Part shown: positions 1 through 32,000 of the stretch, one piece after another
Position numbering within the stretch: position 1 is the first letter of the stretch
Layout of the letters: every line of letters starts with the position of its first letter
Assembly (NCBI GenBank): GCA_016840465.1
Contig: JAEOSH010000001.1
Coordinates: forward strand, 88,763 to 120,762
Origin: Candidatus Baldrarchaeum yapensis
Lineage (GTDB): Archaea > Asgardarchaeota > Baldrarchaeia > Baldrarchaeales > Baldrarchaeaceae
DNA length: 32,000 nucleotides
Reading direction: 5' to 3'
The notes under the pieces: generated by a model
Seen by the model: only the letters and a program-made list of their open reading frames with translations
Databases searched by the model: none
What the model was told of the DNA's origin: nothing
Program-made: the position numbers and the translations under genes

Positions 1-77
1 CGGCTTATTAGTATTTCGTTAGGCAGTAATTTGTATGGAAGTATCATGTGTTGGTGGTGTCGTTGTTCTGGCCGTTC

Positions 78-1328
78 TCACGCTAGGAGCGTGTTTTTAT
101 GCCGCCAACCTTTAATTAGTGAGTTTAATTCCTCTAAAAACTTCCTTTTAAATTCAGGTGGTATGACGCCTGATGCCGCAACGGCGTGGCCGTCACCAAA
201 TCCTCCGACTTTTCTGCAAGCTTCTGCTATTAGATAACTAAGTGGTGGTTTTTCTCCTCTTTCTATTCTTTCCTTGAGGTGGGGCGGGACTCTCGCTGAT
301 ACTTTTAGATATTCCCTATTTAAGTTCCCAAATCCTGGAATTTCGGGTTTTAGCAGCATAAACCCAATGATATACTTATCCTTATGTATCCACCGTTTAT
401 AACTCAAATAGGAACAGAAGGTTCCTATTACCTTCGTGCCCATGTTCTTAAAAACGTCATTTGAGTCAAAATATTGAACTTCACCGAAGATTCTTAGCCC
501 TCCCGACTTCAACCTAGTGATAAGAAGTTCATTTGCTTTTTTCCTCTTCAACTCAAGTTCATTCGCCTTTTTCAAGATTTCCTGTGGAAAGTCCTCGATA
601 CATGCTCTTATGCCCAATTCGGGCCCCCCCTGGTAGTATCCGACGGATCCGAGTACTGTCAATTTTTTTGATAACTCCGTGTGAGCATAAGACCTTCCCC
701 TCATTTGTATTAAGTAACGTTCTGTTGTCTTATGTCCTGATACCTTAACACGACCTGTAGATACCGCATCATTAAGCGCCATTCTGTTCAGCCCACGCAT
801 AACTCCAGGTATTTCGGCGCTACCGATTACTGCTAAGTGTGCACTTTCCAACATCTCCTTTACTAGGAATTTAGAAAAGAAATATGTGATCGTGGCCCCC
901 GATACTTCTTTCTCTCCAGATATTCCCATAAGCTCCGGATCAAGGTTAAGAACCAAAGGATCCTCGTAATCCATTGTATCATGATGATCAAGAATTATCA
1001 CTAGATTCTTGCCTTCGTTATATTGTGATATCATACGAACATGAGGCGCGCCGATATCGAGATAAAATATCACTTTTCGCTTGTATTCCGCTTCTAACTT
1101 CCTTACGACCTCAGGGAAGAATTTCTCGAGACATATTTTTCTTTCAACGTGGAATCCCTGCTTCTCTAAACATGATAACAGGATGGCAGCAGATGCGAGA
1201 CCATCAGCATCATCATGAAACACCACTATGCATCCTTCATTACCTCTTTCACGTACCAACTCACACACTTGCGACAATTTCCTAAACAGTTTATCGTATC
1301 TTTCACGTGACACCTTCTGTGCATTCAT
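78..1328 (-). CDS. DHH-family phosphoesterase (RecJ/GAN-like nuclease)
   Basis: Motifs HDDADG, YLDIG, ILDHHD and C-terminal DHHA1-like GDGHAVAASG; directly downstream of polB3. Confidence 0.8.
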   Translation of the reverse strand: MNAQKVSRERYDKLFRKLSQVCELVRERGNEGCIVVFHDDADGLASAAILLSCLEKQGFHVERKICLEKFFPEVVRKLEAEYKRKVIFYLDIGAPHVRMISQYNEGKNLVIILDHHDTMDYEDPLVLNLDPELMGISGEKEVSGATITYFFSKFLVKEMLESAHLAVIGSAEIPGVMRGLNRMALNDAVSTGRVKVSGHKTTERYLIQMRGRSYAHTELSKKLTVLGSVGYYQGGPELGIRACIEDFPQEILKKANELELKRKKANELLITRLKSGGLRIFGEVQYFDSNDVFKNMGTKVIGTFCSYLSYKRWIHKDKYIIGFMLLKPEIPGFGNLNREYLKVSARVPPHLKERIERGEKPPLSYLIAEACRKVGGFGDGHAVAASGVIPPEFKRKFLEELNSLIKGWRHKNTLLA

Positions 1329-1338
1329 AAAATCACGC

Positions 1339-3717
1339 TCACTTCTTCATGAATTCAAACAATGAAACTTGCCTCTTTTTGGTCTTTAAACTCTTTTCGT
1401 CATACCCAAATGCCTTTAAGATCCTGAGAGCCGCTGGTATTATTTGCTTTTCCACGTAATAGTTTATGTCTATATCGTCGTATGTTGCCATGTTGTACGG
1501 CATTACCTTTTCCGCGAGTTTTTCTCCGCCCTTTACAACAACAAAACCTATTTTGCCTCCAACTTCTAAGAACCCCGTTGTTTCAAGTAGTTTCTTGGCG
1601 GCAACAACATGCGCTGCCTCCACTTTATACTCATCCAACTTTTTGCCCAGAGTCTTCCATATTATCAATTTCTCATAAGGTATCTCTCGTCGCTCAAGCT
1701 TACTTATAACATCCCGAACATACTCTGCCGCACGAACGGGTGAGTTCTCTTTCAGTATAATTTCGAGAACTTTCTCTTGCACCTCTCTTGCTATCTCACT
1801 CCAGTCCCCGCGCACAACCTCCAGACCCACCACATCGATCCTTCCATCCTCTAAGAGCCCAGCATAGCGTTTCTTCGCCTCCGTGAAGAAAATTCTTTTA
1901 TAAAGCTTCTCTGGTTTTATATCGAGTCCAAATAGTTGTTCAACTTTCTGCTCGAACAGTTCTGCTTTTTTAGAGTCCATCTTTATGAATACACTATCCG
2001 TATCTCCATAGATGACTTCTAATCCCAAATCCTTCGCTATCTTTATCGTCCGTCGAATTATTTCACGCCCCCAGGCTGTAGTAGCTTCTGCCACTGGCTT
2101 AATATACCATCGTGCACCAACCCATCCTGCATAGCCGTATGTTGCATTCGCTATTACCTTTATAGCAAGTTGTCTGCTGTTGAGAATACGGTACTCCGGG
2201 CTTTCCGGATCCAAACTCTTCATTTCTTCTCTTATTGCCTTTCGTGCTTCTAAAAGCTTCTTTAATGCTTTCTTATATAATCCGGGAGGATGCTTCCTAA
2301 ACCTGTGGCCCACCTCTGGTGCAACGAAGTACTCCTCGCCTTCCTTCACTTCCTCAGGGGGAACATACGTATCGGGGGATACGTTATAGTTTATCATGAT
2401 ATTAGGATATAACGCGCTAAAGTCGTAAACGATCACGTTTTCGTGAATCCCCATCTTCGGCTTTAAAACCAAACCGCCTTTGTATGGGACATGCTTTCTC
2501 TCAACTCTATTGGGAGCGAGTTCACCATCAAGATACGCATGACGCATCAAGTGCCACTCAACTCTAAATCCCACAGAGGCCGAGAGCACTTGGTCGGGTG
2601 GGAGTCCAACGATTGATGACAATTGCATGACAAAAGACAATATCTCTTCCGCTATTCCAAGTGTGCTAACGGCATCAGCCATCGCATATTCCAGAAGCGT
2701 CTTTCGCTTCTCCCGGTCATCCCAGTATTTTGAAATTTCAAGTTTGTTTATTATAACGCGTTCACTTTTCTTCATTACTCCCAAATACTCTGCAACGTTC
2801 TCGAGAGTTTTCACTTTGACCTCATACAACTCCTCAGCATAGTCAAGTAAATCTATATTTGCTCTACCGGTCACAGATATATGCCCATAGGTGGAGGTAT
2901 GCGGCTCGGAGAAATTTCTTCCAACGGAGAGCTTTATTCCTAAAGTCTTGCATCTCTCCATCAAATACGGCCAGTCAAATCTGTTAGAATTGTAACCAAC
3001 TATTATATCCGGGTCAAACTCTTGGACATAAGATATGAACTCTTTAAGCATATCCTTATCGTTATGGTCATCCGCTAAAAATTGCCTTTTATCTCCGGTG
3101 TTTGTGACAACGGAAATTATTATAACAGGGTCTTTCTCGGGATTTGGGGCACCTCTCGGGTTATAACACTCTATATCAAATGCCATTACCTTTAAATCCG
3201 GTATTTTTGTGTCTTCCACAGGTTTCGGTGGTCTCAAGGCTTCATATACTTTGTCAACTTTGATATTTCCCGAGTTTTCTCTCTCAATAGCCTCCACTTC
3301 ATGCCATCCACAAGGGGTCAGCTGGTGATCTATCAAATAGCGCATTGAATATCTTATATCTGCCTCTAAAAAGTCCTCCACTCCAGCAATTTTTAGTACG
3401 TCCTCTCTATACTCAGGTACGCTTCTGGGGTTCCTACATACGACTCTTAGGACAGTAATTTCCCTTCCGAAGTATTTTCTTTTCACAACATCAACTTTTA
3501 GAATAGGACTACCGAGTTTTGACAGGTTTTTGAGTTTCAAAAACACATCTTCTGGATTTGCGTCCTCAGATAATTTGACATAAAAGTAGGGTCTGAACAT
3601 CTCATCCAGTATTAGTACTCTCCTCCCCGACTCGTCTATTCCCCATAACTCAAGTCTAGGAACATTATTTGAAATAAGCGTATATCCGATATCGAGCAGC
3701 CAGAACCTCACTTTCAT
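1339..3717 (-). CDS. polB3: Family B DNA polymerase, PolB3 type
   Basis: Exo motifs AFDIE, GYNSNRFD, YAMAD; pol motifs DFSALYP, KVIANATYGY, YGDTDS; C-terminal PIP box QVSLFEF. ATG 3717 chosen because a GGTGA RBS precedes it (ORF track starts at 3729). Confidence 0.96.
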   Translation of the reverse strand: MKVRFWLLDIGYTLISNNVPRLELWGIDESGRRVLILDEMFRPYFYVKLSEDANPEDVFLKLKNLSKLGSPILKVDVVKRKYFGREITVLRVVCRNPRSVPEYREDVLKIAGVEDFLEADIRYSMRYLIDHQLTPCGWHEVEAIERENSGNIKVDKVYEALRPPKPVEDTKIPDLKVMAFDIECYNPRGAPNPEKDPVIIISVVTNTGDKRQFLADDHNDKDMLKEFISYVQEFDPDIIVGYNSNRFDWPYLMERCKTLGIKLSVGRNFSEPHTSTYGHISVTGRANIDLLDYAEELYEVKVKTLENVAEYLGVMKKSERVIINKLEISKYWDDREKRKTLLEYAMADAVSTLGIAEEILSFVMQLSSIVGLPPDQVLSASVGFRVEWHLMRHAYLDGELAPNRVERKHVPYKGGLVLKPKMGIHENVIVYDFSALYPNIMINYNVSPDTYVPPEEVKEGEEYFVAPEVGHRFRKHPPGLYKKALKKLLEARKAIREEMKSLDPESPEYRILNSRQLAIKVIANATYGYAGWVGARWYIKPVAEATTAWGREIIRRTIKIAKDLGLEVIYGDTDSVFIKMDSKKAELFEQKVEQLFGLDIKPEKLYKRIFFTEAKKRYAGLLEDGRIDVVGLEVVRGDWSEIAREVQEKVLEIILKENSPVRAAEYVRDVISKLERREIPYEKLIIWKTLGKKLDEYKVEAAHVVAAKKLLETTGFLEVGGKIGFVVVKGGEKLAEKVMPYNMATYDDIDINYYVEKQIIPAALRILKAFGYDEKSLKTKKRQVSLFEFMKK

Positions 3718-3725
3718 TTCCGAAA

Positions 3726-4244
3726 TCACCTTTCTTGCAGTGTCATTATTTTCTTTGATTTGTTATACCTTAAAAGTGTCGTTGTGTCTCCTAGATCAAG
3801 TACCATGAGAAATGCGTCCAGCCCATCCCCGTAATAATTCCTTAGTCTCCTTGAGACTCTGAAACCACTACTCTTGTAGAGATAGATAGCAATATCATTA
3901 TCAACTGCAACTTCCAACAATGCTCTCGATAACCTTAACTCAGAAAACTTTTCCAGTATACTTAAGAGCAGTTTCCTTCCAATACCTAGGCCCCTGAAAT
4001 TGGGATGTACAGCTATAGATACGATATGACCAACGGATCCCTTAATGAGTCCGGCAACGTACCCCACAATTTTTCTCTCGATCTCAGCAACTAAAACTAT
4101 AGAATTTTTGCTCGCAATAATCCATCTAAGCGTATCAAGAGAGTAGGGCCTATCAAATGACGACTTTTCTACTAAATATATTTTAAACAGATCATCTAAA
4201 TTCGCATTACGTATCGAGACGTGAATCCTTAATTTATTACTCAT
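3726..4244 (-). CDS. rimI: RimI/Ard1-like GNAT N-acetyltransferase
   Basis: HIVSIAVHPNFRGLGIGRKLL, LEVAVDNDIAIYLY, YYGDGLDA motifs. Confidence 0.88.
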   Translation of the reverse strand: MSNKLRIHVSIRNANLDDLFKIYLVEKSSFDRPYSLDTLRWIIASKNSIVLVAEIERKIVGYVAGLIKGSVGHIVSIAVHPNFRGLGIGRKLLLSILEKFSELRLSRALLEVAVDNDIAIYLYKSSGFRVSRRLRNYYGDGLDAFLMVLDLGDTTTLLRYNKSKKIMTLQER

Positions 4245-5376
4245 TTTCAACATTTTCCTCGTTCTCTCTTCTTATAAGCGGTACAGGATACCTTAATAAT
4301 GCAATAACATCGCCAAAACTCTTTAACTGCCTAGCAACAGGACTTTTCTCCGAGCATATGATAATATTTCCTTTACTAGTTTCTACATTCCTCAAAAGTT
4401 CATCTATTTTTTGCCTGTTTTCCGTTCCGAGCGCTCTTATTAAATTTTCGGAGATTAGGAGTTCTTGAATCGCACCAATTTTTGCACATTCGGAAACTTC
4501 ATCGATTCCATAGGCAATATTTTGCTCATTCTTCGCAATTCTTCTAAGGAACTCTTCCATAATCTTTGATTCCTGAAGTATGTGCATATCTGATAGTATC
4601 TTTGAAATTACCCCTCTCTTTATGGCCTCATAGAGCGCGCTTTCACTGGCACTGCTCGTGGTGTCAGTTATTATTCCCTTCGTTTGAATATTTCCTTTTT
4701 TCTCGATATACTCCTTCAAACGGTCTTTTACAAAGCCCGGACCGACTATTACTAACGGTAGATCCTTATGACCAATCCTTTCCACAACTTCCTTTAGAAC
4801 TTCGGTTATCCTCTCAAAGAACTTTCTCAACTCGTACTCATATCCCTCAACATCATAGCTTTTTCCACTAACATTACTTGACAATGTGTGCGTAACTGTA
4901 ACCCCACGATCACTGATCACTCCTATTGTCGCTTCAGATTCATCTACCGCAACTATTACTACTTGGGGACGCTGTACTGCCCTCACCGCTTCATTTAACC
5001 TTCTCAGCATATACTCGGGCCACTCGTCCTTAACAATTTTTAGAGTCGTTCCCGGTTCGACATTAATCGTGTGATATGCACCCATCGGAACCAAATCTTC
5101 CGGTCCTTCTACTATTTTTCCCTTTATTCTCAATCTCGTAGAGTACTCGTGAAACTTGACATCCTCCACCTTTATACCTAAATATACCACGACTCGTTCG
5201 CCACGTTTTCGCCTGATAGAGTTACGTCGGGAAATGCTTCTTACAGTCTTCGCAAAAACCAGGTCACCCGGCATTATAATGTTAAATAAATGCCAGAGAT
5301 CATCGAATGATTCGGGAACTACTACGATTTCTCCATGTTTCAAGTTTGCTTCCAATATCTTCAAGGGTTCACTCAC
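4237..5376 (-). CDS. pelA: Pelota/Dom34 ribosome rescue factor
   Basis: PESFDDLWHLFNII, RLRIKGKI, YHTINVEPG, GPGFVK, C-terminal ALLRY motifs. Confidence 0.95.
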   Translation of the reverse strand: MSEPLKILEANLKHGEIVVVPESFDDLWHLFNIIMPGDLVFAKTVRSISRRNSIRRKRGERVVVYLGIKVEDVKFHEYSTRLRIKGKIVEGPEDLVPMGAYHTINVEPGTTLKIVKDEWPEYMLRRLNEAVRAVQRPQVVIVAVDESEATIGVISDRGVTVTHTLSSNVSGKSYDVEGYEYELRKFFERITEVLKEVVERIGHKDLPLVIVGPGFVKDRLKEYIEKKGNIQTKGIITDTTSSASESALYEAIKRGVISKILSDMHILQESKIMEEFLRRIAKNEQNIAYGIDEVSECAKIGAIQELLISENLIRALGTENRQKIDELLRNVETSKGNIIICSEKSPVARQLKSFGDVIALLRYPVPLIRRENEENVENE

Positions 5377-6474
5377 CTAGAGAGGATTATAGGATATAAG
5401 TATGCGATCTGCTGTCGGATACTCTTCGACAATTCCTATTTTTATATTAGGTATCAGTCGTTTTATCTCGGTGGCAAGTTCCTCAACAATGCACCACGCG
5501 GTCTCCACACGACCCTTATTGAAATCTATCCCAACAAGTTCCTCGGGAATATCAAATTCCTCAATGAGAATTCGGCGAATTCTTATTAGTTTTGTGCATG
5601 TTGGTCGTTTGGGCTCGATGACCCCCTTTATTAGCAGTCCGTCCTCAGAGATTTCATCGTAAGGCTTTGCCACATTTCTTGCTCTTCTCAGTAATCTGTT
5701 CCTTAGTTGCACTGCATCTTTTAATCTGCTCGGGCAATAATGAACAGATATTGTCGAATTTTCGGCCGCCCATTTTAATATCTCAATGGCACATTCCTCA
5801 CTTCCTTCCACGGCCGCTAATGATCCTTCCTTCAATCGAAAACCTCTTTTTTTCAACTGCTCGGCATTAGTTTCGCTAAATTCAAACTCATTTAAATTTA
5901 AAAATTTAGCCCCAACATTTTCAAGATATTTGGCGAATTCCATCAATTGCTTTTCGTTACCCGGTATTGCCGGCATCTCCCCACCGACAGTAATTTTTGT
6001 CTTTGTAGCCAATGAAATTACGTGCCAATAAGGTTTAGCTGGGTGAAACCTCAGTTCATCAAGCCCCGCTTTTTCCAATTGTCTTAAAAGGCTGAGATTT
6101 ACACGAGTACCACTTGTATAGAGGTGTATATGAAACTCCTTCCCGAAGGTCTTCTTTAAGAGTTTTATGAACCTTAAAGTTCTTCTCGGTCTAACGAGGG
6201 GATCTCCCCCTGTTATTCCAGCACCAAGAGCGTCCATTAGTTTTGCCTCTTTAATAATATCGTCCTCTTTTTTAACTAAGAGTTCATTTGCATACACAAC
6301 ATCTTTCCATCGACGTTCCTCTGAGAGGGGACAATAATAGCATCTCCTATCGCACATTCCAGTTACGAAAAGTACTAACTTTGCGCCTTCCATGCATAAT
6401 TCGCAACCCCTTGCCAACTCTCCGACTAGTAAGGAGTTTGCAGGAGTCTTCACTATTCCTCGCATAATGATCAC
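5377..6474 (-). CDS. Radical SAM protein of unknown function (archaeal, PFL-activase related)
   Basis: CxxxCxxC motif CDRRCYYC, GAGITGGDP, LDELRFHP. Confidence 0.85.
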   Translation of the reverse strand: MIIMRGIVKTPANSLLVGELARGCELCMEGAKLVLFVTGMCDRRCYYCPLSEERRWKDVVYANELLVKKEDDIIKEAKLMDALGAGITGGDPLVRPRRTLRFIKLLKKTFGKEFHIHLYTSGTRVNLSLLRQLEKAGLDELRFHPAKPYWHVISLATKTKITVGGEMPAIPGNEKQLMEFAKYLENVGAKFLNLNEFEFSETNAEQLKKRGFRLKEGSLAAVEGSEECAIEILKWAAENSTISVHYCPSRLKDAVQLRNRLLRRARNVAKPYDEISEDGLLIKGVIEPKRPTCTKLIRIRRILIEEFDIPEELVGIDFNKGRVETAWCIVEELATEIKRLIPNIKIGIVEEYPTADRILISYNPL

Positions 6475-7181
6475 TTTTCAAAAATTCTTCTCCGAATAAT
6501 AGGATCCCTATCCGCCAGTTTCTTCAAATAACTTTCAAAGGTTTCATCTTTTGGTACTTCTCTTTTGAGATAAACACCCGTTCTGCCAATTGCATCTCTT
6601 CGTAGTAAAATCTTCACACGCTCTTCAACAACTTTTACGTCTACACCAAGAATATCTGCAACCTCCGATTCACGCCCCACGACGGGCATTTCTATATGCC
6701 CATACTCTGTCGGTATGATTAACATCAGTCGCTTATCCACACCTGGGACTCTTTTCCCTGCTAAGAGTTCTTCAACATTCAGGCATCCGCTAAATTTGTA
6801 AAACTCCCATTCATTTTCTCTTAATTCTGTCAAGGGGAAAGTCACGGAAGTCTTCTCATCGATGTATATATGAGCCTTTATACTATGCCATGGAGTTGCC
6901 TGCACGATTTCCCTAGAATATATTGGATATTCGGCAGAGGAGAGAACTAGTTCCACTTTGTAGGATGGAACCACAACTGGTATGAATATATCAATATCGC
7001 TATCCTTATTCACATCCCCTCTAGCAACACTGCCATGAACAATACTATCGAAACCATTATCTTTGAGGCACACCATTATTTTTACAGCCTTATCCCTTAA
7101 TTCCCGTAAAAGTTTCCACCTTTCGTCCGTGTATATTACCTCAATGGTATCACCTGATACTACTGGCTTCCTCCTTGTCAT
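6471..7181 (-). CDS. Pol-beta superfamily nucleotidyltransferase (archaeal, uncharacterised)
   Basis: HGSVARGDVNKDSDIDI signature; C-terminal GRTGVYLK typical of the archaeal family. Confidence 0.8.
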   Translation of the reverse strand: MTRRKPVVSGDTIEVIYTDERWKLLRELRDKAVKIMVCLKDNGFDSIVHGSVARGDVNKDSDIDIFIPVVVPSYKVELVLSSAEYPIYSREIVQATPWHSIKAHIYIDEKTSVTFPLTELRENEWEFYKFSGCLNVEELLAGKRVPGVDKRLMLIIPTEYGHIEMPVVGRESEVADILGVDVKVVEERVKILLRRDAIGRTGVYLKREVPKDETFESYLKKLADRDPIIRRRIFEK

Positions 7182-7500
7182 TCACAACTTCACCAATCCA
7201 CTTCAAGTAGTCTTCTAATCCGTCGATTATCGGTAGAATAATTGCTTCAGGAACCTCATAAGGATGTTCCTTCTTTATGACAGAGATTGCAGATTTTGAT
7301 TTCTTTTTTGTTGTTTTTATCATGAGCACGTATTCAACTGCCTCTTCTATCTTTCCTTCCCACCAATAGAGGGATTTAGCATTTTCTAATATGCTAACAC
7401 ATGCAACTAATTTCCTGTCTAGCAACACCTTGGCGATTCTCAATGCTGATTCTCTAGAGGGTGTTGTGGTAATTATTAATACGTATTCTGGCGTTTCCAT
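7150..7500 (-). CDS. cutA: CutA divalent-cation tolerance protein
   Basis: LVACVSI, SLYWWEGKIEE, HPYEVPE, YLKWI; GGTGA RBS before ATG 7500. Confidence 0.93.
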   Translation of the reverse strand: METPEYVLIITTTPSRESALRIAKVLLDRKLVACVSILENAKSLYWWEGKIEEAVEYVLMIKTTKKKSKSAISVIKKEHPYEVPEAIILPIIDGLEDYLKWIGEVVNDKEEASSIR

Positions 7501-7579
7501 AATCATCACCGGAATGCATTTCAGAAAGTTACTTATGAAGGTGGTGATATTTCTTCATGTTTGGCGTCAAGGTGGTTTC

Positions 7580-8746
7580 ATGATTGAGGCTTTCATCTAT
7601 ATACTCATCTTTTGGGCGACAATCGCAATGGTTTCGTCAATGATAGACCTGCGTAAGTATAATATTGAAGTATATCCTTTCGTCCTGAGCTTTAAGACAA
7701 AAAGACTCAATACCTTCATAAACAAGATTTCTACAAAGTATGTTTCCGTATGGAGAAAAATATGGACCGTCGGCGTTGTTATTTCACTATGCTTAATGGT
7801 ATTCGCAGTTTATTTGCTAATCGATAACCTAGTTGCAAGTTTTGAGTCGAGACCTATAACACCCGTTGCACCTTTAATTCCTGGGATTACAATAACGGGT
7901 TACACGCTGATATATGCACTTCTTGGAATCACAATAACAGCAATTTCGCACGAGCTTGCTCATGGAATCGCAGCAGGATCGGAGGGATTGAGAGTAAAAA
8001 GCACAGGATTGATAGTAATTGGGGTGTTATTTGGGGCGTTTGTTGAACTTGATGATAGGGAAGTAAAAAAACTAAGCCCTAAAAGGAGATTATACGTATT
8101 CTCCGCTGGCTCGGCATCAAACGTTGTTATCGCATTTCTCTTTCTTGCTCTAATAGCGACATTTCCCCTAATCATAAGCCCTATTTACAACACCTCCCCT
8201 ACCGGAGTCGTCGTTGTAGAATTGGTGAGCGATGGACCTGCGTATAAGGCTGGCATCACGAAGGGGGATGTTATAACGCACATAAATAATACTCCCATAA
8301 ACGGCGTTAACGATCTTAACAAGATTCTATCCAGAACATCTCCTAATGACACTGTAGTGGTAAGTACGCTGAGAGGGAATTTCACTGTAAGGTTATCTCC
8401 TTGTCCACGGAATTCATCGCGTGGTTATCTTGGAGTTTACGTTTTTGATTATTATAGTTCCAGAGTGCCCCTCCTTGAGAGCATTCTTACTCCTCTGTTT
8501 CCCTACCACATTTATGAAACTTTGCTATGGACGTTCATGATTTCCTTTAGTGTTGCGCTCTTTAATATGTTACCCATACCTCCCTTTGATGGTGATAGAC
8601 TCTTAGCGTCAATTCTTGAAGCGTTTAATATCAGGAAGAACATAAGAAACTACGTAAGGGTGACTGTTGCATGTATTTGTACTATTCTACTGCTATTAAA
8701 CATCATATTTACCTTTATGTCGTTTGGAATTGTGATTTTCTCGTAA
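7580..8746 (+). CDS. Site-2 (M50) intramembrane metalloprotease with PDZ domain
   Basis: HELAHG (HExxH), FNMLPIPPFDGD, PDZ-like GPAYKAGITKGDVI; several hydrophobic segments; GGTGG RBS before ATG 7580. Confidence 0.92.
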   Translation: MIEAFIYILIFWATIAMVSSMIDLRKYNIEVYPFVLSFKTKRLNTFINKISTKYVSVWRKIWTVGVVISLCLMVFAVYLLIDNLVASFESRPITPVAPLIPGITITGYTLIYALLGITITAISHELAHGIAAGSEGLRVKSTGLIVIGVLFGAFVELDDREVKKLSPKRRLYVFSAGSASNVVIAFLFLALIATFPLIISPIYNTSPTGVVVVELVSDGPAYKAGITKGDVITHINNTPINGVNDLNKILSRTSPNDTVVVSTLRGNFTVRLSPCPRNSSRGYLGVYVFDYYSSRVPLLESILTPLFPYHIYETLLWTFMISFSVALFNMLPIPPFDGDRLLASILEAFNIRKNIRNYVRVTVACICTILLLLNIIFTFMSFGIVIFS

Positions 8747-8836
8747 ATATATGCAAGCCTTCCACTTGAGATAATTAGCGATTTTGGTTTTTGTTGCTTG
8801 ACTCTTCACACAAGAAATATGGCATCAGACGTTAAG

Positions 8837-8843
8837 TTTATAT
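8837..8843 (+). promoter_or_regulatory. TATA box for the permuted 5S precursor
   Basis: TTTATAT ends about 25 nt upstream of G8868, the first base of the precursor closing stem. Confidence 0.6.
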
Positions 8844-8867
8844 GGAGGCTCAACTTCCGCAATTACT

Positions 8868-9027
8868 GGTGCAACGCCGCGTGAGAGTTAAGCCTCCGCA
8901 CGTTCCCGGGAGTACTGTCCTCCGCGAGGGGACGGGAAACCGGGAAGCTGCTCACCCACATGGGTGGGCGGCCATAGTGCGGAGGGCAACACCCGTTCCC
9001 ATTCCGACCACGGAACGGCGTTGCACC
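8868..9027 (+). other. BHB processing stem of the 5S precursor (hBHBh')
   Basis: 12-bp perfect stem 8868-8879/9016-9027; bulge GAA 9013-9015; 4-bp helix CGTG 8880-8883/CACG 9009-9012; bulge AGA 8884-8886; inner helix 8887-8889/9006-9008. Confidence 0.92.
8886..9014 (+). rRNA. rrf: 5S rRNA, circularly permuted gene (3' half 8886-8957, ACAT linker, 5' half 8962-9014)
   Basis: 5' half GGGCGGCCATAG..GGGCAACACCCGTTCCCATTCCGACCACGGA; 3' half AGTTAAGCC..GAGTA..GCGA loop..GGAAA. Helices I-V all pair (I 8947-8957/8962-8972; II 8977-8985/8893-8901; V 8903-8909/8940-8946). Confidence 0.95.
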
Positions 9028-9100
9028 GCTCCTTCTAATACTTTATAAGTGGTGTCGGATACAAGTAATAACCATGAGCGATGATAAGATGCCGTAGAGG

Positions 9101-10261
9101 ATGATAATTGTGCAACCACTTGTTCAGGAAGAGAGCACATTTGTACAATGGCTGATATTGTTATTCTTCATGATATCCATATTTATGTCAATGTTTTATG
9201 AGAAGATTAGATTTTCCGCTGGAATCAGACAGATAAAGATGGAGTTAATGAAGTTGGAAAGGCTCGCGAAAAACGGAAAAGAGTTGGTAATAAATGCAGT
9301 AAAGGAAATAGGGAAGCCCGGGTTTGATCCAAGTAATAGAATCTTAGAGTTCTTAGAGTTCTTTATGATAGAGCCAGTAGATAGAGATCCTTTTGGTATC
9401 ATGAAAAAGCTAGAGCATCTGATTAATCTGAGAAGGGACGTTTTCCGCAGGTTTCTATCTGAAGTCGCGCCAAATGCGTCGAGGGATGAACGTGCAAACC
9501 TGGAGGGCGCATTAGAGGCCACAATTGTGATAGATTACTTATTTAGACTTGTGAGGCATTATTTGATACTCAGCGAGAGAACTAAGAGTTACATTCTAGT
9601 TGCACAACTGCAGTTGCAACTACCGCTTGTGATGAGATATGCAAAGGCGTACTTTGAGGCTTTAAAGGCATTTAAAGATGGAAAACCGATAGGAGATGGT
9701 ATAGGTGTACTTGTGGCAACGAAATTCGTGTACGATCTTGCGAAGGACGGAGAAAGTAGGGTGACCTTTAAGGAAATCGTAGAAGATACATTGGTTACCG
9801 AGGTAATGTTTGAGGGACGAAAGATTTTCGTTGTAAGAGCAAAGGGACCTGGAGCGTTCGTTGGAAAGCCAGGCGATGCAATTGTTAAAATCATAGAAGA
9901 CTGTAAAGGAAAAAATGACATATCTAGGATCATTATGATCGATGCTGCATTGAAACTTGAAGGAGAGCGTAGCGGTGAGGTTGCTGAGGGTGTTGGGGCA
10001 GCAATAGGTGGCATAGGTGTTGACAGGTTTAAGATAGAGGAAATAGCTACAAAATATGGGATTCCTCTTGATGCAATAATAATTAAGGAGTCCCTAGAGG
10101 AGGCCATTAGCCCACTCAAAAAGGAGATTTTTGAGAGTGTAAATGAGGTAATAAAAAGAATAAAAAGAATTATTCTCCAGTCGACAAAACCCGGGGATGC
10201 AATCATACTTGCTGGTATTGGTAATGCTGCTGGGATAGGCTTCATGAAGCTTTCTTCCTGA
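9101..10261 (+). CDS. DUF1512-family conserved archaeal protein
   Basis: N-terminal TM segment; FFMIEPVDRDPFGI, IGDGIG, IDAALKLEGE, GGIGVDRFKIEE resemble the family as recalled. Confidence 0.75.
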   Translation: MIIVQPLVQEESTFVQWLILLFFMISIFMSMFYEKIRFSAGIRQIKMELMKLERLAKNGKELVINAVKEIGKPGFDPSNRILEFLEFFMIEPVDRDPFGIMKKLEHLINLRRDVFRRFLSEVAPNASRDERANLEGALEATIVIDYLFRLVRHYLILSERTKSYILVAQLQLQLPLVMRYAKAYFEALKAFKDGKPIGDGIGVLVATKFVYDLAKDGESRVTFKEIVEDTLVTEVMFEGRKIFVVRAKGPGAFVGKPGDAIVKIIEDCKGKNDISRIIMIDAALKLEGERSGEVAEGVGAAIGGIGVDRFKIEEIATKYGIPLDAIIIKESLEEAISPLKKEIFESVNEVIKRIKRIILQSTKPGDAIILAGIGNAAGIGFMKLSS

Positions 10262-10273
10262 TGGTGATGCCAT

Positions 10274-10663
10274 ATGAAAAGATCTTTAATGTCATTGTCG
10301 ATTATGCTCCTCATGTTAGTGGTCTTCTCTGTTATAATATATTTACTTCTTAACTTTGTGGCCACAATGCAAGAGTCTTCGATTTCTCTGTTTATGATGA
10401 TTTTTACGATCCTTATTATTTACTTGATCCTTTTACCAGTAATATCTCAGTTCGCTAGAATGTATAGAGTGGCAAAAATGAGGCAGATTATGCCTTCTCT
10501 GCTGTCGGTGATAAAATGTCAAGATTGCAATTATGTTCTCGTTAGGGAATTTTTAACGGGAGATTATGTGTTTAAGAACGTCGGAAAATGTTATAAGTGC
10601 GGCGGTAATCTCTACATAGACGCAATATACTTAACATCCGAAAAGAAAGGAAAGGGTGCATAA
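10274..10663 (+). CDS. Conserved hypothetical membrane protein with C-terminal Zn ribbon
   Basis: Two hydrophobic helices, then CQDC..GDYVFK..CYKC; GGTGA RBS. Confidence 0.7.
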   Translation: MKRSLMSLSIMLLMLVVFSVIIYLLLNFVATMQESSISLFMMIFTILIIYLILLPVISQFARMYRVAKMRQIMPSLLSVIKCQDCNYVLVREFLTGDYVFKNVGKCYKCGGNLYIDAIYLTSEKKGKGA

Positions 10664-10666
10664 AAT

Positions 10667-11344
10667 ATGGCGGTGAAACTTACATTCTTAGGTCATGCAG
10701 CATTCAAGATAGATCATGGCGATAAAACTATTCTTATAGATCCCTTCATAACTGGCAATCCTCTCTGCCCGATCAAAGTCGAGGATATAAGGAAGTGCGA
10801 CATAATTCTCGTAACACACGATCATGGAGACCATTTAGGGGACACCATAAAGATCGCGAAAAATACTGGTGCAAAAGTGGTTGCAATATACGATTTAGGA
10901 GTATTTATAGAGAAAAATGGCGTCACCAATGTTATAGGAATGAATATTGGTGGTTCGACCGATATAGACGGAATTAAAGTGACAATGGTAAAGGCGTTCC
11001 ATAGTGCCGAGAGAGGCGCTCCCGTTGGCTATATCATAAGGTTAGGAAATGTTGCAATTTACCACGCAGGCGATACTGACGTATTCTACGATATGAAGTT
11101 AATAGGAGATCTCTATCGACCGGATGTAGCATTACTTCCAATATCAGGATACTACACGATGGGACCCTTGGAGGCCGCATACGCTACCCAATTAATAAAG
11201 CCGAAGATTGCTATTCCCATGCATTACAATACCTTTCCAGTAATTAAGCAAGATCCAAACGTGTTCGCAGAGAATGTAAAGAAATTATGCCCCGAGGTTG
11301 AGGTTAAAATACTAAATCCCGGAGAGACGATTACCATTGGATGA
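10667..11344 (+). CDS. Metallo-beta-lactamase-fold hydrolase (UPF0173-like)
   Basis: FLGHAAF, THDHGDH, YHAGDT, PMHYNTF. Confidence 0.9.
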   Translation: MAVKLTFLGHAAFKIDHGDKTILIDPFITGNPLCPIKVEDIRKCDIILVTHDHGDHLGDTIKIAKNTGAKVVAIYDLGVFIEKNGVTNVIGMNIGGSTDIDGIKVTMVKAFHSAERGAPVGYIIRLGNVAIYHAGDTDVFYDMKLIGDLYRPDVALLPISGYYTMGPLEAAYATQLIKPKIAIPMHYNTFPVIKQDPNVFAENVKKLCPEVEVKILNPGETITIG

Positions 11345-11843
11345 GTTCAAACTCAAAAAAGTCGGAGTTGCGGGCACGTTTGATAAACTGCATAAGGGTC
11401 ACAAACTTTTACTTTTAACGGCATTTTCTGCAGGAGAAAGAGTAATAATAGGTATTACTTCCGAGAAGTTGATAAAGGGCAAGAAAATGTGCCAAAAGAT
11501 AGCCCCATTTGACGAGAGAGTTAAAAAGGTAAAGGAATTTCTCTCAAGCCGAGGCTTTAAGGATTATAATATAATTAAATTAGACGATCCTTATGGTCCC
11601 GCAATTAATGATCCCTCGATGGACGGATTAGTTGTAACTAGGGAAACCTTAAACAACGCACTCGCTATTAACAAGATTAGAATAAAACAGGGAATGAAAC
11701 CACTTACCTTAATAGTGGTTCCATTGGTACTTGCCGAGGATGGACTTCCAATATCCTCTACTCGTATAAGACTAGGAGAAATAGATGAGAACGGAAAATT
11801 GAAGACGTATTCAGGAGGTTTATGTCGCAATCGAAAGGTGTGA
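11337..11843 (+). CDS. coaD: Phosphopantetheine adenylyltransferase (archaeal/eukaryotic type)
   Basis: GTFDKLHKGH (HxGH), DPYGPA, LVVTRET, ISSTRIR. Confidence 0.9.
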   Translation: MDEFKLKKVGVAGTFDKLHKGHKLLLLTAFSAGERVIIGITSEKLIKGKKMCQKIAPFDERVKKVKEFLSSRGFKDYNIIKLDDPYGPAINDPSMDGLVVTRETLNNALAINKIRIKQGMKPLTLIVVPLVLAEDGLPISSTRIRLGEIDENGKLKTYSGGLCRNRKV

Positions 11844-11885
11844 GAAGGACTACCTTTTTATTCCGTGTGGAATAATAAGTAATAA

Positions 11886-12102
11886 GCACCCCGCCGCGAA
11901 ATCCGTGCTTGATGGGCTCCCGCACTTTTGAGGCGCGGTGCGTCACCGCATACCGATGAGTGCGGAGTCAACCCAGGCACGGGACAGGCGGGGTGCAGGG
12001 GTGGGTGCAGTAAGGGCCCACTACAAGAGAGCCCAGTGGAGAGCGGCGTATGCCGCCCAGTGACACTGGGTGTTAGTCATGTGGGCCACATGCACCCACC
12101 CC
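11886..12102 (+). ncRNA. Two-hairpin box H/ACA guide RNA
   Basis: Two units, each with a closing helix (11886-11895/11987-11996; 11998-12009/12091-12102), lower stem, internal pocket, upper stem, GA/GA K-turn, and ACA directly after the lower stem (11984-11986; 12088-12090). TTTTTATT at 11855-11862 is a candidate TATA box. Confidence 0.85.
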
Positions 12103-12121
12103 AACTTCGTGGTGGTAGCGG

Positions 12122-12970
12122 TTGCGTGTAAAGGTAAAATCATTGAGGGAAATGCTTAAGGAAATTTTTGGTGAAGACATCCCCGCAGACATTCCGAGAA
12201 AATATAAAATTTATGGAGATATTGCTGTAGTTAAGATACCAAGCAAATACCGCCACTTGAAGAAAGAGATTGGAGATCTTATTCTAAAGAACGACCCACG
12301 GATTAGATCGGTCGTAAATATTGAGAAAATTCATGGAACTTTCCGAGAGCCAATAGCTGAGGTCATCGCAGGGGACCCGAATACCGTTACGACTATCATT
12401 GAAAATTCATGTAGGTTCAAGCTTGATGTCGCCAAGCTTATGTTTTGCTTAGGGAACCAGCATGAGCGCGTGCGATTGGCGAATATAGTTTTTTCCGATG
12501 AGGTAGTTGTCGATATGTTCGCGGGGGTCGGACAATTTTCAATACCGATAGCGGTACATTGCAAACCGGAGAGAATATTTGCAATAGAAATTAATCCCAC
12601 AGCGTTTCGCTTCTTAGTAGAAAATATATTTATCAATCACGTCGAGGAAGTAATTTTCCCGATATTGGGCAATTGTAGAGAGGTAATTCCTGCATTCCTG
12701 AAAGGACGTGCCGATAGGATAATAATGGGGTTCATTGAGTACACAAACAGATACTTGGATGCCGCGCTTGTGGCTTTGAGGGATAAAGGAGGAATCATAC
12801 ACTTTCATAACGTTTATAATTCGGAGGACGCTATTGAGATGGCGATTTCCGATATAAAGGATGCCGCAGAAAGATCTAGAAGGAGACTCGTAAAAGTAAT
12901 ACACAAGCGTATAGTGAAGGAGTATGGGCCCAAGCTTGTACATGTTGTGATAGATGCAAAAATAAAATGA
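12122..12970 (+). CDS. Trm5/Taw2 (Met-10+-like) SAM-dependent tRNA modification enzyme
   Basis: YKIYGDIAVV, DMFAGVGQFSI, AIEINP, DRIIMG; TTG start after GGTGGT RBS. Subfamily cannot be resolved by eye. Confidence 0.85.
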   Translation: MRVKVKSLREMLKEIFGEDIPADIPRKYKIYGDIAVVKIPSKYRHLKKEIGDLILKNDPRIRSVVNIEKIHGTFREPIAEVIAGDPNTVTTIIENSCRFKLDVAKLMFCLGNQHERVRLANIVFSDEVVVDMFAGVGQFSIPIAVHCKPERIFAIEINPTAFRFLVENIFINHVEEVIFPILGNCREVIPAFLKGRADRIIMGFIEYTNRYLDAALVALRDKGGIIHFHNVYNSEDAIEMAISDIKDAAERSRRRLVKVIHKRIVKEYGPKLVHVVIDAKIK

Positions 12971-13042
12971 TAGAAAGTAGTTACGAGATATGTGTCATAA
13001 AACAATTGTTTCAACAAAAATGTACAAATAGAGGTAAGCAGG

Positions 13043-13462
13043 ATGGCAAAGATAATAGATGACGAAAAATTGCTGAAGTTGTTTGATGCCCTTAGAGAGT
13101 CCTCTGAAAAGGGAATACCAATAATCGTGGAAGGAAAACGCGATGAGGATGCTCTGCGAAGTATTGGTATTTGTGGCCAGATAATTAAAGTCGCTGGTCA
13201 AGGTCCATTGAAAGTGGTGGATTCGATGATATCCTCAGGACGAATACCTTCTTCCGTCATAATACTAACTGATCTGGATAGGAAGGGTGACCTGCTTGCA
13301 AGTATGCTTGATGACCTCCTCAGATCGTATGGTATTGTTCCAATTAATGAGTTCAGGTATGAACTCAGAAAAATCGTCGGAGGGCGCATAAAGGGAATTG
13401 AGGAGTTGACTTATCTCCTCGAATTTATCGAGAGAAATTCCCGGAGGCGATACGATGAATAA
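13043..13462 (+). CDS. Small TOPRIM-domain protein
   Basis: IIVEGKRDEDAL and ILTDLDRKGD. Confidence 0.85.
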   Translation: MAKIIDDEKLLKLFDALRESSEKGIPIIVEGKRDEDALRSIGICGQIIKVAGQGPLKVVDSMISSGRIPSSVIILTDLDRKGDLLASMLDDLLRSYGIVPINEFRYELRKIVGGRIKGIEELTYLLEFIERNSRRRYDE

Positions 13463-14621
13463 AGAAAATTTTGAAACAACAAAATACGTTATAAGGGCAA
13501 GGTTTGAAGTAGATGGGGTTGTTGAGAAGTCTGATGTTATAGGTGCAATTTTCGGCCAGACCGAAGGATTACTTGGTGAGGACCTCGACCTTAGGGAACT
13601 TCAGAGAACGGGGAGAATTGGAAGAATAAAAGTAGAGTTAGAAACTAAGGGCGGTAAAACATCTGGTGTGATAATAATGCCTTCATGCCTTGATAGAGTT
13701 GAGACCGCAATTCTTGCAGCAGCTCTCGAAACAATAGACAGAGTAGGGCCATGTACAGCAAGAGTCTCCCTGGAAAAAATAGAGGACGTCCGCGAAGAGA
13801 AGAGAAAGAAGATTGTACAAAGGGCTGTTGAGATATTAAAAAATTGGGAGTCAAGCTTGCCTGAAACAAAGGAAATTATAGAGCAGGTACTGGATGCTAT
13901 CAGAAGTGCTGAGTTGATAAAGTACGGTCCCGACGAGTTGCCAGCGGGACCGGGCATCGAGGAATCCGATACGATAATAATTGTTGAAGGAAGAGCTGAT
14001 GTTATAAATCTTTTAAAACACGGATTTAAGAACGTGATCGCTGTTGAGGGAACAAATATTCCTAAAACAATCATAGATTTATGTAAAAGAAAGACGGCTA
14101 TCGTTTTTGTAGACGGTGACAGAGGTGGAGAACTTATCCTCAAAGAATTGCTTCAGGTTGCAGATATTGACTATGTTGCAAGGGCACCTCCAGGCAGAGA
14201 GGTTGAGGAATTGACACGTAAAGAGATAATAAAGGCTCTGAGAAATAAGATCCCAGTCGAACAGTATATGCCGGAAAAACAAAGAATCAAGAAGATGCAA
14301 AAGGTTATAAGGGAGAGTATAACGAGGCCGCAAGTGCCGGGACAGATTCTAGAGTTAATCGATAAAGTTAAGGATCTCGGAAAAGCGTTAATTCTGGACG
14401 AAAATTTTAACATTCTCGCGGAAGTTGCTGTTGGGCAGTTATTAGAAGAACTTGGGAGGGTCGAACGCGCAAAGGCTATAGTTTTTGACGGAATAATTAC
14501 ACAGCGCTTAGTGGATTTAGCGTATGAGAAGGGTGTAGAATACATAATTGGTGCAGTCAAAAGGGATTTGACAAAACAACCCGCTGAAATGTCGATTTTA
14601 ACATTTGATACTCTCGAATAA
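13455..14621 (+). CDS. dnaG: Archaeal DnaG (primase-like, exosome-associated)
   Basis: GVVEKSDVIGAIFGQTEGLLG, IIVEGRADV, FVDGDRGG, FDGIITQRL. Confidence 0.96.
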   Translation: MNKENFETTKYVIRARFEVDGVVEKSDVIGAIFGQTEGLLGEDLDLRELQRTGRIGRIKVELETKGGKTSGVIIMPSCLDRVETAILAAALETIDRVGPCTARVSLEKIEDVREEKRKKIVQRAVEILKNWESSLPETKEIIEQVLDAIRSAELIKYGPDELPAGPGIEESDTIIIVEGRADVINLLKHGFKNVIAVEGTNIPKTIIDLCKRKTAIVFVDGDRGGELILKELLQVADIDYVARAPPGREVEELTRKEIIKALRNKIPVEQYMPEKQRIKKMQKVIRESITRPQVPGQILELIDKVKDLGKALILDENFNILAEVAVGQLLEELGRVERAKAIVFDGIITQRLVDLAYEKGVEYIIGAVKRDLTKQPAEMSILTFDTLE

Positions 14622-14638
14622 GACAATTAGGTGGAAGA

Positions 14639-15316
14639 ATGAAGGTTGCATGCGTAATCCCTGCATATAATGAGGAGCCAAATATAGGTCATGTTGTTAA
14701 GGGAGCCAAAAAGTACTGCGACCTTGTAATTGTCGTTGATGATGGAAGTACAGATAGGACGTCCCTTGAGGCGAAAAGAGAGGGCGCTATCGTCATCAGG
14801 CATCAGAGAAATCTGGGTAAAGGGGCAGCACTAAGAACAGGGTTTAAAAGTGCAATCGAGCATGGAGCCGACGTTATCGTGGTTATAGATGGCGATGGTC
14901 AACATGACCCGAATGAAATTCCCAAGCTTGTACAAGCATTACTTAACCGCGACGCAGATATCGTCATAGGTTCCCGATTCCTTAAGAGACAGCTGAGCGG
15001 AATGCCTCCTCAAAGGATACTTAGTAACTTCCTGACAACAACGATATTGAAACTCTTATTTGGCATTAAAATAACAGATTCGCAGTGCGGATTTCGTGCC
15101 TTCAAACGTACTGCACTAGAAAAGCTTATTGATTTTGAGGATAATAAGTATGCGGCCGAGACCGAGATATTAATAAACGCAAAAAGATACGGCTTCAAAA
15201 TAATCGAAGTTGGTATTAGTGTCAAGTATGGGGAGGAAGAGTCAAAAATACGACCTATCAGAGATACCGTTAGATGGATACGTTTAGTATTCAAAAAATT
15301 TTTTGAAAAACAGTAG
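14639..15316 (+). CDS. GT2 glycosyltransferase (Dol-P-Man synthase-like)
   Basis: IPAYNEE, VVDDGSTD, DGDGQHDP, DSQCGFRA. Confidence 0.9.
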   Translation: MKVACVIPAYNEEPNIGHVVKGAKKYCDLVIVVDDGSTDRTSLEAKREGAIVIRHQRNLGKGAALRTGFKSAIEHGADVIVVIDGDGQHDPNEIPKLVQALLNRDADIVIGSRFLKRQLSGMPPQRILSNFLTTTILKLLFGIKITDSQCGFRAFKRTALEKLIDFEDNKYAAETEILINAKRYGFKIIEVGISVKYGEEESKIRPIRDTVRWIRLVFKKFFEKQ

Positions 15317-15328
15317 AGTTCAGCGGCT

Positions 15329-16225
15329 TTACTCCTTACTTACCATTTTTGATATCAGTTCCCACTGCCTATCGACCCATCTCTGTATTTCCTCTATATC
15401 CTCTCTCGTTAAGTGAGAAAATCTTCCCTGCAGCTTTAGGTACTCCTCGACAGGTAGCCTTTTTTCTGGATCCAGCAACGCCTTGCTGGGACCTGTTAAA
15501 CGGAATTTTCCGTCCTCAACTTCATATAGTACCCACATTCCAGTTCTCACCGCCAATCGTGATATTTTCACTGTTAATTTGGAATCAAATCTCCAACCTG
15601 GGGGGCATGGGGCAAGTATATGTATGTATCTGGTCGCGCCACGTTTTTCTTTCGCTTTTTTCACTTTTCTGAAAAGGTCATGCGGGTATCCACTTGTCGC
15701 CGTGGCGACATACGGTATATCATGAGCGATCATTATTCTTGGCATGTTCTTTTTGTGTTCACGCTTGCCGAGAATAGGAGTTGTTGTTGTTATAGCTCCG
15801 TACGGGGTTGCTCCACTTCGCTGGATGCCAGTGTTCATATATGCTTCATTGTCATAACATATGTAAATGAAATCTGTTTGCCTTTCGGCGGCTCCGGATA
15901 GAGCCTGAATGCCTATATCAACAGTACCCCCGTCACCCGCCCATACAAGAACCGTTGCGTCCTTACCTCTCGCCTTCAAGGCAGCAACTATACCTGATGC
16001 TGCCGCTGCTGCAGCAGCAAACGCTATATTTAGAACGGGGATTCCTATTGCGCTCTTAGGATAGAGTCCCATGAAAACGGACGTGCAACACGCTGGAACC
16101 ACCATTATGCTCTTCTTTCCTAGGGCTTTTAACACCCACCTAAGCGCCATTGTCGCACCACAACCGGGACAACTCGCATTACCTGGGTAAAAGTATTCTT
16201 CCAGAGGATACCTTTGTGCCGACAT
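15329..16225 (-). CDS. porB: 2-oxoacid (pyruvate-type):ferredoxin oxidoreductase beta subunit
   Basis: CPGCG, AGDGG TPP motif, YDNEAYMNTGIQRS, PCPPGW. Confidence 0.93.
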   Translation of the reverse strand: MSAQRYPLEEYFYPGNASCPGCGATMALRWVLKALGKKSIMVVPACCTSVFMGLYPKSAIGIPVLNIAFAAAAAAASGIVAALKARGKDATVLVWAGDGGTVDIGIQALSGAAERQTDFIYICYDNEAYMNTGIQRSGATPYGAITTTTPILGKREHKKNMPRIMIAHDIPYVATATSGYPHDLFRKVKKAKEKRGATRYIHILAPCPPGWRFDSKLTVKISRLAVRTGMWVLYEVEDGKFRLTGPSKALLDPEKRLPVEEYLKLQGRFSHLTREDIEEIQRWVDRQWELISKMVSKE

Positions 16226-16227
16226 TT

Positions 16228-17430
16228 TTAATCACCCTTAAGTCCGACCCATTCACAGATGAAACCTTCTTTTTCCTCCTCAAGTGCTTTAAATGCCCTC
16301 ATAAATAATTCAGCCTGCATATCTGGAGTAACGTCTCTTCCTCCGATTCCAACTATGAAATTCATTATTAATGGAGGATTCTTTTCACCGTAGAGCGCTG
16401 CGGCAATATCTGCAGCACTTATCCCGCAGTATCCATAACTCGCATTTCTATCGACTACTACCAGCACTTTTACTCTCCTTCCGATTCTTATGAAGTCCTC
16501 ATATGGAAAGGGCCTGTAAACTCTGAGTTTTACCGACCCGACTTGGTAACCTTGTTCTCTTAACATATCAACGACGTACTTTGCTTGAGCCGCGAGCGTT
16601 CCCATGGATACCATTACGACTTCAGCATCGTTTGTTCTATATTCCTCTACTAATGCTCCATGATATCTTCCGAACATTCTCTTGAAATCATCAGCAGCCT
16701 TTTTTATTTTATCTTTAGCTTTTAGCATTCCTACCTGCATGAGATATCTATATTCCATGTATCCGACTTGTGTGCCTACGGCTTCTGCTAGAACGATGTT
16801 CCCATGAGTGACGGGATTGTCCACGTCACTGATGTCAAACGGAGGCTCATACGGAGGTAAGTACTCTTCAACTTCCTTTTCGCTTAGTACGTGAACCGGT
16901 TGGTACGTATGACTTAGAAGGAATCCATCGCCACATACCATTGCTGGCATTCTCACCTCCGGATCCTCAGCAACCCGGTACGCCTGTATTATTGTGTCAA
17001 AGAACTCTTGGTTACTTTCAACGTAGAATTGAATCCAGCCAGTGTCCCGTTGTGATAGACTATCTATATGATCCGGCCATATATTCCATGGAGGCCCCAT
17101 TGCTCTATTTATAACCGCCATAACAATAGGGAGCCTCGCCCCCGCTGCCCAGTGAAGCATCTCATGCATATAGGCAAGTCCATGCGCGGAAGTTGCTGTA
17201 AACGCACGTGCTCCTGCTGCAGACGCGCCGATACATGCTGCCATTGCGCTGTGTTCGGACTCTACTCTCACGTACTCGCACTTCATTTCTCCCCTCTCTA
17301 TAAGTTCCGCTATTTTCTCGACAATCGATGTTTGAGGTGTTATAGGGTATGCCGCAACCACCTGTACCCTTGCCGCTTTAGCAGCATAAGCTGCGCTATA
17401 ATTCCCGGTGAGTATCATCACTTCTCCCAT
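16228..17430 (-). CDS. porA: 2-oxoacid:ferredoxin oxidoreductase alpha subunit
   Basis: YPITPQT, ESEHSA, TATSAHGL, DGFLLSH, GGRDVT. Confidence 0.93.
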   Translation of the reverse strand: MGEVMILTGNYSAAYAAKAARVQVVAAYPITPQTSIVEKIAELIERGEMKCEYVRVESEHSAMAACIGASAAGARAFTATSAHGLAYMHEMLHWAAGARLPIVMAVINRAMGPPWNIWPDHIDSLSQRDTGWIQFYVESNQEFFDTIIQAYRVAEDPEVRMPAMVCGDGFLLSHTYQPVHVLSEKEVEEYLPPYEPPFDISDVDNPVTHGNIVLAEAVGTQVGYMEYRYLMQVGMLKAKDKIKKAADDFKRMFGRYHGALVEEYRTNDAEVVMVSMGTLAAQAKYVVDMLREQGYQVGSVKLRVYRPFPYEDFIRIGRRVKVLVVVDRNASYGYCGISAADIAAALYGEKNPPLIMNFIVGIGGRDVTPDMQAELFMRAFKALEEEKEGFICEWVGLKGD

Positions 17431-17723
17431 TCTACTACCTCCCTCTCAACTTTTATTGCGTCATATGGGCACTCCTCAACACACACAAGACAGCCCTTGC
17501 AATAATTGTAGTTTATCCTTGGTCCTTCATCCTTCGAAAAAACTATAGCGTTCTCCGGACAATAAGTCCAACACATGCCACACTTTTTGCACTTCTCATA
17601 ATTAATGACAGGGCGTTCAGCCCTCCACCGACCCGTCATTCCCATAGATCCAGGGCCTGGCCTCGAGAGTGGTGTTGGCGGAATTTCCTTCATCCACTCA
17701 TAGTTCTTCACAACAATTTTCAA
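17418..17723 (-). CDS. porD: 2-oxoacid:ferredoxin oxidoreductase delta subunit (2x[4Fe-4S])
   Basis: TGRWR..P, CKKCGMCWTYCP, CKGCLVCVEECP; TTG start overlaps the porC stop. Confidence 0.92.
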   Translation of the reverse strand: MKIVVKNYEWMKEIPPTPLSRPGPGSMGMTGRWRAERPVINYEKCKKCGMCWTYCPENAIVFSKDEGPRINYNYCKGCLVCVEECPYDAIKVEREVVEWEK

Positions 17724-18338
17724 GGGGACATCACCACCGTCTTTTCATACGCGATACGTGCGGCCTTTGCATTAAGTTCTGCAAGTTCTCCCTCCCATTC
17801 CTTTAATATTACGGATAGCACTGATTCTATCCTGACTATCCCGGTGGCCTTGGAAAAGGCGCCCAGCATTGGTGTAATCCCCGGGTGAGGAAAACCCTCA
17901 CCCTTTGAGGACAGGAATCCCAGCAACCTTCAATCCTAGATCCAAAGCTATTTTTGTGGCGTCTACTGTCGCTATCTTGTACTTTGGGGGAATTCCCATC
18001 TCTAAAAGTTCCTCTGGTTGTTTTGATATGTTAACTACCAGCATTCCCCCATTCCTCAAGCCTTCTAACACGTTTACCATACCGAGTAATGAGGGGTCCA
18101 GTACGACAACTACATCTGGGTTGTAAATTTGGCTACGTAGGTGGATTTTTTTGGAAGATATCCGTGTAAAGGCAGTTACTGGTGCACCTCTCCGCTCCGC
18201 TCCAAAGAACGGAAATGCCTGTACATCCTTATATCCATCGATATATGCGGCCTTTGCGAGAAGTTCTGCTGCTGTTACAGCGCCCTGACCTCCTCTTCCA
18301 TGCCAGCGGACCTCTATAATCTCCACATTTGAGTTCAT
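17720..18338 (-). CDS. porC: 2-oxoacid:ferredoxin oxidoreductase gamma subunit, two exons: join(18338..17905, 17876..17720), 196 aa after splicing
   Basis: HGRGGQG, FGAERRGAPV and VDATKIA in exon 1; MLGAFSKATG and NAKAARIAY in exon 2; spliced junction reads GIPVLN/TPMLGA; 434+157=591 nt. Confidence 0.9.
17877..17904 (-). other. 28-nt BHB-type intron in porC pre-mRNA
   Basis: mRNA sense: UGU-CCUC-AA|A-GGGUGAGG-GUUUU-CCUCACCC-GGGG-AU|U-ACA, a canonical hBHBh'. The intron contains the in-frame UGA and shifts the frame. Confidence 0.9.
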
Positions 18339-18674
18339 AAACTTATCACCTAGCACTCTTCCTTCATTCCCCTATTGGTTGACGTTATTAATTAGTTCAC
18401 CCGATAAGGAATAAATGTTTAGAGGACGAGAAAGGCAATAGTTTTAAACCACTCAAGAGCGGTTGCTGTATAGTTTTCGTCCTTAATAATCAGATTGCTA
18501 ACCTCACTTTATAAGAGAACGAGTAAGAGAGGATATTGAGAATTTGAAAAACGTACATGTTTGGAATCATAACACTCAATCTGATGATATTTAAATGTAG
18601 AGACGTTCTTAATGTTGAATGTGTCATGATCGAATTTCGCCTCAGAACAATATTGACGTTTAGTGGTGGTAAAT

Positions 18675-18851
18675 ATGAGCAAGAGCAAGAAGAGGAGAAG
18701 AAGAGAGGCACCCATGCCTCTAAGTAGTGCTGGTCTTATTAGATTCTTTGAAGAAGAGAGTAGAGGTATAAAAATAGGACCTGTGGCAGTTGTACTTCTT
18801 GCCATAATCCTAATATTGTCAGTAGGCGTGGCATGGGCGGTTTTTGGATGA
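18675..18851 (+). CDS. secG: Preprotein translocase Sec61beta/SecG
   Basis: MPLSSAGLIRFFEEE..IKIGP followed by a single TM helix. Confidence 0.92.
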   Translation: MSKSKKRRRREAPMPLSSAGLIRFFEEESRGIKIGPVAVVLLAIILILSVGVAWAVFG

Positions 18852-18862
18852 ATTTAACTTCA

Positions 18863-19438
18863 TTACTCGTTTTTTGGATGATATTTTTCTTCTCTCACTT
18901 TTTCGCGATCTTCATGTTCAATTCTACTAATTCCATACGGGTCTTCTACTATAACGGTAAATTTCATCTCACCGCGTTTGGCCTTTTCCAGCGTTTGAAG
19001 GTACTCTTGATATTTTTTCCTCTCTTCCTCGCTTTCTACACCAAATAATAATGCCATAATCGCTCTTTTGACTCTTTCCAGAATTCCTTCAACATTTGTT
19101 ATGAAGGAGTTGGAAGATGGCCCCGGTTTTATTAAGATGCTCAACTCAGGTATTTTTATTGTGCCTGTGGGCGATTTTACTATCTTTGCATAGATATCCT
19201 TGGGATTTTCCACGGCTAGGACGTATCTAATCGGGCCCTTTGATGATAAAGGCCATGAGGTTGAGCTTTTGTATCCACAACTTTCGCATTTCATAGATAA
19301 AAGTATGCATCTTCCGAAACTCGGTATTTCTGTTTCACTCCACCTGAGTTCTAATGAGTTTTTACCGCATACTGGGCAAACATCCTTTGCAACGAAAATT
19401 TCCGGTTCTTTACTATCACGCCCCAAAATTACCACCAC
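18863..19438 (-). CDS. ZPR1 zinc-finger domain protein
   Basis: CPVCG..EIPSFG..CESCGYK; IKPGPSSNSFITNVEGILER; EDPYGISRI. Confidence 0.9.
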   Translation of the reverse strand: MVVILGRDSKEPEIFVAKDVCPVCGKNSLELRWSETEIPSFGRCILLSMKCESCGYKSSTSWPLSSKGPIRYVLAVENPKDIYAKIVKSPTGTIKIPELSILIKPGPSSNSFITNVEGILERVKRAIMALLFGVESEEERKKYQEYLQTLEKAKRGEMKFTVIVEDPYGISRIEHEDREKVREEKYHPKNE

Positions 19439-19534
19439 TTGAGTGCCTTAATACCCAACAACTAATAATAAGTTATATTATCGTGATAGCGAGGGTGAGT
19501 ACATGTTAGTTTCAATATGGTATGGTGAGCGGAC

Positions 19535-19828
19535 ATGGATCTAACGAAATTTCAGGAACTCATGCGAAAACTATACTTTGATAAGGATAAAAAGAGAGGA
19601 GTTTTCAAGACGTTTGCATGGCTTGTTCAAGAGGTGGGAGAACTAGGTAGAGCACTTTTGAATGGAAACAGGGATGCGATAATGGAGGAGATGGGAGATG
19701 TTCTTGCATGGTTGTCAAGCTTAGCTAATATTTTAGATATAGATTTGTCGGAAGCCGCTCAGAGGAAATATCCAGGTGTTTGTCCCAAATGCGGGTGCAA
19801 GCCCTGCCGATGTCCCGAAAACGTGTAA
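19535..19828 (+). CDS. MazG-like nucleotide pyrophosphohydrolase
   Basis: WLVQEVGEL, EEMGDVLAWL, C-terminal CPKCG..C.C. Confidence 0.85.
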   Translation: MDLTKFQELMRKLYFDKDKKRGVFKTFAWLVQEVGELGRALLNGNRDAIMEEMGDVLAWLSSLANILDIDLSEAAQRKYPGVCPKCGCKPCRCPENV

Positions 19829-20179
19829 GCGGTTAAGATGCAAATTTTTAACAAACTTTGTAACATATGACCAATTACACGGTTCTTAGCGATTCCTTTT
19901 ATTCATTGGCAATGTTGTCGTAATATTGCCCAATAATAATCTTATAAAATATTAGCATCTTTTTGGGAAGCTTTATGGGTCAAAATCGTTGCCAAAAGAC
20001 GTATTTTACCAAGATATAATCCCATATCCTCCTATGGGAAAAGTTTTTATTTTCATGCTAGTCTCCAAACAAAATAAGTTTGTATTCGAGGCAATGTTTA
20101 CATCGTTCGAGAGATGGGGAATTTTATAGTTGTATAATAATTTAGTCATTACAATTGCAAAGTAGAGGTGATAAGGAAT

Positions 20180-20995
20180 ATGACGAACTTTGATCCTCTC
20201 TATGTAATTATGGGAGCAGTCATAGTAGCGCTTCTCGGTGTGCTTTCGTTAAAAACGAAAGCGGTTGATAAGAGCGGATTCCTAGCAGGTTTTTTTGTGG
20301 GGTTTTCAATTTGGATTTTTCTAGGATGGCAATTTTTCATAGTAATATTAATGTTCCATACTATAGCCGCCGTCTTTACACACTTTAAGTACGACATCAA
20401 AAGAAGGCGAGGAGTTGCGGAAGAGAAGGGTGGAGCAAGAGCTTGGTACAATGTGCTTGCGAATGGCGGACTTCCTGCAATTTTGGCAATATTCGAAGGA
20501 CTTGCTAAATTCTCCGGCATGATGGCTGATATATTCATAGCGGGCTTTATAGGGGCTGTTAGTACTGCTTGCGCGGATACACTGGCAACGGAAATAGGAC
20601 TACTTTACCCTAGCAAGCCAAGATTGATAACAAACTTGAAAAAGAGAGTTGAGCCTGGAACTTCAGGTGGTGTTACGCCATTAGGCGAAATCGCTATTAT
20701 TTTTGGATCCCTTCTGATAGGTTTTACGGCATATGTAGTAACAGCAAGCCCATTACTCTTCATTATTGCATTGATATCGGGATTCGTAGGTGCCACTTTT
20801 GATAGTATATTGGGTGCGACGATCCAAGGAACCTATAGGTGCAGAGTTTGTAACAAAATAACGGAGAAAAGGATCCACTGTAACTGCGAAACTATCTACC
20901 TGAGGGGATTCAAAGTCGTCGGAAACAATGCTGTCAATTTTACGGCTACCACAATAGGTGCACTTACGGCGATGATTCTATTTACAGTTTTGTGA
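20180..20995 (+). CDS. DUF92/TMEM19-family membrane protein
   Basis: NVLANGG, ADTLATEIG, GTSGGVT, DSILGAT; GAGGTGA RBS before ATG 20180. Confidence 0.88.
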   Translation: MTNFDPLYVIMGAVIVALLGVLSLKTKAVDKSGFLAGFFVGFSIWIFLGWQFFIVILMFHTIAAVFTHFKYDIKRRRGVAEEKGGARAWYNVLANGGLPAILAIFEGLAKFSGMMADIFIAGFIGAVSTACADTLATEIGLLYPSKPRLITNLKKRVEPGTSGGVTPLGEIAIIFGSLLIGFTAYVVTASPLLFIIALISGFVGATFDSILGATIQGTYRCRVCNKITEKRIHCNCETIYLRGFKVVGNNAVNFTATTIGALTAMILFTVL

Positions 20996-21031
20996 GCATT
21001 TGCAGTACGCCCGAGCACCCTCAACTTTATT

Positions 21032-21319
21032 TTATTCCGGCGCCTCTTCAAGAACCTCTTCTATCTGTTCAGATTCTTCGAGCGCTCCACTGTGATATTT
21101 ATCTACAAACTCAGCATACACATCGACAGGCTCTGTCGAAGGATTTATGGATATCGTATCTCCTAACCCGCAATTTCCGCATTTTACTATTGCAATTCCT
21201 TCCTTAGGCTTCATTTCTATAACTACTGCCTGTACGCCGCATGCAGGACATTCAAATATGCTTGGTATTTTCGGTTTTGGTCTTCGAAGAATCTTCCTAC
21301 GCCTTCTTCGTCTTCCCAC
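21032..21319 (-). CDS. elf1: Transcription elongation factor Elf1
   Basis: Basic N-terminus GRRRRRRK, FECPAC..CGNCGL, EPVDVY, acidic tail; GTG start after AGGTGA. Confidence 0.92.
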   Translation of the reverse strand: MGRRRRRRKILRRPKPKIPSIFECPACGVQAVVIEMKPKEGIAIVKCGNCGLGDTISINPSTEPVDVYAEFVDKYHSGALEESEQIEEVLEEAPE

Positions 21320-21367
21320 GAATGTCACCTTGGATAACATCTTACTAGAAAGCCGCAGACCGAGGAT

Positions 21368-21455
21368 TGGTGCGGGGGGTGGGATTTGAACCCACGCAGG
21401 CCTACGCCACGGGATCCTCAGTCCCGCGCCTTTGACCTAGCTCGGCCACCCCCGC
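21368..21455 (-). tRNA. tRNA-Leu(GAG), intronless, CCA encoded
   Basis: Acceptor GCGGGGG/CCCCCGC, anticodon arm CGGGA-CU GAG GA-UCCCG, long variable arm, GUGGG-UUCAAAU-CCCAC; TATA at 21483-21490. Confidence 0.96.
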
Positions 21456-21665
21456 ACTGCATTAATATTTGGTTCTACACCGTTTATAAGTTTAATCAAG
21501 GAGAGAATTTGGAATATGTTCGACCATCGGGCAGTTTCTATCGACTATTTGGCAACATTTGTGATTAAGATACACAACTGCTCCCATAATATAGGTTTTA
21601 ACTCAAAGTACCCACAATATATGCCTCAAAACGCTCTCTTTGGGGAAATGAGTTTTTTACATAGT

Positions 21666-22655
21666 TTAAAAGTGCTGGTATCCCTTTCTTTTTATCTCTT
21701 CTATCGATCCATCTCTTCTTTTTAGCAGAATTTTTCTCTCCTCTATGACATGGCCTATTTGGAAGAGCGACCCCCCTATACTTCTGACTTCCCTCTCCGC
21801 AATTTCCCACATGCCCTTCCTCACAGTTAACACCAATTCATATTCTTCACCACCATAAAATACATACTCCAACGGGTCTGTTTTGGTGATTTTCGAAAAT
21901 TCGACAACTTCTCTAGGTATTGGTAATTTTTCTTCAAATATTATGAACCCCACATCACTTGCGGCTGAGAGTTCGTAAAGTGATTCTGCAAGACCATCAC
22001 TGCTATCAATAGATGCAGAAACCGCGCCAGACTTTGCAAGTGCAATTCCCTCTTTTATTCTAGCATTTGGTTCTAGGACTGACTTCACGAGGGGCTCTTT
22101 TATGCTTTCATCCACGCTAATCCCTTCGAGTAATATTTTTAGTCCAGCACCAGTTCTCCCAAAGTATCCAGTGACCGCGACAAAGTCTCCTGGCTTTGCC
22201 GAGAACCGAGAAATTACTTCGTTCTTTCGTGCAAGACCTATTGATGTACCGCTGACGATTATTTCGTTAGATTCGTTTAAATCCCCACCTAAAACATAAG
22301 CTCCTACACTCTTAGAATAGTCCTCGATACCCCGCATGATTTCTAAAAGCGTGTTCATATCAGTATTTGAGGGTAAAGCAAAAGATACAAGTATACCTAC
22401 GGGTTTTCCTCCTTTTGCTGCAATGTCACTGTAATTCATAACTGCTAATTTTCTTCCTACTTGATAAGGCGACATTGCGGGAGGAACATCAGTCTTCCAG
22501 ACTAACATGTCCGTATGTATCAAAAGAACTAAATCATCCATCAACTCATAAGCTGCGGCATCATCTCCTAAGGGAAGAAGCGCTTGCGGGCATTTTCTGA
22601 GCATCTTTATGATTTTATCTATTATTCTGCGTTCTCCCAAATCTGATAATTTCAT
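21666..22655 (-). CDS. thiL: Thiamine-monophosphate kinase
   Basis: LGERRII, GDDAA, MNYSDIAAKGG, GGDLNE, DSSDGLAESL, GGEEYEL. Confidence 0.94.
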   Translation of the reverse strand: MKLSDLGERRIIDKIIKMLRKCPQALLPLGDDAAAYELMDDLVLLIHTDMLVWKTDVPPAMSPYQVGRKLAVMNYSDIAAKGGKPVGILVSFALPSNTDMNTLLEIMRGIEDYSKSVGAYVLGGDLNESNEIIVSGTSIGLARKNEVISRFSAKPGDFVAVTGYFGRTGAGLKILLEGISVDESIKEPLVKSVLEPNARIKEGIALAKSGAVSASIDSSDGLAESLYELSAASDVGFIIFEEKLPIPREVVEFSKITKTDPLEYVFYGGEEYELVLTVRKGMWEIAEREVRSIGGSLFQIGHVIEERKILLKRRDGSIEEIKRKGYQHF

Positions 22656-22885
22656 TCTCATTCCCATTCCCTTCAATTCTCATTCGAAGTGTACTTGACT
22701 TTTAGAATATAAAGAGATCCTTAAGATAATGCTGAAAGTTTGCCTAAAAATACCTAAAATATCTAGGTATTTTGCTAGCTAACATTTTTCGTGTTGTGTG
22801 TTAAATGGCACAATACGTTATGTGCGATGCGCCATGCAGTTTCGATATTTTTAAGTAATCAAACAGTGTTTTGTTGCATGAATGT

Positions 22886-22979
22886 GCCGCCGTAGCTCAG
22901 TTGGTAGAGCGCCGGACTGCCGTTTAGGTCCGGAATCGTAATCCGGCGGTCCCGGGTTCAAATCCCGGCGGCGGCTCCA
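22886..22979 (+). tRNA. tRNA-Thr(CGT) with 18-nt intron at position 32/33 (22918-22935)
   Basis: GCCGCCG/CGGCGGC, U73, CCA; strict BHB with CCGG 22912-22915/22930-22933 and bulges ACT and AAT; spliced loop CU CGU AA. Confidence 0.95.
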
Positions 22980-22987
22980 TCACCCGT

Positions 22988-23077
<90 letters not shown>

Positions 23078-23083
23078 TAAGGG

Positions 23084-23089
23084 TTTTTT
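23084..23089 (+). terminator. Oligo-T terminator after the tRNA-Thr/tRNA-Arg pair
   Basis: T6 run 6 nt after the CCA end. Confidence 0.55.
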
Positions 23090-23091
23090 GC

Positions 23092-23739
23092 TCACTTAGA
23101 AATTTCAATAAGTAGTAATTCTTCGAAAAATGGAAGTTTCTTTCGCCCCTTTATGGTTACAGATAGACCCTGTGACTTTACGTACTCAATTAACTTCTCA
23201 TAACATGCCAATGTTGATATTATCAGTACCACTCTGTCAACTTTTATAATGTTTTTCAAAAACACCTGTTCCACAAGCTTTTTTGATATTTCTACCCCTG
23301 TTGCCCCTCCACACCACGTGTGAGATTCTTTTAGGATCTCATCATACTCATCGTCCACTGGAAGGTAAGGTGGGTTCATAACTATCAAATCTGCACGTGA
23401 AAATCTCCTTATGGGAGATATGAGATCCGTGATTATGAATTCTATGTAATTTGTCAATTTTAATCGATTCGTATTTTCCTTTGCACATTTAATCGCTTCA
23501 AACGAAATATCGGTTGCAAGAACTCTAGCACCCCTTTTAGCGGATACTATAGCTACTATTCCGCATCCGGTACCAACATCGACTATCAGTTTGCTTCCAT
23601 TGCTATCCTCCAACAACCTTACTAAGTAATCTACAAGCATGAAGGAATCTTCATCCGGCTCATAAACACCCTCCGAAACATCTAAGAGTACTTCGTCGAC
23701 GTATACAACTTTTCTCGAACCAATGTTTTTATCAGACAT
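23092..23739 (-). CDS. HemK/PrmC-family methyltransferase
   Basis: VYEPDEDSFML, DVGTGCG, MNPPYLP, WCGGATG. Confidence 0.9.
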   Translation of the reverse strand: MSDKNIGSRKVVYVDEVLLDVSEGVYEPDEDSFMLVDYLVRLLEDSNGSKLIVDVGTGCGIVAIVSAKRGARVLATDISFEAIKCAKENTNRLKLTNYIEFIITDLISPIRRFSRADLIVMNPPYLPVDDEYDEILKESHTWCGGATGVEISKKLVEQVFLKNIIKVDRVVLIISTLACYEKLIEYVKSQGLSVTIKGRKKLPFFEELLLIEISK

Positions 23740-24583
23740 CGTATCCCTCACTATAGATCATATTTGCTAGATTTATTAACTCCGATGGCGTTAATTCGAA
23801 TATTCTTTTCTTAATCGGATAGCCCTCCTTCTCCAACTTATTAATGAACGTTAATGCCTCTTCTTTCCCAGCACTTTTCCTTAATATCATAATTAGCGCT
23901 TTCCGCAGAGTTTTTCCTTTGAAAGAAAACAATCTACGTACAAGATTTTCAAAAATTTTGAAGTTCCTGATATTGCTGTATTTATTTCGACGCAATATTC
24001 TGACGATAGCGCTATCAACATCAGGAGGCGGAAAGAAGTATATGCGCGGTATCCTTTCAAGAATTTCCACATCGGCCATTATGCTGACCATTACTGACAA
24101 TCTACCGTAACATTTTGTCCCAGGCCTTGCTGTCATTCTTCTTGCGAACTCCCACTGATACGTTAATACCGAGAGACTGATCTTACTGTTGAGAAGTTTA
24201 AAAGTGATGCCCGACGATATCGAATAAGGAATATTTGCAACCACCTTGTTGACGTCGGGAGGAAGTTCTATCTTCAAAATGTCCGCATTTATTATCGTAA
24301 TGTTATCATACTTTGAAAGGATATCATTCAGCACTTGACACAACCTTCTATCAATTTCAACGGCATACACGTGCCTCGCTCGCTCAGCAAGCTTTCTTGT
24401 CAAAAACCCCAATCCTGCACCTATTTCGAGCACGGTATCTTCAGCGGAAACACCAGCATACTTGACCTCTCTATCGAGAATTCCTTCATCTATCAGGAAA
24501 TGCTGCCCCAATCTCTTGCTAGGAATTATTTCATAGCGTCTTAGTAATTCCTTTACCTCTAATAGCAGGCTTCTGTCCCTCAT
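23732..24583 (-). CDS. rsmA: 16S rRNA dimethyladenosine transferase
   Basis: LGQHFL, LEIGAGLG, VANIPYSIS, YGRLSV, PPPDVDS. Confidence 0.96.
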   Translation of the reverse strand: MRDRSLLLEVKELLRRYEIIPSKRLGQHFLIDEGILDREVKYAGVSAEDTVLEIGAGLGFLTRKLAERARHVYAVEIDRRLCQVLNDILSKYDNITIINADILKIELPPDVNKVVANIPYSISSGITFKLLNSKISLSVLTYQWEFARRMTARPGTKCYGRLSVMVSIMADVEILERIPRIYFFPPPDVDSAIVRILRRNKYSNIRNFKIFENLVRRLFSFKGKTLRKALIMILRKSAGKEEALTFINKLEKEGYPIKKRIFELTPSELINLANMIYSEGYDV

Positions 24584-25196
24584 ATCCAGATTCTTGCCTC
24601 TGAGATTGTTTTATCGGCGCTTTTACAAAAAGTTGATATTTATCCTCTCCTTTAAGTTCCATAATTATTCTCTTAACAATTACCTTCTTGGGATCGGGCA
24701 TTCTAATGCGGCTCGAAATGTCCTCAAAACTTTCAAATGGTTTTCTTTTACGTTCTTCTAGAATTTCCCACATAGTCTTCTTTCCAATGCCCGGTAGTAA
24801 TTCTAGCTGATGCATCCTAGTGGTAACGGGTTGCGCATTATTGAAAAAGTCGACAAATTCCTTTTCCCTCATCTCAACTATTTTTTCTAGGACATATGGA
24901 AGTTCCGACTTTGCAACACTTGTCAGCTCATCATATGAAAGCCTTCTGCGTACCCTTTCTATTTTCTCGCGATACCCCTTTCCTATATACACTCTCTCGT
25001 GGAGAGATACCTCCACGTTTCTTTTCGGTACCAATTCCAATAGAGTAAAGTACGTTTCTCCTATCGCTTGAATGATAGGTTCTCTCTGATATAGGGGTCT
25101 AGGGTCGTCCGGATACCCTTGAGGTAAAAAGTCAAGGATGTAAGCATATTCCTCTAAAACCCTTCTTGGTTGCGGGCCTCTGACTTCCACACGCAA
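24531..25196 (-). CDS. DUF655 putative RNA-binding protein
   Basis: YILDFLPQG, QAIGETYFTLLE, MHQLELLPGIGKK; conserved position after rpo4. Confidence 0.88.
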   Translation of the reverse strand: MRVEVRGPQPRRVLEEYAYILDFLPQGYPDDPRPLYQREPIIQAIGETYFTLLELVPKRNVEVSLHERVYIGKGYREKIERVRRRLSYDELTSVAKSELPYVLEKIVEMREKEFVDFFNNAQPVTTRMHQLELLPGIGKKTMWEILEERKRKPFESFEDISSRIRMPDPKKVIVKRIIMELKGEDKYQLFVKAPIKQSQRQESGYEGQKPAIRGKGITKTL

Positions 25197-25197
25197 C

Positions 25198-25539
25198 TCA
25201 GGCGCGCTCCTTAAATTTCTTAATCAATTTAACCATATTCTCCAGGTCTTCAGTCTTCGGCTCGTAACTTGAATACGAGAAGAATATTCTTAGCTCGTGT
25301 ATTGTTTCTGGAAGCGCATTAACTATCTGTACTGCTACTTCTGGTGGCACATTGAACTCCGATGTGAGTTTATCAAGGAGTTCCCGTGCCTTGTCTGCGG
25401 GTATTTTTGAGAATTTTGTCACATAACTATGAGTAATTTTTTGGATGTACGAGAAGGTCTCCTCGCTTCCGTACTTTTCTAAAATCTCTTTAACTTCCGG
25501 TAGCGTTAATATCTTCTCCTCTAAAATTTTCTTGGGCAA
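25198..25539 (-). CDS. rpo4: RNA polymerase subunit Rpo4 (RpoF)
   Basis: LTLPEVKEIL, YVTKFSK, AVQIVNALP..ELR; follows rpl21e. Confidence 0.92.
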   Translation of the reverse strand: MPKKILEEKILTLPEVKEILEKYGSEETFSYIQKITHSYVTKFSKIPADKARELLDKLTSEFNVPPEVAVQIVNALPETIHELRIFFSYSSYEPKTEDLENMVKLIKKFKERA

Positions 25540-25545
25540 TAAAAA

Positions 25546-25842
25546 TCACCCTTTAAACGGCATCAAATGTTCAGGTCTTGCAAAAACAGTTTTGTGAGTA
25601 TCACCGTCCCTGACCCTTATTATATAGGCTCTTCCTCTTTTTCCTATAACAACACCGACCTTTCCATGGAATCTTCGATGTGGTTGACCCTTATGCACAC
25701 TTGGATCTATTTTTATGACCACGTACTCACCCACTTTGTACTCATAAAGCAATCTGCTAATGGGGGGTAACCCTCGTTCTCTCGGGTGTTTCTTGAACAA
25801 CTTTCTGGTTTTTCTCCGTGGTCCATGGGACTTTCGCACCAT
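25546..25842 (-). CDS. rpl21e: 50S ribosomal protein L21e
   Basis: SHGPRRKTR, DPSVHKGQPHRRFHGKVG, RPEHL. Confidence 0.97.
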   Translation of the reverse strand: MVRKSHGPRRKTRKLFKKHPRERGLPPISRLLYEYKVGEYVVIKIDPSVHKGQPHRRFHGKVGVVIGKRGRAYIIRVRDGDTHKTVFARPEHLMPFKG

Positions 25843-25913
25843 CTTGCGCCACCCTAACCGAGGTGATATGACAGCAAAGGAGAATTACCCGTCGTATGAT
25901 TTTAGCTTTCCGA

Positions 25914-27251
25914 TCACATATCCTTATAGATTCCATGATCTTCTGCTAAAATAAAAGTCTTTTTCTTAATGACTCCACTTTCCAGCGCTTCGATTTCTTT
26001 CAGTAAAATCCTTGAATATTCTTCCGGATCGAGTTCTTCGACCATTGTTGCATATGTGATGTATTCTCTTTTCTCGTTTGATAATATTAACGGAACAATT
26101 TTATAACGACACTTTACATAAGTTCCCGTTAGCGATGATATAATATTTTCGATTTCCTGCGTCGAGTGGCTCTTACCAAAGGATAGAGCGTATTCGGTGG
26201 AATATACTTCATATAGAGCAATGTCACTATCTAACACCATCTTTAGAACTTTGCTATCAAAGACATCTGGCCTCCTTCCACAATGTGGGCATTTTTCGAT
26301 TATTTCGCCCTCTAAAAAAGTAATAACCGCATTACAATGAGAACAAATACAATAATTGTTTTCCGTCTTAACGTTTATAATTATACCGATAATAGCATTG
26401 TAAGATGGCAATATTTCGTATATGTCGATAAATTTCGGGTCGCTAATTGATAATTCCACAGAATCGGTTACATTACTTTTCATGTCTGCACCATAGATTT
26501 CGATTATGTCTCCAACTTTTGCATAAATAGACAAATCAGCCACTGGACCGTATAGGTGTACTTTAGCGTTTCCCGTACCATCCGTTAGTATTATTCTTGA
26601 ATATCTTCTTTGCCCTTCACCACCACTTCCCCCATATACGACAGGTAAATGTTTTTCCTTTAAAACCCCCCTGATTAGAACCTTGCCCCTTTTATTCATT
26701 AAACTCCTTATGGGGCGAAAGAACAAATCGACCTCCGGTATCATCGAAGGATCAATATCGGGGGGATTCACCATCACTTTTGATTTTTTAAAAACATGTA
26801 TCTCCGGGCTTCCACTACTATCACTTTTAACATCAGCTTTCAATATTCGAAGTATATCGCCGACTTTTATATCTCTTTTTTCCTTGCCTGTAACTATCAC
26901 TTGCTCATCCCAAATTTTTGTCTTGATAATACCCGTTTCATCACCAACTAATACTATGAAGGGAGGACGAGGACCTCTTATGATTTTTAAAACCCGACCA
27001 ATAATTGTCACGTTTTTCATTCCGGGAGAGAGATTTTGAATATCTATTTTCCCCTTTAACACTGTTATCTTATTCAATACGTCTATTCCGAAGTCCTTAG
27101 CTATCAATAATGCCGCACTTACATCATTTATCAAATTTCCCATTTTTTTCTTCTTATCGATAATTAACTTCATTATTTCGGGCTTCGATAATCCCGTTTC
27201 CGAAGATATTATTTCTACAAGCTCATCTAATGAAAGAGGTAGTACTGACAT
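25914..27251 (-). CDS. RPA-like ssDNA-binding protein (two OB folds plus C-terminal Zn finger)
   Basis: N-terminal helical domain (AALLIAKDFGI), OB motifs NVTIIGRV, GDETGII..W and LTDGTG, CSHC..CPHCG. Confidence 0.72.
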   Translation of the reverse strand: MSVLPLSLDELVEIISSETGLSKPEIMKLIIDKKKKMGNLINDVSAALLIAKDFGIDVLNKITVLKGKIDIQNLSPGMKNVTIIGRVLKIIRGPRPPFIVLVGDETGIIKTKIWDEQVIVTGKEKRDIKVGDILRILKADVKSDSSGSPEIHVFKKSKVMVNPPDIDPSMIPEVDLFFRPIRSLMNKRGKVLIRGVLKEKHLPVVYGGSGGEGQRRYSRIILTDGTGNAKVHLYGPVADLSIYAKVGDIIEIYGADMKSNVTDSVELSISDPKFIDIYEILPSYNAIIGIIINVKTENNYCICSHCNAVITFLEGEIIEKCPHCGRRPDVFDSKVLKMVLDSDIALYEVYSTEYALSFGKSHSTQEIENIISSLTGTYVKCRYKIVPLILSNEKREYITYATMVEELDPEEYSRILLKEIEALESGVIKKKTFILAEDHGIYKDM

Positions 27252-27455
27252 TCTATAACACTCCATCAATTGCGTGGACGTGTATACGGATTGCTTTATA
27301 AGCTTATAAGCGCGTACATTTTAACGGTTAGTAAGATGACTGTCAAGATATTACAACAGGGAAACTTTTATTTAATAATGCTCTGATCTTGCTTGATCAG
27401 GTGCGTGGAAACATCCCTTACCTGATCAGAAACCCTTTGAGTCGAGGTGAAGATT

Positions 27456-27845
27456 TTGTCGACAAAAATAACCGCTGTTTCTTCGCTCAAGGAGGGTTCA
27501 TACATAATAATCGACGGGGAACCCTGTAAGATTATTAAGATCGAAAAGAGCAAACCGGGGAAGCATGGCGCAGCAAAGGCCCACATAGTTGCCGTTGGAG
27601 TATTTGATGGTGCAAAGCGGAGTATCATCAAGCCCGTTGATGCAAAGGTCGAGGTCCCAATAATCAATAAGAAGAGCGCTCAGGTAATCTCTGTTAACCC
27701 ACTCATGCTCATGGATTTAGAGACTTATGAGACATTTGAGGTTACGCCGCCGGACGAGGAGGATGTTAGAAGCAAATTAAAAGAGGGAGTTGAAGTAGAA
27801 TATTGGGAGGTTGCAGGAAAAAGAAAAATTATGAGAGTCAAATAA
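27456..27845 (+). CDS. eif5a: Translation factor aIF5A
   Basis: [10 protein letters not shown] hypusine motif; TTG 27456 follows GAGGTGA RBS. Confidence 0.97.
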
Positions 27846-27864
27846 CCATAGTGAAAGACATAAA

Positions 27865-27930
27865 ACCTGATGACCGATGAAGAGTCGGCATGCGCTGATG
27901 TCCGTGATGACCCCTATGAGTTCTGAGGTC
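27865..27930 (+). ncRNA. Box C/D guide sRNA
   Basis: Box C CTGATGA 27867-27873 (alternative CCGATGA 27874-27880), D' CTGA 27895-27898, C' GTGATGA 27904-27910, 12-nt guide, D CTGA 27923-27926. Confidence 0.85.
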
Positions 27931-27934
27931 CACG

Positions 27935-28357
27935 TCATTCAATTTTTATTTTAACTCTTTTGACCTTCTTTGGAAGCCTTATTTCTAGTATTCCTTGACG
28001 GAAACTTGTTTTCGCCCTTTCTATGTCCACTGATACTGGCAGTTTTATTGCCTTTCTGAAGCCTTTAAAGGAAATTTCTCCACCCGCCGCCAACCATCCC
28101 TCAAACTTTATCTCCTTGCGAAGGGTCGCCTCTATTATTATATGCTCCTCGTCGCCGTGTATGCTTATAGACTCCTTGTTCACCCCAGGAAGATCTGCTG
28201 TTATGATAATTTCATTTTCAGTTTCCTTAACCTCAGTGAGAGGTTCTAAGCAACATCTTTCGGCATCATACATTGGTTCTTCTTCAAAACTCTCCATACC
28301 CTCCAGCATGCTCTCTATAATGTCGAAAAGTGATCGTAACCTTCGTCTCCGCTCCAT
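27935..28357 (-). CDS. Small heat shock protein (Hsp20)
   Basis: EPLTEV, ADLPGVNKE, FRQGILEIRLPK. Confidence 0.92.
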   Translation of the reverse strand: MERRRRLRSLFDIIESMLEGMESFEEEPMYDAERCCLEPLTEVKETENEIIITADLPGVNKESISIHGDEEHIIIEATLRKEIKFEGWLAAGGEISFKGFRKAIKLPVSVDIERAKTSFRQGILEIRLPKKVKRVKIKIE

Positions 28358-28369
28358 ATATCATCCCCC

Positions 28370-29128
28370 CTAGATGTACATCATAGGCGGAATTCCGTGT
28401 TCTTGCATTTTACCCATACGTTGCATTGTTTGTGTAGTTCTACGCATTAGATCTCGCAACCTGATCCTTAAATCTTCTGCTTTTTCCAATAGTGGCTTTA
28501 CATCAAGTTCAACATTTAGTACCTTCGCAACTATCTGCAGTATAGATGCCGCAGCACCCGGATCGGGGTACTGCATGTATGCCTCGGCGGATAATAAAAG
28601 GGCATCTTGTTCTTGCTCACAACACTCTAGGAGTATAGAGGCATATGGTCCGACCATTATTCCCTCTCGCAATCTCTCAATCCCGAGAGACTCTGTTATC
28701 TCTTCCGCCCTTACTCCCTGGGGTATTGCATAAACTTTAGGACTCTCTATATCTATCCTATTTGGCACGGGGAGTCCTCCGAGCATCACGATTATTTCCG
28801 TACCCTTATCCTTTGACCAATTGACTATCTTTCGCGCCATTTGCGGGATCACTGCAGGGGGTATTGGAATTTCAGATATTATCAGTAGGATATCCTCGTA
28901 GTTGTATATTCGCATTGGAGCCTTCACTTTACCCTTATGCAGGATCACAAGCGGGGGGAAGTAGTGTGACTTTAGATATCCGACCTCCTTCATTGACAGT
29001 GTTTCTATCAAGTGTATTGCCGATATTATGCCGACCAATCCTACTTCGGGCAATCCTATTAGCACTTTTGGATTTTTCACAGAAATCTCTTCAATTTCTC
29101 TAATAATTACTTCCTCCTCGACGCTCAT
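28370..29128 (-). CDS. PAC2-family proteasome assembly chaperone
   Basis: GLPEVGLVG, PMRIY, YPDPGAA, LDVKPLLEKAE. Confidence 0.9.
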   Translation of the reverse strand: MSVEEEVIIREIEEISVKNPKVLIGLPEVGLVGIISAIHLIETLSMKEVGYLKSHYFPPLVILHKGKVKAPMRIYNYEDILLIISEIPIPPAVIPQMARKIVNWSKDKGTEIIVMLGGLPVPNRIDIESPKVYAIPQGVRAEEITESLGIERLREGIMVGPYASILLECCEQEQDALLLSAEAYMQYPDPGAAASILQIVAKVLNVELDVKPLLEKAEDLRIRLRDLMRRTTQTMQRMGKMQEHGIPPMMYI

Positions 29129-29251
29129 ACTAGACCCTCAGATTTTAGGTATTCGAAGAGATCTTTTAATTAACTTTTTGAAGCACATTAGTAACTGTTA
29201 TAGAACTCTTTTGAAATTAGGTTAGAGAAAGAGTGTGAAGGAGGAGCACAA

Positions 29252-30583
29252 GTGGTACTTGAGAAACTGGGTTACGCTCTTAGTAATGCGGTGGGGAAGC
29301 TTTTGGGGCGTCCACTGGCGGATGAACGTGCAATTAAGGAGTTCATTAGAGATATACAAAGAGCGTTGCTTCAGGCGGATGTTAAGGTTGAGCAGGTTTT
29401 AGAAGTTTCTAAGAGAATTGAGAAGCGCGCATTTTCTGAGAAATTACCCCCGGGTTTTTCAAGACGAGAACATTTGATAAAGATCGCATATGAGGAGCTT
29501 ACACAATTAATGGGAAAGAAATCCTACAGGTTGAGAATAAAACCAAATAAAACGAACGTAATAATGTTAGTTGGCATTCAGGGCTCAGGAAAAACCACTT
29601 CTGCAGCAAAACTTGCTCGATATTTTCAGAAGAAGGGGTACAAAGTTGGACTTGTGTGTGCTGATACATATCGCTTAGGAGCATATGAACAGTTGTTGCA
29701 ACTTGGTAAACAAATAGGAGTCAATGTCTATGGAGATCCTTCTGCAAAGGATCCTGTGGATCTAGCTTTAAAAGGCATAGAGAAATTCAGGAAGGAGGGT
29801 TATGATGTAGTAATCGTAGATACCGCGGGTAGGCATAAAGATGAGGAATCTTTGATGAGGGAGATGAAGGAACTCGCAAGTAAAATAAAGCCCGATGAAG
29901 TCATACTCGTCATTGACGCCACTATAGGGCAACAAGCCGAGAAACAAGCCAAAGCGTTTCATGAGAGTACTCCGATAGGATCCATTTTCGTAACAAAATT
30001 AGATGGATCAGCAAAGGGTGGGGGAGCCTTGTCGGCCGCAGCAGCAACAGGAGCACCTATAAGCTTCATAGGAGTGGGAGAGAAGGTTGATGATATTGAA
30101 GAGTTCGATCCTCCAAGTTTTATAGGGAGGCTCATGGGATTTGGAGATATAAAGGGATTAATAGGGAAAGCGAGAGAAGTAATGGCCCCAAGCGAGGCAA
30201 AAGAAAAAATACATGCATTAGCCACTGGTAAGTTTACATTAAAAGATATGCTTGACGCTTTAGAGTCATTTAAGAAGTTAGGTCCTTTTTCGAGAATATT
30301 GGAATACTTAGGGCTAAGATACAAGATTCCTGATGAATTAAAGGAGGTTGCTATGGAGAAAATAAAGAAATGGAAAGTAATTTTGCAGTCTATGACTAAG
30401 GAAGAACTTGAAAACCCGAAAATAATCAAAGGTTCGAGAATAACGAGAATCGCTCGAGGATCTGGGACATCCGTTTCTGATGTTAAAGAGTTGCTTAACC
30501 AGTACTTCTTATTCAAAAAGATGTACAGGAAACTCCTACGTGCGAGAAGATTAGGGCGGATAACCCCAGATGTTGCATCGTAG
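29252..30583 (+). CDS. srp54: Signal recognition particle protein SRP54
   Basis: GIQGSGKTT, DTAGRH, TKLDGSAKGGG, SRITRIARGSG. Confidence 0.98.
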   Translation: MVLEKLGYALSNAVGKLLGRPLADERAIKEFIRDIQRALLQADVKVEQVLEVSKRIEKRAFSEKLPPGFSRREHLIKIAYEELTQLMGKKSYRLRIKPNKTNVIMLVGIQGSGKTTSAAKLARYFQKKGYKVGLVCADTYRLGAYEQLLQLGKQIGVNVYGDPSAKDPVDLALKGIEKFRKEGYDVVIVDTAGRHKDEESLMREMKELASKIKPDEVILVIDATIGQQAEKQAKAFHESTPIGSIFVTKLDGSAKGGGALSAAAATGAPISFIGVGEKVDDIEEFDPPSFIGRLMGFGDIKGLIGKAREVMAPSEAKEKIHALATGKFTLKDMLDALESFKKLGPFSRILEYLGLRYKIPDELKEVAMEKIKKWKVILQSMTKEELENPKIIKGSRITRIARGSGTSVSDVKELLNQYFLFKKMYRKLLRARRLGRITPDVAS

Positions 30584-30595
30584 GTGTGATTGTGA

Positions 30596-31927
30596 ATGAA
30601 TGTAGACTCCAGCATCGTAGTGAAATCCGATATCCTAGAAAAAGCACTAGATCTTCTGAGGAACTATGTTCTATGTGATAATTGTTTAGGCAGACAATTT
30701 GCATATCTTGGAACTGGAACTGATAATAGGCAACGAGGTGCAGCAATAAAGCTAATTTTAACAATGGAAGCTCATAAGATGTTAGAAGATGGAGATGTTG
30801 ATCGTGCCAAAGAAATTTTGATGACATTAGCTATTAATGGAAAATGTGATGCCGCAAGAGGAGTTCTTTCACAAAAATTTCCCGATTGCGCTGTTGAAAA
30901 TCTAAAATGTGAAATTTGCGGCGATTTTTTTGAAAATATTGAGAATGTCGTTAATAGGGTTTTAGAAATTTGTAGGAACCTCGACTTTGAGACCTTTGTT
31001 GTCGGATCATCCGTTCACTCATCGATATTAAACCGTGAGGACGAATTGCGCTCAAAACACGATATTTTATTCGGGGAATCGATAAAAAGAGAAATAAACA
31101 GGGAGATTGGAAAAAGAATTCATAAGAAGTTGAATAAAAAGTTCGAGAGCAAAGCCCCGGATGTTGTTATATTAATAAACTTAAAGCAGGATTTTTCTGT
31201 CGAGATAGACGTGAGAACAAACCCTCTTTATATTTTTGGAAGGTACAGGAAGAATTTACGTGGTATTCCTCAATTTCCGGTCCCTCATAGTGGACAATAT
31301 TCGGTTAAAGATCTTATAGTTACGCCAGTACTGGAGATTACAGGCGGGTCTGATGCGATATTTCATCCTATAGGGTTGGAAGGGAGAAATGTGAAGGTAT
31401 TGGGAAGTGGTAGGCCCTTCATTGTTGAGGTAAAGAATCCCAAAATTAGGAAAATAGACCTCACAAGGCTTGAAAAAATAATAAACGATCGATCCAATGG
31501 CGCGATAGAGGTTTTTAATTTGAGGTTTTCGAGCAAGGAAGAGCTAAGAAGATTAAAAGCGAAATCGAGGGTTTTTGTGAACAAGTATCGCGTATTAGTG
31601 AGAGCGCAAGATTGTGTAGGCGAAGAACAATTAAAGACATTGGAGGAATTTTTCCGTGAAATTGTCATACAACAGAGGACCCCTACGCGGTTTTTAGGAA
31701 AATCGAAGGATAAAACAAAGAAGAAAGTTGTATATTCCGTAAAAGCAAATAAAATAACGAATGATACCTTTGAATTGTTAATTACATGCCAAGCGGGCCT
31801 GTTTGTGAGAGAATTTGTCGAGGGAGATTACGGGAGAACTTCACCAAGCATCTCTGAGTTGTTAGGAGTAGGATGTGAATGTTTAGAGGTGGATATACTG
31901 GGAGTAGAGTTCGAACCACATAGTTGA
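30596..31927 (+). CDS. pus10: Pus10-family protein with degenerate active site
   Basis: LCDNCLGRQF, THUMP region, GRYRK..RGIPQ, GRPFIVE, QRTP, GRTSPS all present; catalytic GREDxD motif reads GLEGRN. Confidence 0.85.
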   Translation: MNVDSSIVVKSDILEKALDLLRNYVLCDNCLGRQFAYLGTGTDNRQRGAAIKLILTMEAHKMLEDGDVDRAKEILMTLAINGKCDAARGVLSQKFPDCAVENLKCEICGDFFENIENVVNRVLEICRNLDFETFVVGSSVHSSILNREDELRSKHDILFGESIKREINREIGKRIHKKLNKKFESKAPDVVILINLKQDFSVEIDVRTNPLYIFGRYRKNLRGIPQFPVPHSGQYSVKDLIVTPVLEITGGSDAIFHPIGLEGRNVKVLGSGRPFIVEVKNPKIRKIDLTRLEKIINDRSNGAIEVFNLRFSSKEELRRLKAKSRVFVNKYRVLVRAQDCVGEEQLKTLEEFFREIVIQQRTPTRFLGKSKDKTKKKVVYSVKANKITNDTFELLITCQAGLFVREFVEGDYGRTSPSISELLGVGCECLEVDILGVEFEPHS

Positions 31928-32000
31928 TTGTCCATAGATTCGCATATAAGCTTGAGTGGTTGCCCGTGCGTTATCTTTTGGAAACTAAGGGTATTTTGGG
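31924..32000 (+). CDS. Possible 5' end of a downstream gene (truncated by window edge)
   Basis: TTG overlaps the pus10 TGA (TTGA) and the frame stays open to the window end (MIVHRFAYKLEWLPVRY..). Confidence 0.3.
   Translation, partial: MIVHRFAYKLEWLPVRYLLETKGIL

What the first reader, a model, noticed from the sequence alone, without database searches (positions are those of the whole stretch)
8868..9027. Circularly permuted 5S rRNA gene encoded like a BHB intron
Seen: the 3' half of 5S rRNA (8886-8957) lies upstream of the 5' half (8962-9014). The unit sits in a 12-bp perfect stem (GGTGCAACGCCG/CGGCGTTGCACC) with a textbook BHB (bulges AGA and GAA, 4-bp CGTG/CACG helix). Established: archaeal splicing endonuclease cuts after the 2nd nt of each bulge, here G8885|A8886 and A9014|A9015. 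Joining 9014 to 8886 gives CCAUUCCGACCACGGA|AGUUAAGCC, the normal 5S sequence, with the seam in the two-A bulge of helix III (E. coli A52/A53). Helix III cannot form in the precursor because CACG 9009-9012 is paired to the leader, so splicing switches the fold. Permuted genes are known for tRNAs (Thermofilum pendens) and SRP RNA (Thermoproteus); I know of no permuted 5S gene but could not search the literature. Standard 5S models could miss or split this gene.
Basis: partly seen in the sequence, partly recalled or inferred. Interest (0 to 1): 0.97.

Follow-up and report, generated by a model that had tools for sequence, protein, structure and literature searches.

The report
Back-to-front 5S rRNA gene, splice-repaired
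This Asgard (Baldrarchaeia) archaeon writes its only 5S ribosomal RNA gene back part first, inside a tRNA-splicing signal that should cut the transcript and rejoin it, probably as a ring. Most Asgard lineages do the same, which explains why their 5S genes look missing.

Summary
Window 8868-9027 holds the 3' part of 5S rRNA (8886-8957), an ACAU loop joining the native ends (8958-8961) and the 5' part (8962-9014). A 12-bp stem and a canonical bulge-helix-bulge (BHB) motif enclose them.

Re-permuted in silico, the sequence matches a profile of canonical Asgard 5S end to end (E 9e-18) and folds as a textbook 5S. The genome (96% complete) has no other 5S. Rfam sees only two sub-threshold halves.

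A covariance model of the permuted unit hits 88 of 151 same-phylum genomes, including closed ones. All 12 outer-stem pairs and 3 of 4 central BHB pairs show compensatory changes. Six families keep a canonical gene instead, and no genome searched had both.

The genome encodes a catalytic plus a structural splicing-endonuclease subunit, and RtcB ligase.

No RNA evidence could be obtained. No RNA run holds this sequence, and the run-search and read-laying tools then closed. Cleavage, ligation and the final form (129-nt circle, re-opened, or nicked) are therefore inferred.

I found no publication of this. This scan has already reported the same thing in at least 72 other genomes. New here are the Baldrarchaeia case, the canonical-5S families, and two further seam positions.

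The parts
8837..8842 (+). TATA-like box TTTATA, 30 nt upstream of the leader stem (putative own promoter)
   Evidence: Read directly. Many relatives carry TTTAWA 27-36 nt upstream of their unit. Function is inferred.
8868..8879 (+). Leader: 5' strand of the 12-bp outer stem (BHB helix H1)
   Evidence: Perfect complement of 9016-9027. All 12 outer-stem pairs show changes on both sides across 53 distinct sequences, with 87-90% of cells paired.
8880..8883 (+). CGUG: 5' strand of the 4-bp central BHB helix
   Evidence: Pairs with CACG 9009-9012. This helix is 94.8% paired across relatives, and 3 of its 4 pairs show compensatory changes.
8884..8886 (+). 5' bulge AGA; predicted cut G8885|A8886
   Evidence: Geometry shown. 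The cut position is inferred from the known behaviour of the archaeal splicing endonuclease.
8886..8957 (+). 3' part of 5S rRNA: helix III 3' strand, helix II 3' strand, helices V/IV with loops E and D, helix I 3' strand
   Evidence: nhmmer matches HMM positions 50-116 of canonical 5S at the corresponding genome coordinates. Also supported by the alignment and the fold.
8958..8961 (+). ACAU loop capping an 11-bp helix I (joins the native 3' and 5' ends)
   Evidence: Fold. In relatives the cap is mostly a UNCG tetraloop: 24 of 45 distinct hairpins.
8962..9014 (+). 5' part of 5S rRNA: helix I 5' strand, loop A, helix II 5' strand, loop B, helix III 5' strand, loop C, start of helix III 3' strand
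   Evidence: nhmmer matches HMM positions 3-50. Rfam partial hit.
9009..9012 (+). CACG: 3' strand of the central BHB helix; the same bases belong to helix III in the mature fold
9013..9015 (+). 3' bulge GAA; predicted cut A9014|A9015
   Evidence: Geometry shown. The cut is inferred.
9016..9027 (+). Trailer: 3' strand of the outer stem

Best explanation
Window 8868-9027 is the genome's single, functional 5S rRNA gene, circularly permuted at the DNA level.

Proposed pathway:
1. It is transcribed as its own unit from a TATA box about 30 nt upstream (inferred).
2. The leader and trailer pair into a 12-bp stem that presents a canonical helix-bulge-helix-bulge-helix motif (shown in sequence and by covariation).
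3. The two-subunit splicing endonuclease encoded in this genome cuts in both 3-nt bulges, at 8885|8886 and 9014|9015 (inferred).
4. RtcB joins A9014 to A8886 (inferred). This creates a 129-nt covalently closed RNA with the universal ...CCACGGA-AGUUAAGCC... sequence of helix III and a normal 5S three-way-junction fold. Helix I is capped by ACAU instead of ending in free termini.

I think the circle itself is most likely the form that enters the ribosome (about 55%).

The same design is the normal state of the 5S gene in most Asgard lineages: Baldr, Odin, Loki, Heimdall, Hod, Kari, Njord, Jord/Freya and Atabey.
For: Gene identity:
- End-to-end match of the re-permuted sequence to canonical Asgard 5S and a textbook fold.
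- No other 5S in a 96%-complete genome.

BHB:
- Exact geometry.

Conservation:
- Model R1 finds full-length units in 88 of 151 phylum genomes, among them closed chromosomes that have no canonical 5S.
- 92.5% of cells are paired, against 58.9% in shuffles. 46 of 51 pairs change on both sides. Slid controls drop to 36-44% paired.

Junction:
- In two different BHB registers (CGUG-type and CCGA-type) the predicted junction rebuilds the same 5S sequence.

Enzymes:
- Two EndA paralogs of 193 and 195 aa. The second lacks the catalytic His in the pairwise alignment.
- RtcB is present.

Support for a persistent closed helix I:
- Caps are mostly UNCG tetraloops.
- E. coli ribosomes work with 5S whose native ends are joined by a 4-nt connector (PMC7283268).

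Precedent:
- The permuted SRP RNA of Thermoproteus is cut at a BHB and is circular when mature (PMC4731332).

Explains a published gap:
- 5S 'could not be predicted' in closed Heimdallarchaeum genomes (PMC8813620). Both of those genomes carry two permuted units.
Against: - There is no RNA-level evidence of any kind for this organism or its relatives. No RNA run holds the sequence.
- The BHB conformation is not the predicted minimum-energy fold: -90.4 versus -93.9 kcal/mol, with a competing UUCCG/CGGAA hairpin.
- The alignment used for the pair counts was fitted to the model, which inflates pairing somewhat.
- This window's helix I cap (ACAU) is not one of the stable tetraloops that argue for a persistent cap elsewhere.
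- A 2026 paper states that archaeal 5S, unlike 16S/23S, is not processed through circularisation (PMC12918454). That statement rests on non-Asgard isolates.
Confidence: 0.8

Rival explanations
1. The RNA is cut at the BHB and ligated to a circle, but the circle is only an intermediate. A second nuclease opens the helix I cap and trims it, giving a conventional linear 5S with native-like ends. This would resemble the classical model for archaeal circular pre-16S/23S.
For: Circular pre-16S/23S intermediates that are later re-linearised are the textbook archaeal pathway (PMC8339473, PMC12918454). This window's cap (ACAU, on an unusually long 11-bp helix I) is not a stabilising tetraloop.
Against: Across relatives the cap is short and strongly biased to UNCG tetraloops: 24 of 45 distinct hairpins, plus 4 YNCG-like. 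That bias looks like selection for a stable closed end rather than for a nuclease site, and no conserved sequence surrounds the cap. A joined helix I is compatible with ribosome function in E. coli. The one solved precedent, SRP RNA, stays circular.
Confidence: 0.2
2. The endonuclease releases the 129-nt RNA but it is never ligated. The ribosome uses a linear, permuted 5S whose ends sit in the A-bulge of helix III and are held together by base pairing.
For: The seam lies in an unpaired two-A bulge flanked by helices, where a nick might be tolerated. Fragmented and permuted rRNAs exist in organelles (PMC4267664, PMC9576764).
Against: RtcB is present, and in archaea it ligates BHB-cut ends generally, including excised introns and pre-rRNAs (PMC4731332, PMC12918454). 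Only 3 bp (GUU/AAC) would hold one side of the nick. In Thermoproteus, lack of circularisation impaired protein binding.
Confidence: 0.1
3. The locus is a rearranged relic or an assembly artefact, and the working 5S gene lies in an unassembled part of the genome.
For: The genome is a 100-contig draft, 96% complete, and rRNA genes are often missing from such assemblies.
Against: - The identical layout occurs in 88 related genomes, including closed chromosomes with no canonical 5S.
- All helices covary, which indicates purifying selection on the structure.
- Several sequencing runs each hold all sampled words of the locus in their contigs, though some may be the source sample.
- Families with a canonical gene never showed a permuted one, and vice versa.
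Confidence: 0.02

Closest known systems
Circularly permuted SRP RNA gene of Thermoproteus tenax / T. uzoniensis (Plagens et al. 2015, eLife, PMC4731332)
   Same: A universal, structured non-coding RNA whose gene is permuted. It has its own TATA promoter and a short leader. Leader and trailer form a BHB that is cut by the tRNA splicing endonuclease, with RtcB-type ligation. In both cases the gene was 'missing' from annotation for this reason. The mature SRP RNA is circular.
   Different: Here the RNA is a ribosomal RNA and the native ends are closed by a tetraloop-capped helix I. The trait spans most of a phylum rather than two species, and nothing has been shown at the RNA level.
Circularly permuted tRNA genes (Cyanidioschyzon merolae and other algae; Thermofilum pendens), matured through a BHB and a circular intermediate
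   Same: The 3' half is encoded upstream of the 5' half, a BHB lies at the new ends, and maturation uses the splicing endonuclease and a ligase.
   Different: In tRNAs the circle is an intermediate that RNase P and tRNase Z re-open at the acceptor stem. For 5S no such re-opening activity is known, and the cap looks built to stay. This comparison rests partly on my own knowledge; only the citation in PMC4267664 was seen here.
Circularly permuted 23S rRNA of Pyrococcus furiosus / Thermococcus (PMC7758197; bioRxiv 10.64898/2026.03.23.713588) and circular 23S rRNA in archaeal ribosomes (PMC12918454)
   Same: BHB-dependent circularisation of an rRNA, with the circular or permuted form ending up in the ribosome.
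   Different: In those cases the gene order is normal and the permutation arises during processing. Here the DNA itself is permuted, and circularisation is needed to restore the sequence.
Permuted mitochondrial 5S rRNAs (Valach et al. 2014, PMC4267664)
   Same: A 5S rRNA with rearranged order of its conserved parts that standard models miss.
   Different: Those occur in organelles with no BHB or splicing-endonuclease system and have a different evolutionary context. I did not read that paper's details beyond the abstract.
Engineered cp5S in E. coli (Huang et al. 2020, PMC7283268)
   Same: Native 5S ends joined by a 4-nt connector, with new ends elsewhere, and the ribosomes work.
   Different: Those constructs are artificial and fused into 23S rRNA, with the new ends in loop C or loop D.

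Membership tests
5S rRNA (Rfam RF00001) | Full-length sequence homology to 5S rRNA | tested here: met
   The re-permuted sequence scores E = 9.3e-18 over HMM positions 3-116 of nine canonical same-phylum 5S and is 56-69% identical to them.
5S rRNA (Rfam RF00001) | Three-way junction with helices I-V, loops A-E and the helix III A-bulge | tested here: met
   The MFE fold of the re-permuted sequence (-70.4 kcal/mol; -68.7 for the 125-nt version without the cap loop) and of the circle (-64.6 kcal/mol, z = -5.1) reproduces the architecture. Helices I, II, IV and V covary.
5S rRNA (Rfam RF00001) | Genomic sequence reaches the family's gathering score (38 bits) | tested here: not met
   Scores are 25.7 and 15.8 bits for the two halves. 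The failure is caused by the permutation. The tools could not score a re-permuted sequence against RF00001 itself.
BHB (hBHBh') substrate of the archaeal splicing endonuclease | Two 3-nt bulges on opposite strands separated by a 4-bp helix, flanked by helices | tested here: met
   Central helix CGUG/CACG, bulges AGA and GAA, outer helix 12-13 bp, inner helix GUU/GAC 3 bp.
BHB (hBHBh') substrate of the archaeal splicing endonuclease | The structure is maintained in evolution | tested here: met
   12 of 12 outer-stem pairs and 3 of 4 central pairs show compensatory changes across 53 distinct sequences. The alignment was fitted to the model.
BHB (hBHBh') substrate of the archaeal splicing endonuclease | The BHB is the favoured fold of the precursor | tested here: inconclusive
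   The BHB fold is -90.4 kcal/mol and the MFE is -93.9 kcal/mol, with a competing hairpin.
BHB (hBHBh') substrate of the archaeal splicing endonuclease | Cleaved by the endonuclease at the bulges | not testable with these tools
   This needs an in vitro cleavage assay or RNA ends. The enzyme genes are present.
Permuted non-coding RNA genes matured by BHB cleavage and ligation (permuted tRNAs, Thermoproteus SRP RNA) | 3' part encoded upstream of 5' part, with native ends joined by a short linker | tested here: met
Permuted non-coding RNA genes matured by BHB cleavage and ligation (permuted tRNAs, Thermoproteus SRP RNA) | Splicing endonuclease and RtcB ligase encoded in the genome | tested here: met
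   PF01974/PF02778 twice and PF01139 once.
Permuted non-coding RNA genes matured by BHB cleavage and ligation (permuted tRNAs, Thermoproteus SRP RNA) | Junction-spanning RNA (circular or re-joined molecule) exists | not testable with these tools
   No RNA run holds the locus. The metagenome contig collection holds no junction form, but the contigs it returned were all longer than 1 kb, so it probably could not hold a 120-nt RNA.

The most novel reading that the evidence does not exclude
In Baldrarchaeia and most other Asgard archaea, the 5S rRNA that sits in the ribosome is a covalently closed circle made by the tRNA-splicing machinery. Ribosome biogenesis in the closest archaeal relatives of eukaryotes would then depend on EndA/RtcB for all three rRNAs.

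The 5S gene of this phylum has also been permuted more than once. At least three different seams exist, and the gene has switched between canonical and permuted order at least three times.
Probability: 0.5. Interest if true: 0.92.

Novelty: new variant of a known kind. Interest (0 to 1): 0.85.

Why it matters
5S rRNA is universal, and textbooks treat its gene as trivially recognisable. Here a whole phylum, the closest known archaeal relatives of eukaryotes, mostly encodes it in an order that cannot give a working RNA without cutting and rejoining.

- **Annotation.** It explains a published puzzle: 5S genes 'could not be predicted' in closed Heimdallarchaeum genomes (PMC8813620). Annotation pipelines need a permuted model, and genome-quality standards that count 5S are affected.
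- **Ribosome biology.** It predicts a circular 5S rRNA in ribosomes. It also makes the tRNA-splicing endonuclease and RtcB essential for large-subunit assembly.
- **Evolution.** It provides a natural experiment on 5S end topology that parallels the engineered E. coli cp5S. The mix of canonical and permuted families, and the existence of several seams, gives a tractable case of how gene-level permutation of structured RNAs arises and reverts.

It is directly testable in cultured Lokiarchaeia and in existing wetland metatranscriptomes.

Tried and rejected
RNA evidence:
- The first run search found six RNA runs, each holding only about 2 of 39 sampled words. These are probably conserved 5S words from other organisms and are no evidence.

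Junction-form scans of metagenome contigs:
- A strict pattern for the joined form (5' part, junction, 3' part, cap, 5' part) gave 0 hits.
- A relaxed pattern gave 20 hits, about the number expected by chance. They included canonical 5S genes and three genes with other seams.
- All contigs returned were longer than 1 kb, so the collection probably cannot contain a 120-nt circle. This says nothing either way.

Other negatives:
- Six bacterial hits of the genome contigs pattern are chance. None matches model R1.
- A weak Rfam C/D-box hit just upstream (8783-8855, 12 bits, E = 2.7) was rejected as noise.
- ORFs 8842-9048 (+) and 8952-9140 (-) overlap the gene but match no Pfam family and are taken as spurious.

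Limits of what was done:
- The bacterial promoter/terminator scanner was not used, because it does not model archaeal promoters.
- The first IQ-TREE run timed out. A quick IQ-TREE search and FastTree were used instead.
- I could not attach NCBI names to the canonical-5S families, because handles reached through named loci carry no family code.
- Literature searches for 'permuted 5S' or 'circular 5S' with archaea or Asgard returned no report of this.

Full report
**What is in the sequence**

- GGTGCAACGCCG (8868-8879) is the perfect complement of CGGCGTTGCACC (9016-9027).
- CGTG (8880-8883) pairs with CACG (9009-9012).
- AGA (8884-8886) and GAA (9013-9015) are 3-nt bulges on opposite strands, 4 bp apart.
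- GUU (8887-8889) can pair with GAC (9006-9008).

A mechanical search for strict BHB geometry returns this as the best solution. It gives a 129-nt excised segment and the junction ACCACGGA|AGTTAAGCC.

Between the cuts lie three parts: the 3' part of 5S rRNA (8886-8957), four bases ACAU (8958-8961), and the 5' part (8962-9014).

**Is it really a 5S gene?**

Rfam at gathering threshold finds only three tRNAs in the window. At a loose threshold RF00001 gives two adjacent hits of 25.7 and 15.8 bits against a 38-bit cut-off. Those are the only RF00001 signals in the whole 2.27-Mb, 96%-complete genome.

After joining 8962-9014 to 8886-8957:
- The sequence folds into the textbook 5S three-way junction (-70.4 kcal/mol).
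- It aligns end to end with nine canonical 5S rRNAs from other families of the same phylum at 56-69% identity. The join reproduces the universal GGAAGUUAAGC motif.
- An HMM built from those nine canonical genes alone scores it at E = 9.3e-18 over HMM positions 3-116, in a database made of the whole genome.

The genome itself yields only HMM 50-116 at C56:97648-97714, lying upstream of HMM 3-50 at 97728-97777. So this is a complete 5S sequence in rotated order, and the genome has no other.

Folded as a circle, the 129-nt product gives the same architecture (-64.6 kcal/mol, z = -5.1). The seam falls between the two unpaired A's of helix III.

**Surroundings**

- The unit lies in the 354-nt gap between an M50 peptidase/PDZ gene (7391-8746) and a DUF1512 gene (9101-10261).
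- TTTATA sits at 8837-8842, 30 nt before the leader stem. Many relatives have TTTAWA 27-36 nt upstream of their unit. This fits an independent archaeal promoter whose transcript starts about at the stem.
- The genome encodes two splicing-endonuclease paralogs of 193 and 195 aa, 34% identical. Each has the N- and C-terminal domains.
- In their pairwise alignment the second paralog has GKDK where the first has GIDH. It therefore appears to lack the catalytic histidine, which suggests a catalytic plus structural pair. From my own knowledge, that enzyme type is associated with broad BHB specificity.
- RtcB is present.

**Relatives**

RF00001 on 40 relatives showed the same pair of adjacent sub-threshold hits in many genomes, and clean canonical hits in a few. 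By eye and by the BHB search, the double-hit loci have the same layout with different, complementary outer stems.

I built a covariance model (R1: 156 positions, 51 pairs) of the whole precursor. It gives full-length hits in 88 of 151 genomes sampled across the phylum.

On 53 distinct sequences aligned to R1:

| Measure | Observed | Shuffled control | Partner slid by 1-3 columns |
|---|---|---|---|
| Cells forming a standard pair | 92.5% | 58.9% | 36-44% |
| Pairs with changes on both sides | 46 of 51 | 39.9 | 28-33 |

- All 12 outer-stem pairs covary.
- The central BHB helix is 94.8% paired, with compensatory changes at 3 of 4 pairs.
- Helix I is 99.3% paired.
- The alignment is fitted to the model, so these figures lean its way. 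The slid controls and the diversity of stems still make the conclusion safe.

In two different BHB registers (CGUG|AxA and CCGA|AAG), cutting after the second bulge base rebuilds the same 5S junction.

**Which organisms**

A degenerate pattern specific to the permuted order was scanned over one genome for each of 185,579 species.
- It returned 90 stretches, of which 80 were listed.
- 74 of the 80 are confirmed by R1.
- The six bacterial ones are not confirmed, which matches the roughly six chance hits expected.

Record titles name Baldrarchaeota, Heimdallarchaeota (including both closed Heimdallarchaeum genomes, with two copies each), Hodarchaeota, Kariarchaeota, Njordarchaeota, Jordarchaeia/Freyarchaeota, Atabeyarchaeia and Promethearchaeia (Loki).

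Three loci are labelled Crenarchaeota, Nitrososphaerota and Thermoproteota. They are identical to units of genomes that the genome tool places in the window's own phylum. I therefore found no case outside Asgard, at a pattern sensitivity of about 58%.

The two Baldrarchaeota records are the window's same-order relatives.

**Not all Asgard lineages are permuted**

Families f7 (0 of 26 genomes with an R1 hit), f10, f12, f15, f23 and f26 carry a canonical 5S that passes Rfam's cut-off. In f15 it lies on the same 443-kb contig as SecY. No genome searched showed both forms.

I made a quick maximum-likelihood tree from SecY plus up to 13 neighbouring ribosomal-protein genes, for 41 genomes. Many taxa are represented by SecY only.
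- The tree needs at least three changes of state, forced by well-supported branches.
- The canonical groups are (f10+f15), f12, (f26+f7) and f23.
- f23 is sister to the permuted Loki family f9.
- The root is unknown and the data are thin. I cannot choose between reversion, repeated permutation, and sorting of an ancestral pair of genes.

**The mature form**

This step is inference. Three points favour a persistent circle.
1. Among 45 distinct helix I hairpins, the cap is UUCG in 16, UACG in 4 and UGCG in 4, with CUCG or CACG in 4 more. That is the signature of a stabilising cap, not of a processing site.
2. E. coli ribosomes function with 5S whose native ends are joined by a 4-nt connector (PMC7283268).
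3. The only solved analogue, the permuted SRP RNA of Thermoproteus, is circular when mature, and unligated RNA binds its proteins poorly (PMC4731332).

Three points weigh against certainty.
1. This window's own cap, ACAU on an 11-bp helix I, is atypical.
2. The BHB fold is 3.5 kcal/mol above the predicted minimum, because UUCCG/CGGAA can form a competing hairpin.
3. No RNA data could be examined. 

**Literature**

Full-text searches of PMC open-access papers and bioRxiv (to Oct-Nov 2026) for permuted or circular 5S in archaea or Asgard found no report.
- The nearest items are mitochondrial permuted 5S (PMC4267664) and processing-level permuted or circular 23S (PMC7758197, PMC12918454).
- PMC12918454 states explicitly that 5S is not among the circularised archaeal rRNAs.
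- Wu et al. 2022 state that 5S 'could not be predicted' in their closed Heimdallarchaeum genomes.

The library lacks most subscription journals, so prior publication cannot be excluded.

**Relation to earlier work of this scan**

The scan's notebook already holds 89 findings of this kind in at least 72 genomes, all Asgard. None of the summaries I saw cites RNA evidence. This is therefore a re-discovery within the scan, not a first sighting.

- the Baldrarchaeia instance;
- quantified covariation;
- the tree-based minimum of three state changes;
- two further seam positions (below).

**Other seams**

The relaxed junction scan of metagenome contigs fortuitously caught three genes that are also rotated 5S, cut at other places.
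- L235 has its seam at the 5' side of loop C (ACCCGGAC|CCAUCCGAA) and gives a 120-nt circle.
- L228 and L232 have theirs in loop B (UCGGAA|ACGCCCG) and give 119- and 121-nt circles.

Each has its own leader/trailer stem and a 4-bp helix with 3-nt bulges. After rotation each matches the canonical HMM end to end, at E = 2e-14, 3e-12 and 1e-14. The loop B type is 94% identical to a locus in a genome of the same phylum, family f32. So 5S permutation happened more than once in this phylum.

**Verdict**

The finding is real and conserved, and as far as I can tell unpublished. Mechanistically it is a new variant of a known kind: BHB-dependent maturation of permuted RNA genes. The decisive missing piece is RNA-level proof of the junction and of the final topology.

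Noticed in passing
L235:1263-1382 (metagenome contig Ga0180437_10122887): A rotated 5S gene with a different seam, at the 5' side of loop C (ACCCGGAC|CCAUCCGAA). It has its own BHB-like flanks (CCGG/CCGG helix, bulges AAC and ACG). The 120-nt circle matches the canonical 5S HMM at E = 2.3e-14 after rotation. It is AT-rich and Loki-like.
   Followed up: partly
L228:281-400, L232:5100-5300 (-), L251 (G218:C63:7456-7668, family f32): A third seam, in loop B (UCGGAA|ACGCCCG or |AUACCCG), with a CCGA/UCGG central helix and AAA/AGA bulges. The circles are 119 and 121 nt and match the canonical HMM at E = 2.6e-12 and 1.4e-14. The same type is present in a same-phylum genome. 5S permutation therefore arose more than once in Asgard.
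   Followed up: partly
L241, L242, L243, L248 (family f9), L074 (f21), L084 (f9): Permuted 5S genes that also carry a 30-35-nt insert between CCAUCCGAA (loop C) and CCCGGAA (helix III 3' strand), which looks like a nested BHB-type intron. L245 has an insert in helix IV/V and L249 has a much extended helix I.
   Followed up: no
L023/L064 (CP147779, Atabeyarchaeia-1) and L028/L143 (CP147780, Atabeyarchaeia-2): A roughly 30-nt hairpin insert with a duplicated CGUGAGA sits at the 5' cut, and the hairpin sequence differs between the two genomes. After a first circularisation, CACG could pair with the second CGUG to form a second BHB. This suggests two rounds of splicing or alternative 5' sites.
   Followed up: no
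L016, L030, L068, L069, L072 (family f5, Heimdallarchaeum and relatives): A hairpin of about 25-30 nt is inserted between the outer stem and the central BHB helix on the 5' side, so the motif is a relaxed BHB. The closed Heimdallarchaeum genomes each carry two permuted 5S units (L110/L150 and L120/L139).
   Followed up: partly
L079 / L128:1272-1689 (family f14): A second, partial or insert-bearing copy of the permuted unit begins about 10-40 nt after the first (R1 34 bits). This is a tandem arrangement of the kind that could interconvert canonical and permuted orders.
   Followed up: no
Genomes G009, G012, G014, G041, G057, G088, G111 and others (loci L003-L011, L216-L220): Six same-phylum families (f7, f10, f12, f15, f23, f26) have a canonical 5S gene and no permuted one. 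A quick 14-marker tree needs at least 3 switches between the two states.
   Followed up: partly
SecY matches of G022, G032, G041 (family f15): There is an in-frame TAG inside an otherwise intact SecY in three genomes of one family. This may be stop-codon recoding, as a paper reports for some Asgard lineages (PMC9723677, title only seen).
   Followed up: no
SecY matches of families f8 and f18 (G010, G020, G039, G075 and others): SecY aligns in two or three separate pieces within a single 553-585-aa open frame, which suggests an insertion of about 70-100 residues in SecY of Jord/Freya-type archaea.
   Followed up: no
window 22886-22979 and 22988-23077: tRNA-Gly(GCC) carries a 21-nt insert in the anticodon-loop region. 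The adjacent tRNA scores only 35.5 bits in Rfam with a disrupted D-arm, while ARAGORN reads a longer tRNA-Phe there. It is probably a non-canonically placed intron.
   Followed up: no

What the first reader, a model, noticed from the sequence alone, without database searches (positions are those of the whole stretch)
8947..8972. Mature 5S may stay a covalently closed 129-nt circle
Seen: the normal 5' and 3' ends of 5S (helix I, 11 bp, 8947-8957/8962-8972) are joined by only 4 nt (ACAT), forming a hairpin with no second BHB. Inference: after circularisation the RNA is either used as a circle (the recalled Thermoproteus SRP RNA precedent) or reopened in this loop by an unknown nuclease. A functional circular ribosomal RNA would be very unusual.
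Basis: inference. Interest (0 to 1): 0.65.

Follow-up and report, generated by a model that had tools for sequence, protein, structure and literature searches.

The report
Capped, probably circular, Asgard 5S rRNA
This Asgard archaeon's only 5S ribosomal RNA gene is written back half first, with its normal ends joined by a 4-base hairpin cap. That cap is conserved across most Asgard families, so the ribosome's 5S is probably a closed ring, but no RNA data here prove it.

Summary
Bases 8947-8957 and 8962-8972 form an uninterrupted 11-bp helix (9 Watson-Crick, 2 G-U) closed by ACAU (8958-8961). This is helix I of a circularly permuted 5S rRNA gene (8886-9014) that sits inside a textbook bulge-helix-bulge (BHB) motif. 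Cutting at 8885|8886 and 9014|9015 and ligating gives a 129-nt ring with a canonical 5S junction. No canonical 5S is detectable in this 96%-complete genome, which does encode RtcB ligase and two EndA subunits.

New here: at least 82 of 151 Asgard genomes, in 20 of 27 families, share the permuted layout. Canonical 5S genes occur only in other genomes. Helix I covaries strongly (99% paired). Its cap is 3-5 nt in 51 of 52 distinct sequences and UNCG-type in 30 of 52 (13 of 20 families). That pattern fits a permanent structural cap, not a processing spacer.

So a closed ring as the mature form is the best-supported reading (about 0.6), but it remains unproven. My one metagenome scan found no ring transcripts. 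The papers searched contain no description of such a gene. This scan has noted the permuted gene before on other DNA (146 notes in at least 100 genomes).

The parts
8838..8844 (+). TATA-like box (TTTATAT), about 26 nt upstream of the first base of the processing stem; likely promoter of the precursor
   Evidence: Read directly from the sequence. The spacing matches the canonical Asgard 5S genes and the 26-nt TATA-to-start distance of the Thermoproteus SRP RNA (PMC4731332). Inferred, not tested.
8867..8879 (+). Outer helix of the BHB, 5' strand (leader); pairs with 9016-9028
   Evidence: 12 Watson-Crick pairs plus one G-U pair.
8880..8883 (+). Central 4-bp BHB helix, leader strand (CGUG); pairs with 9009-9012
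   Evidence: The same motif occurs in the Baldr-, Odin-, Jord-, Frey- and Atabeyarchaeia genes.
8884..8886 (+). 5' three-nt bulge (AGA); predicted cut at 8885|8886
   Evidence: Geometry. The cut-after-second-bulge-nucleotide rule comes from my own knowledge of archaeal EndA. It is supported because the resulting junction reads as a canonical 5S.
8886..8957 (+). 3' part of the 5S rRNA (3' strands of helices III and II, helices IV/V, 3' strand of helix I)
   Evidence: Sub-threshold RF00001 partial hit. The rearranged sequence aligns end to end with canonical Asgard 5S genes.
8947..8957 (+). Helix I, 3' strand
8958..8961 (+). ACAU cap joining the native 3' and 5' ends of the 5S
8962..8972 (+). 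Helix I, 5' strand
8962..9014 (+). 5' part of the 5S rRNA (helix I 5' strand, loop A, helix II, helix III, loop C)
   Evidence: RF00001 partial hit of 25.7 bits; alignment.
9009..9012 (+). Central BHB helix, mature strand (CACG)
9013..9015 (+). 3' three-nt bulge (GAA); predicted cut at 9014|9015
   Evidence: Ligating A9014 to A8886 restores the universal CGGAAGUUAAG stretch.
9016..9028 (+). Outer helix of the BHB, 3' strand (trailer), followed by a pyrimidine/T-rich stretch

Best explanation
The locus is the genome's only detectable 5S rRNA gene, in circularly permuted order: 3' part, then a 4-nt cap, then 5' part. The precursor folds so that leader and trailer form a helix-bulge-helix-bulge-helix motif. 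The splicing endonuclease (two EndA subunits are encoded) cuts after the second nucleotide of each 3-nt bulge, at 8885|8886 and 9014|9015. RtcB joins A9014 to A8886. The product is a 129-nt ring whose junction reads exactly like a normal 5S helix III region. Because helix I is sealed by a tight hairpin cap with no cleavage signal, the ring is most likely not reopened. It would then be built into the large subunit as a covalently closed 5S rRNA, with the capped helix I pointing into solvent. Shown here: the gene order, the BHB, the restored junction, the enzymes, and the conservation and covariation. Inferred: cleavage, ligation, and above all that the ring stays closed.
For: Gene order and BHB geometry.
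The rearranged sequence folds at minimum free energy into the 5S three-way junction. It aligns end to end with canonical Asgard 5S genes at 58-68% identity.
No RF00001 hit was found in the whole genome (96% complete), and the permuted model hits only once.
RtcB and two EndA-family genes are present.
At least 82 of 151 Asgard genomes in 20 families carry full-length permuted genes. The 48 genomes with a separate canonical 5S locus over the Rfam cut-off are all different genomes.
Complete genomes of Odin-, Atabey- and Freyarchaeia, and two matching Heimdallarchaeum, have only permuted loci.
Helix I is 99.2% paired, with compensatory changes at 7 of 8 pairs.
The cap is 3-5 nt in 51 of 52 distinct helix-I sequences. 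It is UNCG in 30 of 52 and in 13 of 20 families, against a uniform expectation of 1/64. The one long exception is itself a stem-loop extension.
The break point sits at three different registers in different lineages, while the cap is kept.
Canonical Asgard 5S genes sit between a TATA box and a T-run with no processing stem, so there is no sign of a dedicated 5S end-trimming pathway.
Precedents from papers: E. coli ribosomes work with the native 5S ends joined by a tetraloop, and those ends lie over 50 A from the 23S rRNA (PMC7283268). The Thermoproteus permuted SRP RNA is a mature circle (PMC4731332). Circular 23S rRNA occurs in archaeal ribosomes (PMC12918454).
Against: There is no RNA evidence. 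My single metagenome scan, for contigs carrying junction and cap together, returned only 7 chance matches to bacterial 5S genes.
This window's own cap is ACAU, not a UNCG loop.
The genome encodes a FAU-1/RNase W-like protein (DUF402). That family is implicated in pre-5S processing in Thermococcales, so a reopening nuclease cannot be excluded (PMC7758197 discussion).
Conservation of UNCG could partly reflect shared ancestry, or selection for folding of the precursor only.
Permuted tRNAs of C. merolae show that a ring can be merely an intermediate (cited in PMC4267664).
Confidence: 0.58

Rival explanations
1. Ring as intermediate only. The BHB is cut and ligated, but an endonuclease then opens the ring in or next to the ACAU cap. 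The ribosome would then carry an ordinary linear 5S of about 125 nt, as with permuted tRNAs in Cyanidioschyzon.
For: Circular 16S/23S intermediates are normally relinearised in archaea (PMC10515664 abstract; background of PMC12918454). A DUF402/FAU-1-like RNase is encoded in this genome. This window's cap is A/U-rich rather than UNCG.
Against: There is no bulge, spacer or conserved sequence at the cap. Caps are minimal and mostly UNCG, which is a poor nuclease substrate. DUF402 presence does not track permuted versus canonical lineages. It was not found in Odin-, Atabey- and Heimdall-type permuted families, yet it is present in permuted f1, f2, f8 and f16-20, and was not found in canonical f12. 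Canonical Asgard 5S genes show no end-processing stems.
Confidence: 0.2
2. Linear permuted 5S. The BHB is cut, or the ends are merely trimmed, but they are not ligated. The ribosome would then hold a 5S with a capped helix I and a nick in helix III, comparable to the permuted final product in brown-algal mitochondria.
For: Brown-algal mitochondrial 5S rRNAs are permuted in the final RNA, with helix I replaced by a closed hairpin (PMC4267664). This shows that such a topology can work.
Against: RtcB is present. To my knowledge, BHB-excised inner segments in archaea are circularised, as shown for the SRP RNA (PMC4731332). The nick would lie in the most conserved protein-binding part of the 5S. 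Unchecked notes from this scan report rejoined forms in environmental RNA for other lineages.
Confidence: 0.12
3. Not a working gene. The locus would be a rearranged pseudogene or an assembly artefact, with the real 5S in the unassembled 4% of the genome.
For: The genome is a 100-contig draft.
Against: The same layout occurs in at least 82 genomes, including closed chromosomes. Covariation is found in every helix. No genome carries both a permuted gene and a separate canonical 5S locus over the cut-off.
Confidence: 0.02

Closest known systems
Permuted, circular SRP RNA of Thermoproteus tenax / T. uzoniensis (Plagens et al. 2015, PMC4731332)
   Same: It is a universal structured ncRNA gene in swapped order, and it also looked 'missing' to standard tools. 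It has a BHB at the break, a TATA box about 26 nt upstream, cleavage by the tRNA splicing endonuclease, and a junction that restores a conserved element. The mature RNA is a circle.
   Different: The RNA is different (5S rRNA, a ribosome component). The spread is far wider: 20 families of a phylum, against a few species. No RNA-seq proof exists here.
Circular 23S rRNA in archaeal ribosomes (PMC12918454) and circularly permuted 23S of Pyrococcus/Thermococcus (PMC7758197; bioRxiv 10.64898/2026.03.23.713588)
   Same: These are BHB-dependent circularisations of an rRNA that is then used in the ribosome without restoring the original ends.
   Different: Those genes are in normal order and the BHB lies in the processing stem at the native ends. 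Here the gene itself is permuted, the ligation site lies inside helix III, and the native ends are joined in the DNA by a cap.
Circularly permuted tRNA genes of Cyanidioschyzon merolae (Soma 2007, cited in PMC4267664)
   Same: Same 3' half-linker-5' half gene order, with a BHB-type junction and a circular RNA stage.
   Different: There the ring is opened at the acceptor ends by the general tRNA end-processing enzymes. No comparable signal exists at the 5S cap.
Engineered cp5S rRNA in E. coli (Huang et al. 2020, PMC7283268) and permuted mitochondrial 5S of brown algae (Valach et al. 2014, PMC4267664)
   Same: In both, helix I of the 5S is closed by a loop or hairpin in a working ribosome.
   Different: Both are linear or embedded RNAs with new ends elsewhere. 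Neither is a free covalent circle or archaeal.

Membership tests
5S rRNA (Rfam RF00001) | Scores above the Rfam gathering cut-off (38 bits) on the genomic sequence | tested here: not met
   Only two partial hits, 25.7 and 15.8 bits, one per half. Nothing was found at gathering threshold in the window or the genome. This is the expected result for a permuted gene.
5S rRNA (Rfam RF00001) | Three-way junction with helices I-V and conserved loop A, C and E sequences once the halves are put in canonical order | tested here: met
   The minimum-free-energy fold of the rearranged 125-mer and of the 129-nt ring gives helix I, II-III and IV-V. The sequence aligns end to end with six canonical Asgard 5S genes at 58-68% identity. 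Covariation is found in all modelled helices.
5S rRNA (Rfam RF00001) | Is the genome's 5S gene (no other copy) | tested here: met
   for G000 (96% complete). Closed genomes of related classes carry only permuted loci.
BHB-processed permuted ncRNA genes giving circular RNA (Thermoproteus SRP RNA type) | 3' part encoded upstream of the 5' part | tested here: met
BHB-processed permuted ncRNA genes giving circular RNA (Thermoproteus SRP RNA type) | Helix / 3-nt bulge / 4-bp helix / 3-nt bulge / helix formed by leader and trailer at the break | tested here: met
   A 13-bp outer helix, the CGUG/CACG central helix, the AGA and GAA bulges and a 3-bp inner helix. It is conserved in most lineages, in three registers.
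BHB-processed permuted ncRNA genes giving circular RNA (Thermoproteus SRP RNA type) | Splicing endonuclease and RtcB ligase encoded | tested here: met
   PF01139 at 609 bits. PF01974 twice, at 110 and 64 bits.
BHB-processed permuted ncRNA genes giving circular RNA (Thermoproteus SRP RNA type) | Junction-spanning RNA reads / circular RNA shown | tested here: inconclusive
   One metagenome scan for junction plus cap gave 7 chance hits only. Earlier notes from this scan claim rejoined forms in environmental RNA for other lineages, but I did not check them.
Ring-as-intermediate permuted genes (C. merolae tRNA type) | Recognisable processing signal or spacer at the native ends, which reopens the ring | tested here: not met
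   The cap is 3-5 nt in 51 of 52 sequences and mostly UNCG. There is no bulge or conserved flanking motif.
Circular rRNA resident in ribosomes (23S, PMC12918454) | The circular form is the ribosome-bound form | not testable with these tools
   Needs ribosome-fraction RNA-seq, RNase R treatment or cryo-EM.

The most novel reading that the evidence does not exclude
Ribosomes of most Asgard archaea carry a covalently closed circular 5S rRNA. This would include Heimdall-group relatives of eukaryotes. The ring would be made by the tRNA-splicing machinery from a back-to-front gene, and would be the first circular 5S known in any organism.
Probability: 0.55. Interest if true: 0.9.

Novelty: new variant of a known kind. 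Interest (0 to 1): 0.72.

Why it matters
5S rRNA is considered a universally linear, free-ended ribosomal RNA, and its gene is considered trivial to find. Here, most Asgard lineages would make it only through tRNA-type splicing.

This explains a published puzzle. 5S genes 'could not be predicted' in the closed Heimdallarchaeum genomes (PMC8813620).

It would also explain why Rfam-based 5S searches find no 5S gene in these Asgard genomes.

If the ring stays closed, it would make EndA and RtcB essential for building ribosomes in these organisms. It would add a second circular rRNA to the archaeal ribosome. It would also raise the question of when, on the line leading to eukaryotes, the linear 5S was regained or retained.

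Tried and rejected
1. Rfam at gathering threshold on the window and on the whole genome found no 5S. This is the expected result for a permuted gene.

2. I scanned the metagenome collection for contigs holding the ligated junction followed by the cap and the loop A motif. All seven hits were bacterial canonical 5S genes followed by a chance match. The pattern covered only AAGC/CATAG-type lineages and needed about 97 contiguous bases, so short ring contigs could be missed. No second scan was allowed.

3. I tested whether FAU-1/RNase W (PF04167) tracks canonical versus permuted lineages. It does not, so it is uninformative.

4. I looked for BHB stems around canonical Asgard 5S genes, which would point to an ancestral ring made from a normal gene. 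None were found.

5. I asked whether the hairpin alone is statistically unusual in 32 kb. It is not.

6. A tandem-duplication intermediate in G110 was suspected from overlapping hits. On inspection it is a plain permuted gene in several copies.

7. Nine literature searches found no paper describing a permuted or circular archaeal 5S.

8. My automatic BHB finder mis-picked or missed the motif in several divergent sequences. Some of these were resolved by eye.

Full report
**What is there.** The stretch 8867-9028 lies in a 355-nt gap between two plus-strand ORFs (7391-8746 and 9101-10261). It holds a 5S rRNA gene written back to front. Rfam finds no 5S at its gathering score in the window. With relaxed thresholds the 5S model hits twice, once on each half and in the wrong order: 8964-9063 at 25.7 bits and 8881-8956 at 15.8 bits.

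The finding's coordinates are exact. Bases 8947-8957 pair with 8972-8962 over 11 uninterrupted pairs, two of them G-U, around the loop ACAU (8958-8961). The precursor fold has a z-score of -5.9 against shuffles. It shows this hairpin, the other 5S helices and a long leader-trailer stem.

A hairpin of this size is not in itself beyond chance in 32 kb: 4 are observed against 3.1 expected. The case rests on what the hairpin is, not on its size.

**The processing motif.** Leader 8867-8879 pairs with trailer 9016-9028. Then comes a 3-nt bulge on the 3' strand (GAA, 9013-9015). Next is a 4-bp helix (CGUG 8880-8883 with CACG 9009-9012). Then a 3-nt bulge on the 5' strand (AGA, 8884-8886), and a 3-bp inner helix. 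This is the standard helix-bulge-helix-bulge-helix substrate of the archaeal splicing endonuclease.

By the usual rule, which I take from my own knowledge of the enzyme, the cut falls after the second bulge nucleotide. Here that means 8885|8886 and 9014|9015. Joining A9014 to A8886 gives a 129-nt ring. Its junction reads as the universal CGGAAGUUAAG stretch.

- Opened at the cap for comparison, the sequence folds at minimum free energy into the textbook 5S three-way junction.
- It aligns end to end with six canonical Asgard 5S genes at 58-68% identity.
- The genome encodes one RtcB (609 bits) and two EndA-family proteins.
- A TATA-like box lies about 26 nt upstream of the stem.

**It is the only detectable 5S gene.** RF00001 finds nothing in the whole 96%-complete genome. 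The permuted model finds exactly one locus.

**Who has it.** A pattern scan of species-representative genomes returned 12 records. All are Asgard archaea: Jord-, Frey-, Odin-, Baldr- and Atabeyarchaeia, and Asgardarchaeum abyssi. The window's genome sits in the same order as two Baldrarchaeota MAGs.

I built a covariance model from 16 of these genes and searched 151 genomes of the phylum.
- It gave full-length hits of at least 49 bits in 82 genomes from 20 of 27 families.
- Separate canonical 5S loci over the Rfam cut-off occur in 48 other genomes: families f7, f12, f15, f10, f23 and f26.
- The two sets do not overlap. The one apparent exception, G110, is a 38.4-bit canonical hit lying on its permuted locus.
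- Closed chromosomes of Odin-, Atabey- and Freyarchaeia carry only permuted loci.
- Two closed genomes of one genus, 3,081,793 and 3,326,783 bp, each carry two permuted copies. Their sizes match the two circularised Heimdallarchaeum genomes of 3.08 and 3.32 Mbp. The authors of those genomes wrote that 5S genes 'could not be predicted'. That identification is by size only.

**The question of this finding: does the ring stay closed?** Direct evidence is not available with these tools, so I used comparison. I aligned 67 permuted genes (63 distinct) to the model.
- The eight modelled helix-I pairs are 99.2% paired, and seven show changes on both sides. The stem has therefore turned over many times.
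- The cap has not. Among 52 distinct helix-I sequences, 51 end in a loop of 3-5 nt once internal mismatches are allowed for.
- 30 of the 52 are UNCG (UUCG, UACG, UGCG), and these occur in 13 of 20 families. CUCG and CACG appear in two more groups.
- A uniform expectation for UNCG is 1 in 64.
- The single long exception, L102, replaces the loop with a 33-nt stem-loop. That is a coaxial extension, not an unstructured spacer.

A linker that is merely cut out would be free to vary in length and sequence. A minimal, hyperstable tetraloop is what one expects of a permanent end-cap.

Four further points go the same way.
- The cap carries no bulge or conserved flanking motif that could serve as a second cleavage signal.
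- Canonical Asgard 5S genes sit directly between a TATA box and a T-run, with no processing stem. These organisms therefore show no sign of a dedicated 5S end-trimming route that could be borrowed.
- The break point differs between lineages while the cap is kept. It falls at CGGA|AG, at CGGAA|G, and inside loop C in some f9 genomes.
- From the literature, E. coli ribosomes work with the native 5S ends joined by a tetraloop, and those ends lie over 50 A from the 23S rRNA (PMC7283268). Brown-algal mitochondrial 5S has a closed hairpin in place of helix I (PMC4267664). The Thermoproteus permuted SRP RNA is a mature circle (PMC4731332). Circular 23S rRNA has been reported inside archaeal ribosomes (PMC12918454).

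**What weakens it.**
- This window's own cap is ACAU on an 11-bp stem, not UNCG. Its sister genus has C(UUCG)G on 9 bp.
- Retention of UNCG may be partly inherited, or may serve precursor folding only.
- The genome has a DUF402/FAU-1-like RNase. That family is linked to pre-5S processing in Thermococcales. Its distribution across the phylum does not follow the permuted/canonical split either way.
- My one metagenome scan, for contigs containing the ligated junction followed by the cap, found only seven chance matches to bacterial 5S genes.
- Earlier notes from this scan say that rejoined forms occur in environmental RNA for Atabey- and Jord/Freyarchaeia and another lineage. I could not check this. 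If true, it argues against the unligated form but does not separate closed from reopened. One such note was later priced at 35% for 'the closed ring is the ribosome's 5S'.

**Verdict.** I put the outcomes as follows.
- Closed ring as the ribosomal 5S: about 0.58.
- Ring reopened at the cap: about 0.2.
- Cut but unligated permuted RNA: about 0.12.
- Non-functional locus: about 0.02.

The remainder, about 0.08, is unassigned.

**Novelty.** The mechanism, a BHB cut plus RtcB ligation acting on a permuted ncRNA gene, is known. Its use for 5S rRNA, its spread over most of the Asgard phylum and a resident circular 5S are not described in any paper I could find. PMC12918454 explicitly lists 5S as the rRNA that is not circularised. 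This scan has noted the permuted gene before on other DNA (146 notes in at least 100 genomes).

Noticed in passing
L039/L010 (Atabeyarchaeia G015), L042/L011 (Atabeyarchaeia-2), L072 and L106 (f5, Heimdallarchaeum-size genomes): In these genes a hairpin of about 30 nt sits in the leader, between the outer BHB helix and the central 4-bp helix. In Atabeyarchaeia the CGUGA(A/G)AG element is duplicated on both sides of it. This looks like a nested intron at the ligation site, or a three-way-junction variant of the BHB.
   Followed up: partly
L084 (G082) and L086 (G149), family f9: The permutation break lies inside loop C (…GGUC|CCAU…), with its own CCGG/CCGG BHB, about 16 nt upstream of the usual site. 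There are therefore at least three break registers in the phylum.
   Followed up: partly
L082, L083, L103 (f9; hits of about 159 nt): About 30 extra bases lie inside the 5S body. In L083/L103 they are in the helix III/loop C region, and in L082 they extend helix IV/V. They could be introns or expansion segments of the 5S.
   Followed up: no
L102 (G137, f9): The helix-I cap is replaced by a 33-nt stem-loop extension. It is the only long cap among 52 distinct sequences.
   Followed up: no
G110 contigs C77, C90, C106, C132 (L097, L098): At least four copies of a 115-nt-ring permuted 5S gene, several of them at contig ends. This suggests a multi-copy or repeat-associated locus.
   Followed up: partly
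window 22886-22979 and 22988-23077: Adjacent tRNA-Gly(GCC) and tRNA-Phe(GAA) genes are both longer than a standard tRNA. The Gly gene has a 21-nt insert in the anticodon loop. The Phe gene scores poorly in its 5' part (35.5 bits), which suggests an intron at a non-canonical position.
   Followed up: no
G000 C56:16145-16384 and C53:4158-4412: There are two separate EndA-family genes, with ORFs of 203 and 199 aa. This points to a two-subunit splicing endonuclease, the type known for broad substrate range.
   Followed up: no

Follow-up and report, generated by a model that had tools for sequence, protein, structure and literature searches.

The first gene of an oxidoreductase operon is broken into two frames

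The window, the whole stretch of 32,000 nucleotides of contig JAEOSH010000001.1 analysed here, carries on its minus strand a tight four-gene operon in the order gamma-delta-alpha-beta, which profile searches identify as a 2-oxoacid:ferredoxin oxidoreductase of the pyruvate/2-ketoisovalerate family. The delta subunit, a 2x[4Fe-4S] ferredoxin-like protein recognised by TIGR02179, is encoded at 17418..17723 and starts with TTG, the alpha subunit, recognised by its profile matches, lies at 16228..17430, and the TPP-binding beta subunit at 15329..16225. At the head of the operon stands the gamma gene (18338-17720), which runs in two frames, broken by 28 nt at 17904-17877. A Shine-Dalgarno-like GGUGA, read from the sequence at 18346..18350, precedes the ATG at 18338 by 7 nt, and we therefore favour this ATG over the GTG at 18356 as the gamma start. 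At the other end of the gene, the gamma stop codon and the TTG start codon of delta overlap as TTGA (17723-17720), an arrangement through which the translation of the two subunits may be coupled.

Both pieces of the gamma gene belong to the same protein family. In the Pfam POR profile PF01558, the first piece covers profile positions 1-123 and the second positions 129-173, and in TIGR02175 the two exons described below cover positions 1-125 and 130-175 of 177, exon 1 alone scoring 171.6 bits against a cut-off of 81.1. Since only about five profile positions fall around the break, the event is best described as an insertion rather than as a deletion or a rearrangement. Gene callers report the split gene as two products of 152 aa and 68 aa.

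The insert lies within a BHB motif

The minus-strand RNA around the break reads ...CCUGU CCUC AAA GGGUGAGG GUUUU CCUCACCC GGGG AUU ACACC..., and forms a complete hBHBh' motif at 17873..17913 (UGU / CCUC / AAA / hairpin / GGGG / AUU / ACA). The outer, or exon, helix consists of 3 bp between UGU (17913-17911) and ACA (17875-17873), and is followed by an AUU/AAU extension past a CC/CC mismatch. The central helix comprises 4 bp, three G-C pairs and one U-G pair, between CCUC (17910-17907) and GGGG (17882-17879). It is flanked on opposite strands by two bulges of 3 nt each, AAA (17906-17904) and AUU (17878-17876), and the intron stem h' is a perfect 8-bp helix, GGGUGAGG/CCUCACCC, closed by a 5-nt loop, GUUUU. 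The central helix, the bulges and the flanking helices h and h' that define the EndA-spliced BHB introns of archaea are thus all present.

Free-energy folding gives an uneven picture of the two sides. The hairpin, the central helix and the 5' bulge dominate, with a pair probability of about 0.88, and the 3' bulge with its 3-bp outer helix is a minority conformer with a probability of 0.2-0.3, because U-A and G-U pairs can lengthen the central helix instead. The fold of the 65-nt region has a z-score of only -1.6. The geometry of the motif is strict and its 3' side is weak; EndA would have to trap the bulged conformer or bring it about, an assumption also made for relaxed motifs.

In-silico cutting restores the frame and a conserved asparagine

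BHB introns are cut between the second and third residues of each bulge (PMC2738675). Applied to the gamma transcript, this rule takes out 17904-17877, that is, 28 nt or 3n+1, running from the third nucleotide of the 5' bulge through the 8-bp hairpin, with its 5-nt loop, and the GGGG strand to the second nucleotide of the 3' bulge. Exon 1 (17905..18338) supplies residues 1-144 and opens codon 145 with AA; exon 2 (17720..17876) completes that codon with its third base and adds residues 146-196 and the stop codon. The join reads CUC AA|U ACA CCA AUG, or L-N-T-P-M, and yields from the ATG at 18338 an open reading frame of 196 aa; the unspliced frame ends after 146 aa at an in-frame UGA inside the insert (17877..17904). 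The earlier note, made from the sequence of the window, had described the hBHBh' elements, including the 8-bp stem and the AUU/AAU extension, the 196-aa frame opposed to a 146-aa unspliced product, and the TTGA overlap between what it called porC and porD. Re-reading and cutting the minus strand in silico reproduced each of these elements.

The codon created at the junction, AAU, encodes Asn145, which is the Asn of the motif PV(V/L)NTxMLGA, and the predicted peptide across the junction is GIPVLNTPMLGAFSK. We aligned the spliced gamma product by MAFFT with 117 intact homologues and with three spliced proteins of the sister genus described below. The comparison with intronless orthologues, which the earlier note had proposed, recovered the conserved motif: no gap occurs from -4 to +6 residues of the junction, and conservation of the N and the T is 80% or higher. 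With both cuts displaced by one base, Lys or Ile would stand where the Asn should be. Exon 2 is 67-76% identical to the sister-genus orthologues and exon 1 68-70%; with the second exon on a par with the first, there is no sign that it goes untranslated.

The insert is present in independent assemblies of one organism

The possibility that an assembly error had introduced the 28 nt was checked against other data. Logan assemblies of two single runs, SRR7051323 and SRR6823441, independently contain the identical insert, and one of them matches the window over 3401 nt with one mismatch. The truncated 152-aa open reading frame is recorded by NCBI, ENA, Logan and JGI alike. No second copy of the insert was found in the organism's own genome, indicating that it is not a repeat element.

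An intron at the exact window site was not found in any other organism, either in the sequence collections or in a sample of 150 further genomes from the phylum, in which the gamma frames are intact and encode 184-240 aa. The next gamma homologues share no more than 68% identity and are unbroken. At the 90% level, the protein cluster that contains the truncated frame has only start-codon variants of one sequence as members, a look-up of one such variant gave nothing, and the spliced-length protein was absent from a collection of 5.8 billion proteins, a weak negative. The best PorC homologues bear the names Thor-, Hermod-, Loki- and Sif-archaeota, and in one relative from the same phylum PorC is 86% identical to proteins named Thorarchaeota, which agrees with membership of the Asgard phylum. 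Three of the phylum genomes gave gamma matches with an internal stop. The stop in G013 is located before the start codon, the length of the match in G077 leaves no room for an insert, and G096 is the third such case.

The same architecture marks frame breaks in three further genes

We scanned both strands of the 2.27-Mb genome for strict BHB motifs. To qualify, a motif needed a 4-bp central helix, an outer helix of 2 bp or more, and an intron stem of 7 bp or more that tolerates a single wobble pair at most and closes on a short loop. The scan returned 34 motifs versus 27 in a reversed-sequence control, a frequency of about 7e-6 per position. Looser criteria gave 21595 motifs in the real genome and 21591 in the reversed one, together with many spurious joins of open reading frames; since these counts are equal, loose scans are uninformative, which is why the strict definition insists on a short loop and on 7 bp or more in the stem. 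The BHB motif is not enriched in this genome, and what is non-random is its placement on frame breaks.

When motifs were tested for their ability to join open reading frames, four strict matches fell exactly on frame breaks in recognisable genes and restored conserved motifs. Besides the gamma gene, these are infB, with a 30-nt BHB intron at G000:C67:54628-54657 (REAGGI|TQHIG), a radical-SAM gene with a 29-nt BHB insert on the minus strand at G000:C66:13809-13837 (L132; CNFTCP|WCQN), and a UPF0147 gene with a 29-nt BHB intron at G000:C86:12830-12858. The radical-SAM insert splits the CxxxCxxC motif itself, and the downstream piece begins at position 14 of the Radical_SAM profile. All four inserts share one build, with a perfect GC-rich stem of 8-9 bp, a loop of 3-6 nt and A-rich bulges. 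The reversed-genome control also produced four matches joining open reading frames, none of them with comparable support.

Several other matches from the scan were discarded. At C12:20665-20699, the upstream frame holds a complete NurA domain and the downstream frame could be assigned to no family, which makes two separate genes the probable reading. The match on C55 is an AT-rich palindrome, and those on C30, C61 and C78 have a first exon of fewer than 13 codons and no backing from homology.

The sister genus carries a different putative intron in the same gene

The genomes examined include one other genus of the same order, which served as the comparison. Its gamma orthologue, 64-70% identical to that of the window, is also interrupted, at another site, between FPFFGAE and RRGAP. 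Genomes of three species, together with contigs of five more samples, contain inserts of 33, 34, 34 and 35 nt (L030:217-250; L031:1674-1708; L008:1777-1809, minus strand; L124-L128). Each insert forms a canonical BHB motif with the central helix GCAG/CUGC and the bulges AAA and AUA or AGA. Although the lengths differ modulo 3, the same cutting rule yields ...GAE|RRG... in every case, and only this rule restores the frame. One of the inserts is in frame and contains a TAG stop, and the others shift the frame. The gene also differs in its surroundings: the sister-genus gamma gene is not upstream of delta, and is found on the opposite strand, past beta and a glycosyltransferase gene.

Between the three species, three pairs of the intron stem are changed on both sides, in a compensatory manner, and in a fourth variant a U-G pair has become C-G. 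In this comparison of three sequences only, 97.6% of the alignment cells in the stem are paired, versus 22-52% when the 3' partners are slid; the covariation is suggestive support for conservation of the structure and does not amount to statistical proof. From these comparisons, BHB inserts appear to have entered one and the same gene at two sites in the two sister lineages, and selection apparently keeps the inserts excisable.

As a separate observation, a sample of the source organism (L113, SRR6823441) and one of the sister genus (L130, SRR6823440) come from sequencing runs with adjacent accession numbers, and the two probably share a habitat or a study.

The genome encodes the presumed enzymes for BHB splicing

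The genome has two paralogues of EndA, 193 and 195 aa long and both above the PF01974 cut-off, encoded at G000:C56:16145-16384, on the same contig as the window, and at G000:C53:4158-4412. When the sequences are read, the paralogue on C56 has His and Lys at the expected catalytic positions, and that on C53 lacks the His at the corresponding position. The pair would be expected to consist of an alpha-like and a structural beta-like subunit, the pattern of an (alpha-beta)2 enzyme. One RtcB ligase is present in the genome, with a score of 609 bits. An (alpha-beta)2 EndA with an L1 loop has been reported in Asgard and TACK archaea and linked to broad specificity (PMC5829648), and the cbf5 mRNA intron has been linked to a hetero-oligomeric EndA (PMC2738675).

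The tRNA genes were surveyed alongside. In the window, ARAGORN calls a tRNA-Gly(GCC) of 94 nt at 22886-22979 and a tRNA-Phe(GAA) of 90 nt at 22988-23077, both overlong for intron-free tRNAs. Across the genome it reports only 24 tRNAs, including 11 with introns; many interrupted tRNA genes would seem to escape it.

The interrupted operon may encode a VOR, and an intact operon lies elsewhere

The beta subunit of the window scores 457 bits against the VOR-type model NF008818 and 408 bits against the PorB model NF008819, each with a cut-off of 405, and the alpha, gamma and delta subunits fall below all equivalog cut-offs. Close homologues of alpha are named 2-oxoisovalerate oxidoreductase in databases. 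Judged by these profile scores and names, the window operon is at least as VOR-like as POR-like, and the label porC is uncertain. A second gamma-delta-alpha-beta operon, free of any interruption, is located at G000:C84:16617-19634 (L134:1118-4135, minus strand), and its beta subunit passes the PorB equivalog only. The window enzyme may thus be a VOR, and the C84 operon may be the better candidate for POR.

These assignments bear on what had been made of the interruption. The earlier note, which spoke of a central-metabolism mRNA, held that assembly of POR depends on splicing; a dependence of POR assembly or of central metabolism on splicing is overstated, given a window operon at least as VOR-like as POR-like and an intact operon on C84. 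Its further proposal that splicing is a possible control point is pure speculation, which nothing in the analysis supports. Because an intact operon of the same family exists on C84, loss of the window gamma gene would perhaps be tolerable to the cell.

Weighing a splicing intron against other explanations

We consider it likely, from the motif and the comparative sequence data, that the 28-nt insert (17904-17877) is an archaeal BHB intron inside the coding sequence of the oxidoreductase gamma subunit, the reading that had been advanced in the earlier note and that the comparative and genomic evidence supports well.

The strongest competitor, to which we give a small chance, is that gamma is a recent pseudogene, broken by a hairpin-forming insertion whose BHB shape and frame-restoring length are coincidental, with the C84 operon covering the function. 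The presence of that intact operon, the weak 3' half of the motif and an insert shared by no relative are what one would expect of such an accident. Yet a strict motif that occurs about 7e-6 times per position would have to land where it restores both the frame and a conserved Asn. Exon 2 is free of decay, and the delta, alpha and beta genes are whole and closely coupled. Moreover, coincidence would have to account for the recurrence of the same architecture in essential genes such as infB, and for its reappearance elsewhere in the gamma gene of the sister genus, complete with compensatory changes.

Far less room is left for a translational trick, which we regard as very improbable. The ribosome would either hop, in the manner of phage T4 gene 60, from the GGG at 17903-17901 to the GGG at 17881-17879, or produce two polypeptides by re-initiating at the AUG at 17868-17866. 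The local sequence has features of both. As in T4 gene 60, a stop follows a Gly codon, with a hairpin and a matching Gly codon downstream; the two GGG codons are in frame, the UGA comes straight after the take-off codon and the stem-loop begins at the take-off site, and a GGGGA sits 9-13 nt upstream of the internal AUG. The products, however, fit the family worse than the spliced protein does. Hopping would give ...VLKGITPMLGA, in which the conserved Asn is lost and two residues are extra, at a place where intact homologues are free of gaps, and a protein in two pieces would lack N-T-P. In the radical-SAM gene, the sole intron besides that of the window viewed in this respect, no landing codon matches the take-off codon CCA, whereas the BHB rule covers all four introns from the scan and the sister-genus porC introns as well. 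We judge the likeness of GGG-UGA-hairpin...GGG (17903-17879) to T4 gene 60 to be a by-product of the G-rich stem. Finally, an assembly or sequencing artefact, with the 28 nt absent from the organism's DNA, is extremely improbable even for a metagenome-assembled genome of 100 contigs, since two Logan assemblies hold the identical insert, one of them all but identical to the window over 3401 nt, and four sources give the same truncated frame.

Discussion

From the motif, the restored frame and conserved residue, the enzymes and the recurrence, all of which are observed, we infer that the gamma RNA would be cut and joined. The gamma-delta-alpha-beta operon would be transcribed as a pre-mRNA in which 17913-17873 would fold into the hBHBh' structure. 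A heteromeric (alpha-beta)2 EndA would cut between nucleotides 2 and 3 of each 3-nt bulge, and RtcB would join the exons and probably circularise the 28-nt intron. Translation of the spliced mRNA would produce the 196-aa gamma subunit, with the ribosome ending at the UGA that overlaps the delta start, and the unspliced mRNA would yield just the 146-aa fragment.

In the literature covered, crenarchaeal cbf5 is the one archaeal coding sequence for which a BHB intron has been confirmed, in agreement with the earlier note, which had named its intron as the classic archaeal mRNA intron. The gene has been the sole confirmed endonuclease-spliced protein gene of archaea for more than 20 years (PMC2738675); a 2009 paper found 'no confirmation ... 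for genes other than cbf5' (Yokobori 2009, PMC2738675), papers of 2018 and 2025 cite only this gene, and a 2026 preprint on Asgard tRNA introns leaves mRNAs unmentioned (bioRxiv 10.64898/2026.10.13.758758). The cbf5 and gamma introns have much in common: both are short introns of a coding sequence, built on a BHB motif with cuts between nucleotides 2 and 3 (Watanabe 2002; Yoshinari 2006; PMC2738675), both are associated with an (alpha-beta)2 EndA, and both show lineage-specific gain and loss. They differ in their hosts, since cbf5 encodes an RNA-modification enzyme of Desulfurococcales and Sulfolobales, whereas gamma is a metabolic oxidoreductase subunit of a probable Asgard archaeon. Unlike cbf5, the gamma intron is one of several coding-sequence introns in its genome, and has a counterpart at a second site in the sister genus. 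Splicing of cbf5 has been seen in cDNA; that of gamma is predicted from sequence.

The same motif, size class and presumed EndA and RtcB enzymes are found with the non-canonical tRNA introns of archaea, including those of Asgard (PMC5829648; bioRxiv 10.64898/2026.10.13.758758). The gamma intron is distinguished from these by its mRNA host, in which the motif's exon half is made up of codons and a reading frame must be restored. In eukaryotes, HAC1 and XBP1 mRNAs (IRE1/RtcB) resemble gamma in the spliceosome-independent removal of a short, frame-shifting mRNA intron by a structure-recognising endonuclease. The IRE1 system is a regulated stress switch, and employs a different endonuclease and recognition motif. 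This comparison draws in part on the review PMC13149111, and an RtcB-type ligase takes part in XBP1 mRNA splicing (PMC8718801). What the gamma case adds is a metabolic gene with a putative BHB intron, and the interruption of one gene at two independent positions in sister genera.

A bolder reading, which we put forward tentatively and consider rather unlikely, is that EndA and RtcB routinely splice mRNAs in this order, that the introns at the two sites were gained independently, and that the spliced fraction is tunable. Archaeal transcription and translation are coupled. If the bolder reading were true, ribosomes that open up the hairpin and terminate at the UGA would be in competition with splicing, and the level of the enzyme could be tuned through RNA folding or EndA activity. 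A lineage near the eukaryotic stem would then have actively gained mRNA introns, perhaps regulatory ones. Taken together, the putative introns suggest that a lineage can splice mRNAs with its tRNA machinery as a genome-wide habit and not as a one-gene curiosity. Split genes of this kind are called as truncated or frameshifted, with the result that a metabolic reconstruction built on such a genome counts fewer functional genes than there are. With its pair of introns, the gamma gene would also offer a concrete system in which to study how BHB introns are gained.

Follow-up and report, generated by a model that had tools for sequence, protein, structure and literature searches.

A putative BHB intron in the porC coding sequence of an Asgard archaeon, with candidate counterparts in a sister genus and in pcm

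Background

BHB introns in archaeal mRNAs have been confirmed for cbf5 in some Crenarchaeota (PMC2738675) and for HVO_1309 in Haloferax (PMC7714728, PMC10485636). Other archaeal mRNA introns of this type were predicted and are unconfirmed (PMC2738675), and a review from 2023 expected further archaeal mRNAs that are spliced by the tRNA endonuclease (PMC10485636). Among the Asgard archaea, non-canonical tRNA introns have been described in Atabeyarchaeia, Freyarchaeia and Jordiarchaeia (PMC11291895; bioRxiv 10.64898/2026.10.13.758758). Both papers cover tRNA genes only, and the preprint does not contain the word 'mRNA' and mentions protein-coding genes solely as gene neighbourhoods (bioRxiv 10.64898/2026.10.13.758758). 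In eukaryotes, the cytoplasmic splicing of HAC1 and XBP1 by IRE1 together with RtcB or Trl1 combines protein-only cuts at stem-loops with ligation of the RtcB type and alters both the reading frame and the C-terminal end of the protein.

The locus described here is located in a window of 32,000 nucleotides, which is the whole stretch of DNA that was analyzed and belongs to contig 56 of the genome of Candidatus Baldrarchaeum yapensis. This genome, a 2.27-Mb draft of 100 contigs with a completeness of 96%, is the only one that represents its family. From the sequence data, we estimate a probability of about 0.85 that 28 nt at positions 17904-17877 of the window represent a spliced archaeal BHB intron inside the porC coding sequence. 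A preliminary description of this DNA had named cbf5 as the classic archaeal mRNA intron, which is right, with HVO_1309 of Haloferax as a further case (PMC10485636). It had named no BHB intron in a ferredoxin oxidoreductase, and our literature search, which was incomplete, likewise revealed no earlier report of BHB introns in porC, pcm, a ferredoxin oxidoreductase or an Asgard protein-coding gene.

Compared with the known systems, the porC intron shares with that of cbf5 (Aeropyrum, Sulfolobus; Watanabe 2002, Yokobori 2009, PMC2738675) the BHB type and the position in a protein-coding gene. The cbf5 intron, which occurs in hosts with an (alpha-beta)2 endonuclease, is likewise of small size and scattered distribution, and its gene is frequently annotated in error as split or frameshifted. 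On the other hand, cbf5 encodes an RNA-modification enzyme of Crenarchaeota and carries a relaxed motif (PMC10485636), whereas porC encodes an energy-metabolism enzyme of an Asgard archaeon and displays a strict hBHBh' motif. In Haloferax volcanii, the HVO_1309 mRNA is cleaved by the archaeal splicing endonuclease and its ends are rejoined (PMC7714728, PMC10485636), as proposed here for porC; this is a single case in a euryarchaeon with an alpha2 enzyme, and the gene is unrelated to porC. The Asgard tRNA introns have the motif, the size range of tens of nucleotides, the enzymes and the phylum in common with the porC intron, and they were likewise gained repeatedly in individual lineages at sites where the exon can supply half of the motif (PMC11291895; bioRxiv 10.64898/2026.10.13.758758). 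Since the host of the porC intron is an mRNA, its splicing must, unlike that of tRNA introns, also preserve the reading frame. The resemblance to HAC1/XBP1 splicing, which depends on IRE1 instead of EndA/TSEN and is regulated by stress, is one of mechanism and not of family.

Results

Genetic organization of the por operon

The porC gene is the first of a four-gene operon, porC-porD-porA-porB, that encodes a 2-oxoacid:ferredoxin oxidoreductase on the minus strand of the window (15329-18338). The operon comprises the following features:

17905..18338, minus strand: porC exon 1, starting with ATG 18338-18336; its terminal AA occupies the first two positions of the 5' bulge
17877..17904, minus strand: candidate 28-nt BHB intron AGGGUGAGGGUUUUCCUCACCCGGGGAU, carrying the in-frame UGA 17900-17898
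17720..17876, minus strand: porC exon 2, consisting of T, 51 codons and TGA
17418..17723, minus strand: porD, delta subunit with 2x[4Fe-4S] (Pfam Fer4 and TIGR02179 PorD_KorD), TTG start
16228..17430, minus strand: porA, alpha subunit (POR_N and PFOR_II)
15329..16225, minus strand: porB, beta subunit, TPP-binding (TPP_enzyme_C)

Exon 1 of porC matches positions 1-123 of the 173 positions of the Pfam profile PF01558 POR (E 1.2e-30) and scores 171.6 bits with TIGR02175 PorC_KorC against a cut-off of 81.1, and exon 2 (frame 17875-17723) covers positions 129-173 of the same Pfam profile (E 6.2e-07). The gamma subunit thus exceeds the curated cut-offs (PF01558, TIGR02175) and is accompanied by delta, alpha and beta subunits in the same operon; according to these profile matches the enzyme is a four-subunit 2-oxoacid:ferredoxin oxidoreductase of the pyruvate/2-ketoisovalerate family. 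The best NCBIfam match of porA, PorA_Arch with 485 bits, remains below its cut-off of 550. With respect to porB, both the VorB-type beta model NF008818 (457) and the PorB model NF008819 (408) exceed the cut-off of 405, and POR and VOR are therefore indistinguishable at this locus, so that the porC product may be a subunit of VOR rather than POR.

Upstream of the porC ATG an SD-like GGTGAT is present at 18350-18345 (minus strand), and an SD-like GGTGGTGA at window positions 17730-17737 (minus strand) precedes the TTG start of porD. The stop codon of porC overlaps this TTG (TTGA), as had been noted before. Since the SD-like motif of porD (GGUGGUGA) is located 8-15 bases upstream of the TTG start, porD need not rely on ribosomes coming from porC, and its initiation may be independent of porC translation. 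The ideas of the preliminary description that porD translation would depend on splicing and that splicing is a possible control point are therefore weaker than the intron reading itself.

An insert with the geometry of a BHB intron

When the porC frame is read from ATG 18338 in the unspliced sequence, it ends after 146 amino acids at UGA 17900-17898. Removal of the 28 nt yields an ORF of 196 amino acids that reads ...GIPVLNTPMLGAFSK... and terminates at TGA 17722-17720. The break in the frame coincides with a complete splicing motif, whose elements are as follows:

17868..17918, minus strand: whole hBHBh' splicing motif with exon helix, central helix, two bulges and intron helix
17913-17911 / 17875-17873, minus strand: exon helix h, UGU/ACA, 3 bp
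17918-17916 / 17870-17868, minus strand: extension of the exon helix, AUU/AAU, across the internal loop CC 17915-17914 / CC 17872-17871
17910-17907 / 17882-17879, minus strand: central helix H, CCUC/GGGG, 4 bp with one G-U pair
17906-17904 and 17878-17876, minus strand: bulges AAA and AUU, 3 nt each
17903-17896 / 17890-17883, minus strand: intron stem h', GGGUGAGG/CCUCACCC, 8 bp
17895-17891, minus strand: intron hairpin loop GUUUU

The CCUC strand of the central helix consists of bases of exon 1, and its partner GGGG is contributed by the intron. If both bulges are cut behind their second base, the exons meet in the codon AA/T for Asn and the motif VLNTPMLGA is restored. The preliminary description had proposed that porC is broken into two frames by a canonical hBHBh' motif and that the unspliced message ends at an intron UGA; the coordinates and the pairing were reproduced base for base, as was the truncation to 146 amino acids.

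For the 76-nt surroundings, RNAfold calculates a minimum free energy structure (-32.2 kcal/mol) in which the intron stem and the 5' bulge are formed and the central helix is two pairs longer (GUCCUC/GGGGAU, 6 bp) at the expense of the 3' bulge. The constrained hBHBh' fold with two bulges reaches -31.4 kcal/mol, in which the exon-exon helix is extended by further pairs; it is only 0.8 kcal/mol above the minimum, and the two conformers are therefore essentially iso-energetic. The short exon helix h of 3 bp is a point against the intron reading, as is the small energetic preference for the longer central helix. Among the 4.54 million strand positions of the genome, 53 sites equal this motif in quality (H of 4 bp, h of 3 bp or more, intron stem of 8 bp or more, length not above 40), which puts the chance that one of them coincides in exact register with the frame break at about 1e-5 per position.

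Two other explanations of the hairpin were discarded. A terminator or attenuator was rejected with respect to the missing U-tract after the stem and the location inside a conserved domain. An origin by copying was dropped, as no significant second copy of the intron is present in the genome; the hairpin is no repeat element.

The spliced product in comparison with homologues

The junction codon specifies Asn in 117 of 118 full-length homologues, and none of the 118 contains an insertion at this position. Across the junction the spliced product aligns without gaps both with the orthologue GIPVLNTPILGAFSK in locus L005 and with an uninterrupted paralogue of the same genome, and the insert is missing at this site from the orthologues and the paralogue. 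This homology is the strongest argument for the intron. It supports the Asn junction and the 196-aa product that had been postulated earlier, and the comparison with intronless orthologues that had been suggested as a check gave the expected gap-free result.

Across 400 surveyed genomes of the phylum, interrupted porC orthologues were found, among the matches listed, only in this genome and in a sister genus, and no other genome examined carries an intron at the site of the window. The closest named PorC homologues belong to Thor-, Hermod-, Sif- and Lokiarchaeial genomes. A search of metagenome contigs, a collection that may exclude the records of this genome, gave no match to the exact spliced or unspliced porC junction and none to a degenerate pattern of an insertion at the same site, and a search for related loci in genome contigs returned distant POR genes only and no near relatives. 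In protein record P0121, the same porC protein begins with V in place of M. Another genome (G339:C7:5842-6354) has a porC orthologue that contains a single in-frame TAG; it has no extra length and hence no insert, and its TAG could be a sequencing error, the mark of a pseudogene or a recoded stop.

These comparisons also bear on translational bypassing of the T4 gene 60 type, by which ribosomes would take off at GGG 17903-17901, skip 19 nt, land at GGG 17881-17879 and continue in the frame of exon 2. The GGG codons for take-off and landing match, the former is followed immediately by a stop codon, and a hairpin begins at the take-off site. The GGG repeat, however, follows automatically from the BHB pairing, and the bypass product VLKGITPM would place K-G-I where 117 of 118 homologues have Asn and 0 of 118 an insertion. 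Furthermore, the porC inserts of the sister genus described below lack matched take-off and landing codons and yet obey the BHB rule. Bypassing is not known to have been described in archaea, and we regard this explanation as very improbable.

Even less credence is given to an assembly or sequencing artefact, according to which the 28 nt would be absent from the DNA of the organism. The genome is a metagenome-assembled draft in 100 contigs, a single sequence variant is on record, and the available assemblies may come from the same or related samples. Nevertheless, a stretch of 660 nt that includes the insert is identical in a JGI metagenome contig, and nine contig records (NCBI, ENA, Logan, JGI), generated with different assemblers, contain the truncated ORF. 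An artefact would also not produce a perfect BHB in splice register, and analogous inserts occur in many other genomes, closed ones among them.

A second candidate intron site in porC of the sister genus

The sister genus (genomes G001, G002 and G004) has no insert at the porC site of the window, where VVNTPMLGAF is continuous, but its porC genes are interrupted elsewhere, between FPFFGAE and RRGAP (FGAE/RRG), at the following loci:

L034 (G001): 34-nt insert, frame shift +1
L035 (G002): 35-nt insert, frame shift +2
L016 (G004), minus strand: 33-nt insert, frame shift 0

The in-frame insert of 33 nt contains a TAG stop codon. All three inserts fold as GCAG-AAA-[stem]-CUGC-ANA, and the canonical cut restores FGAERRGAP exactly in each case. 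Moreover, their stems exhibit compensatory changes (AGGCGAC/GUCGCCU vs AGGCAGU/ACUGCCU). The porC intron of the window exists as one sequence variant in the databases, and covariation can therefore not be demonstrated for this intron itself; it is seen in the sister introns, namely at the porC site of the sister genus and in pcm.

A candidate BHB intron in pcm across Asgard families

A second candidate for an mRNA intron was identified in the same genome (G000) in pcm, the gene of protein-L-isoaspartate O-methyltransferase, at G000:C78:18122-18153 (= L122:1122-1153), which lies outside the window. The insert comprises 32 nt with the structure CACC-ACA-[11-bp stem]-GGUG-ACA. Its removal restores GQTISAPH/MVALM, and the exons match positions 2-59 and 61-208 of the PCMT profile. 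The conserved TISAPH/M motif is interrupted in 14 genomes from six Asgard families (those named are G000, G002, G003, G004, G010, G015, G017, G020, G025, G030, G039, G047 and G055; further loci L125-L128, L131, L132, L134 and L136-L140), and the site is uninterrupted in G008, G022 and G044. A strict BHB is formed in 13 of the 14 interrupted genes, and that of G015 has one stem mismatch.

The 12 tabulated pcm inserts have lengths of 29-32 nt. In all 12, pairing is present at the first six positions of the intron helix, with two to four pair types at each. Additionally, two lineages carry the synonymous exon change GCG>GCA together with the compensating intron change GGCG>GGUG (CGCC/GGCG vs CACC/GGUG). 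As judged from these alignments, the covariation is a signature of selection on RNA structure and not of decay.

The pcm data are relevant to the view that porC is truly split or decaying as a result of a hairpin insertion, with the enzyme formed from two polypeptides that assemble non-covalently or replaced by gamma paralogues. The pieces would then comprise 146 amino acids and about 49-68 amino acids, depending on initiation at ATG 17867 or TTG 17926. Gene callers annotate two ORFs, among them the JGI annotation with POR fragments of 146 and 49 amino acids, a TTG or ATG start codon is available for the second piece, and the genome contains three other, uninterrupted POR-gamma paralogues:

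G000:C84:19251-19628: POR-gamma paralogue
G000:C1:72065-72334: POR-gamma paralogue
G000:C76:34474-34752: POR-gamma paralogue

The closest of these is 52% identical to porC exon 1. With three further gamma subunits in the genome, some activity of this kind could persist even if splicing were blocked. Against a split gene, the break is located inside a near-invariant motif, and the geometry and register of the insert restore exactly this motif. A strong coding signal is retained in both exons, with a hexamer coding score of exon 2 of +26 in the proper frame and negative values in the shifted frames; the genes downstream in the operon are intact, and no repeat element accounts for the hairpin. 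Inserts of this type have been maintained in porC and pcm in several genera and families, their stems covary and their effects on the frame differ, which would not be expected of a decaying gene. Accordingly, we consider a split or decaying porC unlikely.

Genome-wide search for BHB motifs

The genome was scanned for motifs with a 4-bp central helix, 3-nt bulges and an intron stem whose minimum length was set to 6 or 4 bp, and restoration of an ORF and hexamer coding potential were required as filters. The scans yielded 1745, 259 and 340 matches, and controls with cuts shifted by 1-2 nt yielded approximately 1710-1750, 270-300 and 370-405, respectively. There is no excess over the controls, and the genome-wide scan alone therefore proves nothing. 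Most of the matches represent gene boundaries with a ribosome binding site and a start codon, and porC and pcm were singled out solely by the ranking of stem quality. Below these top-ranked sites the scans carried no statistical power, and more relaxed introns may have been missed.

Splicing enzymes and interrupted tRNA genes of the host

The genome encodes two EndA (tRNA_int_endo) paralogues of 193 and 195 amino acids, with ORFs in G000:C56 (L117:1462-2043, minus strand) and G000:C53 (L118:1195-1782, plus strand). One of them is closest to the crenarchaeal chains 3p1z_B/3ajv_B as best PDB matches, and the other is divergent with 5x89/1a79 as best PDB matches; the two are putative alpha and beta subunits. 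An RtcB ligase is also present (609 bits). ARAGORN detected only 24 tRNA genes in this 96%-complete genome, 11 of them with introns, several of which occupy non-canonical positions, and probably about half of the tRNA genes escape recognition because of their interruptions. This heavy interruption matches reports on some Asgard lineages (PMC11291895; bioRxiv 10.64898/2026.10.13.758758). The cbf5 gene of this genome is uninterrupted.

The window itself contains three tRNA genes, two of which include extra sequence:

22886-22976, plus strand: tRNA with about 18 extra bases in the anticodon loop (intron)
22988-23077, plus strand: tRNA adjacent to the previous one, with a poor fit in the acceptor and D arms
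21368-21455, minus strand: tRNA Leu-GAG, uninterrupted

The start that ARAGORN predicts for the tRNA at 22988-23077 is 18 nt earlier than that of Rfam, which suggests a non-canonical 5' intron.

The genome also carries eukaryote-like genes of the actin family at G000:C7:22542-23660 (minus strand, 440 bits, full-length) and G000:C70:1317-2393 (minus strand, 312 bits; both Pfam Actin). Its position in the Asgard archaea agrees with these actins, with the closest named PorC homologues and with the composition of its phylum set. A search of the genome for profilin gave no match, and the control genomes were equally without a match.

Discussion

The restored motif, the insert-free orthologues, the enzymes of the host and the sister introns all support the earlier proposal that the porC mRNA contains a BHB intron. 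Under this proposal, the pre-mRNA would fold with the CCUC/GGGG helix between the bulges AAA and AUU, flanked by the intron hairpin and the exon-exon helix. EndA would cut after 17905 and after 17877, and RtcB would then join the exons to create the codon AA/U (Asn) and a protein of 196 amino acids; RtcB would probably also circularize the 28-mer intron. The predicted junction in the spliced RNA is ...CCUGUCCUCAA/UACACCAAUG... (17905 to 17876), and the predicted tryptic peptide of the product is VAGIPVLNTPMLGAFSK. Only the spliced RNA would specify a complete gamma subunit, since translation of the unspliced RNA is predicted to give the 146-aa truncation without the last quarter of the POR domain. 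Very probably, therefore, porC needs RNA splicing to make its protein.

On the basis of the genomes compared, the porC intron is specific to its lineage, and it is most simply viewed as a tolerated insertion, located where the sequence by chance allows the BHB fold. Together, the two sites in porC and the one in pcm indicate that there are at least three BHB-intron sites in protein-coding genes of this part of the Asgard archaea. We lean slightly towards the broader view that the tRNA-splicing machinery of Asgard archaea routinely splices a small number of protein-coding mRNAs as well. Introns in porC would then have been gained at least twice, at two sites and within one order, and the pcm intron at TISAPH/M would have been kept or regained in at least six families. 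Frame-changing, protein-only splicing of mRNA, following the logic of HAC1/XBP1, would already exist in the archaeal lineage next to the eukaryotes, and intron retention could gate the production of enzymes.

If the main reading is correct, porC would add a gene of central metabolism to the two accepted cases cbf5 and HVO_1309, and porC and pcm together would extend such introns to several genes and families of the Asgard archaea, in which they were previously reported for tRNA only. Genes of this kind are annotated as truncated or split ORFs, and metabolic reconstructions can therefore wrongly call POR or PIMT broken. Moreover, porC would provide a testable case for the repeated gain of introns in coding sequences at sites that are able to form half a BHB, and it would connect splicing of the tRNA type with the restoration of reading frames in mRNAs of the lineage closest to the eukaryotes.
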